Source: Felis catus
Taxonomy: Eukaryota
Assembly (NCBI RefSeq): GCF_018350175.1
Contig: NC_058368.1
Coordinates: forward strand, 9,052,001 to 9,116,000
Direction of reading: 5' to 3'
DNA: 64,000 nucleotides
A program made the position numbers and the translations under genes. Below, in pieces: positions 1 through 64,000 of this stretch (its first letter is position 1; each line of letters opens with the position of its first letter). The notes beneath the pieces are model-generated. The model saw only the letters and a list, made by a program, of their open reading frames with translations, made no database searches and was not told the DNA's origin.

Positions 1-2279
1 TTAAAAATACAATTGTCTGTTGCACCTCTGGTGAAACCTCATTAAATCTGTTCAAACGTTTCTGTGTTTTATATCCCAGGCCAGTAGCAACAGGTAGGCA
101 GAGCGGTAAATGCATAGTGTGTGCAGATCCGGTCTGAATAGGTTCCTAATTACGGTGCTCAACTGGAGAGGGGAACTGGAAACCCTTAAAAAGGTTCAGA
201 ACCCTTAGGGCAGAGAGAGCTTTGGAGATCCAGGGGATTTTCGTTACTTAGTCACAGGGCATGGATTTTGTTCTAAGCATTATGATGGTTAATGGGAGGT
301 TTGTAGACCTGTTGTGAGAACATAGGCCCTCTGAGAAAGATTGAAAGGGCAAACGCAGGGCTGGCTGATGACTAACAGCCTGGCCAGGGTTCCTGCCCGC
401 TGGGAATCTTCTCCGTGGCCCTGTTGCACCCTGTGCATGTACCTGCGGAGGCTGGCGGGTGCAGGGAGGGCGCAGCCCAGCACGTGCCCCCACCTGCCCA
501 CCCGTCCCAACTCTGGCCCTCCCGCTTAGCGGCTGTGACTCCCTGAGCAACTTCCTTCGCCTTTCCGGACCTAGGAGCGCCAGCTTTCAACCGAATACCG
601 CGTGGACATATACTGAAGATATAGTCCTTGTTTATCTGAAATTCAGTTTGTAATTGGGCACGCAATATTTGAATCGGCAAAATGATCTGGGACTCGCCTT
701 CTTTGTTTCTAAAATGAGGTGCTAATGGTACCAATCTCATCCGGTTGTGAGGCCGAAATAATTTAATATGCGGAGAGGACTTAGAATGGGACCCGGCTCA
801 GAGCGTGTTACCCATAGGATCAAATCCACATTCCTCAGTCGTGGGTGGGGGGGACTTTCAAGACTTGCACCTCCCCCCTTGTCTTCCCAGTCTCCATTAC
901 CACTGCCCCTCCCCTCTGTGATTCCATGCCGGGCCTACACCAAACCATGTCCTGCCTCTGCTCCCCTTCTTGGCAGCTGCCTCTACCCAGAATCCCTTTC
1001 TCGTGAGCGCCCTGAAGAGAAGCCACTAGTCCAGGGTAGCTGTACTTAAGACTGCCCCTCTGTGGACTTCTCTGCCTCACCGCTGTGAGCCTCACCTGGT
1101 GAGCCCCTTCACAGCGCTTTATACAGACCTTTATCTGTCCCTGTCTCACTGTAGTAAATTTGTTTCACTCTTTGTGTTATATTTTCTTTAACAGTATAAT
1201 GTGTGTGTGCGAATTAATGTTAATCCACGATCTGGTGCTTTTAGTTACTATCTGAAGTCTCTTAATCAGGAACTCCTATACCAAGGGTGATAGGTGAACA
1301 TTTAAAAAGCTGCCCAACTTCAAATATTCTTATTTAAGTCTGCACCAGAGGACTTGCTCTTTGAGTAAGGGGTGTGGAAATAATTTCTCACTTATAGAAT
1401 GGGTGGTATTCAAAATGTACAGTAGAGTAGAAGGACTTCACCTTGTCCTGTCGTGGGCAGAACAGAGGAAAGCCAAGATCTAAACCGCACACAGCCCTGG
1501 GTGTTGCACTTACTGGAGGCTTCTCCCATCTGATTTGATTGATTTCATCTATTGTCAGGATACAGATGCATTTGCCTCTAGTGAAACTTTCAGTGCAAGG
1601 TGTTGGAGAGTCTGAAAGAACAGAGAGCAAAGACTTCACCAGAATTACAGAACAGATTGAGAGCTGGTTTTTGTTTTTTTTTTTCACTTGCTTGCTAATA
1701 AAAGTTGGTTCGCCGTGTGGAAAGTGGGCTAAGATGTGCCCTCATCGTGCTATACCACCTGGTAGGGAGGGGGTGGGACGAGGGACATCTGTATCCTTTC
1801 TTGTACCCTACGCGTTGGAGGCCACTGCCATCCACCAAAAGGGACTCGATGATCACGAAACCAGATTGGTTTAGTTCAGTTTGCAACGCTGTGTCTCTCC
1901 AACCAAAGGTGAGCTCCAGAGTCAGGACCTGTGTTTCACTCCAGCCCCTCCCCCTGCAGCTGGCCCAGCAGGAGGTGCTCAGCATGGAAGGGGTGACAGG
2001 ACCCTTGAAAGACCCTTACTGCAGAGCCAGCTTGAAAGCGTTGAGACAGAATCAGACATCCAATTAGCCAATATGATCAGGGTGAAAACACAGAAAAAAA
2101 CGAAGGATACACGAGAAAGGAACCCTTTGATACACCTTCCTTGAAATTCTCTAAGAAACCGCTTTCCCTCTGGAGAATTCATGATACATAGCATCACCTT
2201 CACATTAAAGGTGTTGAAGAGTGTTCTAAAAAAGTAAATCCTCCTCAGGCACTTTACCTCTGGGTATTCTTCCTCAAAC

Positions 2280-2700
2280 CTGAGGCCTTAGTCCAATCAA
2301 GAGAAAACATCACTCTAACCCAAATTAAGCAACATTTTACAAAATGTCTGGCCAGCACTCTTCAAAACTGTCAAGTTCATGATAAACAAGGGAAGACTGA
2401 GAAACTGTCAAGATCAAAGGAGCCTGTAAAGAGAAATCCTAAGTACAGTGTAGGATCCCGGATGACATCTCAGAACAGAAAAAAGACATTAGTGGGAAAA
2501 TGGATAAAATCCAGATATGTCTGGAGTTTAACTGATGGCACTGTACCAGTGTTAATTTCTTAGTTTTGACAAATGTACATAGGTAATGACAGATGTTAAT
2601 ATTAGTGGAAACTGCATGAAGGATATCTGGAAACTGTATTCATCACTTTTTGGTGCAACTATCATTATTCTAAGATAAAAAGGTCATTTAAAAAAGAAGT
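2280..2700 (+). mobile_element. Old L1 (L1MC/ME-like) 3' UTR fragment
   Basis: CTCTTCAAAACTGTCAAG...GGAAGACTGAGAAACTGTC...GTTAATTTCTTAGTTTTGACAAATGTAC pattern. Confidence 0.5.
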
Positions 2701-2795
2701 TTTAAAATAAGGTAGATATTTGAATGACAATTGTAGAAAAAAGAGGAATCTAGCTTTTGACACTAATGAAGTCGAACATTTAAAGGCAAGTCATA

Positions 2796-3027
2796 GGGGC
2801 GCCTGGGTGGCACAGTCGGTTAAGCGTCCGACTTCAGCCAGGTCACGATCTCGCGGTCCGGGAGTTCGAGCCCCGCGTCGGGCTCTGGGCTGATGGCCCA
2901 GAGCCTGGAGCCTGTTTCCGATTCTGTGTCTCCCTCTCTCTCTGCCCCTCCCCCGTTCATGCTCTGTCTCTCTCTGTCCCAAAAATAAATAAACGTTGAA
3001 AAAAAAAATATTTTTTTTTAAAAATAG
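2796..3027 (+). mobile_element. CanSINE (SINEC_Fc)
   Basis: GGGGCGCCTGGGTGG head, CT-rich body, A tail, TSD AGGCAAGTCAT. Confidence 0.93.
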
Positions 3028-3537
3028 AGGCAAGTCATGGATTCCAGGAAGAGCCACCTGCTAGGCTGGGCCTGATCCTGGCCACTCGCCACCGAGGTCC
3101 TATCAGCTTTTCAGTTAGAATCTTGTTTCCACTTGGTTAATCTGCATGGCTTTGTTAAGGTTAGATGGCTGGCTATCGTGTACGATCGACTTTGGGAGAA
3201 GTGGAATAAACCTCTTCAGGGCTGCATCTGCAAAGCTAAAGGCATAGAGAATCACAAACATCACAGTGTCACATTCCTTTCTTCTCATGAGTATTAAGCA
3301 TCGAGACCTACTCCCTCAAGTGCCTCCTGCAGGACTTGGCACACTATTGGTATATCGGAAATATTTGCTGGCTTTATGTTACCATGGCCCAGTTCAGAGT
3401 TGCCCACTTACTCTGATGGGGGGGAGAAACAACAACAACAAAAAAACCAACTCCAAAGTGGATATGAAACTGAGCTCTTTCTGCTGATGTTGGCTTTGGG
3501 GCCTTTATTTTAAGTGCAAGAGGAGGGAAACTTGTAC

Positions 3538-3756
3538 TTTTTTTTTTTTAATGTTTATTTCTGAGAGAGAGAGAGAGACAGAGACAGAGGGCAAGCAGGG
3601 GAGGGGCAGAGAGGGAGAGGGAGACACAGAATCTGAACAGGCTCCAGGCGCTGAGCTGTCAGCACAGAGCCCGATGGGGGGCTGGAACTCCTCAACCACG
3701 AGATCATAACCTGAGCCGGTCGGCTATTTGACCAACTAAGGCACCTAGGCGCCCCC
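3538..3756 (-). mobile_element. CanSINE
   Basis: Poly-T, (GA)n, ends AGGCGCCCC. Confidence 0.9.
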
Positions 3757-3839
3757 ATACTGTACATTTTTTTAAATGATTGTTCCATTAATCAGTTTTA
3801 TGATTTTAAAAATGGTAAATAATATTAGTCAATACTAGT

Positions 3840-4100
3840 CAATGTAGCACTTACTATGGGCCAGGTGGTATTCTAGGGCTTTACATATACTAACTCGTTA
3901 AATTCTCACAACAATCCCGTAAGCTGGTTACTGTATTCATTCTTGTTTTACAGATGAAGAAAGTGAGGCACAAATTAGTCACGTATCTTTCTCAGGATTA
4001 TATACATTTTTGCTGTTTGATAAAAACACTTTATGTGGATGAACTAGGATTTGAACTAGATTGTGTCGCTTCAGAACCCACACCTCTAATCATGACACTA
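3840..4100 (-). mobile_element. MIR
   Basis: Core TTTTACAGATGAAGAAAGTGAGGCACA and CTAGGATTTGAAC. Confidence 0.65.
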
Positions 4101-4129
4101 CAGCTGTGCCCCATGAATTCATTTGCAAA

Positions 4130-4631
4130 GTGTGAGACTGTGGAAGCCAGCTCCAAAATGGTACTCACCTCCTGGAATTCATCCCTTTGTGTAGTCCCCT
4201 TCCACGAATCAGGATTAGTCTGCGTGTCCGATAGAACATCGTGGAAGTGACCGTGTGTGACATCTGAGGCTAGGTCACAAAAGGCATTGCAGTGATTCTC
4301 CTGGGTCTCGAGGGTAGCACTGACTCTGGGGGAGGTCAGCGCTATGCTGTGTAGACACTCAAGGATAATTGTGAAGAAGGAACCCACCTGGCAGCCATGT
4401 AAATGAGGCACATTGGAAGCAAAAGCTCCAAACCCAATTAAGCTTTAAGTGAGCATGGCCTCTGCTGACATCGGACTGATCCGAATGAGAAATTGCGAGC
4501 CCAAACTACCCAATGAAGCTGCTCCAAAATTCTTGACCCATGGTAACTTGAGAGAAAATACATATTCGTTGTGTATTCAAGTTGCTAAGTCTGGGGACAA
4601 TTTGTTACACAGCAATTGGATAACTAGTACA
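4130..4631 (+). mobile_element. MLT1-type (MaLR) LTR
   Basis: TGAGGCTAGGTCACAAAAGG body and TAAGTCTGGGGACAATTTGTTACACAGCAAT...AACTAGTACA end. Confidence 0.6.
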
Positions 4632-4704
4632 GAAAACACTCAGAAAAGTGTGAAGAAGAAATCACTTCGAATCTTACAATTCCGATTGTAAGATTCCAAT
4701 GAAA

Positions 4705-4893
4705 AATTTGTTAATGTTTTATTTACTTCTGAAAAAGTGTAAGTAGGGGAGGAGCAGAAAGAGAAGGGGACAGAGAATCCAAAATGGGCTCTGCGCTGAC
4801 AGCAGTGAGCCCCATGTGGGGCTCAAACTCACAACTGTGAGATCATGACCTGAACTGGTTGGATGCTCAACCGACTGAGCCACTCAGGAGCCC
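4705..4893 (-). mobile_element. CanSINE (older)
   Basis: GGGCTCAAACTCAC...CCGACTGAGCCACTCAGGAGCCC. Confidence 0.85.
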
Positions 4894-4962
4894 TAGAATT
4901 CCTTCTTTTTATGCTCAAACATACTTAAGCTAAATGCATGTCGTTTTAAAAAAATATAACTT

Positions 4963-5190
4963 GGGGCGCCTGGGTGGCGCAGTCGGTTAAGCGTCCGACT
5001 TCAGCTCAGGTCACGATCTCGCCGTCCGTGAGTTCGAGCCCCGTGTCGGGCTCTGGGCTAATGGCTCAAAGCCTGGAGCCTGTTTCCGATTCTGTGTCTC
5101 CCTCTCTCTCTGCCCCTCCCCCGTTCATGGTCTGTCTCTCTCTGTCTCAAAAATGAATAAAAGTTAAAAAAAATTAAAAAAAATATATAA
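4963..5190 (+). mobile_element. CanSINE (SINEC_Fc)
   Basis: Consensus-like head and tail, with ATATAACTTGG repeated on both sides. Confidence 0.93.
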
Positions 5191-5559
5191 CTTGGTTCAT
5201 AACGTACGTTCATTTTTGTATACTACCATTTCCCCACTTAATGCGTAAATAGATATCCATGTCAGTAGAAAAGTCTTTCAAAACATAAATTTAATGGCTT
5301 TATAACAGTTCACAATGGAGCTTTATTTTTGGACATTTAAGTTGTTTCCATATTTCTGCTATTATAAACACTAACACAGTGACTACTTTGGAAAGAGACA
5401 ATGTGGCGAATTGTCAAGACCACAGCCTTTGAATTCTCTGTAGGCAAATTCTAGTTCTGCCCTTCCCTAGTGCAACTTTGAATAAGTTCCTTAGTCTGTG
5501 CTGTGTTTCCTTTATCTATAAAATAAGAAATGCAGTGCTTTTGCGGGCACTTCTTCTTA

Positions 5560-6580
5560 CTTTTTTATTGAACTAAAATATACATAAGTTACCATTTTAA
5601 GCATTTTTTTAACGTTTTTATTTATTTTTGAGACAGAGAGAGACAGAGCATGAACGGGGGAGGGTCAGAGAGAGAGGCGGACACAGAATCTGAAACAGGC
5701 TCCAGGCTGTGAGCTGTCAGCACAGAGCCGGATGCGGGGCTCGAACTCACGGACCGTGAGATCATGACCTGAGCCGAAGTCGGACGCTTAACCGACCGAG
5801 CCACCCAGGCGCCCCCCATTTTAAGCATTTTTAAGTTCAGTGGCATTGAGTACATTCACATTGTTGTGTGACCATCACGACCATCCATCTCTAGAACTTG
5901 TTCATTATCCTAAACTGAAACTCTGCATCAGCTAAACACTAACTCCACATTCTCTCCTACACTTAGCCTCCGTTCCACTTTGTGTCTCTGTGGATTTGGC
6001 TATTCTAGGTACAATATTTGTCCTTTTGTGTCTGGCTTATTTTACTTAGTATGTCTTCAAGGTCCAACTATGTTGTAGCGCATATCCAAATTTCATTCAT
6101 TCTTAAGGCTAAGTAATATTCTCTTGTATGTATATACCACATTTTATTTATTCAGTCTTCTGATGATAGCCTTTTGAGTTGTTTCCACCTTTTGGCTATT
6201 GTGAATAATGCTGCTATGAACATTGGTGTATAAATATCTGTTTGAATCTCTGCTTTCAGTTCTTTGGGGTACATACCTAGAAGTGGAATTGTTGGATCGT
6301 ATGGTAATTTTATGAATTTTGGGGAAAACGGCCATACGTATGTCTTCAACAGTGGTTGGACCATTTTACATTCCTATCAGCAATGCACATGGGTTCCAAT
6401 GTCTCCACATTCGTGCCAGTATTTATTTTCTGGGGCTTGGAGGGGGGCAGTAGAGAGGAGTTTGATAATAGCAGTTCTAATTAGTGTGAGGTGGTATCTT
6501 ACTGTGATCTTGACTTTGATGATCAATGTTGTTGAGCATCTTTTTCATGTACTTATTGGCCATTTGCATATCTTTTGGGG
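5560..6580 (-). mobile_element. L1 (L1M) ORF2 C-terminus/3' UTR fragment, interrupted by a SINE
   Basis: Translation LPYDPTIPLLGMYPKE...TPMFIAALFTIAKRWKQ is the L1 ORF2 C-terminal motif. Confidence 0.85.
5604..5815 (-). mobile_element. CanSINE inside L1
   Basis: TSD CCATTTTAAGCATTTT on both sides. Confidence 0.93.
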
Positions 6581-7004
6581 GGAATTTTCTATTCTATTCC
6601 CCTCTCGACCATCACTTCTTTCTTGAAATTCTTGTCTGCCTTTACTTCCTCTAGCTCTCCCCTCCATCCCTCTGCTCACCTTCTACTTTCTTTCTTCTTC
6701 CTCTAAGCTTCTCATCTTATTGTGGTAGAGTTCTTTCAAGTCAGGTCTTTGACCTTCCCTGTATTAATTTCACTCTTGCCACCTCAAGGAAGCTAATGGC
6801 TGGTGTGGAGATTCAAGAAATCAAAGAAATGAAGATGTCAGGTATTCAATTAATATATTATAAATAAATGAATAAAATGAAACAAAGAGGTACAGTTAAA
6901 TAAAGGAAGAAAAACTGAGTACTAAGAAACGTTGAGGTAATCACAAGAAGTCAGGAAAGGCAAGAAAGAAAAAAAAAGAGAGAGAGAGATATTAAATAAG
7001 ACCG

Positions 7005-7235
7005 AGAATGAAATTTTTCCATCTGTGACAACATAGATTGATGTCAAGGGCAATATGCTAAATAAGTCAGAGAAAGACGAATACCCTATGATCTCTGTTA
7101 TAAGTGGAATCTTGAATAAAAAAAGTGAAGCTCATAGATACGGAGAACAGATGGACGGTTACCAGAGGTGGGGTGGGGGGAAGGGTGGGAGAAATGAGTG
7201 AACTGCTTTTGTTTTTAGTTTAAATACATTGAATT
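7005..7235 (+). mobile_element. L1 3' end fragment
   Basis: AATGAAAT...ATGCTAAATAAGTCAGAGAAAGACGAATACC...CTCATAGATACGGAGAACAGA. Confidence 0.65.
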
Positions 7236-7238
7236 TTA

Positions 7239-7449
7239 TTTTTTTTAACGTTTATTTATTTTTGAGACAAAGAGAGACAGAGCATGAATGGGGGAGGGGC
7301 AGAGAGAGAGGGAGACACAGAATCTGAAACAGGCTCCAGGCTCTGAGCTGTCAGCACAGAGCCCGACATGGGGCTCGAACTCACGGACTGCGAGATCATG
7401 ACCTGAGCCGAAGTCAGACGCTTAACCAACTGAGCCACCCAGGCGCCCC
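7239..7449 (-). mobile_element. CanSINE
   Basis: 18-bp TSD TAAATACATTGAATTTTA. Confidence 0.93.
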
Positions 7450-7479
7450 TAAATACATTGAATTTTAAAAAGGAAGATC

Positions 7480-8876
7480 AAATTGAGAGAACTAACATTT
7501 ACTGTATTCAAAATTTATTACAAAGCTACAGTAATCAAGACAGTGTGGTGCTAGCCTAAGGACAGACATGTTAATCAATGGAATGGGGGGTTAAAAAGTC
7601 CATAAGTAGAACGGAGTGGCCAGAAACAAACCCATATGCACACAGCCAACCAATTGTTGACAAGAATGCCAAGACCACCAATAGAGAAAAAAGAACAGGG
7701 TTTTCAACAAATGGCACCGGGGCAACTAGATGTCTACATGCAAAACAGTAAGTTGAACCCCTCCCTCACAGCATATACAGAAACGAACTTAAAGCGGATC
7801 AAAGAGCTAAATGTAAAACTCTTAGGTTTGGGACCTGAGATTAGGTAGTAATTTCTTAGCTATGATACCAGAAGTACAAGTAACAAAAGAAAAATTGTGT
7901 AAATTAGACTTCAGCAAGATGTAAAGCTTTGCGCTTCAAAGTATACTATCAAGAAAGTGAAAGTGAGAAGTGAAGAGAAAATAAGAGAAAAACTTCGCGA
8001 ATCATGTCTCTGCTAGAACTAGGGGGAAAAAAACTATTACGACTCAGCATTAGAAAGGACATTTTTTTAAAAAGGGACCAAGGATTTTAGTAGACGTGTC
8101 TCCAAAGTAGATACAAAAATGACCATGAAGCACAAGCAAAGATGTTCAACAACATTAGTCATTAGGGAAACGCAAGTCAAAATCAAAATGAGACATGAAT
8201 TCACACCCACCAGCACAGCTATTATTAAAAAAAAAAACAGAAAAGGAGAAGTTTGGTGAGGATGTGGTGAAATTGGAACATCGCTGTCAGGAAACAGGTT
8301 GGTATTTTTTTCAAAATGTTAAACATGGAATTAGCATGTGACCCACTAATTCCACTCCTAGGTATGTGCCCCAGAGATCTGAAGATACGTATTCACACGT
8401 AAACTTGTATGCAAATATTTACAGCAGCGTTCTTCTTCATAGTCAAAAAGTGGCAACAGTCCAAATGTCCGTCACCTGTTGAATGAATAAACAAAAGCAC
8501 TACATCCATACAATGGAATATTGTTCAGCCTTAAAAAGGAGTGAAGTCCTTGTACTTGCCGCGGCAGGAATGAACCTGGTAAATGTCAGCTCAGTGGAAG
8601 AAGCCCAACACGAAAGACCCCCTGTTGTATGATTCCATTAACACGAAATGTCCCAAACAGGCACATCCGTAGAGACGGAAAGTAGCTTAGTGGTTGCCAA
8701 GGGCTGAGGGAAGGAGTAAATGGAAAATGCTCATGAATGACAGGGTTTCTTTTCTGGAATTAGACGCTGGTGATGGTTGCACAGTGTCATGTAAATCTTC
8801 AGTAAACCACAGAACTGTACGCTTTAAAATGGTGAATTTATGGTATATGAATTATATCTCAAAAAAAAAAAAAGTA
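7480..8876 (+). mobile_element. Degenerate L1 (L1MB-like) ORF2 3' part + 3' UTR + A tail
   Basis: TACAAAGCTACAGTAATCAAGACAGTGTGGT, CATTAGTCATTAGGGAAA, ATCCATACAATGGAATATT and terminal poly-A. Confidence 0.8.
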
Positions 8877-8926
8877 TAGAAAGAGGAAAGGCTTTCCGAC
8901 TCATTTCATGAGGCCAGCATCACACC

Positions 8927-9290
8927 GTGATGGTCTTCTTGACACATCAACTTGGCTGTACCACCGCCCCAGTTACGGAACGCTGAGTTTGCTGTGCAGG
9001 TGTTTTGCAGATGTGATTAAAGTCCATCATCAGTTGACTTTACTCAAGGGGGATTATCCCAGATGCTCTGGGTGAGGCTAATCTAGACCAGAGTTTGTGC
9101 TTCCGGGAAGAAATTCTGCCTGTGGACAGCAGCTTCAGCTCATGCCTGGGAGTCCTGGCCTGCCCCTCCTGATGGCCTTAGGGATGTCAGACTTGCCTCA
9201 TCTGCCTCCACAATTACATATTCCTCACAATAAGTCCCTTAGTGCATCTCCTCCTGGTTCTATTTCTCTGATTCAACCTTGAGTGAGACT
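8927..9290 (+). mobile_element. MLT2-like (ERVL) LTR fragment
   Basis: TCAACTTGGCT...TTTTGCAGATGTGATTAAAGTC...CTGGTTCTATTTCTCTG. Confidence 0.5.
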
Positions 9291-9448
9291 GATAGCCAAA
9301 CCAGAAAAGAATATGTTATGACCAAAAATAAAAAACGGACTAATATTCCTCATAAACGTAGACACAAAAATCCTTGAGACAATGTTAGCCAAACTCAGCA
9401 ATATATACAAGGTACAACATACTATGACCAACTAGAATTTATCCCAAA

Positions 9449-9660
9449 GGGTGCCTGGGTGGCTCAGTTGGTTAAGCCCCAGCTTCAGCTCAGGTCATCT
9501 CACGGTTCATGGGTTGGAACCCCACATCAGGCTCTGTGCTGACAACTCAGAGCCTGGAGCCTGCTTCGGATTCTGTGTCTCCCTCTCTCTCTGCCCCTCC
9601 CCTGCTCACTCACTCTCTCTCTCTCTCTCTCAAAAATAAACATTAGAAAAAATTTTTTTA
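9449..9660 (+). mobile_element. CanSINE
   Basis: TSD AGAATTTATCCCA on both sides. Confidence 0.88.
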
Positions 9661-9758
9661 AAGAATTTATCCCAGGAATGCAAATTAGAGTTATTTTAGT
9701 TAATTTAATGAATCAATGTAATTTGCCTCATTAACAAAATTTTTAGAAACTCATTTCA

Positions 9759-9950
9759 GGGGCACCTGCATGGCTCAGTCAGTTGAGCATCTGAATCTTG
9801 GTTTCAGCTCAGGTCGTGATCTCACAGTTCATGAGTTCAAGCCCAGCATTGGGCTCTGAACCTGCTTGGGATTCTCTCTCTGTCCCTCTCTGCCCCTCCC
9901 CAACTTGTGCTGTTTCTGTCTCTCTCAAAATAAATAAACTTAAAAAAAAA
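9759..9950 (+). mobile_element. CanSINE
   Basis: TSD TCATTTCAG on both sides. Confidence 0.85.
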
Positions 9951-10066
9951 TCATTTCAGTTGAAGCCAAAACAAAAAAGAAAAAGCATTGAGAAATTCAA
10001 CGCTTTGTTTATAATTTAAAAAAAAATTCTCAGCAAACTTGGAATAAGAAGCACTTCCTCAATGTC

Positions 10067-10413
10067 TGTGTCATTTTGCTCGGGCTGTCATAGACTGGGT
10101 GGCTTAATCAATAGAGACTTATTTTCTCACAATTTTGAGAGCCAGAAGTCCAAGATGAAGGTGTCAGCAGGGCTGGTCTCTTCAGAGGCCTCTCTCTTCA
10201 GTTTGTAGATGGCTGTCTTCTCTCTATGTTCTTACATGGTCTTTATCCATCTTTTTATCCCAGTCCAATTATTATAGAGTATACTCCAATGACCTCATTT
10301 CAGCTGTGTCACTTCTGTACAGACCCTGTCTCCAGATACGGTTCCATCTGAGGTACTGTGGATTGGGACTGCAACATATGAATAAGGTGGGGGAACACCA
10401 TTCAGCTCATAAC
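10067..10413 (-). mobile_element. MLT1A-like LTR
   Basis: CTGGGTGGCTTAA...AAGTCCAAGATGAAGGTGTCAGCAGGG...ATTCAGCTCATAACA. Confidence 0.7.
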
Positions 10414-10552
10414 AACTGATGCAAAACTGAGTGTATCCCCTTAAAATTGAGGGTAAGGCAAGGATTTCCACCCTTACCACTTCTTTCCAACATAGTACTG
10501 AAGGGCTTAGTGCAATAAAGAAAAACATAAAGAGTGTAAAGAAAGAAGCGAA

Positions 10553-10765
10553 GGGGCGCCTGGGTGGCTCATTCGTTCAGTGGCCGACTTCGGCCTGGTC
10601 ATGATCTCACAGTTTGTGAGTTGGAGCCCCGTGTCAGGCTCTGTGCTGACAGCTCAGAGCCCGGAGCCTGCTTCAGTTTCTGTGTCTCCCTCTCTCTCTG
10701 CCCCTCCCCTGCTTGCACTCTGTCTCTCTCTCTCAAAAATAAATAAACATTAAAAAAATTTAAGA
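10553..10765 (+). mobile_element. CanSINE
   Basis: GGGGCGCCTGGGTGGCTCA head and A tail. Confidence 0.9.
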
Positions 10766-11766
10766 AAGAAGTAAAAATGTCTTTATTCACAGTTGACATG
10801 GTTGCATACGTAGAAAATCCCAAGGAATCTAACCCTCCAACCCCCTCCCCCAAAATCTTAGGAATAATAAGCAAATTCAGTAAGGTTGCAAGATAGAAAG
10901 TTAATATACAAAAATTAGATGTATTTTTATATATTAACAATGAGCAGTTGTAAATGAAATTTAATAAAACACTACAGTTGCATCAAAATCAGGAAATATT
11001 TAGAGATAAATTTAACAAATATGATCAAGACCTATATGTTGAGAAATTAAAGAAGATCCAAATAAATAGGAAGGTATACCATGTCCATAGACTGGAAAGC
11101 AATATTGTTACCTGATGTCATTTTCCCCTATATTGATCTATAGATTCAATGCAATCCCAATCAAGTCCAAGAAGGCTTTTATTATAGAAACTTGCAAGCA
11201 GATTCTAAAATTTATAAAGAAGCACAAAGGACTTAGAATGCTTAATTTTGAACAAGCTCCAAAAGTTACCATAAAATAACTATAAATGATGAAAGAATTT
11301 TTAAACAAAATTTCAAGGGTTACTATAAGGTACATTAATCAAGAAAATATGGTATTGGCATAAGGATATACCTGTACATCAATGGAGTCCAGAAACGGAC
11401 CCACAGTTAAATTGTCCATTTGTATTTACTACAACTGCCAAAGCAATTCGATGGAGTAAAGGAAAATCTTTTCAACATCTGGTACCAGAGCAACTGGATG
11501 TCCATGTAGAAAGAATCAATCTTGACTTTACCTTACACCCTACCTCCAAATTAATTCTGGATAGATTATAAACCTAAATGTAACAGCCAAAACTATCAAG
11601 CTTCTAGAATACATAGGAGATTACATTTGCAAGCATATAGGAGGCAAAATTTACTTACCTAAGACACAGAGAACACCAAGCATAAAAGAAAATGTTGATA
11701 AATTGGACTCCACAGTATTAAAAAGTTCTGCCCATCAAAAAACACCATCAAAAAGTTAGATTAGGG

Positions 11767-12170
11767 GGGCGCCTGGGTGGCGCAGTCGGTTAAGCGTCCG
11801 ACTTCAGCCAGGTCACGATCTCACGGTCCGTGGGTTCGAGCCTCACGTCGGGCTCTGGGCTGATGGCTCAGAGCCTGGAGCCTGCTTCCGATTCTGTGTC
11901 TCCCTCTCTCTCTGCCCCTCCCCCGTTCATGCTCTGTCTCTCTCTGTCTCAAAAATAAATAAACGTTAAAAAAAATTAAAAAAAAAAAGTTAGTAGATTA
12001 GGGCATCTGGGTGGCATAATCAGCTGAGTGTCTGACTCTTGATTTTGGCTCAGGTCATGATCCTAGGTCTTGGGATCAAGCCCCACGTCGGGCTCTGTGC
12101 TGAGTGTGGAGCCTGCTTAAGATTCTCTCTCTCTCCCTCTGCCCCTCTCCTCTACTCGTGCTCTCTCTCT

Positions 12171-12213
<43 letters not shown>

Positions 12214-12215
12214 AA
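11767..12215 (+). mobile_element. Two adjacent CanSINEs (young 11767-11988, older 12001-12215)
   Basis: Two heads and two CT/A tails, with AAAGTTAG(T)A repeats flanking the first. Confidence 0.88.
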
Positions 12216-13485
12216 AAAGACAAGAAAGAAAGTTAATAGATAAATCACAGATTGGGAAAAATTTTACTATATCTATACTATATATTGATACTATATAACT
12301 GACACAGGATTTGTATTTAGAATATAGCGAGAACTCTTACAACTCAATAATAAACGGGTTAACCATCCAATAAACGAGTAAGGACGTGGTCCTGATTAAG
12401 ATCCTGAAGGCAAAGTTCACCTTATATGTCTCTAGAGGTGAAGAAACGGAAGCCGAACCATACTGTAAGAAAATCCACTCCATCGCCAATTAGGCCGTCC
12501 AAGGTTTTCAAGAGAAAATAGCCACATGAATTCAAAGCACAGTATCACTATTCCAGAAATCTTTGGGACATTCTGCACAAAAGGTCTACAAAGAGCTTTG
12601 GAAAGATTAACCAGATGATCCTCCCAGCTTCCTTAAGAGACAGGTGGGGAGTGGACAGTTCAGCCTACTCCCACAAAGAGAGAGCCACGGACAGCCTGTT
12701 GCTGAGCCGCAGCGACCTGGGTTCCTGGCAGACGGACGGATGCGCTCCGTGAGATGAGCCAGGGAGCAGCGATCAGCACCGCACGCGCTTGCCTCTCCCA
12801 CCCTTTCTAAATTGACTCACCCACCGCTCACTCAGCAGATAGCTATTAAAGAATGCCTCCCTCTCTGTGAGAGTCAGGGCTTGTAGCTTGACTGTGGCCT
12901 CTCACTTCAGAGGTGCACCTTGCCGTCTGCCCTGGGGGCCTCTGGTGACTCATTTCCTGCTCCCAGGCTTGCTCTAGCACACAGAGCGAGGACCCCGGGG
13001 TCCTGTGTTTCATGCTCTGCTTCTCAGCCCCTACTGGTCCCGACCTCTCCCTGGCTTCCAGGGCTCCAGCCCCTCCTGTACCCCTCCTGGGTACATTCCT
13101 CTCTGCTCTTCCCATCCCGGTCCTGGGCAGCATTTGATGAGGCTAGAGTAATAATAGTAGATGTCATTTGCTCAACCTCAGGATGAACCCACTGTGCTTA
13201 CAGAACTTGCACCATCATCCTGGCCCCAGAACCTTCGTTTCTGCTGGGACCCTCCCTTGGAATGCTGTTCCATTCTGCAGCTCTCCAAACAGTATTCGCT
13301 GTTCAGTAACCACCACACCCAGGAAATCTTCCCCACGTTTCCCCTCTTCTTTACCCTCAGCACTCAGGAAACTTCACAGTACATACCTCTTGCCAGGACA
13401 GATGCCCTTGCCCTCCACAGAGGAGAAGGCAGGCAATAAGTTGGCAAACATAGAAAAAAAAGACAAAATACAGAGCACCGTGAAG

Positions 13486-14017
13486 CGTAGGGGCCAAGGT
13501 CAGGCTGCCCCAAGATGGACTACTTTGTCATGAAGATTATTTGAAGTTAAAAAGCAATCAAAACCCAGTAGATTCAGGACCCTCCCCTACAGCTACCTAA
13601 AAAGAATTTAGAGGACTCACTCCAGGAAGAGAGCTATCTCCGCAGATAACGACTTTATACTATGAACTACATACAGTGAACAGGGAGGAATCCAGCAAGG
13701 CCTGTTTGACCAAAGTCCTCTTTGTCCCGTTGTTTCTTAGTGGCCCAGGAAACGTTTGTTGACCAAACATTTGCTCTTTTTCATCTCCCTGTGAATTGCG
13801 TTCCTTCCCTTTGAACCCCTCTAGCCCCTTCTCCTTGTTCAGGATGACGTAGATACCTCATTTTTCCTTGACTCTTTGGAATCCCCATGTCTGTGTGGAT
13901 TCCCTGTACATACAAAATTAAATTTTCTTTTCTCCTGTTAATCTGGCTCATGTCAATTTGATACTTGGTCCTATGAGAAGGACCTTGAAAGGGACAGGAA
14001 ATTCTTGCTCCCTGATG
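13486..14017 (+). mobile_element. Solo LTR of an older ERV1-class element (MER34-like carnivore LTR), about 532 bp, inserted in L2
   Basis: Decayed termini CGTAGGGG...CTCCCTGATG (TG...CA expected), 4-bp direct repeat GAAG on both sides, ATTAAA-containing 3' part, and L2-like sequence resuming after it. Confidence 0.6.
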
Positions 14018-14019
14018 GA

Positions 14020-14290
14020 AGAAAATAAAACTAGCTACGTGACTTGCAAATGAAGGGTGGGGAGTGTTTAGATGGCATCACCCCTGAGGAAGTGACATCT
14101 GAGTTGAGACCTGAGTGATGCAGTGGGGCCAGCCTTGCAAAGACCCCAGGAAGAATGTATTTGGCAAGAGGCACGACCTGTGCAAAGGCCCTGAGGTGGG
14201 AACAACTTGGGCATTTGAGGGAAAGAAAAGCAGGATGATTAGGGGGTAGTGAGTGGGCTAGGTTAACTCCTACAAGACTGTGTAGGAGGT
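14020..14290 (-). mobile_element. L2 fragment
   Basis: GAGGAAGTGACATCTGAGTTGAGACCTGA...TGCAAAGGCCCTGAGGTGGG, an L2-like motif. Confidence 0.55.
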
Positions 14291-14819
14291 GAGGGGAGGC
14301 AGATTTCGTCCTGATTTCTTCTCACTTTGGGACCAGGAATAGGACTAAATGCTGTGTGTCCCGGGCCCTGTCATGCCACGTAGTCAGGACCCCACATATG
14401 GGAGGCATTTGGTCCTTTCTTTCACAGACCTTAGAGCTGCGTTCTACTTGCCAGGCCTTCTGTCAACTATTCCGCATGCCTCACCGGGGCTCTTTTGTTG
14501 GAGAGAAATTAGTTCCTATTCCGAGGACACAACGAGAGAGCTACGGATTGAGGAGGCGATAGGTAGAAATTCTTCCAGATATTCAGGACAAATGGTCAGG
14601 AGACAAGGCAGAGCAGTTTCTAATAACTTCCTTCCCCTTGGTTCCCTGTTTCTAGAACCAACCTTGCATTTTACATAAATTAGATCATGAAAAGAAAGTC
14701 TTGGTGTGTCAATGATTGAAAAATAAAACCATCTGTAATGGCAATTAGGCTAGAAAGTGGAGGAATTCACGGGGTGGAGGGCACTGGTTGGCAGTTCTGT
14801 TTCCAATCCATCAGCCCTG

Positions 14820-14887
14820 AGCTTTGGGGGGGGTTCAGATAAAGGGGTGTGACCAGCTTTGGGGGGTTCAGATAAAGGGGTGCGACC
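14820..14887 (+). repeat. Tandem duplication of a 33-35 bp unit
   Basis: AGCTTTG(n)TTCAGATAAAGGGGTGYGACC x2. Confidence 0.9.
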
Positions 14888-15684
14888 AGTTTCCTTCCTC
14901 TGAGTAATAACCATAACAACGGGCACTTGCTGAGCACACACACTGTGAGCCAGGCACCTGGTGAGCCGTCTACCCAGAAAAGTAACAATTTGCACAACCA
15001 CCCGTTCTTTAGACGAAGCTGGGAGACGTTGAGGAATTTGCCCAGAATCACATAGCTGGTCAGTGGCAGGTCTAGGCTTCAAATCCAGACTGATTGTGGA
15101 GTCTAGGGACTTACCCACCGCCTGTAAGTTTAGGCTGTGCCCCATCCCTGTCTGTCAGACTCTCAGCCGCCCTCCCTGAGGAGCTGGCCTGCACATTCAG
15201 GACTGAGGGGCCATAGCACAGGGATGGTCTAGGATTGGCAGAGCCGGGCCAAATTCTCTTTATGATCCCGCAGGGGGGAGAGATGAGGAAATTGTGTGCT
15301 TTATGGACGGGCTTAGCCTGGCTTCTTGTTGACTGCACACCCAAGCACACGCAACCCTCTTTAGAAGCTCCTTTCTGGGTAGTTGCTGAGACATTAACTG
15401 CAGAGGGAAGAATTCCCCACACCCTTTGGTCTCAGATGATATGACCCTGAAGGCTGAGCGTTTGGTCCAAGGGGAGGCCCTGGGCCAGCCAGGTCCTCAC
15501 AGGTGCTTTTTCAGACCCGGTGGTGAAGTCGGCTTAACATAAGGGCACAAAATGCAACAGCATTTTGAAGGGGCATCTTCAGTGAAAGCAGTCCGCCCCC
15601 AGATGGTCCCGTAGGTTGGCTCTCCCTGTGAAAGTCTGCGCCCTTCAGAGGCTGGCACTACATGGCAGGCCCAGGGCCCTGAGG

Positions 15685-16151
15685 TATACAGTTGGTTCAA
15701 CTGTGCCCCCTCCAAAAGACATGCCCAAGTCCTAACTCCCAGAACCTGTGAGCGTGACTTATTTGGAGAGGCGTCTTTGCAGATGTAATTAGTTTTAGGA
15801 TCTTGAGATGAAATCACGTTGAATCTCAGGTGGGTCATAAATCCAATGACAGATGTCCTTAGACAAAAAAAGCAGAGGAAGGTTTGAGACACAGACGCAG
15901 GGGAGAAGGCCACATGATGACGGACCCAGAAACACAGTGGTGCCGCCATGAGCCAAGGAACACCTGGGGCCACCAGAAGCTGGAAGAAGAAAGCAAGGAT
16001 GGTCCTCCAGAGCCTTCCGAGCACGTGTTGGCCCTGCCGACCCCTTGATTTTGGACTCTTGGCCTCCAGAAGTGCGAGAGGAGAAATTTCTGTGGTTGTA
16101 AGCCACGAAGTTTGTGTTCGTTTGGGAAGACAGCCACGAGAAGCTAACACA
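15685..16151 (+). mobile_element. MLT1C/D-like LTR
   Basis: CCCTCCAAAAGACATGCCCAAGTCCTAAC, CTTTGCAGATGTAATTAG, GCCACCAGAAGCTGGAAG, end AAGCTAACACA. Confidence 0.8.
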
Positions 16152-16903
16152 GGCGACCGCCACTCCTGCTCTTGCGGCCTGATTCACTCGTTACACGCCA
16201 TCCTGTCCATCCCCAGAATGAGGGGTCACCTATTTACAGAGAAACACAATGGAGAAAGGGAGGTCACCGTCTGCCCAGTGCCTTCTCCCCGTGTGGGCAG
16301 AGCCCCAGGCCAGAATATCAAACGTTGGCTGCTCTCCATCTTTAGAAAGAAAAACCTCCCAGCTCAGGTCCAGCCCGGCTCTGGGGGCCACCTTGCCAGG
16401 CACTAACCCTCTCTCCCTCCTGAGGTCGCGTGGCCAGTATGGCTTCGCTAACCTCCTCTCTTCGTGCTGCCCTGAGGCCCACAGACTCACCCCGGGGGTT
16501 CTCACTGCCTTCCCCTGAACAAGGCATGAGCAGGACCCCACTTACTACCTTATGAGCGGAGGCCAGTTTTCCTCTCTGGGTCACCTTGCGTTTGGATGGT
16601 TCCAATTTCTTTAGTCATGTTTACCAATGGTTTCCACAATTGTGGAAAATCTCCTTTATTTCATCCAGTTTCACTTAAGGACAATTTGCATGTTCTCCAG
16701 AAGTAGGGGAGGCACTGTGTGGTTGGGACTCCACACTCATTGGCAAGATGGCTAATGGGGCTGTATTGGGGTCTACAACCATGGGACACAACTGGCCCTC
16801 CTGATGTGAGCTGGATAGCCATAAGCAAGGAGCCAAAGTGATGATCTTTAGTTGGTGCGTAACATATGGCAGAGTCTTTCTTGCTATTCTTTCCCACCCC
16901 CCT

Positions 16904-16925
16904 TGTATGTGTGTGAGTGTGTGTA

Positions 16926-16970
<45 letters not shown>
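16904..16970. repeat. Compound (TG)n(GA)n microsatellite
   Basis: Direct reading. Confidence 0.95.
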
Positions 16971-19189
16971 CCGAATGTGTGTGCATTGAGGTGGGAGTCA
17001 GTCACTGGCCACCAAAGTTCTTGTCTTGCTCTAACTATAAATAAAGGGAAAAGCTTTGAAAGTCTTACTCTTTTTCCTCTTTAGCTCTAACATCTTAAGA
17101 TTCAGTGGAATTTGTCCCAGGAGAATTTAAGGGAAGAAATAATGAGTTCACAGATGCTTTCAACCACTCAAGCTTACAGAGAACTCCAAATCCACAAGAA
17201 TTTCACAGTCTGCAATAACCCACCTTTTCAGGTAGAAGGTGCTGGCTATGAGGGACTCATTGTTCCTGTTTTCATGAACTTTGCCCTTGAGCGACCTTCC
17301 CAGAGGCAAGGCTGCCGCCCAGAGGATTTGCCTGGGATGGATGTGCTTTGCCACTGGCCCTGGGTTGGGGAAGAGGGGCCTTCCGTTTCTTCATTTTGTG
17401 GCCCTCCCATCCATTCCTGACTGCGCTCTTTGCAGATTTCCTTGACCATGATAAAGACAGACAGGAAAATTGAGGAAGAAATGGACGCTAGTGTGGAAGA
17501 GCAGGAATTAATATGCCGGGGCTCTCCGCAGCAGGCATATTCAACTCCACCGTGTTCATTCCTGGATTCACCCAACAGCTGTGTCTCAGACTCTCAAACA
17601 CTCTCACCTGAAGACGTTGTAGCCCCAGTGGGAGGGCTTTGTCCTAGTTTCCTACACGCATGGTTTGGGGAGTAGGAAAGGCGGGGGAATAGGGATTGAT
17701 CTTGCAAAATTAATTAGGCTCACCACTGGTCTTGCCAGCACTCAGCTCTATGCAGTGCGAAGGCCAGCCAGGTACTGACCCCACTGGGCACTTTACAGGA
17801 ATTTATGTGTAACTCTGGTTTCTGAGACAGACGAGGCAAAGGCCAGAGATGTAGCCTAAGAACATATGCATTTAGATCTCGTCCAAGAATAATACGGTCC
17901 AGCATGAATTAGTTTCCCTAGACTCATGTGTTCATTCATTCCATTTGAGAAGTGTGTTTTGTGAGCCTTCCTTGTACCAGGCTGGACACTTGTGGATTGA
18001 CTGATGAACAAAACTGACATGGATCCTATCCTCCCCCGGAGCGATTGGCTTTCCTTCCCTAATGCTGAGGAAATGCCCAGGCAGGAGAACGGGTCTGTCT
18101 CCTCCCTGCCCTGAGCGTGTGGTCACTGGGTTCACTGCCTCCCCCAGCTCCTATGCTCAACGCCCCATCTCCGCCTCTGGTCTGCACTCAGCCAACAGCT
18201 CCGTCGCCCTACAGGCCAATCAGGCTTCTGGCGCTGGACCCACGCTTGCTCTTCCAGGCGTATAGCGCCCTCTGTTGGAGGCCTGGACCCAGCACCCTAG
18301 CCTTGGGCCAAGACACCAGGCCGTATCTGTAGCCTTTTCCGCTCACGTGAACCCTGTTGTCCACCCGTCCACCCAACCACTGCTAAGTGCCAAGCCCTGT
18401 GGCAGGGGTTGAGGATATAAAAATGCACGATGTAAATTTTCAGTCTTCTTATAGATTTCAAGCTCAACTCCCTTCCCTTGAATGAGGGACCCAATTCCGA
18501 TAGGTGGATTGGGAGCATGGTATGTTATAGGTCCCATAATCTCTTTCAAAGGACCTGGGGCTGAGGGGTCCTCCTGTCAAGTGGACCCTTCATCATTGTC
18601 CTTTGCTTCCTAGAGGTGCCTAAATGAGCAGGTCTGTTCCCACTCTGACCCTGTGCTGCATGAGGAATAATGGACTGAATTCCTACGGGGAGAATAACTC
18701 CTGTCCCCATACCTATCTCCACCATCACCTGCAACTCTTCCCTCCCCCTTCCTAATTGGGAAGCCGCTAGCAAGGGGCACGACTGAAGAAGGGTAAGTCC
18801 CACTCGGAATCTTCTGCCATATTCCCTCCAGCCGACAACCATTGTTACTGGGCTTAAATGTTACTAGGCTCATCTCTGCCTTCAGGATGCGGGTCCCCCA
18901 CTGACACCTCCCACCATTTAAAGGCCAACCCACACACCTTGATTCTCAGCAATGACTGGTGAGGAACCTCATACTCCTTCTCTTGATCCTACAAGCCTCG
19001 TGAAAATGCAGGAGTTGTGTGCAAGGGGCCCTCCAGAGGCCAACGGGAGTTACCACATCCTTCCAGAATGAATAACCGGCCTCTTGTGAAGGCACGGGCC
19101 CTGAAAGTACAGAGAGTGCTCGCTGGCAGAAAGACCGAGCACGAACTTTTTTGTTTTTCCCTTCTAGCATTTCTGTGGGTTAACTCTTT

Positions 19190-19550
19190 ATTAACTTTTG
19201 TTTTAATAGAGCAGCTTTACTGAGCTACATAACTCATATAGGGTACAATTCGCCCATTTAAAGTGTACAACTCGGTGGTTTTTAGTATATTGCCAGAGTC
19301 TCCCAACCAGCATCACGATCAGCTGGAGAAGATTTTCCTCACCCCAGAAAGAAACCCCTCACCCATTAGCAGTCACTCCCCATTTCTCCCCGCACTCCCG
19401 CCCCCAGCCCCTGGCCACCGCTCATCGACTTTCTGTCTCTACCGATTTGCCTGTTCTAACAATTCACGGATCATGGAATGTATAAATGCATGCATGGAAC
19501 CATGGGACGTGGGGCCTTTTGCGTCTGGCGTCTTGCTCAAAACAAGCTTT
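19190..19550 (-). mobile_element. L1MB-like 3' end
   Basis: CCCATTTAAAGTGTACAACTCGGTGGTTTTTAGTATATT...CACCCCAGAAAGAAACCCC. Confidence 0.7.
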
Positions 19551-21294
19551 TATTAGGGTTTTATTTTATGTGTTCGTTAACTACAGTGATGCAGCTACCA
19601 TCCCTGCCAGGCTCTTCCTGGTCCTCTTGGAAAGGGTTTTCAGTGTTTGCCAGCAAACAAAACCTGTGTTATTTTTAAATTACACGTATCTGTTGGGTAG
19701 AGGTGCAAGTTGTGCCTGTTGGACAGGATGCTCTCACCGTCACCGCTGACGAACGAGCCGGGCATGGCGCTCGGCAGATAGATGTTTTGAACTCTCGGCT
19801 CCCTCCTTGCCTCGACAAGGCTTTATCAAACCAGGACCTCTCCTTATCACCAAACGGAAGTCATCGCCATCTTCAAACGAGCACTGATGGCCCACCACGT
19901 GCAAGACGACGCTCTGCTCCGGGCCGCCTCAGAAAGATGCCACCTAAAAGGGAAAGCTACTCAAAGTAACCAAAAAGTCATCTCCCCTCATCTTTGGCCC
20001 TGATCATACCCCTGCCTCAGCCTTGAGCCTCCATTCTCTAAAGAACCGAGTGGTTTCTCTGTGATTTGTGTTCCGAATTCCCCACCGAGGCCGATCTGGG
20101 ACCACCCGTCACAGCGACGCCGACTTTGAGTCCCGCTAGCCAAGCGCAGGCTCTGTCCTGGGAGCCAGGCTTTGGGTCTGAACGCTTGCAAGCCCGCGAG
20201 GCCCCCTCCTGCCAGTCCAGTTCCAGACCCCAGATGCAAATGTGCTCCCCCGGTCTCTCAGGCAGCTTTTGTTTGTGTGTGTTTTATGTCTGAGCCCATC
20301 CATCTGGCTCCCCTTCTGCCACCTCTTCTCCTATTTACAACCACCAGTCTCCATTTGTCTTCCAGCTCTTTCCGAACCAATTATGCTATAGACAGATTTA
20401 GTCGATTTCTAGGCCAGATGCTCAAATACATCCTCTTTTGCATTAAAAATAATCAAAGTAGGCTCCCAGCCAGCCGTAGGATTTACAGACCCTTAAAATT
20501 CTAGGAGAAATCCACAGAAACGTTTCTGATTCTGGCACCATCTCCAAATTCATTCATCCGGGGGGTGGGGGGGGGCGGGGGACAGGCATTGATTTCCTAC
20601 GAAGTGTGGAAAACAGCTTAAATGTCGGTCAGAGCGCCTGGCCTCTCACCCAGCCAGAAGACCTGGCCTAGACAAAGCAGAACAGTTCTTTCCTGGTACG
20701 ATATTCCTCGCCAGCTCTGTCACACACCTTCTGGGAAAGCTGAGCCACTGCGGAGGGGGTCGCTTCGCATTTGCCCACCTGATTCCTCAAGCCTGGGAAG
20801 CCGGGGCTTCCTTGTGAGCGCCAGTTCCCCGCTCTGTGGATTATTCGGGTGTGTTTGTACCGATTTCTCCATATTCTCGAGGTACGTTGTAAGCTTCCGT
20901 GTGTAAGCTAAGACCAACATCTCCGGCCTCACCTTGAAGCTCCAGGAAAGGGGTTGCCTGTGAAATGGGTATGGTGGCATTCCAAGCAGAAAAAGGTTCT
21001 GTCACCCTATCACCAGGGAAGGAAACCACTTCCTTAACTGGGCTCAGGGGAGTGCTTGCGGAACGGGTGTTCGTGTCCCTGGGGGAAACTTACAGATGCT
21101 CCAGAATCCCTTGCTCCGAGGAGAGCTGCCTACAGCTCTCACACTCACACAAATGCTCCCCCCACACCGGCCTGCTCCGCGTCGGCCTTGGGCGGTGAAG
21201 CGAGTCTCAAAATCCAACACGCAAAAGGACTCCAATCTACTCCCAGGGACCTCAATTAGGTGGATCTGAGGTGAGGCCCAGGAACCTGCATTTT

Positions 21295-21482
21295 GTTTTA
21301 TTATTATTATTATTTTTTAATTTATTTTTGAGAGAGAGACAGCACGAGCAGGGGAGGGGCAGAGAGAGAGAGGGGGAGAGAGAGAGAATCCTGATGTGGG
21401 ACTTGAACTCATGAACCAGGAGGTCATGACCTGAACTGAAATGGAGTCAGACACTTAACTGACTAAGCCACCCAGGTGCCCC
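21295..21482 (-). mobile_element. CanSINE inserted in a MER5-like fragment
   Basis: Imperfect TSD CCCAGGAA(C/T)CTG(C/T)ATTTT on both sides. Confidence 0.8.
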
Positions 21483-22074
21483 AGGAATCTGTATTTTAAA
21501 TGAGCGTCTAGGTGAATTTGGTGCAGGAGTCAGCAACCGGCAAAGGCATGACCTCCCTTTATGTCCCAGAATGCTGAGCTCCCAACACAGGTGCACTTCA
21601 TGCTTCCTCATAGGCCGCATGTAGAATGTTCCAGCTGCCGCCCAGGTGTGACAAATCCAGTCAGAGTCCGGGGTATTGGGGCCGAGGGAACCAGATAGAG
21701 CACTCTGTATGCAACATGCAGGCGGCCTGAAAAGCCCCTGTGCAAATCTGAAGGCAGCGAAAGGCAGTCTCACCCTGACCCAAGTCACCAGAGGAGCCAC
21801 TCGTCCACGGGTCTAAGGAAAAGAGAGGGATCGGATATCACCAGCGCCTGTCCCAGCGCTATAGATTACCCCTGAAGGTCAAGCCTTCTAACATAAAACT
21901 AGCTCTCTTGTATCAATTGTCAACATGACCATGAACTACGATATAGCTCATTTGGGTATACATATGATCCATTTGATATTACTTAATGAACATTTACTCT
22001 GCCCCAAGGTAGGGATCCTTCCTGTGGGAGGGAACAGCACTTGTGAAGACCCCGCATAAGACCGTGGTCTGGTC

Positions 22075-22250
22075 GCTGCCTCCTCAAAGTGTGGTCCACG
22101 GACTGGCAGCAGCAACGACACTGGGGAATGTGTTAGAAATACAGACTCTCAGGAACCCCTGCCCCCGCCCCAGACTCCCCGAAACAGAATCTGCATTTTA
22201 ACCAGATCTCCAGGTGACTTGTAAGTGCATTGAAAATTGAGAGGTACTGT
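22075..22250. mobile_element. MER5A-like hAT-Charlie DNA transposon
   Basis: CTCAAAGTGTGGTCC...TGTTAGAAAT...ATCTGCATTTTAAC...TTGAGAGGTACTG. Confidence 0.7.
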
Positions 22251-24127
22251 TCTGCCCCAATCAAACCCCTGCAAGCGAGGATTCACAGAGGCGCCAAAGA
22301 CTTAAATAACTTGCCCCTATCTCGCCATGAGTAACAGCCTTACGTTTTTTGTCTTAACAAATCAATGTGCCTCAGCCCGTGCCTTTTTTTTTTTTTCTCT
22401 TTTAAAGGCATGAGTGCAGGTTCCTAATAATAAATGGACTCCAAATAAGTGATTTCTGAAGGCAGAGCTGACCAGGCATCTCTGTGCTCCGATGGGAGAG
22501 GGGAGCTATTCCAATTGTGCTGACTCCCCCAGCAGGTCAGAAGGGATTGCCCACGTGTCCTGTTAACCCAGCCACCTTGACTCCTCAAGGGGAGGCTTTA
22601 AAGATGATAAGCACACTTCTCACACCTCTCACCCCTCATACTCAACCCGGGTCCATGTTAATAAAACGGCTTTAAGACCTGAGCTACTCACTGATCAACG
22701 TGAATACCTGGACCACACCAAGAGTCATGGCCAGCGTTTCCTAACGCAGTCTTGGGGCACAAGCATTTGGCTTCCCTCTGAGCTCCACCACTCGTGAGAG
22801 TATATTCGTCTCAGGTACGTCAGCCTTCGCCACACAGGCCTCTCTGCTCCGTAGCAAGAGCCACTTGAGAGCGGCCACCGTGTTTTCAGGCTTTGGCCAC
22901 GGTGGAGGAGTCAAAGGTGGAAGATGGTCCTGCCCCCACTGCCTGGACTTGGCTGAAGTGGGAACGAGGGCTCAGGGAGTTCAAGGGCAATTCGTGGGGC
23001 CTGTTCTCGGGACTGGAGTTCCTACACCGACCCGAGGGCCTCCTGCCACCTCCCTCACTGGCCCAACTGGAAGCAGCCTCTCCAGTTCTGTGTGCCTGGG
23101 TCTTTTTGTTCTCGGCTCCTTGCGTCCCCCAGAGTCACCGTGGGAGGAGGCCGTGACTCTTCTTGCCCTCTGTCCTCCCCCGTGCAGTAAGCCCATTGAC
23201 AGCAGGGACTAGACTTGGCTCATTTCCTCCCCCCGCTCCATGGCAGGAATCCAATGAAGCACAGTCTTAGAGATATATTTTCTAAATGGCCAAGTCTACC
23301 CCCTTGTTAAATGGATGTTCCCAGACCCCAGCCATAGAGCCACAGGGCCTGTGTTTGCTGAGACTGTGGGCGGGGCCTCATCCTCGAGGAGAGCCAGCGA
23401 CAACGTGGGCGCTCAGGGACCCAGCCGTGTGCACTGCTCCACACGTCTGCTTCTTCCCGCTGGAGTGTTGAAGGCTGGCATGGGATGAGCACCCAGGATG
23501 GAGCCATCCGCCGAGCGGTGACACGGTTCCGGTCTCCCAGACTTCTGGTCCAACATTTCATCCAGAATAAAGCAGGCATGAGTTTTCACCACCTCCTTGA
23601 GTAACAGTCAAATTAAGTGTGACCAATTAGTTGGAGTGCGAGTCACGAGCTGGCAGGGAGACGGCTTCCGTGTTGGCCTCAGAGCTGGTGCTATTGGGCC
23701 TTAACCATCTGTCCACACTGGTGGCATCTTCCTGACCTTCCAGCTGTCCTCCCAAAGAATACAGAACCCTATGGACTGGATTTCAGAGTTCCCCATGGCT
23801 TGGGCCAAATTCATAAGTTCTAAGAGATGCCGTCTGGGTTTCCTTTGGTGGCTGGACAAATCAATATTATAAGTTATTGCTAAGAGGTGACAGGGAGGAA
23901 GGAGGCTTGTCGACAAATCAGCATCAGTTGCAGAAATCGCTGCAAAGAAAAATTCTTCAGTCCTCTGTTTGCTCAGCTGCAAACTGGTGACAATGTGAAC
24001 TCTCTCGCAAGATTTTTTGAGGAACAAATGAGAAACCATAAATGAAATTGCTTTATGCATATTAGGTATTCGGTAAATGTTCTTAGGATCTGGACTCTTG
24101 CTATTCACTACTGACTAGAATGTGGAC

Positions 24128-24355
24128 GGGCCCCGAGGTGGCTCAGTTGGTTACGTGTCCGACTTCAGCTCAGGTCATGATCTCATGGTTCATGAGTTTG
24201 AGCTCTGTGCTGACAGCTCAGAGTCTGGAGCCTGCTTTGGATTGATTCTGTGTCTCCCACTCTCTCTGTGTCTCCCACTCTCTCTGTCCCTTCCCTGCTC
24301 ACGCTTGGTCTCTCTCTCTCTCTCTCAAAACTAAATGAACGTTAAAACAAATTTT
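24128..24355 (+). mobile_element. CanSINE
   Basis: TSD TAGAAT(G/A)TGGA and an internal TGTGTCTCCCACTCTCTC duplication. Confidence 0.85.
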
Positions 24356-24789
24356 AGAATATGGAAAATGGGAAACCCATTTTGAAGTCAATCCCCAAGA
24401 GTTGGTTTCCTAGAATGCTGCATGGGTACCATTTGAAGGCAATTTGGCCCAAAAGGCATTCATATTCTCGGAGGTGGAGTTCGGCTATATTTACAGGGGA
24501 TCATAATGCAAGACAGCTCCCAAGCTACCTCAGAGATACATCAGGACACTTGTGGAAACCCAAGGGGAACAATATGAATTCTCTCCTGCCAAGCTTTTTT
24601 TGAACACAGAACTCCCTTCATCGGTCTGACCCTCCCAACAGTGGGCTCACAGAAACACTAGAGGGCAGCCTGTTGACCACACACAGCTCTTAGGGCCTTT
24701 TTGGAAGATGTTGATGGGAGAGAGTTAGTCCTCTCCACAACCTTCCTAACCAGGTTGTAATTAAAAGAAGTCTCAAATCAAATTCTGTC

Positions 24790-25021
24790 ACATTCATTTA
24801 AGGAAACAAACAAACAAACACTTATTAATAAGAAAGCACAAAACAGGTGAACAGAAGGGAAGGGAAAGAAAATATAAAAACCGAGAGGCGACAAACTGTA
24901 AGAGACTCTGAATCCAGAGAACAAACTGAGGGTTGCTGGAGGGGTGTTCAGTGGGGGGTGGGCTAAATGGATGATGGGAATTAAGGAAGGCACTTGTTGG
25001 GATGAGCACTGGGTGTTGTAT
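24790..25021 (+). mobile_element. Carnivore L1 3' UTR fragment, left part (provirus target)
   Basis: GAGAACAAACTGAGGGTTGCTGGAGGG...GATGAGCACTGGGTGTTGTAT is typical L1_Carn/L1_Fc 3' end sequence and continues after the provirus. Confidence 0.75.
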
Positions 25022-25571
25022 TGTTAGGAGCCAAGCTCCTAGGCCCTATGGAATGAGAGTTGGCGCAAAGAACCACTCGGCACTCCGATTTCGGCAGAGA
25101 GTCTTTACTGGTGCACCAGGGCTCCCCAGTGTTAGAAAGCGGGAGAGCCCCGATATACGGGGTTACAGGTCTTTTATACCATTTTGAGTTACATTTGCAT
25201 ACAGGCTGGTGGTAGGCTCTCTGCTCGGTGGTGGTTAGGGTTGGGGGTAATTTCGTCCTGGGAAAGCTTGGGAAATGGAGTTTCTCTCGGCAGATGCAAC
25301 TTGGAGCCCGGGTGCGAAGCGGCAGGGGACCTCCGGTTTGGGAGCGTAAGCAGGTTTACAGAAGCGAGATGAAAGCGGTCATCGTTATTTATGTGACAAC
25401 CTGTTCCTGTCTTGCGTAGGGAAAGGTGGGGGTACAGCTCTCCCAGGGTACGGATGTCTAACTGCAGATATCCTGTTTGTCAACTGGTGGAAGTGCAAGC
25501 CCTGCAAGTGAGGCGTTACGGAACTGAAGATAGGGTGGGGGTGTGTTATTAAGCTAAGCAGGGGTCTTTCA
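25022..25571 (-). repeat. 3' LTR (550 bp)
   Basis: Copy of 33337-33886 with no mismatch found by eye, immediately preceded (minus strand) by the polypurine tract. Confidence 0.97.
25104..25109 (-). terminator. Variant poly(A) signal AGTAAA in R of the 3' LTR
   Basis: AGTAAA about 65 nt downstream of the TATA box. No AATAAA is seen in R/U5. Confidence 0.65.
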
Positions 25572-25588
25572 TTCCCCCATTTTCTTTT
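25572..25588 (-). other. Polypurine tract
   Basis: Minus strand AAAAGAAAATGGGGGAA directly abutting the TG of the 3' LTR. Confidence 0.9.
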
Positions 25589-25606
25589 GGCGTCGAATGA
25601 AACCTT

Positions 25607-26707
25607 TCATTCGATTGTATCTGGCCTTTCTGCGTCAAATTGTCTTAGTTGGTGGTACTGTTGAGTTAGGACCAAGGCCTGGATGACAGAGAGTCTTTCT
25701 CTTATGAATTGTACCAAGCGGTTGAGGATGCAAGGTCCGAACATCAGTATTAATAGTAGGAGTATTAAAGGGCCCATGAGGGAGGAGACTAGAGTGGTAA
25801 ACCAGGGGGATTTGTTATACCACCCCTCAAACCAGCCTTGCTGAGATTCGAACAGCTTTTGTCTTTGTTTGAGTCTCTCCCTCAGCTTGGCCATGCTGTC
25901 TCTCACTATTCCTGTGTGATCAGCATAGAAGCAGCACTCTTCTTTGAGGGCAGCACATAACCCGCCTTCTTGTACGAACAACAGGTCAAGTCCCCTCCGA
26001 TTTTGTAAAACCACTTCTGAGAGGGAGGTTAGGGATCTTTCTAGTGCCGAGATGGATTCTTCTAGTGCCTGTATGTCAGAATGCATAGCGATTTGTAACT
26101 GCTTGAACTGATTAGTTTCTATGAGAGCTGCGGTGCCTGTCCCTATGCCAGCTGCTAAACTTCCCATAGTTAATCCCCCTAGGAGCAGTGCTACGGTGAG
26201 GGAAACTGGTTCTCTCCGGAATCTGCCGCCGGGTTCGTAGTGGCCATAAATATATTCTGAGTCATGGTAGAAGATTTTTGGCCAAAGTTCAATTAGGATG
26301 CAATAGTCGGCAGTATTATTGAGTACCTGGAGCGAGATGCATGGCGTGAGTCCGGTGTTACAGACCCAGTACGTTCCGTTGGGAGCGGTCAAATAATAGG
26401 GACCCTGCCCGACAGATGGTATGGTCTGACTACAGAGATTCTGGTGTGAGGGTGGAATTTTCCCAATACATAGGCCATGACCGGTGACTTCAGTTAAAGT
26501 GAGGCCATGTCGAGGTGTAGTGCTACATCTCAGTGGGGCATTCGTATGGTTAGTAAAGTTCCCAATTATAGCAACTCCCTGATAGTAAGGGGGTTTAGCC
26601 GTTAGGCAGAGCCAACAGTCCTGAGTTTGATTTGGGGCCGTAAGGTTGAGAGTTAAGTATACCCCTTGTACAAGGTTTAGGAGCCTATCTCCTGTGCCCG
26701 GTCGAGA
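25607..26707 (-). pseudogene. env: Env C-terminal part (SU C-domain + TM), open but out of frame with the N-terminus
   Basis: Manual translation gives a continuous stop-free frame: [17 protein letters not shown], furin site RFRR/EPV, fusion peptide, [22 protein letters not shown]6CC, TM helix and YHQL tail. The ORF-track TTG start at 26392 is internal. Confidence 0.9.
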
Positions 26708-27596
26708 GGGGGGGGGTCGGGTATCCTAGACTGGGGCTTAGAGTGGAATTAACAGGGTTAATTCCCGGTGTCTGAGTTGGGGCCCTTGGTGGCTGGACTG
26801 GGATGGCTAGCTGGACCGGAGCTTTTTGATCGGCCAATACTAGGTTGGGACCTACGGTTTGGGTGATTGTATCTATTTTTAATTTGATTTTTAGAACAAT
26901 CCCCCTATCTTTTCCCGGTAGGTACCATCGGAGTCCCCATGTATAGCCCGTCTGCCATCCGAGAGCCCGTTTTCCTGAATCTGTAAAGGTAATCTTAAGA
27001 GGTAGAGACAGGGGACTTATCCAATGATGATACCCTTCTGTGCCCTTTTTATAGTAGCAAGTGTGTCCATCGGGGTCAGGTTTGGTGTAACCTCTTGTAA
27101 TGGTGATTAAGTCCCAGGAAGAGGTAGGTTGCCAGTAGGCATCGCCAGTAGTTTCGCAGCCCCATGCCGAGCAGAAATATTCTTCATATCCCCCACATCG
27201 GTGGGCAGTGGCCCTATCCCTATTGTCTCGAGGACAGACATAGAACTCTGCCTGGGCTAATCTACATCTGGCAGTGGGACTACTGCATCCATGGGCAGTC
27301 ATCTGCTGGATTCTTTCCCCCATGTAGGACTGCAGGTTCTTGGGGCTTCTAGCTGGGATATCCCAAGTGTCTAATCCAGCTGCCAGCTGGCAAAAATCAG
27401 GGGTAAGTGGGGGCCACCAAGTATTAAGCGCATGGTTACCTTGGACCTCCCAGACAACTTCCCCGCTCTGGGAGTAGATTTGCCAAGTCAAGGTATAAAC
27501 CTGATGTGGGTTCCCCTCTTTGACAATTTTAGCTCCAATTCCCGCCCCCAAGCTTGTGAGGACCCACAGAAAGACCATTCCCGCTGGGGGTTTCAT
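26685..27596 (-). CDS. env: Env N-terminal ORF, 303 aa: signal peptide + receptor-binding domain + proline-rich region, ended by a frameshift
   Basis: Hydrophobic signal, PHQ motif, Cys-rich variable regions, WGCETTG, GPN-starting proline-rich region, then 7 out-of-frame residues (LSTGHRR) and TAG. Confidence 0.9.
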
Positions 27597-27630
27597 TTTG
27601 GGTTTGTGCAGGGACAGGGTGGATTAACAG

Positions 27631-30600
27631 TCAGACACGGGAGAGTCTTATCTTAAGAGGGTTCTCCGAACGGTGGAGCTTCCAGGTTTTGGGAGCTTTC
27701 GGTCCAGGGGTTCTTGGGGCTGCCTTGGCGTGTGATGCGTGAATCCAGGCGGCGATCCCGTCAACCTTTATGGCGGTGGGCGTGGTCAGCAGGACGATGT
27801 AAGGTCCCTTCCAACGAGGCTCCAATCCTTGAGAGCGGTGCCGCCGGACGTACACGGAGTCTCCTACCTGAAATGGGTGGCTAGTTTGTGGATGTCCTGG
27901 CCGGTACAGTTCGGCCAGGGGTGTCCAGATTTGGGCCTGCACCGCTTGCAGCCCTTTTAGTCGGGCTTGTAAATCAGTCTTAGGATCGGAGGGGGAGAAG
28001 GAATTGAGCAAGGTTGACAAAGGGGGGGGTCCCCCATAAAGGATTTCATACGGGGTGAGCCCGAAACGGTTGGGCGTATTTCTGGCTCTTAACAAAGCCA
28101 GAGATAGGAGGCGTCTCCAATCTTTTAAGCCAGTCTCTAAGGTCAATTTAGTAAGGGTCTCTTTTATTGTTCTATTCATTCTTTCTACCTGTCCTGAGCT
28201 CTGGGGCCTATATGCACAGTGTAATTTCCAATTAATCCCCAGTGTCCTGGCGAGCCCCTGACTTACCTGGGAAACGAAGGCCGGCCCGTTATCTGACCCG
28301 ATTACCTTGGGAAGTCCAAATCTGGGGAAGATTTCTTCTAAAATCTTCTTGGCTACCACGTGTGCCGTTTCTTGTCGGGTGGGGTAGGCTTCTACCCATC
28401 CTGAAAAGGTGTCTACAAACACTAATAGGTACTTATACCCCGCATGGTGAGGCTTTACTTCAGTAAAGTCTATTTCCCAATAGACTCCTGGGCGGTTACC
28501 ACGAGTCCGTTTTCCTTCCGGCACTCGGGTAGCCCCAGCGTTTACCTGTTGACAGACCTTACAGGCGGAGGTTACCTGTTCTATGAGGGTGCCTGCCTTA
28601 GGGATTAAGAAGTCAGTTTTTTTAATCAGTAACTTCAGCTTCTGATTACTTAAATGTGTCCAGGCGTGCATTTGTTGGATCATTGCCAGGGCTTCCTTTC
28701 GGGGAAGGACTATCTTTCCTTCTTTTTCCCAGTCTTTAGTGTCCTGATTCAGTATAGCCCCTATGGCCTTTGCCTCTTCCTGGTCTTCTGGGGTGTAAGC
28801 ATATTTGTTGGTCGTAAGATTGGTTTCTTCAAGTTTTGTGGTCAAAGTCAACGTTTCTGCCACAGCGACTTGCCTGGCTACTTGGTCTGCCTGTCTATTT
28901 CCTGTTGCAATTGGGTCTTGTCCTTTCTGATGCCCGGGGCAATGAATTATGGCTACTTTTCGGGGAAGAAAAAGGGCCTTTAATAATGCAATGATTTCAG
29001 CTTTGTTTTTAATTTCTTTTCCTTCTGAGGTTAGTAGGCCCCTTCTTTCATAAATACTCCCATGTGTATGAGCCGTTGCAAAGGCATATCGGCTATCTGT
29101 GTATATGTTAGCCTTTTTCCCTTCGGATAGTTCTAGGGCCTTGGTGAGCGCTATCAGCTCGGCCTTTTGTGCAGACGTGCCAGGAGGTAGTGATTGTGCC
29201 CATATGATGTGGTGGCCATCTACTACCGCCGCTCCCGCCCTCCGGGTACCTGAGTCGATGTAACTGCTCCCGTCCGTATACCAAGAGTGATCCGCATCTG
29301 GGAGCTCTTGATCTTTAAGGTCTTCCCGTGTCCCATGGGTCTCAGCCAGTACTTGCCGGCAATCGTGTGCGCTCTGTTGGTCTTCCGGTGCCGGTAGCAA
29401 CGTGGCAGGGTTCAAGGTAACCGGAGGTCCAAATTGGACGCGGTCTGTGTCCAGTAGGAGGGCCTGGTAGTGGGTTAGGCGTGCGTTGGTTATCCATCGG
29501 TCCGGTGGCTGCCGCACTATGGCCTCTAAAGCATGCGGGGTGATAACAGTTAGTGGCTGTCCAAGGGTTAATTTGGCAGAGTCCTTGACCAGCATAGCAG
29601 TGGCTGCCATGATACGAAGACATGGGGGCCACCCCGCTGCCACAGGGTCCAACTTTTTGGACAGGTATGCTACTGGCCTCTTCCAGGGCCCTAATTTTTG
29701 GGTTAGAACTCCTTTGGCAATTCCTTGTTTCTCGTCTATGAAAAGGGTAAAGGGCTTGGAGGTGTCTGGCAACCCGAGAGCCGGGGCGGAGAGGAGGGCC
29801 TCTTTTAGGGCCTCAAAGGCTGACTGATGTTTTTCCTGCCAGGTGAAGGGTGCACTCTCTTTCGTGAGGGCATAGAGGGGGGCGGCTAGCTCAGCGAACC
29901 CAGGTATCCATAAGCGACAGAACCCAGCAGTTCCCAGGAATTCACGTACCTCTCTGGGGTTCTGGGGCGGCGGAATGCGAGCCACAGTTTCTATTCGCCC
30001 AGGGGTGAGCCATCTTTTCCCCTCACTCAGTATGTACCCCAGGTAGGTTACCTTGGTTTGGCAAATCTGGGCCTTCTTGGCAGATGCCCGGTATCCTTTT
30101 TCTCCTAATTCCCGGAGCAGATGTCTGGTACCTAGTATGCAGGCTTCTTTTGTGGGGGCGGCCAGAAGAAGGTCATCCACATATTGGAGTAGAGTTACTT
30201 CTGGATGTTGAGTCCGGAAGTCAGTTAGGTCCCTGTGAAGAGCCTCATCAAAGAGAGTGGGGGAGTTTTTGAACCCTTGGGGTAAGCAGGTCCAGGTTAA
30301 TTGGCCTGAAATTCCTCTTTCAGGGTCCCTCCATTCAAAAGCAAACAGTTCCTGGCTCTGGGGGGCCAAGGGTAAGCAAAAGAACGCATCTTTTAGGTCC
30401 AGTACTGTGTACCAGGTGTGGTCTGGGCTCAGGGTGCTGAGCAAGTTATAGGGATTGGGGACCGTAGGGTGGATATCCATAGTCCTTTTGTTGACTTCTC
30501 TTAAGTCTTGGACGGGCCTGTAGTCCCGGGTGCCAGGTTTTTTTACTGGTAAAAGAGGGGTATTCCAAGGTGAGCGGCAAGGTCGCAGGACCCCAAGCTC

Positions 30601-31200
30601 TAGAAATCTAGTAATGTGTGGCTGAATGCCCATATGAGCCTCCTTGCTCATGGGATACTGCCTGATAGACACAGGCATTGCCGTGGGCTTTAGGTCAATT
30701 ATGATTGGGACTTGGCATTTGGCTCGACCGAGCCCTCCCGTTTCTGCCCAGGCTTGGGGAAAGTCCTGCAGCCAGGCTTCGAGGAGGTTAGTGGTGACCG
30801 AGGTTTCAAAAAGTCTGTGTTCGTCTTGTAAGGACACAGTTAAGACTTGGATAGGCTGGCCATCCCGGTTTAGCACTTGGGCCCCCGTTTCGGAGAAGTG
30901 TATCTGGGCTCCAAGCTTGGTTAGGAGGTCTCGTCCCAGAAGGGGGTACGGGCATTCGGGTACCACCAGAAAGGAGTGTGTCACCGTCCCTTGCCCTAAG
31001 TCAACCGTGCGGCGGTTAGTCCATTTGTGAATTTTTCTTCCTGTCGCTCCTTGGACCCAGGAGGTACGCGAGGACAGAGGCCCATTTGCCTTGGTTAAGA
31101 CCGAGTGTTGAGCTCCCGTGTCCACCAGGAAGGTGGTGGGATGCCCCCCTACAGATAGGGTTAGCCGGGGCTCGGGGGGGGCTCCGGAGCCCTGACATCC
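27631..31200 (-). CDS. pol: Pro-Pol (PR-RT-RNase H-IN), 1189 aa after the gag stop, expressed as Gag-Pol by UAG read-through, open
   Basis: Same frame as gag. Protease LVDTGA, RT LPQG and YVDD, RNase H D-E-D-D (YTDGS, ELIAL, YTDSR, NRQAD), integrase HHCC, D,D(35)E (IDF, SDNG, VERM) and GPY module. Confidence 0.96.
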
Positions 31201-31203
31201 CTA
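31143..31203 (-). promoter_or_regulatory. Gag-Pol stop-codon read-through signal (pseudoknot)
   Basis: TAG + 8-nt spacer GGATGTCA, stem 1 GGGCTC/GAGCCC, stem 2 GCCCCCC/GGGGGGC. Same layout as the MLV read-through pseudoknot. Confidence 0.85.
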
Positions 31204-32877
31204 TTCGCTCTCTTCGCCTAAGGCGAGCACAGAGGCAGGTTTCTTTGAGTTCCCGGGGCGCTTAGGGCAGTCTTTGATCCAGTGCCCGCGTTCTTTGCAA
31301 TAGGCGCACTGGTCTTTTCCTACTTTGGGCCGCCTCTTCGTTTCCCCTGACTTTCCTGTTCCGTTTTCTGTCACTACAGCTGCCAGGATTTTGGTTAAAT
31401 GTTTATCTCTCTTTCGATCTCTTCGTTCCTCCCGTGCTTCCTGCTCTTTTGCTAGCCTAGCCTCCTTTTCCTCTGGGGTCTCCCTTTTGTTATATACCTT
31501 TTCTGCCTCCCTAACTAGTTCCTGCAACCCATAGGTTTGAATCCCATCTAGCCGTTGGAGCTTTCCTTTTATATCAGACGCTGCCTGATCTATGAATGAC
31601 ATGGCCACGGTAGCCTTATGTTCTGGAGCCTCGGGGTTAAATGGAGTATACATCCGAAACCCCTCTAGAAGCCGTTCCATAAAGGCTGCGGGGCTCTCCT
31701 CTTTTCCTTGGATTATGGTCCTTACCTTGGCCAAATTGGTGGGCCGTTTCCCTGCCCCCTTGAGACCCGCCAACAGAGCCTGGCGATAGATTCGGAGACT
31801 CTCCCTACCTGGAGCCGTTTCATAGTCCCAGTCCGGGCGGGTGAGGGGAAACCCTTCATCTATTTCATTGGGAAGCTGAGTTGGAAGACCTCCAGGCCCC
31901 GGCACATTTTTCCGGGCCTCCAGGAGAACTCGTTGCCTTTCCTCGGTAGTCAAAAGGACCTGTAAGAGCTGCTGGCAGTCGTCCCAGGTAGGCTGGTGTG
32001 TGAGGAGGATAGACTCTATTAGTGAGGTTAGGGCCTGGGGTTCTTGGGAAAAGGAAGGGTTATGAGTTTTCCAATTATAGAGATCGGATGCAGAAAATGG
32101 CCAATATTGGACAGTCCGGTTGACTGTCCGGAGAGGAAACAGGGAAGATTGCCAAGTGGGAGGGCCGTTCGGGTCGTCCGATCGCCGGAGACGGAGGCGG
32201 GGGGTCTGAGGTGGGGTCTGGGGAGTTAGATCGGGTGGGGCTGGAGTAGAGGATGGGGCTGACGTACAGGCGGGGGAAGAAGTTGGGGAGGGGGAGGAGG
32301 AACTGGAGGCAGGAGGGGAAGTAGGGGGCACCGGGGACAGGACGGAGACGGGGGCCAGGGGTGAATTATAGGGTGGAGGTAGTAAGAGGGGGTTGTGGGG
32401 CGGTGAAGTCTCTTCGGGGGCGTGGGGCGGCGAAGACAAAGCGTCTAGGAGGAGGGGGTCCCTTTGGGACTCATCGGGAAGAACCGGTTTGGGCGGATCT
32501 GGAGTTTGGGTTGAGGCTCGGTTTTTGGAGGTTTTCAGGGGAAGGAGGGTAGACTGAGAAGTGGGGCAGGAAGGAAGGAAGGGTTTCACCCATGCCGGAG
32601 GATTCCGGATGAGATCCTCCCAGGTGAGGATATAGGCCACTTGATCTGGATGACCTTGTGGTCCAGGATCCATTACCTTCGTCTTAACCTGTAATATAAC
32701 AAAGAGGTCAAAAGTCCCGTCCCGGGGCCACCCTACAGATAGGGTGGGCCACTCCGATGAACAAAAAGTTCGCCATCGACCTTTTCGAACCTCAACGGAT
32801 AGATTGCGAGCTCTTGCCTGGACGTCCGAGAAATGAGTCAGAGTCAAAGATAGAGGAGTAGTCAGTGTCTGTCCCAT
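31201..32877 (-). CDS. gag: Gag polyprotein, 558 aa (MA-p12-CA-NC), open
   Basis: GCCATGG start with myristoylation motif [17 protein letters not shown] late domain, major homology region [16 protein letters not shown], single CCHC knuckle [14 protein letters not shown] and TAG stop. Confidence 0.96.
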
Positions 32878-33084
32878 GGCTGTGTCGTCCTGTCCACGCG
32901 TCCACACACGCACACTTACACACACACACACGAATATGACTACAATGTCGATACAGACCAGACAACACAGACTAGACAACAACCAAGGAGCCGCGGCCAG
33001 GTATTCAGATTCAGATGGCAGGGGAGGCCTGCCTTCGGATTTGGGGAGTCTGACGAACTTGTCAGTTCTCCTCTACAAGCACCA

Positions 33085-33173
33085 CCGAGGCGTCCCTCGG
33101 GGCCGGGGTGTGAAGGTTCAGGACACGTCTGTCCTCCTTCAACACTCCTACTGAGGTGGCCGGCCGGCCTCAG
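33085..33173 (-). other. Psi packaging/dimerisation region
   Basis: Two GACG-tetraloop hairpins (CCGAGG-GACG-CCTCGG at 33085-33100 and GGACA-GACG-TGTCC at 33121-33134), preceded by a CTGAGG/CCTCAG stem with a self-complementary GGCCGGCCGGCC (33158-33169). This is the MLV-like DIS/SL-C/SL-D arrangement. Confidence 0.8.
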
Positions 33174-33204
33174 AATTCACAGTTCAGAGACAAAACATAG
33201 AACA

Positions 33205-33213
33205 CAATACCTG
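33205..33213 (-). other. Candidate major splice donor for env mRNA
   Basis: CAG|GTATTG in the leader between PBS and Psi, the expected position. Matched by motif only. Confidence 0.45.
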
Positions 33214-33316
33214 TGTGCAGACAAAGGCACAGAAGTCTGTCTTCAGTCAGTCCGTCAGTGGCCCGGGCCGGAGAGTCATCTACCGACGGGGCCGGGGTTC
33301 TCCTGCCTTCCCTCGC

Positions 33317-33334
33317 TTCCCGGCCAACGCACCA
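33317..33334 (-). other. Primer binding site, tRNA-Gly
   Basis: Minus strand TGGTGCGTTGGCCGGGAA, 2 nt after the 5' LTR. It is complementary to TTCCCGGCCAACGCACCA, the 3' 18 nt of mammalian tRNA-Gly(TCC). Confidence 0.9.
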
Positions 33335-33336
33335 AA

Positions 33337-33886
33337 TGTTAGGAGCCAAGCTCCTAGGCCCTATGGAATGAGAGTTGGCGCAAAGAACCACTCGGCACTC
33401 CGATTTCGGCAGAGAGTCTTTACTGGTGCACCAGGGCTCCCCAGTGTTAGAAAGCGGGAGAGCCCCGATATACGGGGTTACAGGTCTTTTATACCATTTT
33501 GAGTTACATTTGCATACAGGCTGGTGGTAGGCTCTCTGCTCGGTGGTGGTTAGGGTTGGGGGTAATTTCGTCCTGGGAAAGCTTGGGAAATGGAGTTTCT
33601 CTCGGCAGATGCAACTTGGAGCCCGGGTGCGAAGCGGCAGGGGACCTCCGGTTTGGGAGCGTAAGCAGGTTTACAGAAGCGAGATGAAAGCGGTCATCGT
33701 TATTTATGTGACAACCTGTTCCTGTCTTGCGTAGGGAAAGGTGGGGGTACAGCTCTCCCAGGGTACGGATGTCTAACTGCAGATATCCTGTTTGTCAACT
33801 GGTGGAAGTGCAAGCCCTGCAAGTGAGGCGTTACGGAACTGAAGATAGGGTGGGGGTGTGTTATTAAGCTAAGCAGGGGTCTTTCA
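33337..33886 (-). repeat. 5' LTR (550 bp)
   Basis: Minus strand starts TGAAAGACCCC and ends GGCTCCTAACA, followed by TT and the PBS. Repeated at offset 8315. Confidence 0.97.
33487..33493 (-). promoter_or_regulatory. LTR TATA box (5' LTR U3)
   Basis: Minus strand TATAAAA about 150 nt before the LTR 3' end. Copy at 25172-25178. Confidence 0.8.
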
Positions 33887-33987
33887 GTATATAAGTGATG
33901 AGTCACTAAATTCTGCCCCCGAAATCATTATTACACTATATGTTAACTAAATTTGCTTTAAATAAAGTTTAAAACTTTTTTTAAAAA
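33887..33987 (+). mobile_element. Carnivore L1 3' UTR fragment, right part with poly(A) signal
   Basis: GTATATAAGTGATGAGTCACTAAATTCT...TATATGTTAACTAA...AATAAA resumes the L1 end exactly at the TSD. Confidence 0.75.
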
Positions 33988-36740
33988 GGATAGGATAAGG
34001 ATAGGATCCTTGGGGTAGGGTACTTAAACGATTAATGATGAAATTAATTGTTCAGTTAAGTTTCCTAAAATTTAAAATTAATACGAACATACAACGAACA
34101 TAAGCTTGAGGGACAAAACCAAGCCAAATTCCCAGTTGGAGTCTCATTTTTTTTTTTTCTGTAGCAAACTAGGATTCTAGTTAATTTATAATTCAACTTC
34201 TAAAGTTCACATAAAAAGAGATGAAAATAAAGTAAATGCCTTATGTAAAATGAGTGTGTTACCATACTTTATTATTAAAAACAATTAGAAATTAAATTCT
34301 TATGTGAACTTTTATTTTGAAATAGGGAAAAATAAATGGCAATCTGGACTCCTCAGGAACTTACAGATTATAAAGATCAGGTGTTGACTTAGAGTAACTA
34401 CACAGTGGTAAAATACTTGAAATGCTTCTGTGAATCTGAAACATTTTGCCAGTGAATCAGATCCACTGAACGCATTTAAAGTATTTTGTCACTTGTTTTT
34501 TTCTCTATTTTTAAAAATACAACTTATGAATAGCAGGGTGGCATATAAATTGTTGTTATGTGCGTTCCATACTCCTAGATTGAGAGAAATATTGTGACTC
34601 TAACCTGTGAATTTATGTATTTTCCCTTTACTTTGCTAATAAAGACAGACGTATTTCCACTAAAAAAGGCCAAAATAGTACCCCCAATCTGTTTTGTAAA
34701 TTTGCAGATGTCCCAGATCCCCATATTTTAGGTGTTCTGACCGCCCCCCCCCCACCTTGTGAAGGATCCCAAGGTACATAGGACAGTGTTCTGACACAGG
34801 CTCTGTCACTTTCATGGTCAGCATTAGGCACAGGGACGCTCCTAAAGCCGTGGCTGGACACAGGGCTGTTCACAGATCAAGGCCTGAGTGTCGTCCTGAA
34901 GAATACAGGCCACAGATACCCCTAGACTTAGACTCTCTGTTCAGGGTGGGAGTGTGTCCTTTAAATATTTTAGCCAACTCGTATTTTTGAACACCTTTAT
35001 TTTTATCAATGAGATCCATTCCAATATTCATTATATTAATTCATTAGTGACTAATTGCTAATCAATACCCTTTCCAGACATTTACTGTACACACTCATAA
35101 AGCCTTAATATTGCTAAGGATTTGGGTATCAGAGCTTTGGGTATCAACGGTTGGTTATCAAGCCAATATTTCTGGAGTGTGAATCCTCAAAACTGGCAAC
35201 TGACTTCTCTAGCATTGTACCTTGAACTAACCAGTGACCACATAATACCATACAGTTTCAACTGAACTGTTTTAAAGTGAATTACAGATGCTCTACCAAA
35301 GAGTTACTATGGGTCCATCAGTTAATCAGTGGGTATCGAGTACCATTTCTACTATGTGGCAGGCTTTGTGATAAGCCCCTTGGGGCTTTACAGACTGGTA
35401 AGAATTGCTTGAAGAAATGTGTGAATACGTTGAAAAGATGTTTACAGCTGGAACACTTAGAGAAGAGTGAGAGAGAGAATATACAAACCAGAGTTGAGGA
35501 GATGGGGCCATTCCTGGAGACCTGGGTAGTCGAAGGACAGAGGCCTTGAATATGTCTTGGGTGGTGGGTAGAATCTGGACAGACAGAGGGTGAGAGAGGG
35601 ATGATGCTCCAAATTTGACCTGTGGATCGGGCACAAGAAGGTCTTCCTGTTGGAAGGCATGGACAACTTTAGATTTTTCCAGGGGCAGGTTTGTACCACA
35701 TCCTTGGTCCTCCAGACCAGTTCTCCTGCACTTTGTAGGGAACAGCTGTCCTCTCGGGCCTACCTTCTCCTAAAAGTGGTCCACGCCAGGCCGCTCCTAG
35801 GCCGCTAGGGTCTGGGGCGTCATCCAATGCAGCCAGTGGCCCCCTGTTTCAGAGCATTTCATTCTCACCATATGTGTAAGGGTTGGCTTATTCAGTTTGC
35901 AAGCGTTATTTAAGTATTTGGGAGAGTTTTGTTTATTTGATGCCTAAAGTGCTTTACAAGAAAATTAAGCGTATTTAGACTATAAATGGACTCTGAACTG
36001 GTCAAGGGAATTTAATTAAGTTCTGAAGTCTTCTTGAAAACAGTCACGGGACTTTGAATAGACTTAGAAGTAAAATAATAGCTTTGTTTTTTTTGTTTTG
36101 TTTTGTTTTTTTGTTTTGTTTTTTTTTAATAAGCTTTTGTTAAATTTAACTTGAAAGCTTGTGAAAACCTGGATTTTAGAATATGTTACCCTAAAAAAGT
36201 TGAATATTAATTTTCAACACCGAAGCCGTCTTCTCTGTGCTCAGAGTCTCCTTTGGAACAACAGAAACCTTACAACAACCAGGACAAATGAGAAGCACCA
36301 GGTGATGTGCTTTCCCAGGGGAACATGATTTTTCTTTCTCTGCTCTTATGAGTCATGTTCTGTCACTGGATCTGGTTTTGCCCTTTGAAGGAGGAAAGAA
36401 AAATTGTGAATTTGGCGTGTGATTAGAGACGGCAGATTTTGCATGCTGAGCTCTATTTTTCTGTTGGAAATCAATGCCTTCCACTTTGACTCCTCCTAAT
36501 AAATGATCGTCCGGGTTCATCCTGTCTCCCTGAGATACCTCATCTACTTCCGGATCCCAAACCTCTGCGTCTTTGCTTCCACCCCTAATCAGTCCACTAG
36601 AGGTCCCTAGGAGAGGCTGCTCAAGCCATCTCAAGTTCAACACACCTCTGTGACCTCCCTTCTCCCCCCTTCTCCCCCCTTCTCCTTGTCACCAGAGGCA
36701 GGATCTTAGACACTTTCTATGTCTTTGCCATGGTCCCCAA

Positions 36741-36954
36741 TTTATTTTTTTTAAGTTTATTTATTTTTGACAGGGATAGAGTATGAGCATGAGCTGGGGA
36801 GGGCCAGAGAGACAGGGAGACACAGAATCCAAAGCAGGCTGCAGGCTCTGAGCTGTCAGCACAGAGCCCAACGTGGGGCTCGAACTCGCAAACCGTGAGA
36901 TCATGACCTGGGCCGAAGTCGGTTGCTCAACCGACTAAGCCACCCAGGCGCCCC
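36741..36954 (-). mobile_element. CanSINE
   Basis: Ends CCACCCAGGCGCCCC. Confidence 0.9.
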
Positions 36955-37065
36955 TATCCCCACTTTATTTCAGAAGTTAATTCTTCCTTAGAGATTTCCT
37001 TACTACCACCACTATCACTAGAGGTCAACTTTTTTTACTTCCAGACCACAAGAACTTTTTCTGCT

Positions 37066-37114
37066 GGGGGTGGGGGTGGGGGGTGGGGGGAGGGGTGGAG
37101 AGTGGGGAGTGGGG
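37066..37114 (+). repeat. G-rich (TGGGGG)n tract, potential G-quadruplex
   Basis: Seven runs of at least 4 G with short loops. Confidence 0.7.
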
Positions 37115-37894
37115 TTGATTTTAAAAATTGAGAGATAATTCACATACCGTGAAATTTACTCTTTTAAAGTGTGTAATTCTGTGTGTGGTTTTTAATATAT
37201 CCTCAGACATGTACAACCACAACCAGGATCTAAGCCAGAACACTGTCATCGTCCCCCAAAGGAATCCTAAAGAATGACCTTTGAATTTAGTCTTCCCATT
37301 GCTGGTGATCCTTGCACTTAAGTAAATATACCCAGAATTGGTCTGAGGATTCAGCCCCGCTTGATTCAAATCCTGAGTGTGCCTAATGTCTTATTAGAAT
37401 TGACTGTAGTGCAGAGTGGCTCAGGGCTCCGAACCCCAACAATGTGACGCATTATTTTTATGGGCTTACTATTTCCAGCGCCCAGTTTTATTATCTGCAA
37501 AGTAGGCCATTGCACAAGTAAGTGAGCCAAACAGATAAAGTAGCATGATGCAAGATCAGTAAATACAGTCGCTATTTTATAAACTTTGGATCCAACTACA
37601 TAACTCTGCAGCACATTTTTAAATTAAAGTTTTAATTTTGAGATAATTATAGATTCACATGCAGCTGCAAGAAGTAATCCAGAGAGATGACTTAGTTTTC
37701 CCCAATGATATTCTAAAAAACCAGATCACAACCAGACTATTGACACTGATACAATCAAGACCCAGAAGACTTCTGCCCCACGGGGGTCCCCCATGTTGCC
37801 CTTGCACAGCCCTCACTCACTCCCCACCTTCTGATTTGTAACGTCAATAGTGTTAAATCAATGCCAGCCAAAGGTAGTTACCTTTTGAGACTGA

Positions 37895-38115
37895 CTTTTT
37901 TATTTTTATGTATTGTTTTTAAGTTTATTTCAGAGAGAGAGAGAGAGAGTGGGGGAGGTGCAAAAAGAGAGAAGGCGGGGAGAGAGAGAATCTCAAGCAG
38001 TCTCAACGCAGCTTGGTACGAAGCCCGTTGTAAGACCCGATCCCCTGACCTTGGGATCATGACCTGAGAGGAAATCAAGAGTCGGCCGTTCAACCAACTG
38101 AGCCACCCAGGTGAG
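37895..38115 (-). mobile_element. CanSINE (older subfamily)
   Basis: GATCATGACCTGAG...AACTGAGCCACCCAGG. Confidence 0.8.
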
Positions 38116-40546
38116 CCAAGTTTCCAGAGTTTTACTATTACCATAATGCACATTTATGCAGACTTCGTGGTTTAGGAAAAACCCTCTCATGGATCTCATC
38201 TGTTCCACTCAATAGCTTTGCGAGATCGACAGGGCATCACAGTCTCATTTTATAGTTGAGAAAACGGACTTGCCCAAAGGGAAACAGAGAAGCTGTGTTT
38301 GAATATGCGTTTCGGGCAGCCCAGCGAGGTCCCTGTATGCGGTGGCCGTGGGGCGGAGGGGGGAGGGTGGCTGCGTGGAGACAGATGTTAACACAGTTAA
38401 AGGCAGTTGTAGGTGAGCACGGCTGGATAGGAAACCTGCTGAAATTTTCTGCTTAAGCATGACCTTCCCTGAAGGTCATGGGCTGGGACCGAGGCAGGCT
38501 GGAAGCACAAGTCTCATTTCTGCGACTACTCAAGTCCCGGGGATAAGCAGAGCTCAGTGTCCTGAGACTCTGCGAAATACCACTTTCCCGAGGGAGCCTC
38601 TGCAGAAAGAGGGAGGGAGGTCACACTCGCCTAGGAGACGGGGACTCAGACGCCGTTGACGCGGGGACCCTGAGGGAAGTCCTAGGCCAGCAGAGGAAAT
38701 GAGCCCTGCTGTTTCTCAGCTGCGTGGCTTAGGGGCCGGCTCGTGCACACGGTCCTGAGGGCCGGCCGCCCCGACCGTGCCCTCGTGGTGGGGAAGGTAC
38801 GGCGTGCCAGGCAGTGTGCAGAGGGCTCTCGTGTGTTCCGTCAGCTGGTCTTTGCCACAGTCTCGAGAAGAGAAGCTGTTTTCATCCTCCTCGTCCAGCT
38901 GAGAAAATGGAGGCCCACAGATGGTTAGGGAGCTCGTCCACGACTACTTGGACGTGAGGAGTACAGCTGCACCGTCGGGGGAGCCTACGATCTGGGATTC
39001 GGGAACCTTCCTTCACAGATACCCGAAGAGAGAGGGAAGAGTGGGGCTGAAGGTGCTTGGCTGGGCCGGGCCGGCACTGTGTGTGACTTCGGGGCCATAA
39101 GGGCCTGGCGCTGAGTCACCCAGCTGCGCCACGGAGGTGACGGGGGTGTGGGGCTCAGATTGGGTGTATTTGAGGATGGGGGGACCAGATGGATGCGGGA
39201 GGGGAGGCTCATCTGCTTGTATTTCCAGGCACATTCTCCTCCCACATAAAGACACAGGAGGACATAAAGTTGTTGGCAGGGGTCTGCCCGTGGCCTTGGG
39301 CCTCCCCCTTCTCATGACATGGGGCGCGACAAGGATCAGGCCCCGGACACCCGCCATGCCCGGACTCGCTTCTGTGAACTTCCTGACATCACAAGCACTG
39401 TCCCATCCCCGCCCCCCCCCCCCCAGGTGGACGAGAAAGTGGCCACGACAGGGTCTTGCACAGCTCCATTAAGAGCCTGGTGACTCTGGCCTGGCCCCTT
39501 TTCCAGACGAAGTTGCCCTTGCCAGTGACAAAGTAAGGGAAGGGGGGAGGGGCGGGATACCCAGTCCTCAGCACAAGCTGCCAGGGAGCCCAGCCCCTTC
39601 CGGGAGGGTGAGATCTGAGCAGCACGGGGAGCAAGGCCTTCCGAGGCTAGAAGGGATGGCACATTCCACCCCAGGCCCAGGACGCCAGGACCTGGGGCCC
39701 ACCCGCGCCCCACTCATCGACCTCGCTGGCCCCGCAACCCGAGGGAGGGATATCCTGCTCCACTGGGGACACATTTCCAGCCCCCTCCTGAGAGAGGCAG
39801 TGCGTCAACCAGACTGTGTCCACAGACGGAAACGTTCAAAGCTGCTGATCGATTGCTTCTTCGCGGGCAGTGTGCTCCAGTGATCAGGAAGATGGACTTT
39901 GGGGCAAGCCGGCCTGGCTCTGATCTTGACCCCCACCCCCGCTTCCGAGCTGCGTGTGACTTTTGACAAGTCAGCTACCTTCCCCCAGGCTCAACTCTCC
40001 CCCTCAGCCCCTAAGACGGGGATGTGACTCAGCTGAAATTCTCCCATCACAGCTGCGGCATTAAGTGCACCGGTGCAAGCCCGGTAATTATTATATGCAA
40101 ATAGACATCTTGTCGCCTTCAGGACAAGCTGCCACGTGTGCCTCCTGTTCCCACCCTTCCTCGGTCCACTCCAGGATTTCTGTGAATTTCAGGTTGCTGG
40201 GGCTCCCGATTCTGCCCGTGTTGCAGGACGAAAGGAGGGCGGCCACCCCTGGAGTGAGCTCTGCGTGGGCGCCTCCCTCGACCCGCAGCGCATCCCCAGG
40301 TCAGCACACATCCGGGCAGTGCTGGCCAGGCGAGCGTTGGCTGGCTGGGGCTGCAGGGGACGCAGAGGCACTGGGGTAGATCAACAGGCCATCACTGGCA
40401 AGGACTCTCAGTTCAGAGCTTCCCTGTGGCAGTGGCGGTTCCCTGGCTGTGATTAGAGGTGCTTGGGAGGTAGCCAGGTTAAAGGATGAAGGCAACAGCA
40501 TTCGCCAACACATCTGATTCTGGGGCCGTGGGAAGGTGTGTGCGCG

Positions 40547-40758
40547 AGGGGCGCCTGGGTGGATCAGCCGGTTAAGCATCGGACTCTTGATTTCTGCTCA
40601 GGTCATGGTTCCAAGGATTAAGCCCCGAGTCGGGCTCTGCACTGAGCGGGAAGCCTGCTCGGGATTCTCTCTCTCCCTCTCTCTCTCTGCACCTCCCCTG
40701 CTCATGCTGTGTCTCTATCTCAAAATAAATAAACATTAAGAAAAGAAAAGAAAAAAGG
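40547..40758 (+). mobile_element. CanSINE
   Basis: Head, CT tract, A tail and imperfect TSD GGAAGG(G)TGTGTG. Confidence 0.88.
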
Positions 40759-42315
40759 AAAGGGTGTGTGTGTGTGTGCTTACAGAAACATCACTGACAT
40801 TCATCCATTCGTTAAACATCTATTCTGCATTTTCCAGGCACTGGGTTCAGAAATGATCCTAACAGCACGCCTGTCCTCACAAAGCTGGTCATCGTGCAGG
40901 AGAGACAGACCAAAGACACGCAGCCTAAATAGTGTGGTAGGTGCCTTCCCAGGGACCACAGACGAGTGCCGAGGACATGTGACATTCCACTAAAAGCCAT
41001 CCTGCAGGGCAGGGGGTCCGTTTGAAGGAATGTGGGAAAAGTTAGGAGTCAAGCCCATGGCACCACTTGCCAAAAGTCTATGGCCCAACACTGCCCACGG
41101 GGTTCCTCTCCGGCCCCAACTAAAAGGAGAACAAGCAAACTGGGTTTCTCAGCTTGACGGGATCCTGGCTCAAGGGCACAAGTCTGCAAGCTTGAGGCCA
41201 CCGCTCCGAAAAGAAGAGCAAGGCAGAGATAATTCCACAGTGTTAACGTTAATGACCCAGGGAACTGGGGGGGCTGACTTCCTCTGCACCCTCCTCCGCC
41301 CGCCATCACACATGGGTGATGGCCTTCTGTGGGCCAGGAATGGCAGCAGCCACTTTGATGTCAAAGTAAGGAAGTCCCAGTTCAGGGGGGGCATAGACAA
41401 GTAGGGGGCCGAAGGCATGGTGTGTGGGTTGAGGACCGAAGGAGGGAGCCGGCAGTGTCTCCTGAGGGAGGGCTCAGGAAAACCTCCATGGAGAAAGTGA
41501 CCTCAAGCAGTACACACCGAAAGGCTGGGGCTTTTTGTTTACGTGGCCTCAGCTGGGCCTGGCCGCCTGGAGTTCGCAGAGCCTCACACCTCTTGCCACC
41601 TGCAATCTGTAGACGGGCTTTGTGGTTCTTGGAGGAGACATCGTGAGAAATCTCTGCACAGTAAGATCTGTCGGGCGTCAGCAGCACTTCAAGCTCCTTG
41701 ACGCTGTGGACTAGGAACTTCCGGAAGCCACTGGACGACGCGTGCTTTGTTTCCTTGTTGTTCCCCTAACCAACCAAGCTGGGCATCAGGATCTGGCCCT
41801 CGAATCTTCTGCCCACCCTATCGCCAATGCCTCTGGGCTTCTGCTTGGTTTTCTGGGTTATCGCCCACCCAGTAGCTAGACTCCTTGCTAACGGAACCCC
41901 ATCTTGTTCCCGTATTGGGCAAAGCTTCCGAAGGGGGGAAGCTGGAGTAGTCTGAGGTCAAGATAATGGTAACTCATGGTTTACGAATGGATGTGAGATG
42001 CACTTGTAGCCCATGGGGCGTGGAAGTCTGCTGGAGGACCTCTGGAAAAGTTCTCTTGGCTCTTAAACAGGATGCAGAGAAGCAGTCCTCTCCCTCCGCT
42101 GGGGACGTGGGTGCCAGGATGTGATGCCTGGAGGCGCGAGGAAGTGGCAGCCATTTTACAACCGCGTGAAGGGACCAGCCTGAGAACAAAATTCACAGAA
42201 TTGAGGATGACAGAGCAGAAAGGTGGAGAGACCCCACGTTCGTGCTTAAATTGTTGATCTATTGGAATTAACTCTCAATTCTTGTTACAAAATAATGAGT
42301 CCCTATGTTTAAAGG

Positions 42316-42515
42316 CAGGAGTCAGCGAACTATGGCCCGTGGGCCAAAGCACCCTGCAGCCTGCTTTTGTAAGTAAAACCATTTATTAGGAAACAGGCAC
42401 GCTTATTCCTTTACTTACTGACTACAGCTACAATGGCAGAGTTGTAGAGTTGTGACAGAGGCAAAACCTAAAATATTTTCTATCTAGCCCATTATAAAAA
42501 CGTTTGCCAATCCCC
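42316..42515. mobile_element. MER58A-like hAT DNA transposon
   Basis: CAGGAGTCAGCGAACTATGGCCCGTGGGCCAAA ... TTTGCCAATCCCC terminal inverted repeats. Confidence 0.7.
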
Positions 42516-44044
42516 AATGTAAGCCATTTACAGGTGGGTCATCTATCACCTCACACCAAAAAATTGATAACCTCGCAAGTTAGCATGTGGTATAAATATT
42601 TGTCTTTGTCCTCTGTGGTATTACTTGCTTTAAAAATTCCAAGGTGCAGTGAATTGGGTCACAAATTCAACGAACAAGTATTGAGGACCTTACAAACCAC
42701 TCCGAAACCTAGTAACATAAAAATCACAACGTATTATTACCTCTCGTGGCTCTGAGGGTTGACTGGGTTCGGTGACTAGTTCTCACCTGGAGTCCCTTAC
42801 GTGGTCTTGGTCAGATGTTGGCCACAGCTGGACCCGGACATTCAAGATGGCGCTGACAGCTTATGTGGGCTGTTGGCTGTGGCCCCTCTGTGTAGCTTGG
42901 GGCCCTCACAGCATGGAGTCTGGGCTCCAGAGGGAGTGTTCTAAAAGGCAGGAAGTGAAAACTGCCAGGCCAGTGAAACACTGTGTGGACACAGTGGACA
43001 CGGTGGGCCCAGCAGTGATGCTGCCATATTCTACTGGTCACGGCAGACACAGGCCCTTCCCAGTAGAAGCAGGCAGAGAGAAATAATCTTCACCTCTTGA
43101 TGAGGAAGTGGCGATTTCCCACCAGTGCGGAAGAGCTTGGGGGATGGAGACTCTGTGGTGGCTGTCTTCAGAAAATCCCGTCTGCCCTCCAGGCACGATA
43201 ATTCACATCCTTCCCTCAAGCAAAAATGTTCACACCCTTTTGCACCTGCCCCCAAAGCGCATAAGAATCAGATGGAAAAACCTGGAACTTGTCATCTAAA
43301 TACAGTCCAGGCACAAATGGCTTCCTCTTCCGGTGGTGTTCCTCAAACAGTTTCCTGTCAATAGAACTACCTGTGAACGAAAAAGACAGGCTACCTGCAC
43401 CCCTACACACAAGCACCCAATATACACTGGGGTGTACAAATACCTGTAGGAGACACTCCTGCTCAGAGGGGGCAGGAAGAATGGGAGGCACGTAGAGCAG
43501 TCACTTGTCGGTAGCATTTCTGAAATCAGGCTAGGTATTGCCTCCAGTTCTATCCTGGGTCACAGTCCTGCCCTCAGGGCGTCACTCTCCATGGTCCCTG
43601 GTTCTGTCCTCTGAATCACCCTTTCTTTGCTGTGAGAGATGGCTCACATTTGCCACTGAATAGCTCCTTTAGCCGGCTTCCTGCCCATAGAAGTTCGAAG
43701 GTCGAGAGGCTTCTTTTCAGTTTTGAGTCATTCTGCCCCTTTTAGTTCACGCTGGCTGATGGTGCAGCCATCCACTCAAACTCATAAACACATTGTGGGG
43801 TTCCTAGGAATCTTGCAGTTTACAAAAGCCACACTCACAAGTATTTTTGAGATAGGACCCTGTCTGGTTTTGGGCTTAAGGTTAGGATTCTGCGGGGCAA
43901 TGCTGTTAAAACTCTTAGAAATCTTTTGCCTAGCTGAGGGTTCTAGGTAGGAGGCACACCCCTAAGTATTTCTGAAGTCTTAAAGTAGAGCCACATCCTT
44001 GAGAGGCTCTTTGGTCATCCTACTTTATAAAAAATTTACTCTCT

Positions 44045-44272
44045 GGGCGCCCGGGCGGCTCAGTGGGTTGAGCGTCTGACTTCGGCTCAGGTCATGATCT
44101 TGCGGCCTGTGAGTTCGAGCCCCACGTCGGGTTCCGTGCTGATGGCTCAGAGCCTGGAGCCTGCCTCGGATTCTGCGTCTCCCTCTCTCTCTGCCCCTCC
44201 CCCACTCTTGCTCTGTCTGTCTCTCTCTCAAAAATAAACACTAAAAAAAAATTAAAATAAATAAGAAAATAA
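44045..44272 (+). mobile_element. CanSINE
   Basis: TSD AATTTACTCTCTGG. Confidence 0.9.
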
Positions 44273-44959
44273 ATAATTTACTCTCTGGCGGGGGGTGGGG
44301 AGCGGCAGATACCAAGGAGCTTAATTTTGAACCTAGGCAATCCTGGATTCTCTTCATTTTCTCTAAATTACATCTGAAACCTAACAATTTCTTCTTCTTG
44401 TTCATTTCTCTCTGCCCCTTACCATCCATGGCTAACAGGACTCAGGTGACACTTTCAACATCCCGCCTGAAATCTCCTTAGCCGGTCTCACTATCCACTA
44501 GTTACATTTTTTTCTTTTCCGCGTTACTGCAGGTGACGGCCTTGCTAGTCACTTTACTCCTGCTTCCAATAATGATTTCCCTCGCTGTCAATTTTCTCAC
44601 CGTTCTTATAGGCCCCAATAACCATCTTCCCGAGACTCTGTAGGCCACGGCCTGTTCCAAAGCCAATGCCGTATGGTTTAAGTTTTTAATGCCGGCCCCC
44701 CCCCTCCTGGTACCCACTTCTGTTCTGCTTATCTATTGCTGTGTAGCACCCCCCCCCAAACTTAGTGTCTTAAAACAGCAATATTTAATGTTTTCTCGTT
44801 CTGACTGGTCACAGACGAGTGGTACTCCTTGGGGTTTCCCACGTGACTACAGTTAGATTTTGACTGGAGCTTGTCCTTTGATATGGTCGAGGCAGAATAT
44901 ATGGATAGATGAGAGAGAAAAGTCAGGGTTGTATCTTGAAAGACTAATATGCCTGACTC

Positions 44960-45188
44960 GGGGCGCCTGGGTGGCGCAGTCGGTTAGGCGTCCGACTTCA
45001 GCCAGGTCACGATCTCGCAGTCCGTGAGTTCGAGCCCCGCGTCGGGCTCTGGGCTGATGGCTCGGAGCCTGGAGCCTGTTTCCGATTCTGTGTCTCCCTC
45101 TCTCTCTGCCCCTCCCCCGTTCATGCTCTGTCTCTCTCTGTCCCAAAAATAAATAAAAACCGATGAAAAAAAAAAAAAAAAAAAAAAA
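44960..45188 (+). mobile_element. Young CanSINE (SINEC_Fc)
   Basis: CpG-rich body, pure A tail over 20 nt, perfect TSD GAAAAGACTAATATGCCTGACT. Confidence 0.95.
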
Positions 45189-48100
45189 GAAAGACTAATA
45201 TGCCTGACTAAGGAACTGAAACTTGAAAACGTAGTCAGTGGAAAGTCCTGAAAGGATTTGGGGCAAGAGAGTGAAGTTACCATGTTTTCCTAAGAAAACA
45301 ATGAGAAGCAGTGTGGGGACAGGACAAAGGACGGGCCAGAGAGGTGGAGGCTTTTGCCGGAAGCTGTGCAGAAGGCAGAGGTGGGGGCAAAGGAGAGGAG
45401 TGGAGAGGAAAACCTGACGTGTAAGGACAGAAAGTCATGTTGAGGCCCATCTGTCTTCTCCATCACTTCCGCTTACCTTCTAATAGAAGTCTAGAACGGA
45501 GTCGTTTTCCTCTTAAAGCATCCTGGACGGTACTCTGGGCCGTTGGTGGTTTAGAAATATTTGGAATTATGGGTAATTTTTTTTTTTTTTTAAAGAATCA
45601 TGTTTTAATAGCCCCAATACAGCCTTATTTTGTTCCTAAGTCTTTCAGAGGATACTCTTGCGAATCAAAGGCCGTGTTCCCCCGCGTCCTTGTCATCTTC
45701 TGAACCTAGTTCATCTCCTCTGCTGTTCACTTGTTGGATGGTCTCCCACTTTGGGCCACTTCCTCTTCCTTGACGTGCTCTCCTCCCTTCCTGTCCAGAA
45801 CAACCAGGTTTCACTTTCCTTCTACCCCTCAGCTGCGTCTGTCTCTGTTTGTGGGTGGTCCCCTCCTCTACTTGGCTCTTACACCTTAGAGCTCCCGGAA
45901 GCTCAGTCCTGGGCCCTCCTCACCTCCCGTTCCACATTCTCTTCTTGAAAACCTGGTGTTAAATTCAGCGGTGTCTCGCACTTCCTCGCTCCCGTGACTC
46001 TTGTGACAGTTAGGACTGGGTTTGACTACAAGTGGCAGTAACTTAAATACTATAAAAGTGATTTTTCTTTTCAGGGAACTAGCCTTCTTTCTCTGCCGTC
46101 GCTCTGCCGTTCTCAACATCGGACTTTCACGTCACGGCCCAGGTTGACCCCTTGGGCTTAAACCATCACAACCACATTTCTGCCAGCAGGGACCGATAAA
46201 ACAGGAGGAAGGACATACTCTTTCCTTTTAGGATAGTTTTTAGAAGTCATAATAGACCCTTCCTGTATTTCATTGGTTAAAATGTAGTCAGGCAACTACT
46301 CCATTCAAGAGAGGTTGGAAAAGAAAAGAAAAACTCAAGGTTCGACTGAAGAAGAAGGGGTAAGTGGATGGATATTTGGGTACAACTGGCAGTCTTTGCC
46401 ATAATCTCCCAAGTACATACCTCCAGGCCACACTTCTCCGTAGCTCCTGCCACTTTGCTATCCAAAGACATCCCAAACCAAATATCCAAGACTGAGCCCA
46501 GGGGGTCTCCCAAGCCTGATTCATTTCTTAGGTTTCCTTTCTCAGGGAAGGGCACCCCAATATATCCAGCTGGGTAAGCCAGAAACCTAGGGGCCACCCT
46601 TGATTCTTAAGACAGAGAGCATTATTTGTTTACAATTCAGTCTTGCCATGGCTTCTCCGGGGCAGTTTAGTTCGCTGCCCCGCTGTCTCTGGGCTTTGTC
46701 TCCGGGCTTTGTCTCCTAGTATCCTTCAACCGATGGTATATGAGTAGACATTTCCTAGGCCCTGTCCAGCTAGAGGACTGCAACATACTTGTGTGTTTTG
46801 GCTTGGGCCCTTGGCCTCCAGCCACCCGCCATGGAAGAGCTCACCCCCGTGTAACCATAGGTCCTAGAGTAAGAGACACATGGACCGACTATGACCTGAC
46901 ACAGAAATGTCCAACCAATCTGCAGACCTATATAACAAGAAAGACAAAAAGATGACCGTAAGCCACTGAGAACTTGGGGTTGTTTGCTTTCAACATTATG
47001 GTGGAAACCATCGAAGCTATTTGCTGATCTATTATAGAAACCCAATTAACGAAGCTCTCTTATACTGCCTTACCTGCTCCTTCAAGTCCTGTCTGTTTAC
47101 CTCAGTTACATCTCTCGAATCCAGTCACTCCTCTCCATCCCCAGGGCCACCATGTTAGCCCAAGCCATGGCGACTTTTTGCCCGGACCACTGACATAAGC
47201 TCCTGTCTGGTCACGAAACCTCAGCTCTGGCCCCTTGGCATTCAGCTCTCCACCCCGCAGCCAGATTAACCTTTGAAAATGGCCAACCTCATTTTACAGC
47301 TGGGCTGGGTTTCACCGCGATCTTGACCCGAGTGACTCTATTATTCTCACCTCGGTACAGATAACGAGGGGGCCTGCCCATCCACAGCGTCACTGTACCG
47401 CCTTTGACTGTATCCAGGTTAACTATTTCACTGTTAGCTCTCAGGGGAGAAAGCGGGTCCTGAGCCTTTGAGGAGGGAGGGTGGGGGGATAGTTTGTGTG
47501 TGTTGAAAGGTGATTCTCACTCCTGCTGAGTAAACGATGGGCGAAGTGCAGTGAGAAAGACCGGCTCCTCAGCCCCGGCCACCTTCACGCTTCACACAGC
47601 ACGTTCCCCAACAGGTGCAGTCTGCAGGGACTGCGAGGTTCCCAGCTGGCTCTCTGATGCCTGCTGGGGCAGAGGTGGGGCAGTGTCTCCAAGCCCAGGA
47701 CGCTTCCCTCTCCGTGGTTTCCACCGGCCAAGAAGTCTCTCTGGCCTCAGCCCTCCTGCTTCTCATCACTTCCCTCCTCCCCACCCAGGGGCCAGTTTAT
47801 TATCTACTCATTTTAGGGGAACTTTATCCCCTCGATCTCTTCTGGCCATTGCCTTTTGATTCACTGAGAGCTCTGCTCTGACAAAACAAAGCTTGGGCTT
47901 TTACAACTGTTATCTCTGGAGTGAAAGTCACTGGTTGAACCTTGACCCAGTCTTTGTTTCTGCTACCCAGGAAAGCACCAGTCTTAATTCTCCCCAGGAA
48001 GAGATGTGCGGAGTTAGACATGCACAAGAAGAAAAGTACAGCGATACACAAATATATTTGCGAGTAGCTCAAGGCAGGATAATGCCCAGGCTCCTCCCAG

Positions 48101-51100
48101 GCTCCTCTCCCACTTAAAACTATTCAAGAGCTCCCTATCCACCTTAAGATAAAGAATACGACCTTAAATCTGGTCCCAAAGAGACTAAATGCTCTGGCTT
48201 TTGCCTTCCTCCCCAGCCGATTGTCCACCTGGAGGTTTGAACACCAGCCACTCCAGCCTGCTTTCTATACCTTCAGGGAGCTCCCTCTCCCATTGGGTCT
48301 TCTGTCTATCCACCCTTGACTCCCACTCCTCCTTCCTCTGGGAAGCACCTCTAGACCCGCCCAGCCTCTGTGGCTCCTCTGTAAACTCCCTGAGCTTGAC
48401 TCCTTTTATCCAAGGTGTTTCTTTCGGTTGCAGGATTAGGAGATCACTATCTCTCTCCCTGGGTCTGTAAGTTGCTAGAGAACTGATCCGTCCTTGCCTT
48501 TCTCACCATTGGTCTCCAGTGAACAAACGAATGAATGAAGTAGATGGATGAACGGATGGACAACAGGGATCGTGGTTACTCTTTCAAGATGATCTTGCAA
48601 CCCTAGTCTGGGTCCTAATCCAGTTTGGTCCAGCAGAGTGAACAATGAGCAGACCTGGCCTTATGAATGGCCAGAATATACAACTGCGTATTTGGAATAA
48701 TTTGAGATGGGAAAATTAAACCCCTTGGAAATTTTAACGCTCAATGTTATTCCTTTGAATTCAAGAATCTTCTACCAAAATTCAAATAACCCTAGGTGAG
48801 TCCAGTCTTCGTGAACTCTATGGCAGGCAGCTGAATTCACAGCTGAGCCCGGGGAAATCAGGGAGAGTGGGAGGGGGAGCAAGAGAAATGGAGAGGTGAG
48901 GAGGGACACAGAGATCGTGAACGGGACCCTGGCAGAGAAGTCAACACATCAAAGCTGTCATCAGCCTCACGGACTTGCCAGGCTCTGATGCTTTTCATGC
49001 TTTGTGACCCAGCAAAAAAGTCATTTCGCTGTTTTGATTTTCTTGTTCCCGGGGAATAAAGATACAAAAACAAATAGGAGAAACTTCTTTAGGGGTAAAT
49101 GGAAGCACATAGACATAGAGCCCAAGTGTTTAGCATTTGAATATATCCACTTGGAAAGCTTTACTCATTCGCCTGTTTATTCATTAAAGAAACACTATTG
49201 TTGGTCCTGGACCGGGCACTGTACTAGGCGTTAGAAACAGAATGAACAAAGCAGACACTGTTTCTCCCCCACAGAATAGTGGGGACTTTCCACAAGGGCT
49301 TTTAGAGAAAAAGACACATGTTCTTCTGGGTCTGCCCGGACTCCCATGGCTTATAACTTCCTGGAAATGTTAGGATGTGGAGATTTGGGGAACGTTGGGG
49401 GTTATATTGTATTCTTAGGAGGCCCAGGGAGCTTTGCGGCAGGAAGGAAACAATATTCCCCTTTCCCATCTTTTTCTGTTTTGGTGACAGGACAGAGGAC
49501 GATGAGGGGAGAGAGGGATGACGGCTGGATGCTGGACTCCGGGAAATGTCATCATTGTGGTCTGAGTGACTCTGATGGCCTGATGCCCAGCCTGCAGCTT
49601 TGAAGCTTTGCTGCAAATAGAGGAAAGATGTCTGATCTGCAAAAGAGAGTTTATTACTGGCTGGTGATGAGAATCAGTTAAATTTGTGGCATCTGATTTC
49701 CTTTATTCCCTGAAATGCAACGTCTACCCTTCCTCAATTACGTAAGAGCTGGAACCTTCACGTTCTAGCATCCTACCCTTAATGAAATTCCTTCTACTCC
49801 TTTTCTTACACATATCACACATCCTTCCCCGCAGGCCATCACAGAGGGCACGTACAGAGTAAAGCCATTCTGCAATTTCAGTAAAAGCCATGTCAAATCC
49901 TCCTAGAGCGTGCGTCGCTTTGAAAGATCAATATTCCTCCATTGGCAATTTCCCCTAACGTGGTCAGTTTAACAAAATGCAATTTGAAAAACAAAAACGT
50001 GAGAACAACTGCGTCCTTACAAGTCCTCCTTAATTTTCTGCCCTCCAACGACGTTTCTTAGACTTTTGCATGTCCTACCTCATCGTTGGCTAAGTGAGAA
50101 ACCGAGAAAATGTAAGAGGAAAGCGTGTGTGAGTCAGAAGCTCACCTTGAGCTGGCCGGCGTGAGAATGGTGTGGAGGGAGGCCGGGGGCTCATTGACAG
50201 GAGGGGAGAAGGGTCCCGGAGCCAAAACCTGGGCAGACGCCCACCTAAGAGGTCAAAAGCAAGTGGTTCCTTGTCACGCCTGCCCTCGCCAGGGTAATCA
50301 TGAGGATGATGGGGATGAAGGTAAAGAGGTGGGGAAGGAGTCTCTTACTCTCTGCGAAAGGTGTCTGGGCTAAAGGGTTGAGGGTGGTTAACTGAGAGAA
50401 ATGACTGTCCTCTTGCCCAGTGGTCCCGAGCTCCGTCCTGGGCTCCCCTGCCTGGCAAAAAGGACAAGCTTTCAAAAGAGCCGCTTACACACGCTCTGCC
50501 TGCTTCCTCACCAGCCTCTCCCCATACCCACCTTTGCTCTGAAACCGTGTGGCCAGGTTACCGACAACCTCCATATTGGCCAGTCTAATAGGCTCTTGGG
50601 TCTTTACGTCGCTTTGTCAGACACACTTGACCACCTTTTCCATCTTGAAGCTCCGTTGCCTCGTCATGGAAGACACCCCACTGTCCTTGTTTGTCCTAGT
50701 GCACCAGCCCGTCTGTCAGTCTCTCCTGGCCCTCTCCTACGCCTCCGCCGTCACGCACCTGATTAGCAATGTCCCCGGGTTACTGGGGACCATCCTTGGC
50801 CCCTTGCATTTCTGTTCTCCTCTAACCCAAAAGCAAGTTCTATTTGCTTTCCTTCAGATACATCTGGTATGAGCCTGTCTCCCTGCGGCCTCCACCACAA
50901 CCATCTGGGTCAAAGCTACCGTCATGTTTCCTGTGGTTGACCAAGCGGTCTCCTAACTGGTCCCACTACTTTCTCTCTTGCTTTCTCTCTTCTTCTCACA
51001 ACAGAAATTTTCCACAGAGTGTTCTTTGAAAGGCAAATTATTTACGCTGCTTCGCTACTTAAAATCTTTCAATGATGTTTCATTGCCCGATAGATAAAGG

Positions 51101-53222
51101 CCAATGTCTTCTCCCAGTCCCCCACGTATTGCCTCTTCTAGCCCCTCTTGACTTTATGACCTCATCCGTGTTCGTCTCCTGTCTCTCACTTGGTCCCAGG
51201 CACAAAGGCCATCCCTAAGTTCTTGGAATACACAAAACTCTTTTCTGCCCCAGGGCCTTGGCACCCACTTTTCCCTCTGCCTAGATCACTTTCCTCTATT
51301 GCCCGGTGTTGTCTTTGAGTTGTGACTCAGTCAAAATGTCACCGCCTCAGAAAGACCTTCGCTGGTCACCCTATTCTCTGCCGTAGCCCTTATTTTCCTT
51401 CATGCACAAATCACCCTTTGCAATCGTTTATTCATTTGTTTATCGCAGCTCCCATTAGACCATAAGCATCCCAAGGACAGGGATAATAAACATCTGTCAC
51501 TTATCCTTCATGCCTAGCGAAACACCCTGCAGATAACCTGTGCTCAAAGAATGGTTTTTGCATGAATGCATAAGGATAGCATCAATAACTAATACTCTGT
51601 CAGTAAGGGCTCTAGTCTTGATTACTGACCTATAGATACTTTTGTTGGTAAAACCTTTTTGGGAAATACTTAAATAATCTGCGATTGACATCCTGCATTT
51701 TCCTAAGAGGTACTCAGAGAATTCCATGCTGCATTAATTTTCAAATAGAACAAAGCTACATTCCTTTAGAAGACATTGGAGCAGGACAATTTCTATGGGA
51801 AGACTCTTACCCCAGTGAAAACATTTTCTCGCAAGCAGGATATAAATGGAATATCTTTGAGAGTAATACGGAAACTGAATTGAATCTCTATTGGCGACAA
51901 AGCAACGAGGATAAAGATGAGACTGAAGTGCTCTTTTGAGGAATAAAACTACAACCGGCTATCAGTGAAAACTTCCAGTTTCTGACCACCATTCTCCACC
52001 CAAAACCCCCAAAAAGTTACTTTGAAAGAACTTTGGGAGTCATCAAACAGGGGAAAAGATTCTTTGAAGATGGAATCTGGTTTATTACTATCTCCCGACA
52101 ACTTCTAAACTGGTGTAAGATGAAAATAAACTTTTCCAGTGGCAGCAAAATTTTCCACACAAATATGTTCACCGTTCAACAATGATATCATTGGGCCGTT
52201 TTGTTTCTTAGGACCGAACCCTGGGGAAAAAAAAGATCCATTACTGAGGATTAAGTGTTCTTCATTTCATGTCGTTTTTGCTCAGTTTCCAAACACTTCA
52301 ATTTTTAGTGAGGTTTCCTAATAATTGAATGTCTGAACAACCAAAACATAACAATTATAAGTGCTTTTCTTGCTATTTGTAATATGCTTACAAGCATATT
52401 TCCTCTGATGTGTAAGATGTAAAATTTCTGTTTTCACTGGTTTTTTTTATTTAATAAATTTTGCAGTCATAAAAATATTAGTGTCAGTGCCAATACTTTA
52501 TTGTAAATCCAAAGCGATATGGACAACATGCCCACGTTGTTGTTTTGTTTCAGTTCTGCGATCACTATTGTCGCCTGGCTCCAGAAACCAGCAGTGGCCA
52601 GAGGGGGAGACAGGCCAGCCCTCGGGCACTGTGTCTGTTACGTGATGCTTCACGCCGATTGGAAAGTTTGACCTTTATCGGGTTTGTTGATCACAGTGTT
52701 CCTAGCTTACTTGCTGCGATCTTGACCGGGCTGGTGTACCTGAGCCAAACTGAGGCCATGTGGCTTTTCACCCAGAGGAAGAGGACAGACGTTCGCACGG
52801 CATATGGCAAGTGTCTCTCTCAATCACTGCGTCACCCTATGGTGCGGGTGGCACTGGTACCATGTTTCAGCTGAGGACACTAGGCCTTCAAGAGGTTAAG
52901 TAGCGTCCCCAAGATCCCAAAGCCACTGAGTGTGGGAACCAAGAGCTGAGCCCACGCCAGTCTGACGCTGAAGCCTCTTCGGCTCTGCCTCCCTAGCTCA
53001 TGGCAGGAACCACCCGAAACTGTGTTTTTGCAAGAACACAGCCCCAGCCTTTCTAAGAGAAAAGGAAGAAGGGTTGAAGTGGTTTTGTGTTGTGCCAGAA
53101 CACGGCGATGGAATTTCTGAGCCAAGTCCCCAGCTGCAGAGGGTGAAACAACCGAACTGGCCACCGTTCAGAGGTACCCTACCTTCTGCAGGGCGTTCGA
53201 GCCCCATATAGAATGGAGACGT

Positions 53223-53375
53223 GGGGCACTGGGCCGGCTCAGTCGGTTAGGCGTCCGACTCTTGGTTTCGGCTTACATCATGGTCTCACAGTCGGTGATT
53301 CTCTCTCTCCTCTCTCTGCTCCTCGGCTCATACGCACGCGTTCTCTCGCGCTCTCTCTCTCAAAAATAAATAAAC
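53223..53375 (+). mobile_element. Internally deleted CanSINE
   Basis: Head and CT/A tail with the central part missing. Confidence 0.75.
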
Positions 53376-53599
53376 TGCATTTTAAAAGCCCCCCCCCGCA
53401 AACAACAACAACAATAACAAAGCACAAATAAAATGGAGAACAGTCTTCTTTTTTTCACTCTTGCTTCCAAGGCTGGTTAACCCACTAGGAGAATGAGGAG
53501 AACCTTGTCTATAGGAACATCTGGGGAGGCTTTCCTCAAGTTCAAATTCCTGTAAAATTTTAACTGCAAGTGGTCCAGTTATTAAGTTGGATAACAAGT

Positions 53600-53820
53600 G
53601 GGGCGCCTGGGTGGCTCAGTCGGTTGAGCGTCTGACTTCGGCTCAGGTCACGATCTCACGGTCCGTGAGTTCGAGCCCCATGTCGGGCTCTGTGCCGACA
53701 GCTCGGAGCCTGGAGCCTGCTTTGGATTCTGTGTCTCCCTCTCTCTCTGACCCTCCCCCTGCTGATGCTCTGTCGCTCTCTGTCTCAAAAAAAAAAAAAA
53801 ATAAACGTTAGAAAAAAAAT
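53600..53820 (+). mobile_element. CanSINE
   Basis: TSD ATTAAGTTGGATAACAAGT. Confidence 0.93.
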
Positions 53821-55296
53821 TAAGTTGGATAACAAGTACTCCTGCTCTTCCTGCTAATACTACCACAATTATTGCTACTATGGGGTACGGTTTTCAGATA
53901 CCTAACTCAACCGTCCTTGATTGGGGCTTCCTGGTGGATTCGTGATCGGCCAAGAACGTGGCAGGGTTTTCGAGACACCTCTGGTGTGGCAGTGTTGATG
54001 ACAACTGAAAATGAAAGCTTACTGTTTTCAGTGTTCGGCACCCCAGAGGTCCCACTTTAGTGGGTACTGTGAATATTTAAAATAATTAAATTGAAATGAT
54101 CACTGTATTTCATTAAAGTTGTGGGTTCTAACCTAGCAGGAACCTACTATCAACTTGCATTGGGACATGCTGTATGCTCTTTGCCTCAAATTGATTTTTC
54201 AATACAACTCACAGGTTTGTTTCAATCAGCACGCATTCTTTTAGGTTATTGTGTTTGCTTTTGTTGTAGACTTCCAATAGAAGTTAGCTGCTGCTAAATT
54301 GAATGGCTAAAACGTACCAGCAATAATTGACAAAACATTCATGGCTCGTTGAAGTAAAAATCCTTTGGAAATAGAATAAAACAATAGTATGCGCCGAAAA
54401 GTATTGCAAAACACAGTTAAATCTCTCCAAGGTAATGGCAAATCAGAGAGGCTGTCGCCTCTTGGATGTCACTCAATGCCTGCAATAAATGATATCAGCC
54501 TTTCTTAATCTAGGAGTTGATTTTAGCAAAGCAATTCAGCTCCATACCAAGTTGCAATAAAATGCAAATGATTGTCAGGCCTTGTACGTTTCCGAGTTTG
54601 TAGCTAAAGACTTAAGTAGAGTCCCACCAGGCCTTCCTGGCAACACTCAGTCAACATTTTAGGGAATTAAGTGCCAATAAATCAGAGGTCGATTTAGGTT
54701 TGGGTTTAAGTTGTACACATGGAAGAAAAGTAGCACTGCCGTATTGGAGTTTCGGGCTTTTGTCTTTTATCGTCGAAACCGTGACATTCAGGAATATGGC
54801 TCTGCTGACTTCTTAAACTGAGGCCTTTGGTTCTTTTTGCTTTTTCCAAAGGCACGGCAGTTTATTCAGGCTGCTATCACCGCTCCTGTTCCCTTACAAG
54901 TTTAAAGAAACTGGACTATGTAAGCTACCAGCTCGACCCAAAGAGCTATTTTGTGACATAAAGTCTTTCTCGGCAAACCCCGGAAACAATTTAAAAGCAT
55001 ATCAATAAGGGAAATGCTCATAAAGTACCAAAGACCACGGCGCCGTCTGATTAAGTAAAAGCAAAATTGCCGAATGATACGTACAATATTTCTAGAAAAA
55101 GAATCCTCTAGAGGCATGCATCCACGTACTCCAGACTGTAACAAGGACCCCGCGGGAAGAGGAGATCGCAACGGGGCGCAAAGGGGACGTGTCTGGGTCT
55201 TATTTTGAAGGTAGACATTAAGGAGCAGAGCAAAACGAGGTGCAAACAGGCCAACAAATAACCGAGAACCCCGAGGCTTCTGAACGAGTCGCAGCG

Positions 55297-55707
55297 TGTA
55301 TTAGTTTGCTAGTGCGGCCGTAACGAAATAGCACAGATGGAAGGGCCGAAACAACAGAGATCTGGCTTCTCACAGTTCTGGAGGCTGGGAGTCCGAGACC
55401 AAGGTGTCGGCAGGCTTGCTTTCTCCGGAGGCCTCTCCCCCGGCTCGCAGGTGGCCCTTCCTCCCTGTGTCCCCCCGCGGCCTTTTCTCCAGATGGGTGC
55501 TCATCCCCCGGGGGACTCTCCCTCTATGGACTCATATCCTTTGCTGAGAACACCAGCCATATTGGACCAGGGCCTGCCCTAAAGTCTCCACAGTAGCTTG
55601 GATCACGTCTTTGAAGATCCTACCTGCGTCCAGTCAACGTCCTGAGGTACCGGGGCTGAGGACTTCAACACATGACTTTGGCGGGTGACGCAATTCGGCC
55701 CATAACA
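55297..55707 (-). mobile_element. MLT1A-like LTR
   Basis: TGTATTAGTTTGCTAG...CAATTCGGCCCATAACA, with near-TSD CAGCG/CAGGG. Confidence 0.75.
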
Positions 55708-55774
55708 CAGGGTGTTCGTTTTATTTCATTTGTTGTTATGGGAATTAAGCCTGCTTCTATCAAATGCAACGCGA

Positions 55775-56122
55775 TTTTGATTTTTATTTTTTTAAGGAGG
55801 CTTCATACCCAGCGTGGAGCCCAACGTGCAGTTGGAACTCACCACCCTGGGATCAGGACGTGAGCTGAGATCAAGAGTCAGACGCTCAGGGGCATCTGGG
55901 TGGCTCAGTTGGTTAAGCGTCTGACTCTTGATCTCCGCTCAGGTCATGATCTCACCGTCGTGGGATCAAGCGTTGCATCGGGGCTTTGCAGCCATGCTTG
56001 AGGTTCCCTGTCTCCCTCTCTCTCTGCTCCTCCCCTGTTTGCATGTGCCTCCTGCCCCCCCCCCCGCCCCCAAAAAAGAAAAAAGGTCGGACGCTTAACC
56101 GACTGAGCCACCCAGGTGCCCC
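55775..56122. mobile_element. Minus-strand CanSINE interrupted by a plus-strand CanSINE (about 55888-56083)
   Basis: Outer halves join across the inner element, with GTC(A/G)GACGCT(C/T)A duplicated at the junctions. Confidence 0.75.
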
Positions 56123-56689
56123 AAATACTAAACCATTTTAATAAACCACATGAGGAGTACAGTTCTTCGTGAACATCTGAACATTGGTTACACGCTTACC
56201 TCAATGCATTTCCCAAACAATTTAAATTACAATTATAGGCTCACCGTGACTGATTATTTGAAACTTCAAGTATTTCCACTTCATACTCCAGACCGGCCTG
56301 TGTATATTCCACAGCATATTGGCTTTAACAACGGCCATGCAGTTCTGCACCAGAGAGAGACCAGACATACACCAGGGAGGACTTTGAACTTGTGTCCTGG
56401 TAAACCAAGTCTCAGATACTACAGCCCCCCTCAGCGTCACACTAAAGAGCAACTTAAAGATTGTACCTCTCAACCCAGTCCTCAAATGCCATTTCTGTAA
56501 GGTGCCCTCCTTCCTGCTCCCATGGAACTTGCCTCGTATCTCCACTGTCCCGCTCATCAACCGTATCCTGGGCTGCAGAATGCCCTGCTGGCCGTGTTCC
56601 AGGCTGGCTTGTGGGTGAGCCAAGCACAGGCTGTGTGTCACCACCTCTTTCTCTCCCTCAGCTTCTAGCAAAGGTGTCCACGCAGTAGG

Positions 56690-57115
56690 TGTTAGGAGTT
56701 GAATTGTATCCCCCACAAACGTACACGTTCAAGACCTAACTCCCAGCGCCTCAGAAGGTCGCCATATTGGAAATAGGGTCATTACAGGTGCCATTGGTTA
56801 CGGCGAGGCCATCCCGGAGTGATTCAGGATGACTGGCGTCCTCATAAAAAGGGCAGATTTGGACACAGACATGCTGACAGGGAGCCTACCACGTGGCCAC
56901 TTAGACAGGGACCGGGACGATGCTTCTGGAATGTCAAATCTTGCCAGCAAACGCCAGAAGCCAGGAGACAGGCATGGAATAAATTCTCGCTGGTGGCCTC
57001 GGAAGAAGCCAGCCCTGCCAAGGCCTCGATCTTGGGCTTCTGGCCTCCGGAACCGTGGGGCGATCGATTTCTGTGTGCAAGGCGCCCAATGTGCACCTCG
57101 GGGAAACTGATTCTG
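56690..57115 (+). mobile_element. MLT1B/C-like LTR
   Basis: TGTTAGGAGTTGAATTGTATCCCCC...TTGGAAATAGGGTC...GACTGGCGTCCTCATAAAAAG. Confidence 0.75.
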
Positions 57116-58816
57116 TGCAGATGAGTCAATAGAGTGAAAAAGAGCCCGATGAAAACCGCCCGCAGACAGCCGGCCTCACTGGGACCTGTGGTTGCCCTTC
57201 CTGTAATTATCTGTGGAATCTGATTCTCTCCAGGTGCCTGTCCCCTTGCTGCGGTGTCTCCTGCGGACAAGACGGCACAGGCTCCCAAGTGACAGGAGGA
57301 AGGCTTATTTCTGGCATCGCGCAGGGCGCCCGCCTCCTTCTCCCTCCGGGGAAGCAAACATTTGTTTCTGAGTGCTGCGGAAGCTGTCCTTTGTTTAAAG
57401 GAAGGCCCACCCCAGAGGAGGGGTCAGACGGCAAGAAATGAGCTTTGCAGCGCAAACTTTTTTGCCGGCACCGAGGTGTAAACAGCTCGGCCTGCGTTCC
57501 CGGGCCAGGCACGGGCTGTGCGGTGACACCCACTTCCTCCTCTCACGCTTGTTTATCGTCTCGGAGACCATTCTCAACGCCTTGCCGCCTCGGCTGCGGG
57601 TCTTAACGCGGAAGCGGGTCTTGGGGATCCCCAGAGCCGCTTGGGGAACTGAGATAGAGAACCAATCTGCACGTGTGGCTGATGCACATCCCCCATCCTG
57701 CGGGGTGCTGGGTCCTGAATGTTCTGTGGCTTACGGTTCACGTATCCTAGCGGCCGCGGGTCAGACGCCACAAAGTCCCAGTTTTAATTTGCTTGCTTGT
57801 TTGTTTACTTGTTTGTTTGTTTGTTTCACTATGTATCGCTCAGGATTGTTCTGCAAATGCGTCCCTACGCAAAACACGGCCAGGAGGGGGCTCATCTGGA
57901 AAAGAAAAAGGAAAGGGAATCCACCTCCTTGGAGCAGGGCTAGCCTTCTGCGCAGACGTTAGCTCACTGAATCTCAACAAAGATAAAACCTACTTGGAGA
58001 CTAGGTATTATGTCTCTGCTTTCACGGGGAGAAATTGACGTTTGGAGAAGTTAAATTGCATGCCCACGTTCATTCGACTCATGGTAGGCCGGGGATTCAC
58101 AAACCACATCTGCCTGACTGCCGGGCTGGTGCCTTGTCCACGTTACCAGCAGGGTTATGTAAAGGCTGGGCGGCTGTGCAGACAAGAAGCAGAAAACAGG
58201 CCAGGGATCATTGCTGTAAATGGGTACAAAGCAGAGCTGAGAGTTTCCACACAACCGAGGAACAGATTGCGGGCTCTCATCTGGTAAGTAGGTCAGAGCA
58301 ATTCCTCAGGAAAAAGAGACTTTCAGAGAAATTTGCTACAGTGGCCTTTTATAGTTATGCCATCAATATAGTTAGGCCCGACGTCTCCCACCACTCAGGA
58401 GCTGTCTGAGCTCCCTCCCTCGGAAACCGGGGGCCACGATGGAGCGGGTTCAGTCGTGGGAGGGAGCGTAGGCAGCGCGGGGAGGTGAGTCACAATTACT
58501 GGAGGCAGGGGGCCAAGGAGACGCCAGGCCAGAGTTAGAATGGACAGGCCAGGGCGGGGTCTCCAGGCCACATGGGTTTGGGCCTGGGGGGGGGGGTCTG
58601 TGTGCCTGGGCGTACACACAAAGGCAGATAAAGGAGCCAGTGCTTGGAAAGGTCAAAGCAGATGGAAATAGGGGAGGGCTGGACTCATCCCTGACCCAGA
58701 GACAATCTGCTTACGTGCTTTGTTTATTTTAAGTAGCACCTTTGGGTGCTCATATGAAAACATACAAACAGGCGTAAACATTTTCCAGGTGGCCATTTTT
58801 TACATCATCCCTCGCT

Positions 58817-59012
58817 TTTAAAAAGAAATGTTTATTTATTTTTGAGAGAGCAAGCATGAGCAGGGAGGGGGCAGAGAGAGAGTGATACAGAGAATCCCAA
58901 GCCGGCTCCGCACAGAGCCCGACGTGGGGCTCGATCCCACGAACCGTGAGATCGTGACCTGAGCCAAAATTAAGACTCAGATGCTTAACCGACTGAGCCA
59001 CCCAGGCGCCCC
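58817..59012 (-). mobile_element. CanSINE
   Basis: Ends CCACCCAGGCGCCCC, with TACATCAT on both sides. Confidence 0.88.
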
Positions 59013-59130
59013 TACATCATTCCTTGATTAAAGGTGACACCAGTCTAGCCCCAGGAAACCATTCCTGTGGGCGGTTCAAGTAACAGAACGTCAGCCTTGG
59101 ATGAAGAGCCATCTAGAAATAGCTAGCACA

Positions 59131-59285
59131 GGGGCGCCTGGGTGGCTCAGTCGGTTAAGCGTCCGACTTCATCTCAGGTCATGAACTTGCGGTCCGCAAG
59201 TTCGAGCCCCGAGTCGGGCTCTGTGCTGACGGCTCAGAGCCTGGAGCCTGCTTAGGATTCTCTGTCTCCCTCTCTGCCCCTCCTC

Positions 59286-59318
<33 letters not shown>

Positions 59319-59557
59319 AAAAATAAATAAAGCGGGGCGCCTGGGTGGCTCAGTCAGTTAAGCGTCCGACTTCATCTCAGGTCATGAACTTGCGGTCCGT
59401 GAGTTCGAGCCCTGTGTCGGGCTCTGTGCTGATAGCTCGGAGCCTGGAGGCTGCTTCTGTTTCTGTGTCTCCCTCTCTCTCTGCCCCTCCCCCAATTGCG
59501 CTCTGTCTCTCTCTGCCTTTCAAAAATGAATAAATGTTAAACAAACAAACAAAAAAA
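59131..59557 (+). mobile_element. Head-to-tail CanSINE dimer (59131-59331 and 59334-59557)
   Basis: Two full monomers, with a single imperfect 16-bp TSD around the pair. Confidence 0.85.
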
Positions 59558-60149
59558 GGAATAGCTGGCACAAATGGGTCTAAAAGCAGCTGAGCATTTT
59601 TTGCAGGGTTCCCGGGCCTTGGGACGGCCTGCTGAACCCGCCTGCAGAGAAGCTCTAAGGTGTTTCCTCTGGGGAAGCCCGTCCCCCTGGTGACCCCAGG
59701 GCCTTTGCAGTGGAGGGGAATCAGAGCAGCCCGTTCATCTGAAGCAGAAGGGCCGAGTGTGGCGTCCCACTGGCCTCGTGGCTGTGCCCAGTCAGTCACC
59801 CCAGGCTCCCTAAGTGGACGCTCATCAGCGCCGACCTTCACAGCGCCTGCGGCCAAGCCTGGCATCTCCCACAGCACATGTTCGGGGACCTGGTCCTGGA
59901 CCCTCCCCAGTCGGGCCTTAGCGGGGGGCCCCGGGAGTCCGGCGGACAAGCCGGGTAACGAACATATGCAAGCTGTTCACTCTGTCCGTAAAAACAGTGA
60001 CGACACCGAGAAATTGCCTTGTTAAGAAAGAATTCAGCTCCTCGCCATTCCGTGCCTGGCTCTGCCAGCTGCAGGGACTTCTTTCCAGCGATTAAAATAA
60101 ACAATCCCACGTGTGCACAGCCAACCTTGGGGAGAAAGTGTCAGGAACC

Positions 60150-61000
60150 AAAGATGCCACGGAACTTGAAATGAAAGGCGCAAAGAGCAGCCTGGCTCTC
60201 TCGAGTTGGGAGGCGGCCTCGCTGAGAGGGTCGGAGTCTCGACGACTTTGGAACTGGACGAGAAGGCCGTGCTCACGCGGCGCGGCCTCCGCGTTTAATG
60301 GCAACGGAGCCTGGCGACTAGTTTTTCTGGGATCACCACTGGAAGAGAGGAGCTGAGACCGTGGGCTGCTCTGACTGCGGGTGCGGTGCTCCCCCTGCCC
60401 AGTAGAGACCACGGGGCGGGGCGCAGGCTCCCGGGGAGACGGGGCCGGGTCGGATTCTGGAACCGGAGGCCTCGGGGGGAGGGCTGCCCACGGGGGAAAG
60501 AGCGAGTGGGAAGGCAGCCATGGGGCAAAGGCGAATAGGGTGCTCCTGGGGCCAGAGGGGAGGCCGGCCTGGGGAGCAGGGAGAATTGAAGCTGAGTGGT
60601 ACGGGTCAGAGGTCATCCTTGCAGAAAGTGGCGACCGAGCTGGCTAGGGAAGCGGAGAGGAAAGGGCGAGCACGGGGCTTCCCAGCCGAGCCCCTGACAA
60701 TGACCCCCGCAGCTGTGCGGCCACGCCGGGCTGCCGCAGAGCTGAGGCCTCCGTCAAGGTCAGAAAGCTGCCGGCTAGGACGTGCTGCGTGTGTGCGCCA
60801 GGAAGTCGCCGCTTCCCAGCCAGAACCCACCGCCCCTGCCGCGACCCCTACCGGCAGACTGGATGTTCTGTGCCCTGTTTCTCTTCCCACGGGCCTCACG
60901 TCCGCATCAGAATCGCACCCGAGCGCATCCGACCCCGGGGATCACGATCAAAGCTGGAACGCTCACTTAGCTGCGTGGGAGTCAGGAAAATGGGGTTTTA
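60150..61000. promoter_or_regulatory. CpG-island-like GC-rich segment
   Basis: Visibly CpG-dense unique sequence (CGCGGCGCGG), GC box GGGGCGGGG at about 60413 and ETS-like CAGGAAGT at about 60799. CpG o/e was not computed. Confidence 0.5.
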
Positions 61001-61153
61001 GCCTCCGCTTGTACAGCTGATGTTGGAACGCTGGAAGGGTCCGGAATGGATGGTGGACAAGCCAGTCCGCAATATTCACTACAGAGGCAGGGCCTGGAGC
61101 CCCAGGACGGGACCGTGCCTGGGAGCTTGGGTATTATGGTCAGAAGCAAGGAT

Positions 61154-61660
61154 GGGGCGCCCGGGGGGCTGAGTCGGTTAAGCGTCCGGTCATGATCTTG
61201 CGGTTTGTGGGTTCGAGCCCCGCGTCGGGCTCTGTGGGGACGGCTCGGAGCCTGGAACCTGCTTCGGATTCTGTGTCTCCCCCCCTCTCTCTCTGCCCCT
61301 CCCCCAACGTGTGCTCTGTATCAAAAATAAATAAACGTAAAAAAAAAATTAAAAAAAAAAAGGAGTCGCTGATGAGTGCTTGGGCAGAGTCAGGAAGACA
61401 GTGCTTTTGAAAAGACTTCTGTAAAAACATTATTCAGGGGCACCCGGTGGCTCAATCCATTACGTGTCCAACTTCGGCTCAGGTCACTATCTCACGATTT
61501 GTGAGTTTGGGCCTCCAGTCGGGCTCTGTGCTGCCTGCTTCAGATCCTCTGTCCCCCCCACTCTCTCTGTCCTTCCCCTGCTTGCTCTCTCTCTCTCTCT
61601 CTCTCAAAAATATTTTTTTTTAAATATAGTTTAAAAAATAAAATTAAAATTAAAAAAAAC
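61154..61660 (+). mobile_element. Two CanSINEs (61154-61361 and 61436-61660)
   Basis: Heads, CT tracts and A tails. Confidence 0.85.
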
Positions 61661-62479
61661 CCCATTATTCAGACCAGATATTTCTCTGAGAAGTCCTGGG
61701 CAAAGAGGACTGTTCAGGAGCTGGTTGCTGTAATCTTCTAAAGTCAGAGATGCCGACAGCACAGAGTGGGGGCGGCGGGGGTAGAGAGGAACAGAACAAT
61801 AGCTAACAGCAAGCTGCGAATATCTGATGACTGAGGAGACGGATCATGAAATGAATCATAAACTATGTGCAGAGGCTGTATCACCTGTCCTTGAACTCTC
61901 GGTGTCCCCCCCCCCCCCCCCGCCAATACATGGCTTGTAGGTGATTAATAAAGAACGAGTGAACGAGAAGGGAAGTCAAGCATGGCAAGTGGTTGTCAAA
62001 AGGCAGGTAGGTGATCAAATAACCACTTAAAACAATGAGTCCGTTGGTGGCGCTGTTATTCCCTCCGTGTAGCCAGTAGCCTGAGAAGTGAATAGAAAGA
62101 GCACTTTACAAAGAGTCAAGGGAAGGACTGAGGAGGTTGGGGGGTCGAGAAAGGGGAGACAGTAACAAATGGTGCTGATTCTGCAGCAGAAGGGAGGGTC
62201 CCGGGAGACCAGCCTGCACCTTGAGGGTGGCCCCATGTGGGAGTGAAAGGCACCCCGGCCAGGCGTAGGGAACCCTGGCTCAGCCACAGGACAGAGAGGG
62301 CAGGCTGGAGCTTCTCCACAGGGACTGTGCAGCAGTGCATCTGAACCTTCTTCCTTTCCTTCCATTCCCCTCTGCCCCTGCCCCCTTCCGCACACCCCGG
62401 AGCATCATAATTAGAGCGCTAAGGTATACACTTAAAAACCAAAGGACTAGCTGTTGCTGCAAACCGAAATGCTGACACA

Positions 62480-62900
62480 GAAGGAAGACTTGAAGTAATC
62501 TCAGCGAATGCAGACGGGAAAGACACGGATGTTAAAGCAAACAGGGAAGATACTAGATACGGTGCAAACATGAAGATAATCCAACATAAGGATAATTGGC
62601 GTCCCTGCAGCAGAGGACTGACAAGTAGAACAGAAGATGTGCTCAAAGAGATATACAAAAAAACTTCCCAAGGGGAACTGAATCTGGAGATTAAAAGGAC
62701 ACCCCACGATCCTGCAGATTTTCAGCCTCAAGGCCCTGTTCCGCGGCTCACCCTGGAGAAGCTTTTGAACTCTTGGCGTCCGCGGAGAAGTTTCCAGGCA
62801 CCCGGTGAAACACCATCAGCTCTAAAAGAAACAAGTGAGACTGACCACAGCAACCAAAGCCTTCGACAGTGGATTGGAAGATGGAATCCACTTAAATATA
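62480..62900 (+). mobile_element. Ancient L1 ORF1-like/HAL1 remnant
   Basis: Degenerate NIRIIGVP...VLKEI...NFP motif spread over frames. Confidence 0.45.
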
Positions 62901-63479
62901 GGGTCAAAACTAAATAATCATGGGAGCACGTAATTACGGAGCACAGTGTATGTGTTAGGAATCTGAAAAATACTAGAATTATCACACAACCGATAAAAAA
63001 TTCAGAGGAGTTCAGTTGGAAGAAGCATAAACGTTTTTCATCCATTGGAGAAAGGAATTGATCGGTGTTATCTGACATTGATACAGAAAGTTACAGAAAT
63101 AAATAATAACCCAGCCTCTTTTTTCTTTTTTTTCCCCCCTTCATAATTGCTTTCTTTGATCCTACAGGGATCTTTGGGAAACAGCCCTCTCGCGCTGAGA
63201 AACTTTTACGTGACCTTTGACCTCAGTAACTCTTTCACCTCCCCTGAGTCTCTCTTGTCCAGTGCAACTGAAATGCAGCGCCTACAGAATTCAAGACCGC
63301 TTCTATTGTACGACCCTGAGTTTCTAAAAGTGACTTTGCTCATTAACTGTCTCTACCCACAGTGTGAATAGAAAAGACTCAGATCGTGGTCTTATTTAGG
63401 AGTGAGGGGCTTGCGGTCATCTCTCCATCTTTAGGACTGTTTGAATTCTTCATGATAAAGCAGTTTTTGTTTTGCTTTT

Positions 63480-63785
63480 AAACTCTCTAAATTTGAGCGT
63501 AGCTGACGCGTAACGTTCGCGGCAGGTGTAAACATAGCGATCCTATAACTCTGTGCGTTCTGCTGGGCTGACCGCAAATGTAGCTACCATCTGTCACCAC
63601 ACAAGGCTGCTATAATGCCACTGACTGCCTGCCCTACACTGTGCCTTTGTCCCCGAGACTTAGTCACTCCATCCCTGAAGGCCTGTGTCTCCCGCTCCCC
63701 TTCACCCATCTTGCCCATCCCACACCCACGACCCTCTGGCAACCATCAGTTTGTCCTCTCTATTTATAAGGCTGACTCTGATAAC
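63480..63785 (-). mobile_element. Carnivore L1 3' UTR fragment
   Basis: GTAGCTACCATCTGTCACCA...CCTCTGGCAACCATCAGTTTGT. Confidence 0.65.
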
Positions 63786-63789
63786 ATGC

Positions 63790-63994
63790 ATTTTTTAAAT
63801 GTATTCATTTATTTTTGATAGACAGCGCAAGTAGGGGAGAGGCAGAGAGAGGGGGAGAGAGAGGATCCCAAGCGAGCTCTGCACCGCCAGCACAAAGGCC
63901 CATGCGGGCCTCGAACTCACAAACTCTGAGATCTTGACCTGAGCCGATTATCAAGAGTTGGACGCTTCACTGACGGAGCCACCCGGGTGCCCCC
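63790..63994 (-). mobile_element. CanSINE
   Basis: Ends CCACCCGGGTGCCCC. Confidence 0.85.
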
Positions 63995-64000
63995 TGATCA

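Follow-up and report, generated by a model that had tools for sequence, protein, structure and literature searches.

Refrex-1 is the closest described relative of the env product reported here. It is the truncated Env of two genotype II ERV-DC proviruses, ERV-DC7 (251 aa) and ERV-DC16 (297 aa), whose stops at aa 252 and 298 lie within the proline-rich region (review PMC5923473). Both products carry a signal peptide and a receptor-binding domain (RBD) and lack the C-terminal SU domain and the TM, and the proline-rich region is present in the ERV-DC16 product. The two loci, about 2.8 My old and fixed, have accumulated further inactivating changes.

Soluble Envs of similar design are known from other viruses. 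PMC9245640 describes CmRV-trunc1, RmRV-trunc1, PNRC2-ChRV, as well as BoRV-7, primate proteins of the CTR1 interference group, as SU-only products of 230-439 aa that are secreted, antiviral, and able to block CTR1-dependent entry. These come from other hosts and older insertions and were tested by experiment, whereas the product considered below is a predicted one. FeLIX, a truncated Env of enFeLV, is a cofactor for FeLV-T entry. FeLIX is likewise soluble and RBD-only, and the endogenous provirus that encodes it resides in the same host (10.1101/2021.12.09.471612; PMC11019853), but the virus, enFeLV, and the receptor, PiT1, are different (10.1101/2021.12.09.471612).

We analyzed a 64,000-nucleotide stretch of the Felis catus genome, referred to here as the window, in which positions 25022-33886 of the minus strand form a full-length ERV-DC genotype I provirus of 8865 bp. 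On balance, we favor the view that this is a very young provirus with T-type LTRs, whose env was split by a one-base change in a slippage-prone run of C, and that the change is an incidental early lesion.

Anatomy of the provirus and its split env

The provirus has the simple gammaretroviral LTR-gag-pol-env-LTR layout of about 9 kb, with Gag, Pol, and Env domains recognized by Pfam. The 5' LTR (33337-33886) contains TATAAA (LTR position 394) and AGTAAA (LTR position 463) and is 100% identical over its 550 bp to the 3' LTR (25022-25571); both lie on the minus strand, as do all internal features. A target-site duplication, GTAT on the plus strand, borders the element at 25018-25021 (3' LTR side) and 33887-33890 (5' LTR side), the plus-strand flanks reading ..TTGTAT up to the one LTR and GTATATAAG.. 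onward from the other. By-eye reading placed an 18-nt primer-binding site at 33317-33334, two bases after the 5' LTR, and, on the reverse complement, a polypurine tract at 25572-25588, which in the sense orientation immediately precedes the 3' LTR. The gag gene (31201-32877) encodes 558 aa from its ATG, comprising by ORF and Pfam analysis MA, p30 CA, and a zinc knuckle, and ends in TAG. Behind that TAG and in the gag frame, pol (27631-31200) is open for 1189 codons and encodes protease, RT, RNase H, and integrase. Because the LTRs are identical, the provirus is considered young, and the same identity suggests a young, probably polymorphic insertion. Examination of 10 flanking ORFs (151-228 codons) for a host gene beside the provirus gave no Pfam match.

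The env gene is divided between two frames. The first (26685-27596, minus strand, with its ATG at 27596) encodes, in order, a hydrophobic N-terminus, the NPHQ motif (aa 29-32), an RBD spanning about aa 24-245, and a proline-rich stretch reaching aa 296; seven out-of-frame residues then precede the stop, so that the 303-aa product consists of 296 native residues and this short tail. In the second (25607-26725, minus strand) lie CWLC, as part of the C-terminal SU domain, together with the RFRR furin site, fusion peptide, immunosuppressive-domain region, CX6CC, and membrane anchor; this frame differs from an intact genotype I Env solely by L541V. A functional gammaretroviral Env has a single frame for SU with CWLC, the furin site, and TM; here, the coding sequence is spread over frames of 312 and 372 codons, counted from stop to stop. 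The 560-position Pfam profile TLV_coat was matched from 2 to 234 in the first piece and from 229 to 560 in the second, and this continuation indicates one gene split at one place. Comparison of the two window frames with intact genotype I and FeLV-D Envs locates the break inside nine consecutive C (G on the plus strand) at 26708-26716, where the proline-rich region has its final codons. The unique 3' flank lies 1.7 kb from this run.

The first-pass annotation of this DNA had read the env as a signal peptide, PHQ motif, RBD, and proline-rich region followed by a shift at the nine-C run and a stop seven codons on. It had also reported a 303-aa product lacking CWLC, the furin site, and the TM anchor, in a provirus made to look young by identical LTRs and open gag-pol. 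All of these features were found in the window, the three missing elements residing in the second frame. The protein collection searched contained no exact match to the 303-aa product, to gag, or to the second env frame.

The window Env is of the genotype I type, having a short proline-rich region and near-identity to deposited genotype I Envs. Its first 296 residues are those of P0084, an intact genotype I Env (296/296), and of I7HGJ6 (296/296), and its N-terminus is identical at 297 of 298 positions to the FcEV Env Q9XSY3. The genotype III representative Env is 83% identical and carries an extra APAPGPRPPYPTS-type stretch, which the window Env lacks. By Env identity, the window provirus is the same virus as ERV-DC4 and the other genotype I ERV-DC (FcEV). 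The RBD chains 1aol, 1lcs, 9fqt, and 9uat from the PDB were matched at near full length, with E values from 1e-22 to 1e-40. PMC9245640 names CTR1 as the receptor for FeLV-D and for genotype I Envs, and from the identity of its RBD to Envs tested there, we infer that the window product would belong to the CTR1/FeLV-D entry interference group.

Likeness to Refrex-1 and the type of LTR promoter

The window product is 94% identical to the Refrex-1 of ERV-DC7 and 90% identical to that of ERV-DC16. Like both, it joins a signal peptide to an RBD and ends in the proline-rich region without C-terminal SU or TM, and, as in the ERV-DC16 product, the proline-rich region is retained. In the alignment, the last residue of ERV-DC16 Refrex-1 (P0086, 297 aa) is 297, and the end of the window product falls within one residue of it. 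The Refrex-1-like architecture proposed in the first-pass annotation holds. The length of 303 aa also lies inside the 230-439 aa range of the secreted truncated Envs, and CTR1 is the receptor expected for the window product, as for Refrex-1.

The two systems differ in several respects. The window provirus is of genotype I rather than genotype II, and it is young. Its env is broken by a frame change in a run of C instead of by a stop codon, so that the product bears a foreign tail of 7 aa not seen in Refrex-1, while the rest of its env is almost intact. Identity of the window locus with ERV-DC7 or ERV-DC16 was ruled out, as exact matches to the Refrex-1 proteins were located on other contigs (L023 and L024).

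A further difference lies in the promoter. At LTR position 280, found by means of the position and primer given in a preprint (10.1101/2024.05.09.593269), both window LTRs have T (window 25292 in the 3' LTR and 33607 in the 5' LTR), as in most genotype I loci, whereas the genotype II copies L022-L024 have A. Among 21 sister copies in the genome, all LTRs in which the motif was found had T in 19, with A only in L041 and L042. The T base marks the low-activity type (10.1101/2024.05.09.593269; PMC5923473), and T-type genotype I LTRs are described as devoid of basal promoter activity, with extremely low expression of genotype I in tissues (review PMC5923473). Judged by this sequence proxy, the window locus probably lacks the active, little-methylated LTR from which the Refrex-1 loci are highly expressed in most tissues. 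Expression of env from the window locus is probably low, an estimate based on one LTR base and on genotype-wide statements of the review.

Public sequencing runs were searched with six words sampled from the 101 bases around the nine-C run. All six were present in 15 runs from nine studies, one of which is recorded as RNA, and given that run, some transcription of a nine-run copy is possible. Five RNA runs (X16-X20) had four of the six words, which was too few to count as evidence; four further runs had none. A spliced env mRNA, if made, would yield a product without CWLC, a TM partner, or an anchor, and such a product would be secreted. It would then be expected to bind the copper transporter CTR1 and to hinder entry of genotype I ERV-DC and FeLV-D in the way Refrex-1 does, an effect that the two fixed Refrex-1 loci would already provide.

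Run length at the break among sister copies

Genome-wide, the nine-base form of the run occurs at exactly three places, compared with 16 for the eight-base form. All three nine-run proviruses have open gag-pol. Their 4-bp duplications and flanks differ, which identifies them as separate integrations; segmental duplication was rejected as their source on the same unlike duplications and unrelated flanks. Descent as a single env-defective clade was also rejected (AU test, p 0.0029), the tree demanding at least two changes of state. Across the 21 sister copies, the env frame spans 662 aa in 14 and is shortened in seven, and eight have identical LTR pairs. Bases private to the window copy lie at window 25975 and 27733. 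Open gag and pol accompany the nine-base run in 3/3 copies versus 4/18 of the others (Fisher one-sided 0.026, the contrast having been chosen post hoc), and the lesion could perhaps be more than mere decay.

Endogenous retroviruses with a defective env can multiply without an env of their own. The present proviruses resemble such elements in that one env break is found at three integrations with gag-pol open; they differ in that there are only three copies, for which a single clade is rejected, and the spread of one lineage is not shown. Under the favored reading of an incidental lesion, run-length slippage would have produced the change more than once, or the change would have been moved between genomes by recombination. 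Genomes defective in env and open in gag-pol would in this way have reached at least three integration sites, with Env presumably supplied by helper copies. In L027, a C5 run is one base longer in both LTRs, which fits a change before integration.

The chief competing explanation, which we hold to be unlikely though deserving of weight, is that the assembly miscalled the run length here, and possibly also at the other two loci, so that env is truly continuous and no truncated product exists. Near-identical repeats are hard to polish in assemblies, and a long-read consensus error could generate the same pattern at runs of eight C. Short indels among the 21 copies fall nearly all in homopolymers, at a rate that climbs with length (C8, 13/63; A7, 2/42; C6, 3/63). 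At each of its three C8 runs, the provirus has sister copies with one base more (six, four, and three of the 21, respectively); over the 63 instances, 13 are longer by one or two bases, and the three patterns disagree with each other and with the tree. Such variation may stem from hot spots of slippage or from assembly error in homopolymers. Should assembly error be the cause, the practical lesson would be to check reading frames of young, near-identical proviruses in long-read assemblies against reads before interpreting them biologically.

Several observations nonetheless weigh against a miscall. In 12 of the runs, from seven studies, that were not flagged as a possible source, all six words around the run are present; with the full nine-C run included in 23 out of 71 possible words, the probability that all six sampled words miss it is ~0.1, for which reason the nine-base form probably exists in independent data, though not in a locus-specific sense. 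Two of the nine-run copies, L027 and L028, have two substitutions in common with each other and with L031, a hint of inheritance. Changes in run length at the same place are seen in one deposited FeLV-D Env, which has an extra proline at the C-run site, and in L022, which is genotype II-like and older and whose env breaks at the homologous run; both also accord with a slippage hot spot. The 5.2 kb of gag and pol in the window copy include two C8 runs and show no frame break. Exact searches with a 46-base nine-run pattern and a 45-base eight-run pattern do not bear on the matter either way, giving 0 matches in metagenome_contigs and viral_contigs, collections that seemingly do not hold cat DNA of this kind.

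Catalogued loci and the possible role of the product

It is doubtful that the window locus is one of the 13 catalogued ERV-DC proviruses; deposited ERV-DC records include AB674439-AB674452 (PMC5923473), AB807599, and AB807600. The best fit would be ERV-DC4, the only genotype I entry for which 'gag-pol' alone is listed as intact and one placed among the low-activity LTRs (PMC5923473 Table 1, section 6), a pattern also displayed by the window provirus. However, open gag-pol with a broken env describes four copies in this genome, L046 in addition to the three with the nine-base run. The genome has at least 22 env copies resembling genotype I, against eight catalogued genotype I loci, which means that most such copies are uncatalogued. 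Outside the primary J Virol papers, the literature searched made no reference to a genotype I copy with a changed env frame.

The first-pass annotation had further suggested an independent, nascent soluble-Env factor, and this suggestion is weakened by the T-type LTRs, by the short env in seven of the 21 sister copies and the identical LTRs in eight, by the same break in two other proviruses, and by the possible error in run length. That the product is a new and functional restriction factor, expressed, secreted, and beginning to be favored by selection, strikes us as improbable: the architecture and end point of ERV-DC16 Refrex-1, an RBD identical to those of CTR1-using Envs, the lesion at three loci with gag-pol open in each, and the single RNA run with all sampled words would accord with it, but the T-type LTRs and reported near-silence of genotype I (PMC5923473), identical LTRs that leave almost no time for selection, and a full env frame in most sister copies speak against it. 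An added benefit is doubtful, since 14 of 21 copies keep the full env and the two fixed, well expressed Refrex-1 loci cover the same receptor. Most likely, the truncation is incidental damage acquired early in the decay of the provirus and not a selected gene, and the window env has more the look of commonplace early decay than of a demonstrated new defense gene.

If the run length is real, the locus would represent a first step of Env co-option caught in progress in the cat genome. It would be an essentially undecayed provirus in which the sole lesion of note leaves, in place of a fusogenic Env, a soluble RBD with the length of an established restriction factor, and the occurrence of the same env break at three separate integrations would bear on how env-defective genomes spread. 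We also put forward, tentatively, that the CCC-rich proline hinge is a built-in slippage hot spot, placed exactly where a truncated product retains a whole, soluble RBD, through which this family keeps yielding Refrex-like decoys, and that env-frameshifted, gag-pol-open genotype I genomes form a young lineage spreading with helper Env and seeding decoy loci. Recurrent breaks at one run of C would supply a mutational reason for the repeated appearance of soluble-Env factors. Truncations at the proline-rich boundary number five in this genome: the three genotype I copies (303 aa), an uncatalogued genotype II-like copy broken at the same run (306 aa), and ERV-DC16, with its stop two codons further.

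Anatomy, identity, and age of the provirus

The complete provirus spans 8865 bp of the minus strand (25022-33886), as delimited by its LTR pair and target duplication, with GTAT found on both sides by flank comparison. The 3' LTR (25022-25571) and the 5' LTR (33337-33886), both on the minus strand and each 550 bp, are identical. The gag ORF encodes 558 aa from its ATG to a terminal TAG, behind which pol runs for 1189 open codons in the same frame, the usual gammaretroviral read-through layout. Pfam identified MA, p30, and a zinc knuckle in Gag, and protease, RT, RNase H, the integrase core, and the MLV integrase C-terminus in Pol. The gag frame is also open for 65 codons 5' of the ATG (32878-33072, minus strand), giving 623 codons from stop to stop versus 558; this stretch resembles the upstream-open gag frame of other gammaretroviruses and is a candidate glyco-Gag extension. 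Within the 3' flank (24532-25021), the first 121 bases are 78% identical to a flank of L031, another provirus of the same cat genome, which places the integration within a dispersed repeat of the host. Among the 10 flanking ORFs tested, none was recognized as a host gene.

The first env frame, which starts at 27596 on the minus strand and encodes 303 aa, stops seven codons past a run of nine C residues (26708-26716, minus strand). A second frame of 372 codons (25607-26725, minus strand) carries CWLC, RFRR, the fusion peptide, CX6CC, and the anchor, and the Pfam TLV_coat profile is split between the two pieces (positions 2-234 in the first, 229-560 in the second). We compared 21 proteins at the run; 12 of them, all genotype I or FeLV-D Envs with an intact frame, read through it alike, one with L replacing the first P. 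Both frames of the window copy depart from this reading at the run, indicating that the frame change lies inside it. Apart from the break, the downstream frame differs from P0084, an intact genotype I Env used as reference, only by L541V over 367 residues. What the first-pass annotation had read from the DNA, a 303-aa env product, a C9 run, CWLC, furin site and TM anchor in another frame, identical LTRs, and open gag-pol, was confirmed throughout.

A search among proteins of near length (53 hits) returned as best match "Restriction factor for feline retrovirus X" of Felis catus (251 aa, 94% identical). Among longer proteins (28 hits), the best was the FcEV Env Q9XSY3, 100% identical over 98% of the query, followed by a genotype III-type Env at 83%; the Q9XSY3 cluster includes cat "envelope polyprotein" entries, FeLV Envs of the subgroup D type, and the 297-aa Refrex-1. 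Residues 1-296 of the window product are identical to P0084, and the RBD structures 1aol, 1lcs, 9fqt, and 9uat match residues 24-245 across almost their entire chains. Together, these matches identify the provirus as ERV-DC genotype I. The FcEV Env deposited in 1999 (P0055, Q9XSY3) reads ..PTPPLDRAQGDRLL at residues 296-303, unlike the 12 intact Envs, with five residues as if out of frame from the same run onward before the frame is regained; either a compression artifact of old sequencing or two genuine changes could explain this stretch.

Zero differences between the LTRs give a 95% upper bound on age of approximately 0.23 My at 1.2e-8 substitutions per site per year, or 1.2 My at 2.2e-9, the two rates used for dating, which justifies the earlier description of the provirus as very young. 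Four substitutions across the 8865 bp are private to the window copy. ERV-DC4 is listed as a genotype I locus with gag-pol alone intact (Table 1, PMC5923473), and the same review places it among those with low-activity LTRs. The pattern at the window locus fits that listing, and an ERV-DC4-like description (gag-pol open, env not) applies to four copies in the genome. In full-text literature searches on ERV-DC4 and on frameshifts in ERV-DC, the env lesion was not described in the entries listed.

Sister proviruses and three loci with the nine-base run

The genome (2.43 Gb, 71 contigs) was scanned, and a 601-bp env probe matched 26 places. We took 20 genotype I-like proviruses in full, each with two LTRs, to form a set of 21 with the window copy; L025 was taken only in part. 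Over approximately 8.86 kb, 11-24 substitutions separate each sister from the window copy, or 45-48 in two cases. LTR pairs are identical in 8 of the 21. The env frame is 662 aa long in 14 and shortened in seven (303 aa in three, then 333, 247, 102, and 562), while gag and pol are both open in 7/21 and all three genes in 3/21. Short env frames and identical LTRs are thus common in ERV-DC genotype I. This genome contains at least 22 ERV-DC copies with a genotype I-like env, nearly all full length, which lie 0.1-0.3% from the window copy in a star-like tree. The catalogue in PMC5923473 holds 13 ERV-DC loci, eight of them genotype I. Copy number and tree shape suggest a recent burst, and that many of the insertions are uncatalogued and probably polymorphic.

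Exactly three loci in the genome carry the nine-base run: the window, C39 at 24.30 Mb (L027, also L001), and C17 at 133.96 Mb (L028, also L003). The eight-base form occurs at 16 places. A T interrupts the run in three further genotype I-like copies, and the four genotype II/III-type copies diverge from it more. The three nine-run copies have differing 4-bp duplications and unrelated flanks, and are therefore separate integrations. Their 303-aa products are identical except for E94K in L028, and gag and pol are open in all three, compared with 4 of the remaining 18 copies (one-sided Fisher test, 0.026, post hoc). The window copy is 18 substitutions from L028 and 20 from L027, but only 11-12 from several eight-run copies, so the nine-run copies are not each other's nearest relatives; two substitutions common to L027, L028, and L031 are absent from it. 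A maximum-likelihood tree, computed with the run's own columns excluded, was a star with one of 18 inner branches starred, and required two changes of run state. Placing the three copies in one clade was rejected (AU test, p 0.0029). The run state consequently arose more than once, was moved by recombination, or is noise.

Slippage or miscalling at the C run

Across the 21 copies, homopolymers host almost every short indel. Extra length at the C8 runs (provirus positions 2706, 5858, and 7171) was counted in 6, 4, and 3 copies, respectively, for a total of 13 of 63 instances, compared with 2/42 for A7 runs and 3/63 for C6 runs. Homopolymer miscalls would give such a pattern, as would reverse-transcriptase slippage. 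Against miscalling, substitutions are common to two of the three copies with the nine-base run, and both LTRs of L027 (C39:24300288-24310152), and those of no other copy, have one extra base in a C5 run at LTR position 139, which fits a change that probably predates integration. The deposited FeLV-D Env P0094 (659 aa) has one extra proline at the same run (..PTPPPSRPG..), indicating that run length varies, in frame, in exogenous recombinants too, and the genotype II-like L022 is broken in the homologous run (306 aa). Furthermore, six words were sampled from the 101 bases around the run, and each of 12 public runs from seven studies, unflagged as a possible source, contains them all. Since 23 of the 71 possible words span the whole nine-base run, at least one of the six probably contained it (chance of none, approximately 0.1), although a word match cannot separate the three loci. 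We consider it likely that the nine-base run is real at the window locus.

The C8 runs in pol (2706 and 5858; window approximately 31173-31180 and 28021-28028), the former lying 20 nt past the gag TAG, carry one additional base in 6 and 4 copies, respectively, of the 21-copy set, with two additional bases in one of those copies. Their lengthening accounts for many pol frame breaks in the sister copies (L027-L046), and their length patterns are discordant with the tree. Two features are worth following, both dependent on read-level confirmation: recurrent breaks at the proline-rich hinge in genotypes I and II, and three separate integrations with env broken and gag-pol open.

Relation to Refrex-1

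The deposited Refrex-1 proteins are found letter for letter elsewhere in the genome, at L023 (251 aa) and L024 (297 aa), which identifies the host as a domestic cat. As described in PMC5923473, Refrex-1 is a secreted product that blocks FeLV-D and genotype I, encoded at two loci that are both fixed and highly expressed. The genotype I and FeLV-D receptor is CTR1, for which Refrex-1 competes, and secretion and antiviral activity were reported for truncated Envs of 230-439 aa (PMC9245640). In alignment, the native part of the window product stops at residue 296 and the ERV-DC16 product at aligned residue 297, making the window product a close twin of ERV-DC16 Refrex-1 in architecture and end point. 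Its RBD is of the type carried by the viruses that Refrex-1 blocks. The likeness to Refrex-1 proposed earlier therefore holds for architecture, but does not extend to membership, as the window copy differs from Refrex-1 as defined in genotype, locus, and its low-activity LTR.

The promoter SNP is at LTR position 280, with a primer around it (preprint 10.1101/2024.05.09.593269); both window LTRs have T there, and A is found in the genotype II copies L022-L024. According to PMC5923473, basal promoter activity is missing from T-type genotype I LTRs (ERV-DC1, 3, 4, 8, 14, 17), and genotype I is expressed at extremely low levels in organs. The suggestion of a nascent interference factor is weakened by the T-type LTRs, by the frequency of short env frames and identical LTRs among the sisters, and by the presence of two Refrex-1 loci already aimed at the same receptor. 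The break in the window env is most likely an early, incidental lesion that befell a very young genotype I provirus at a run prone to slippage.

L022 (G000:C37:60233085-60236686) holds a genotype II-like env, the third in this genome; PMC5923473 assigns only ERV-DC7 and ERV-DC16 to genotype II. L022 matches the ERV-DC7 copy (L023) at 98.5% identity across 3.5 kb that reach the 3' LTR end, its LTR is of the A type, and the break in its C run leaves a frame ending ..GYSTSPPLDRARETDS.
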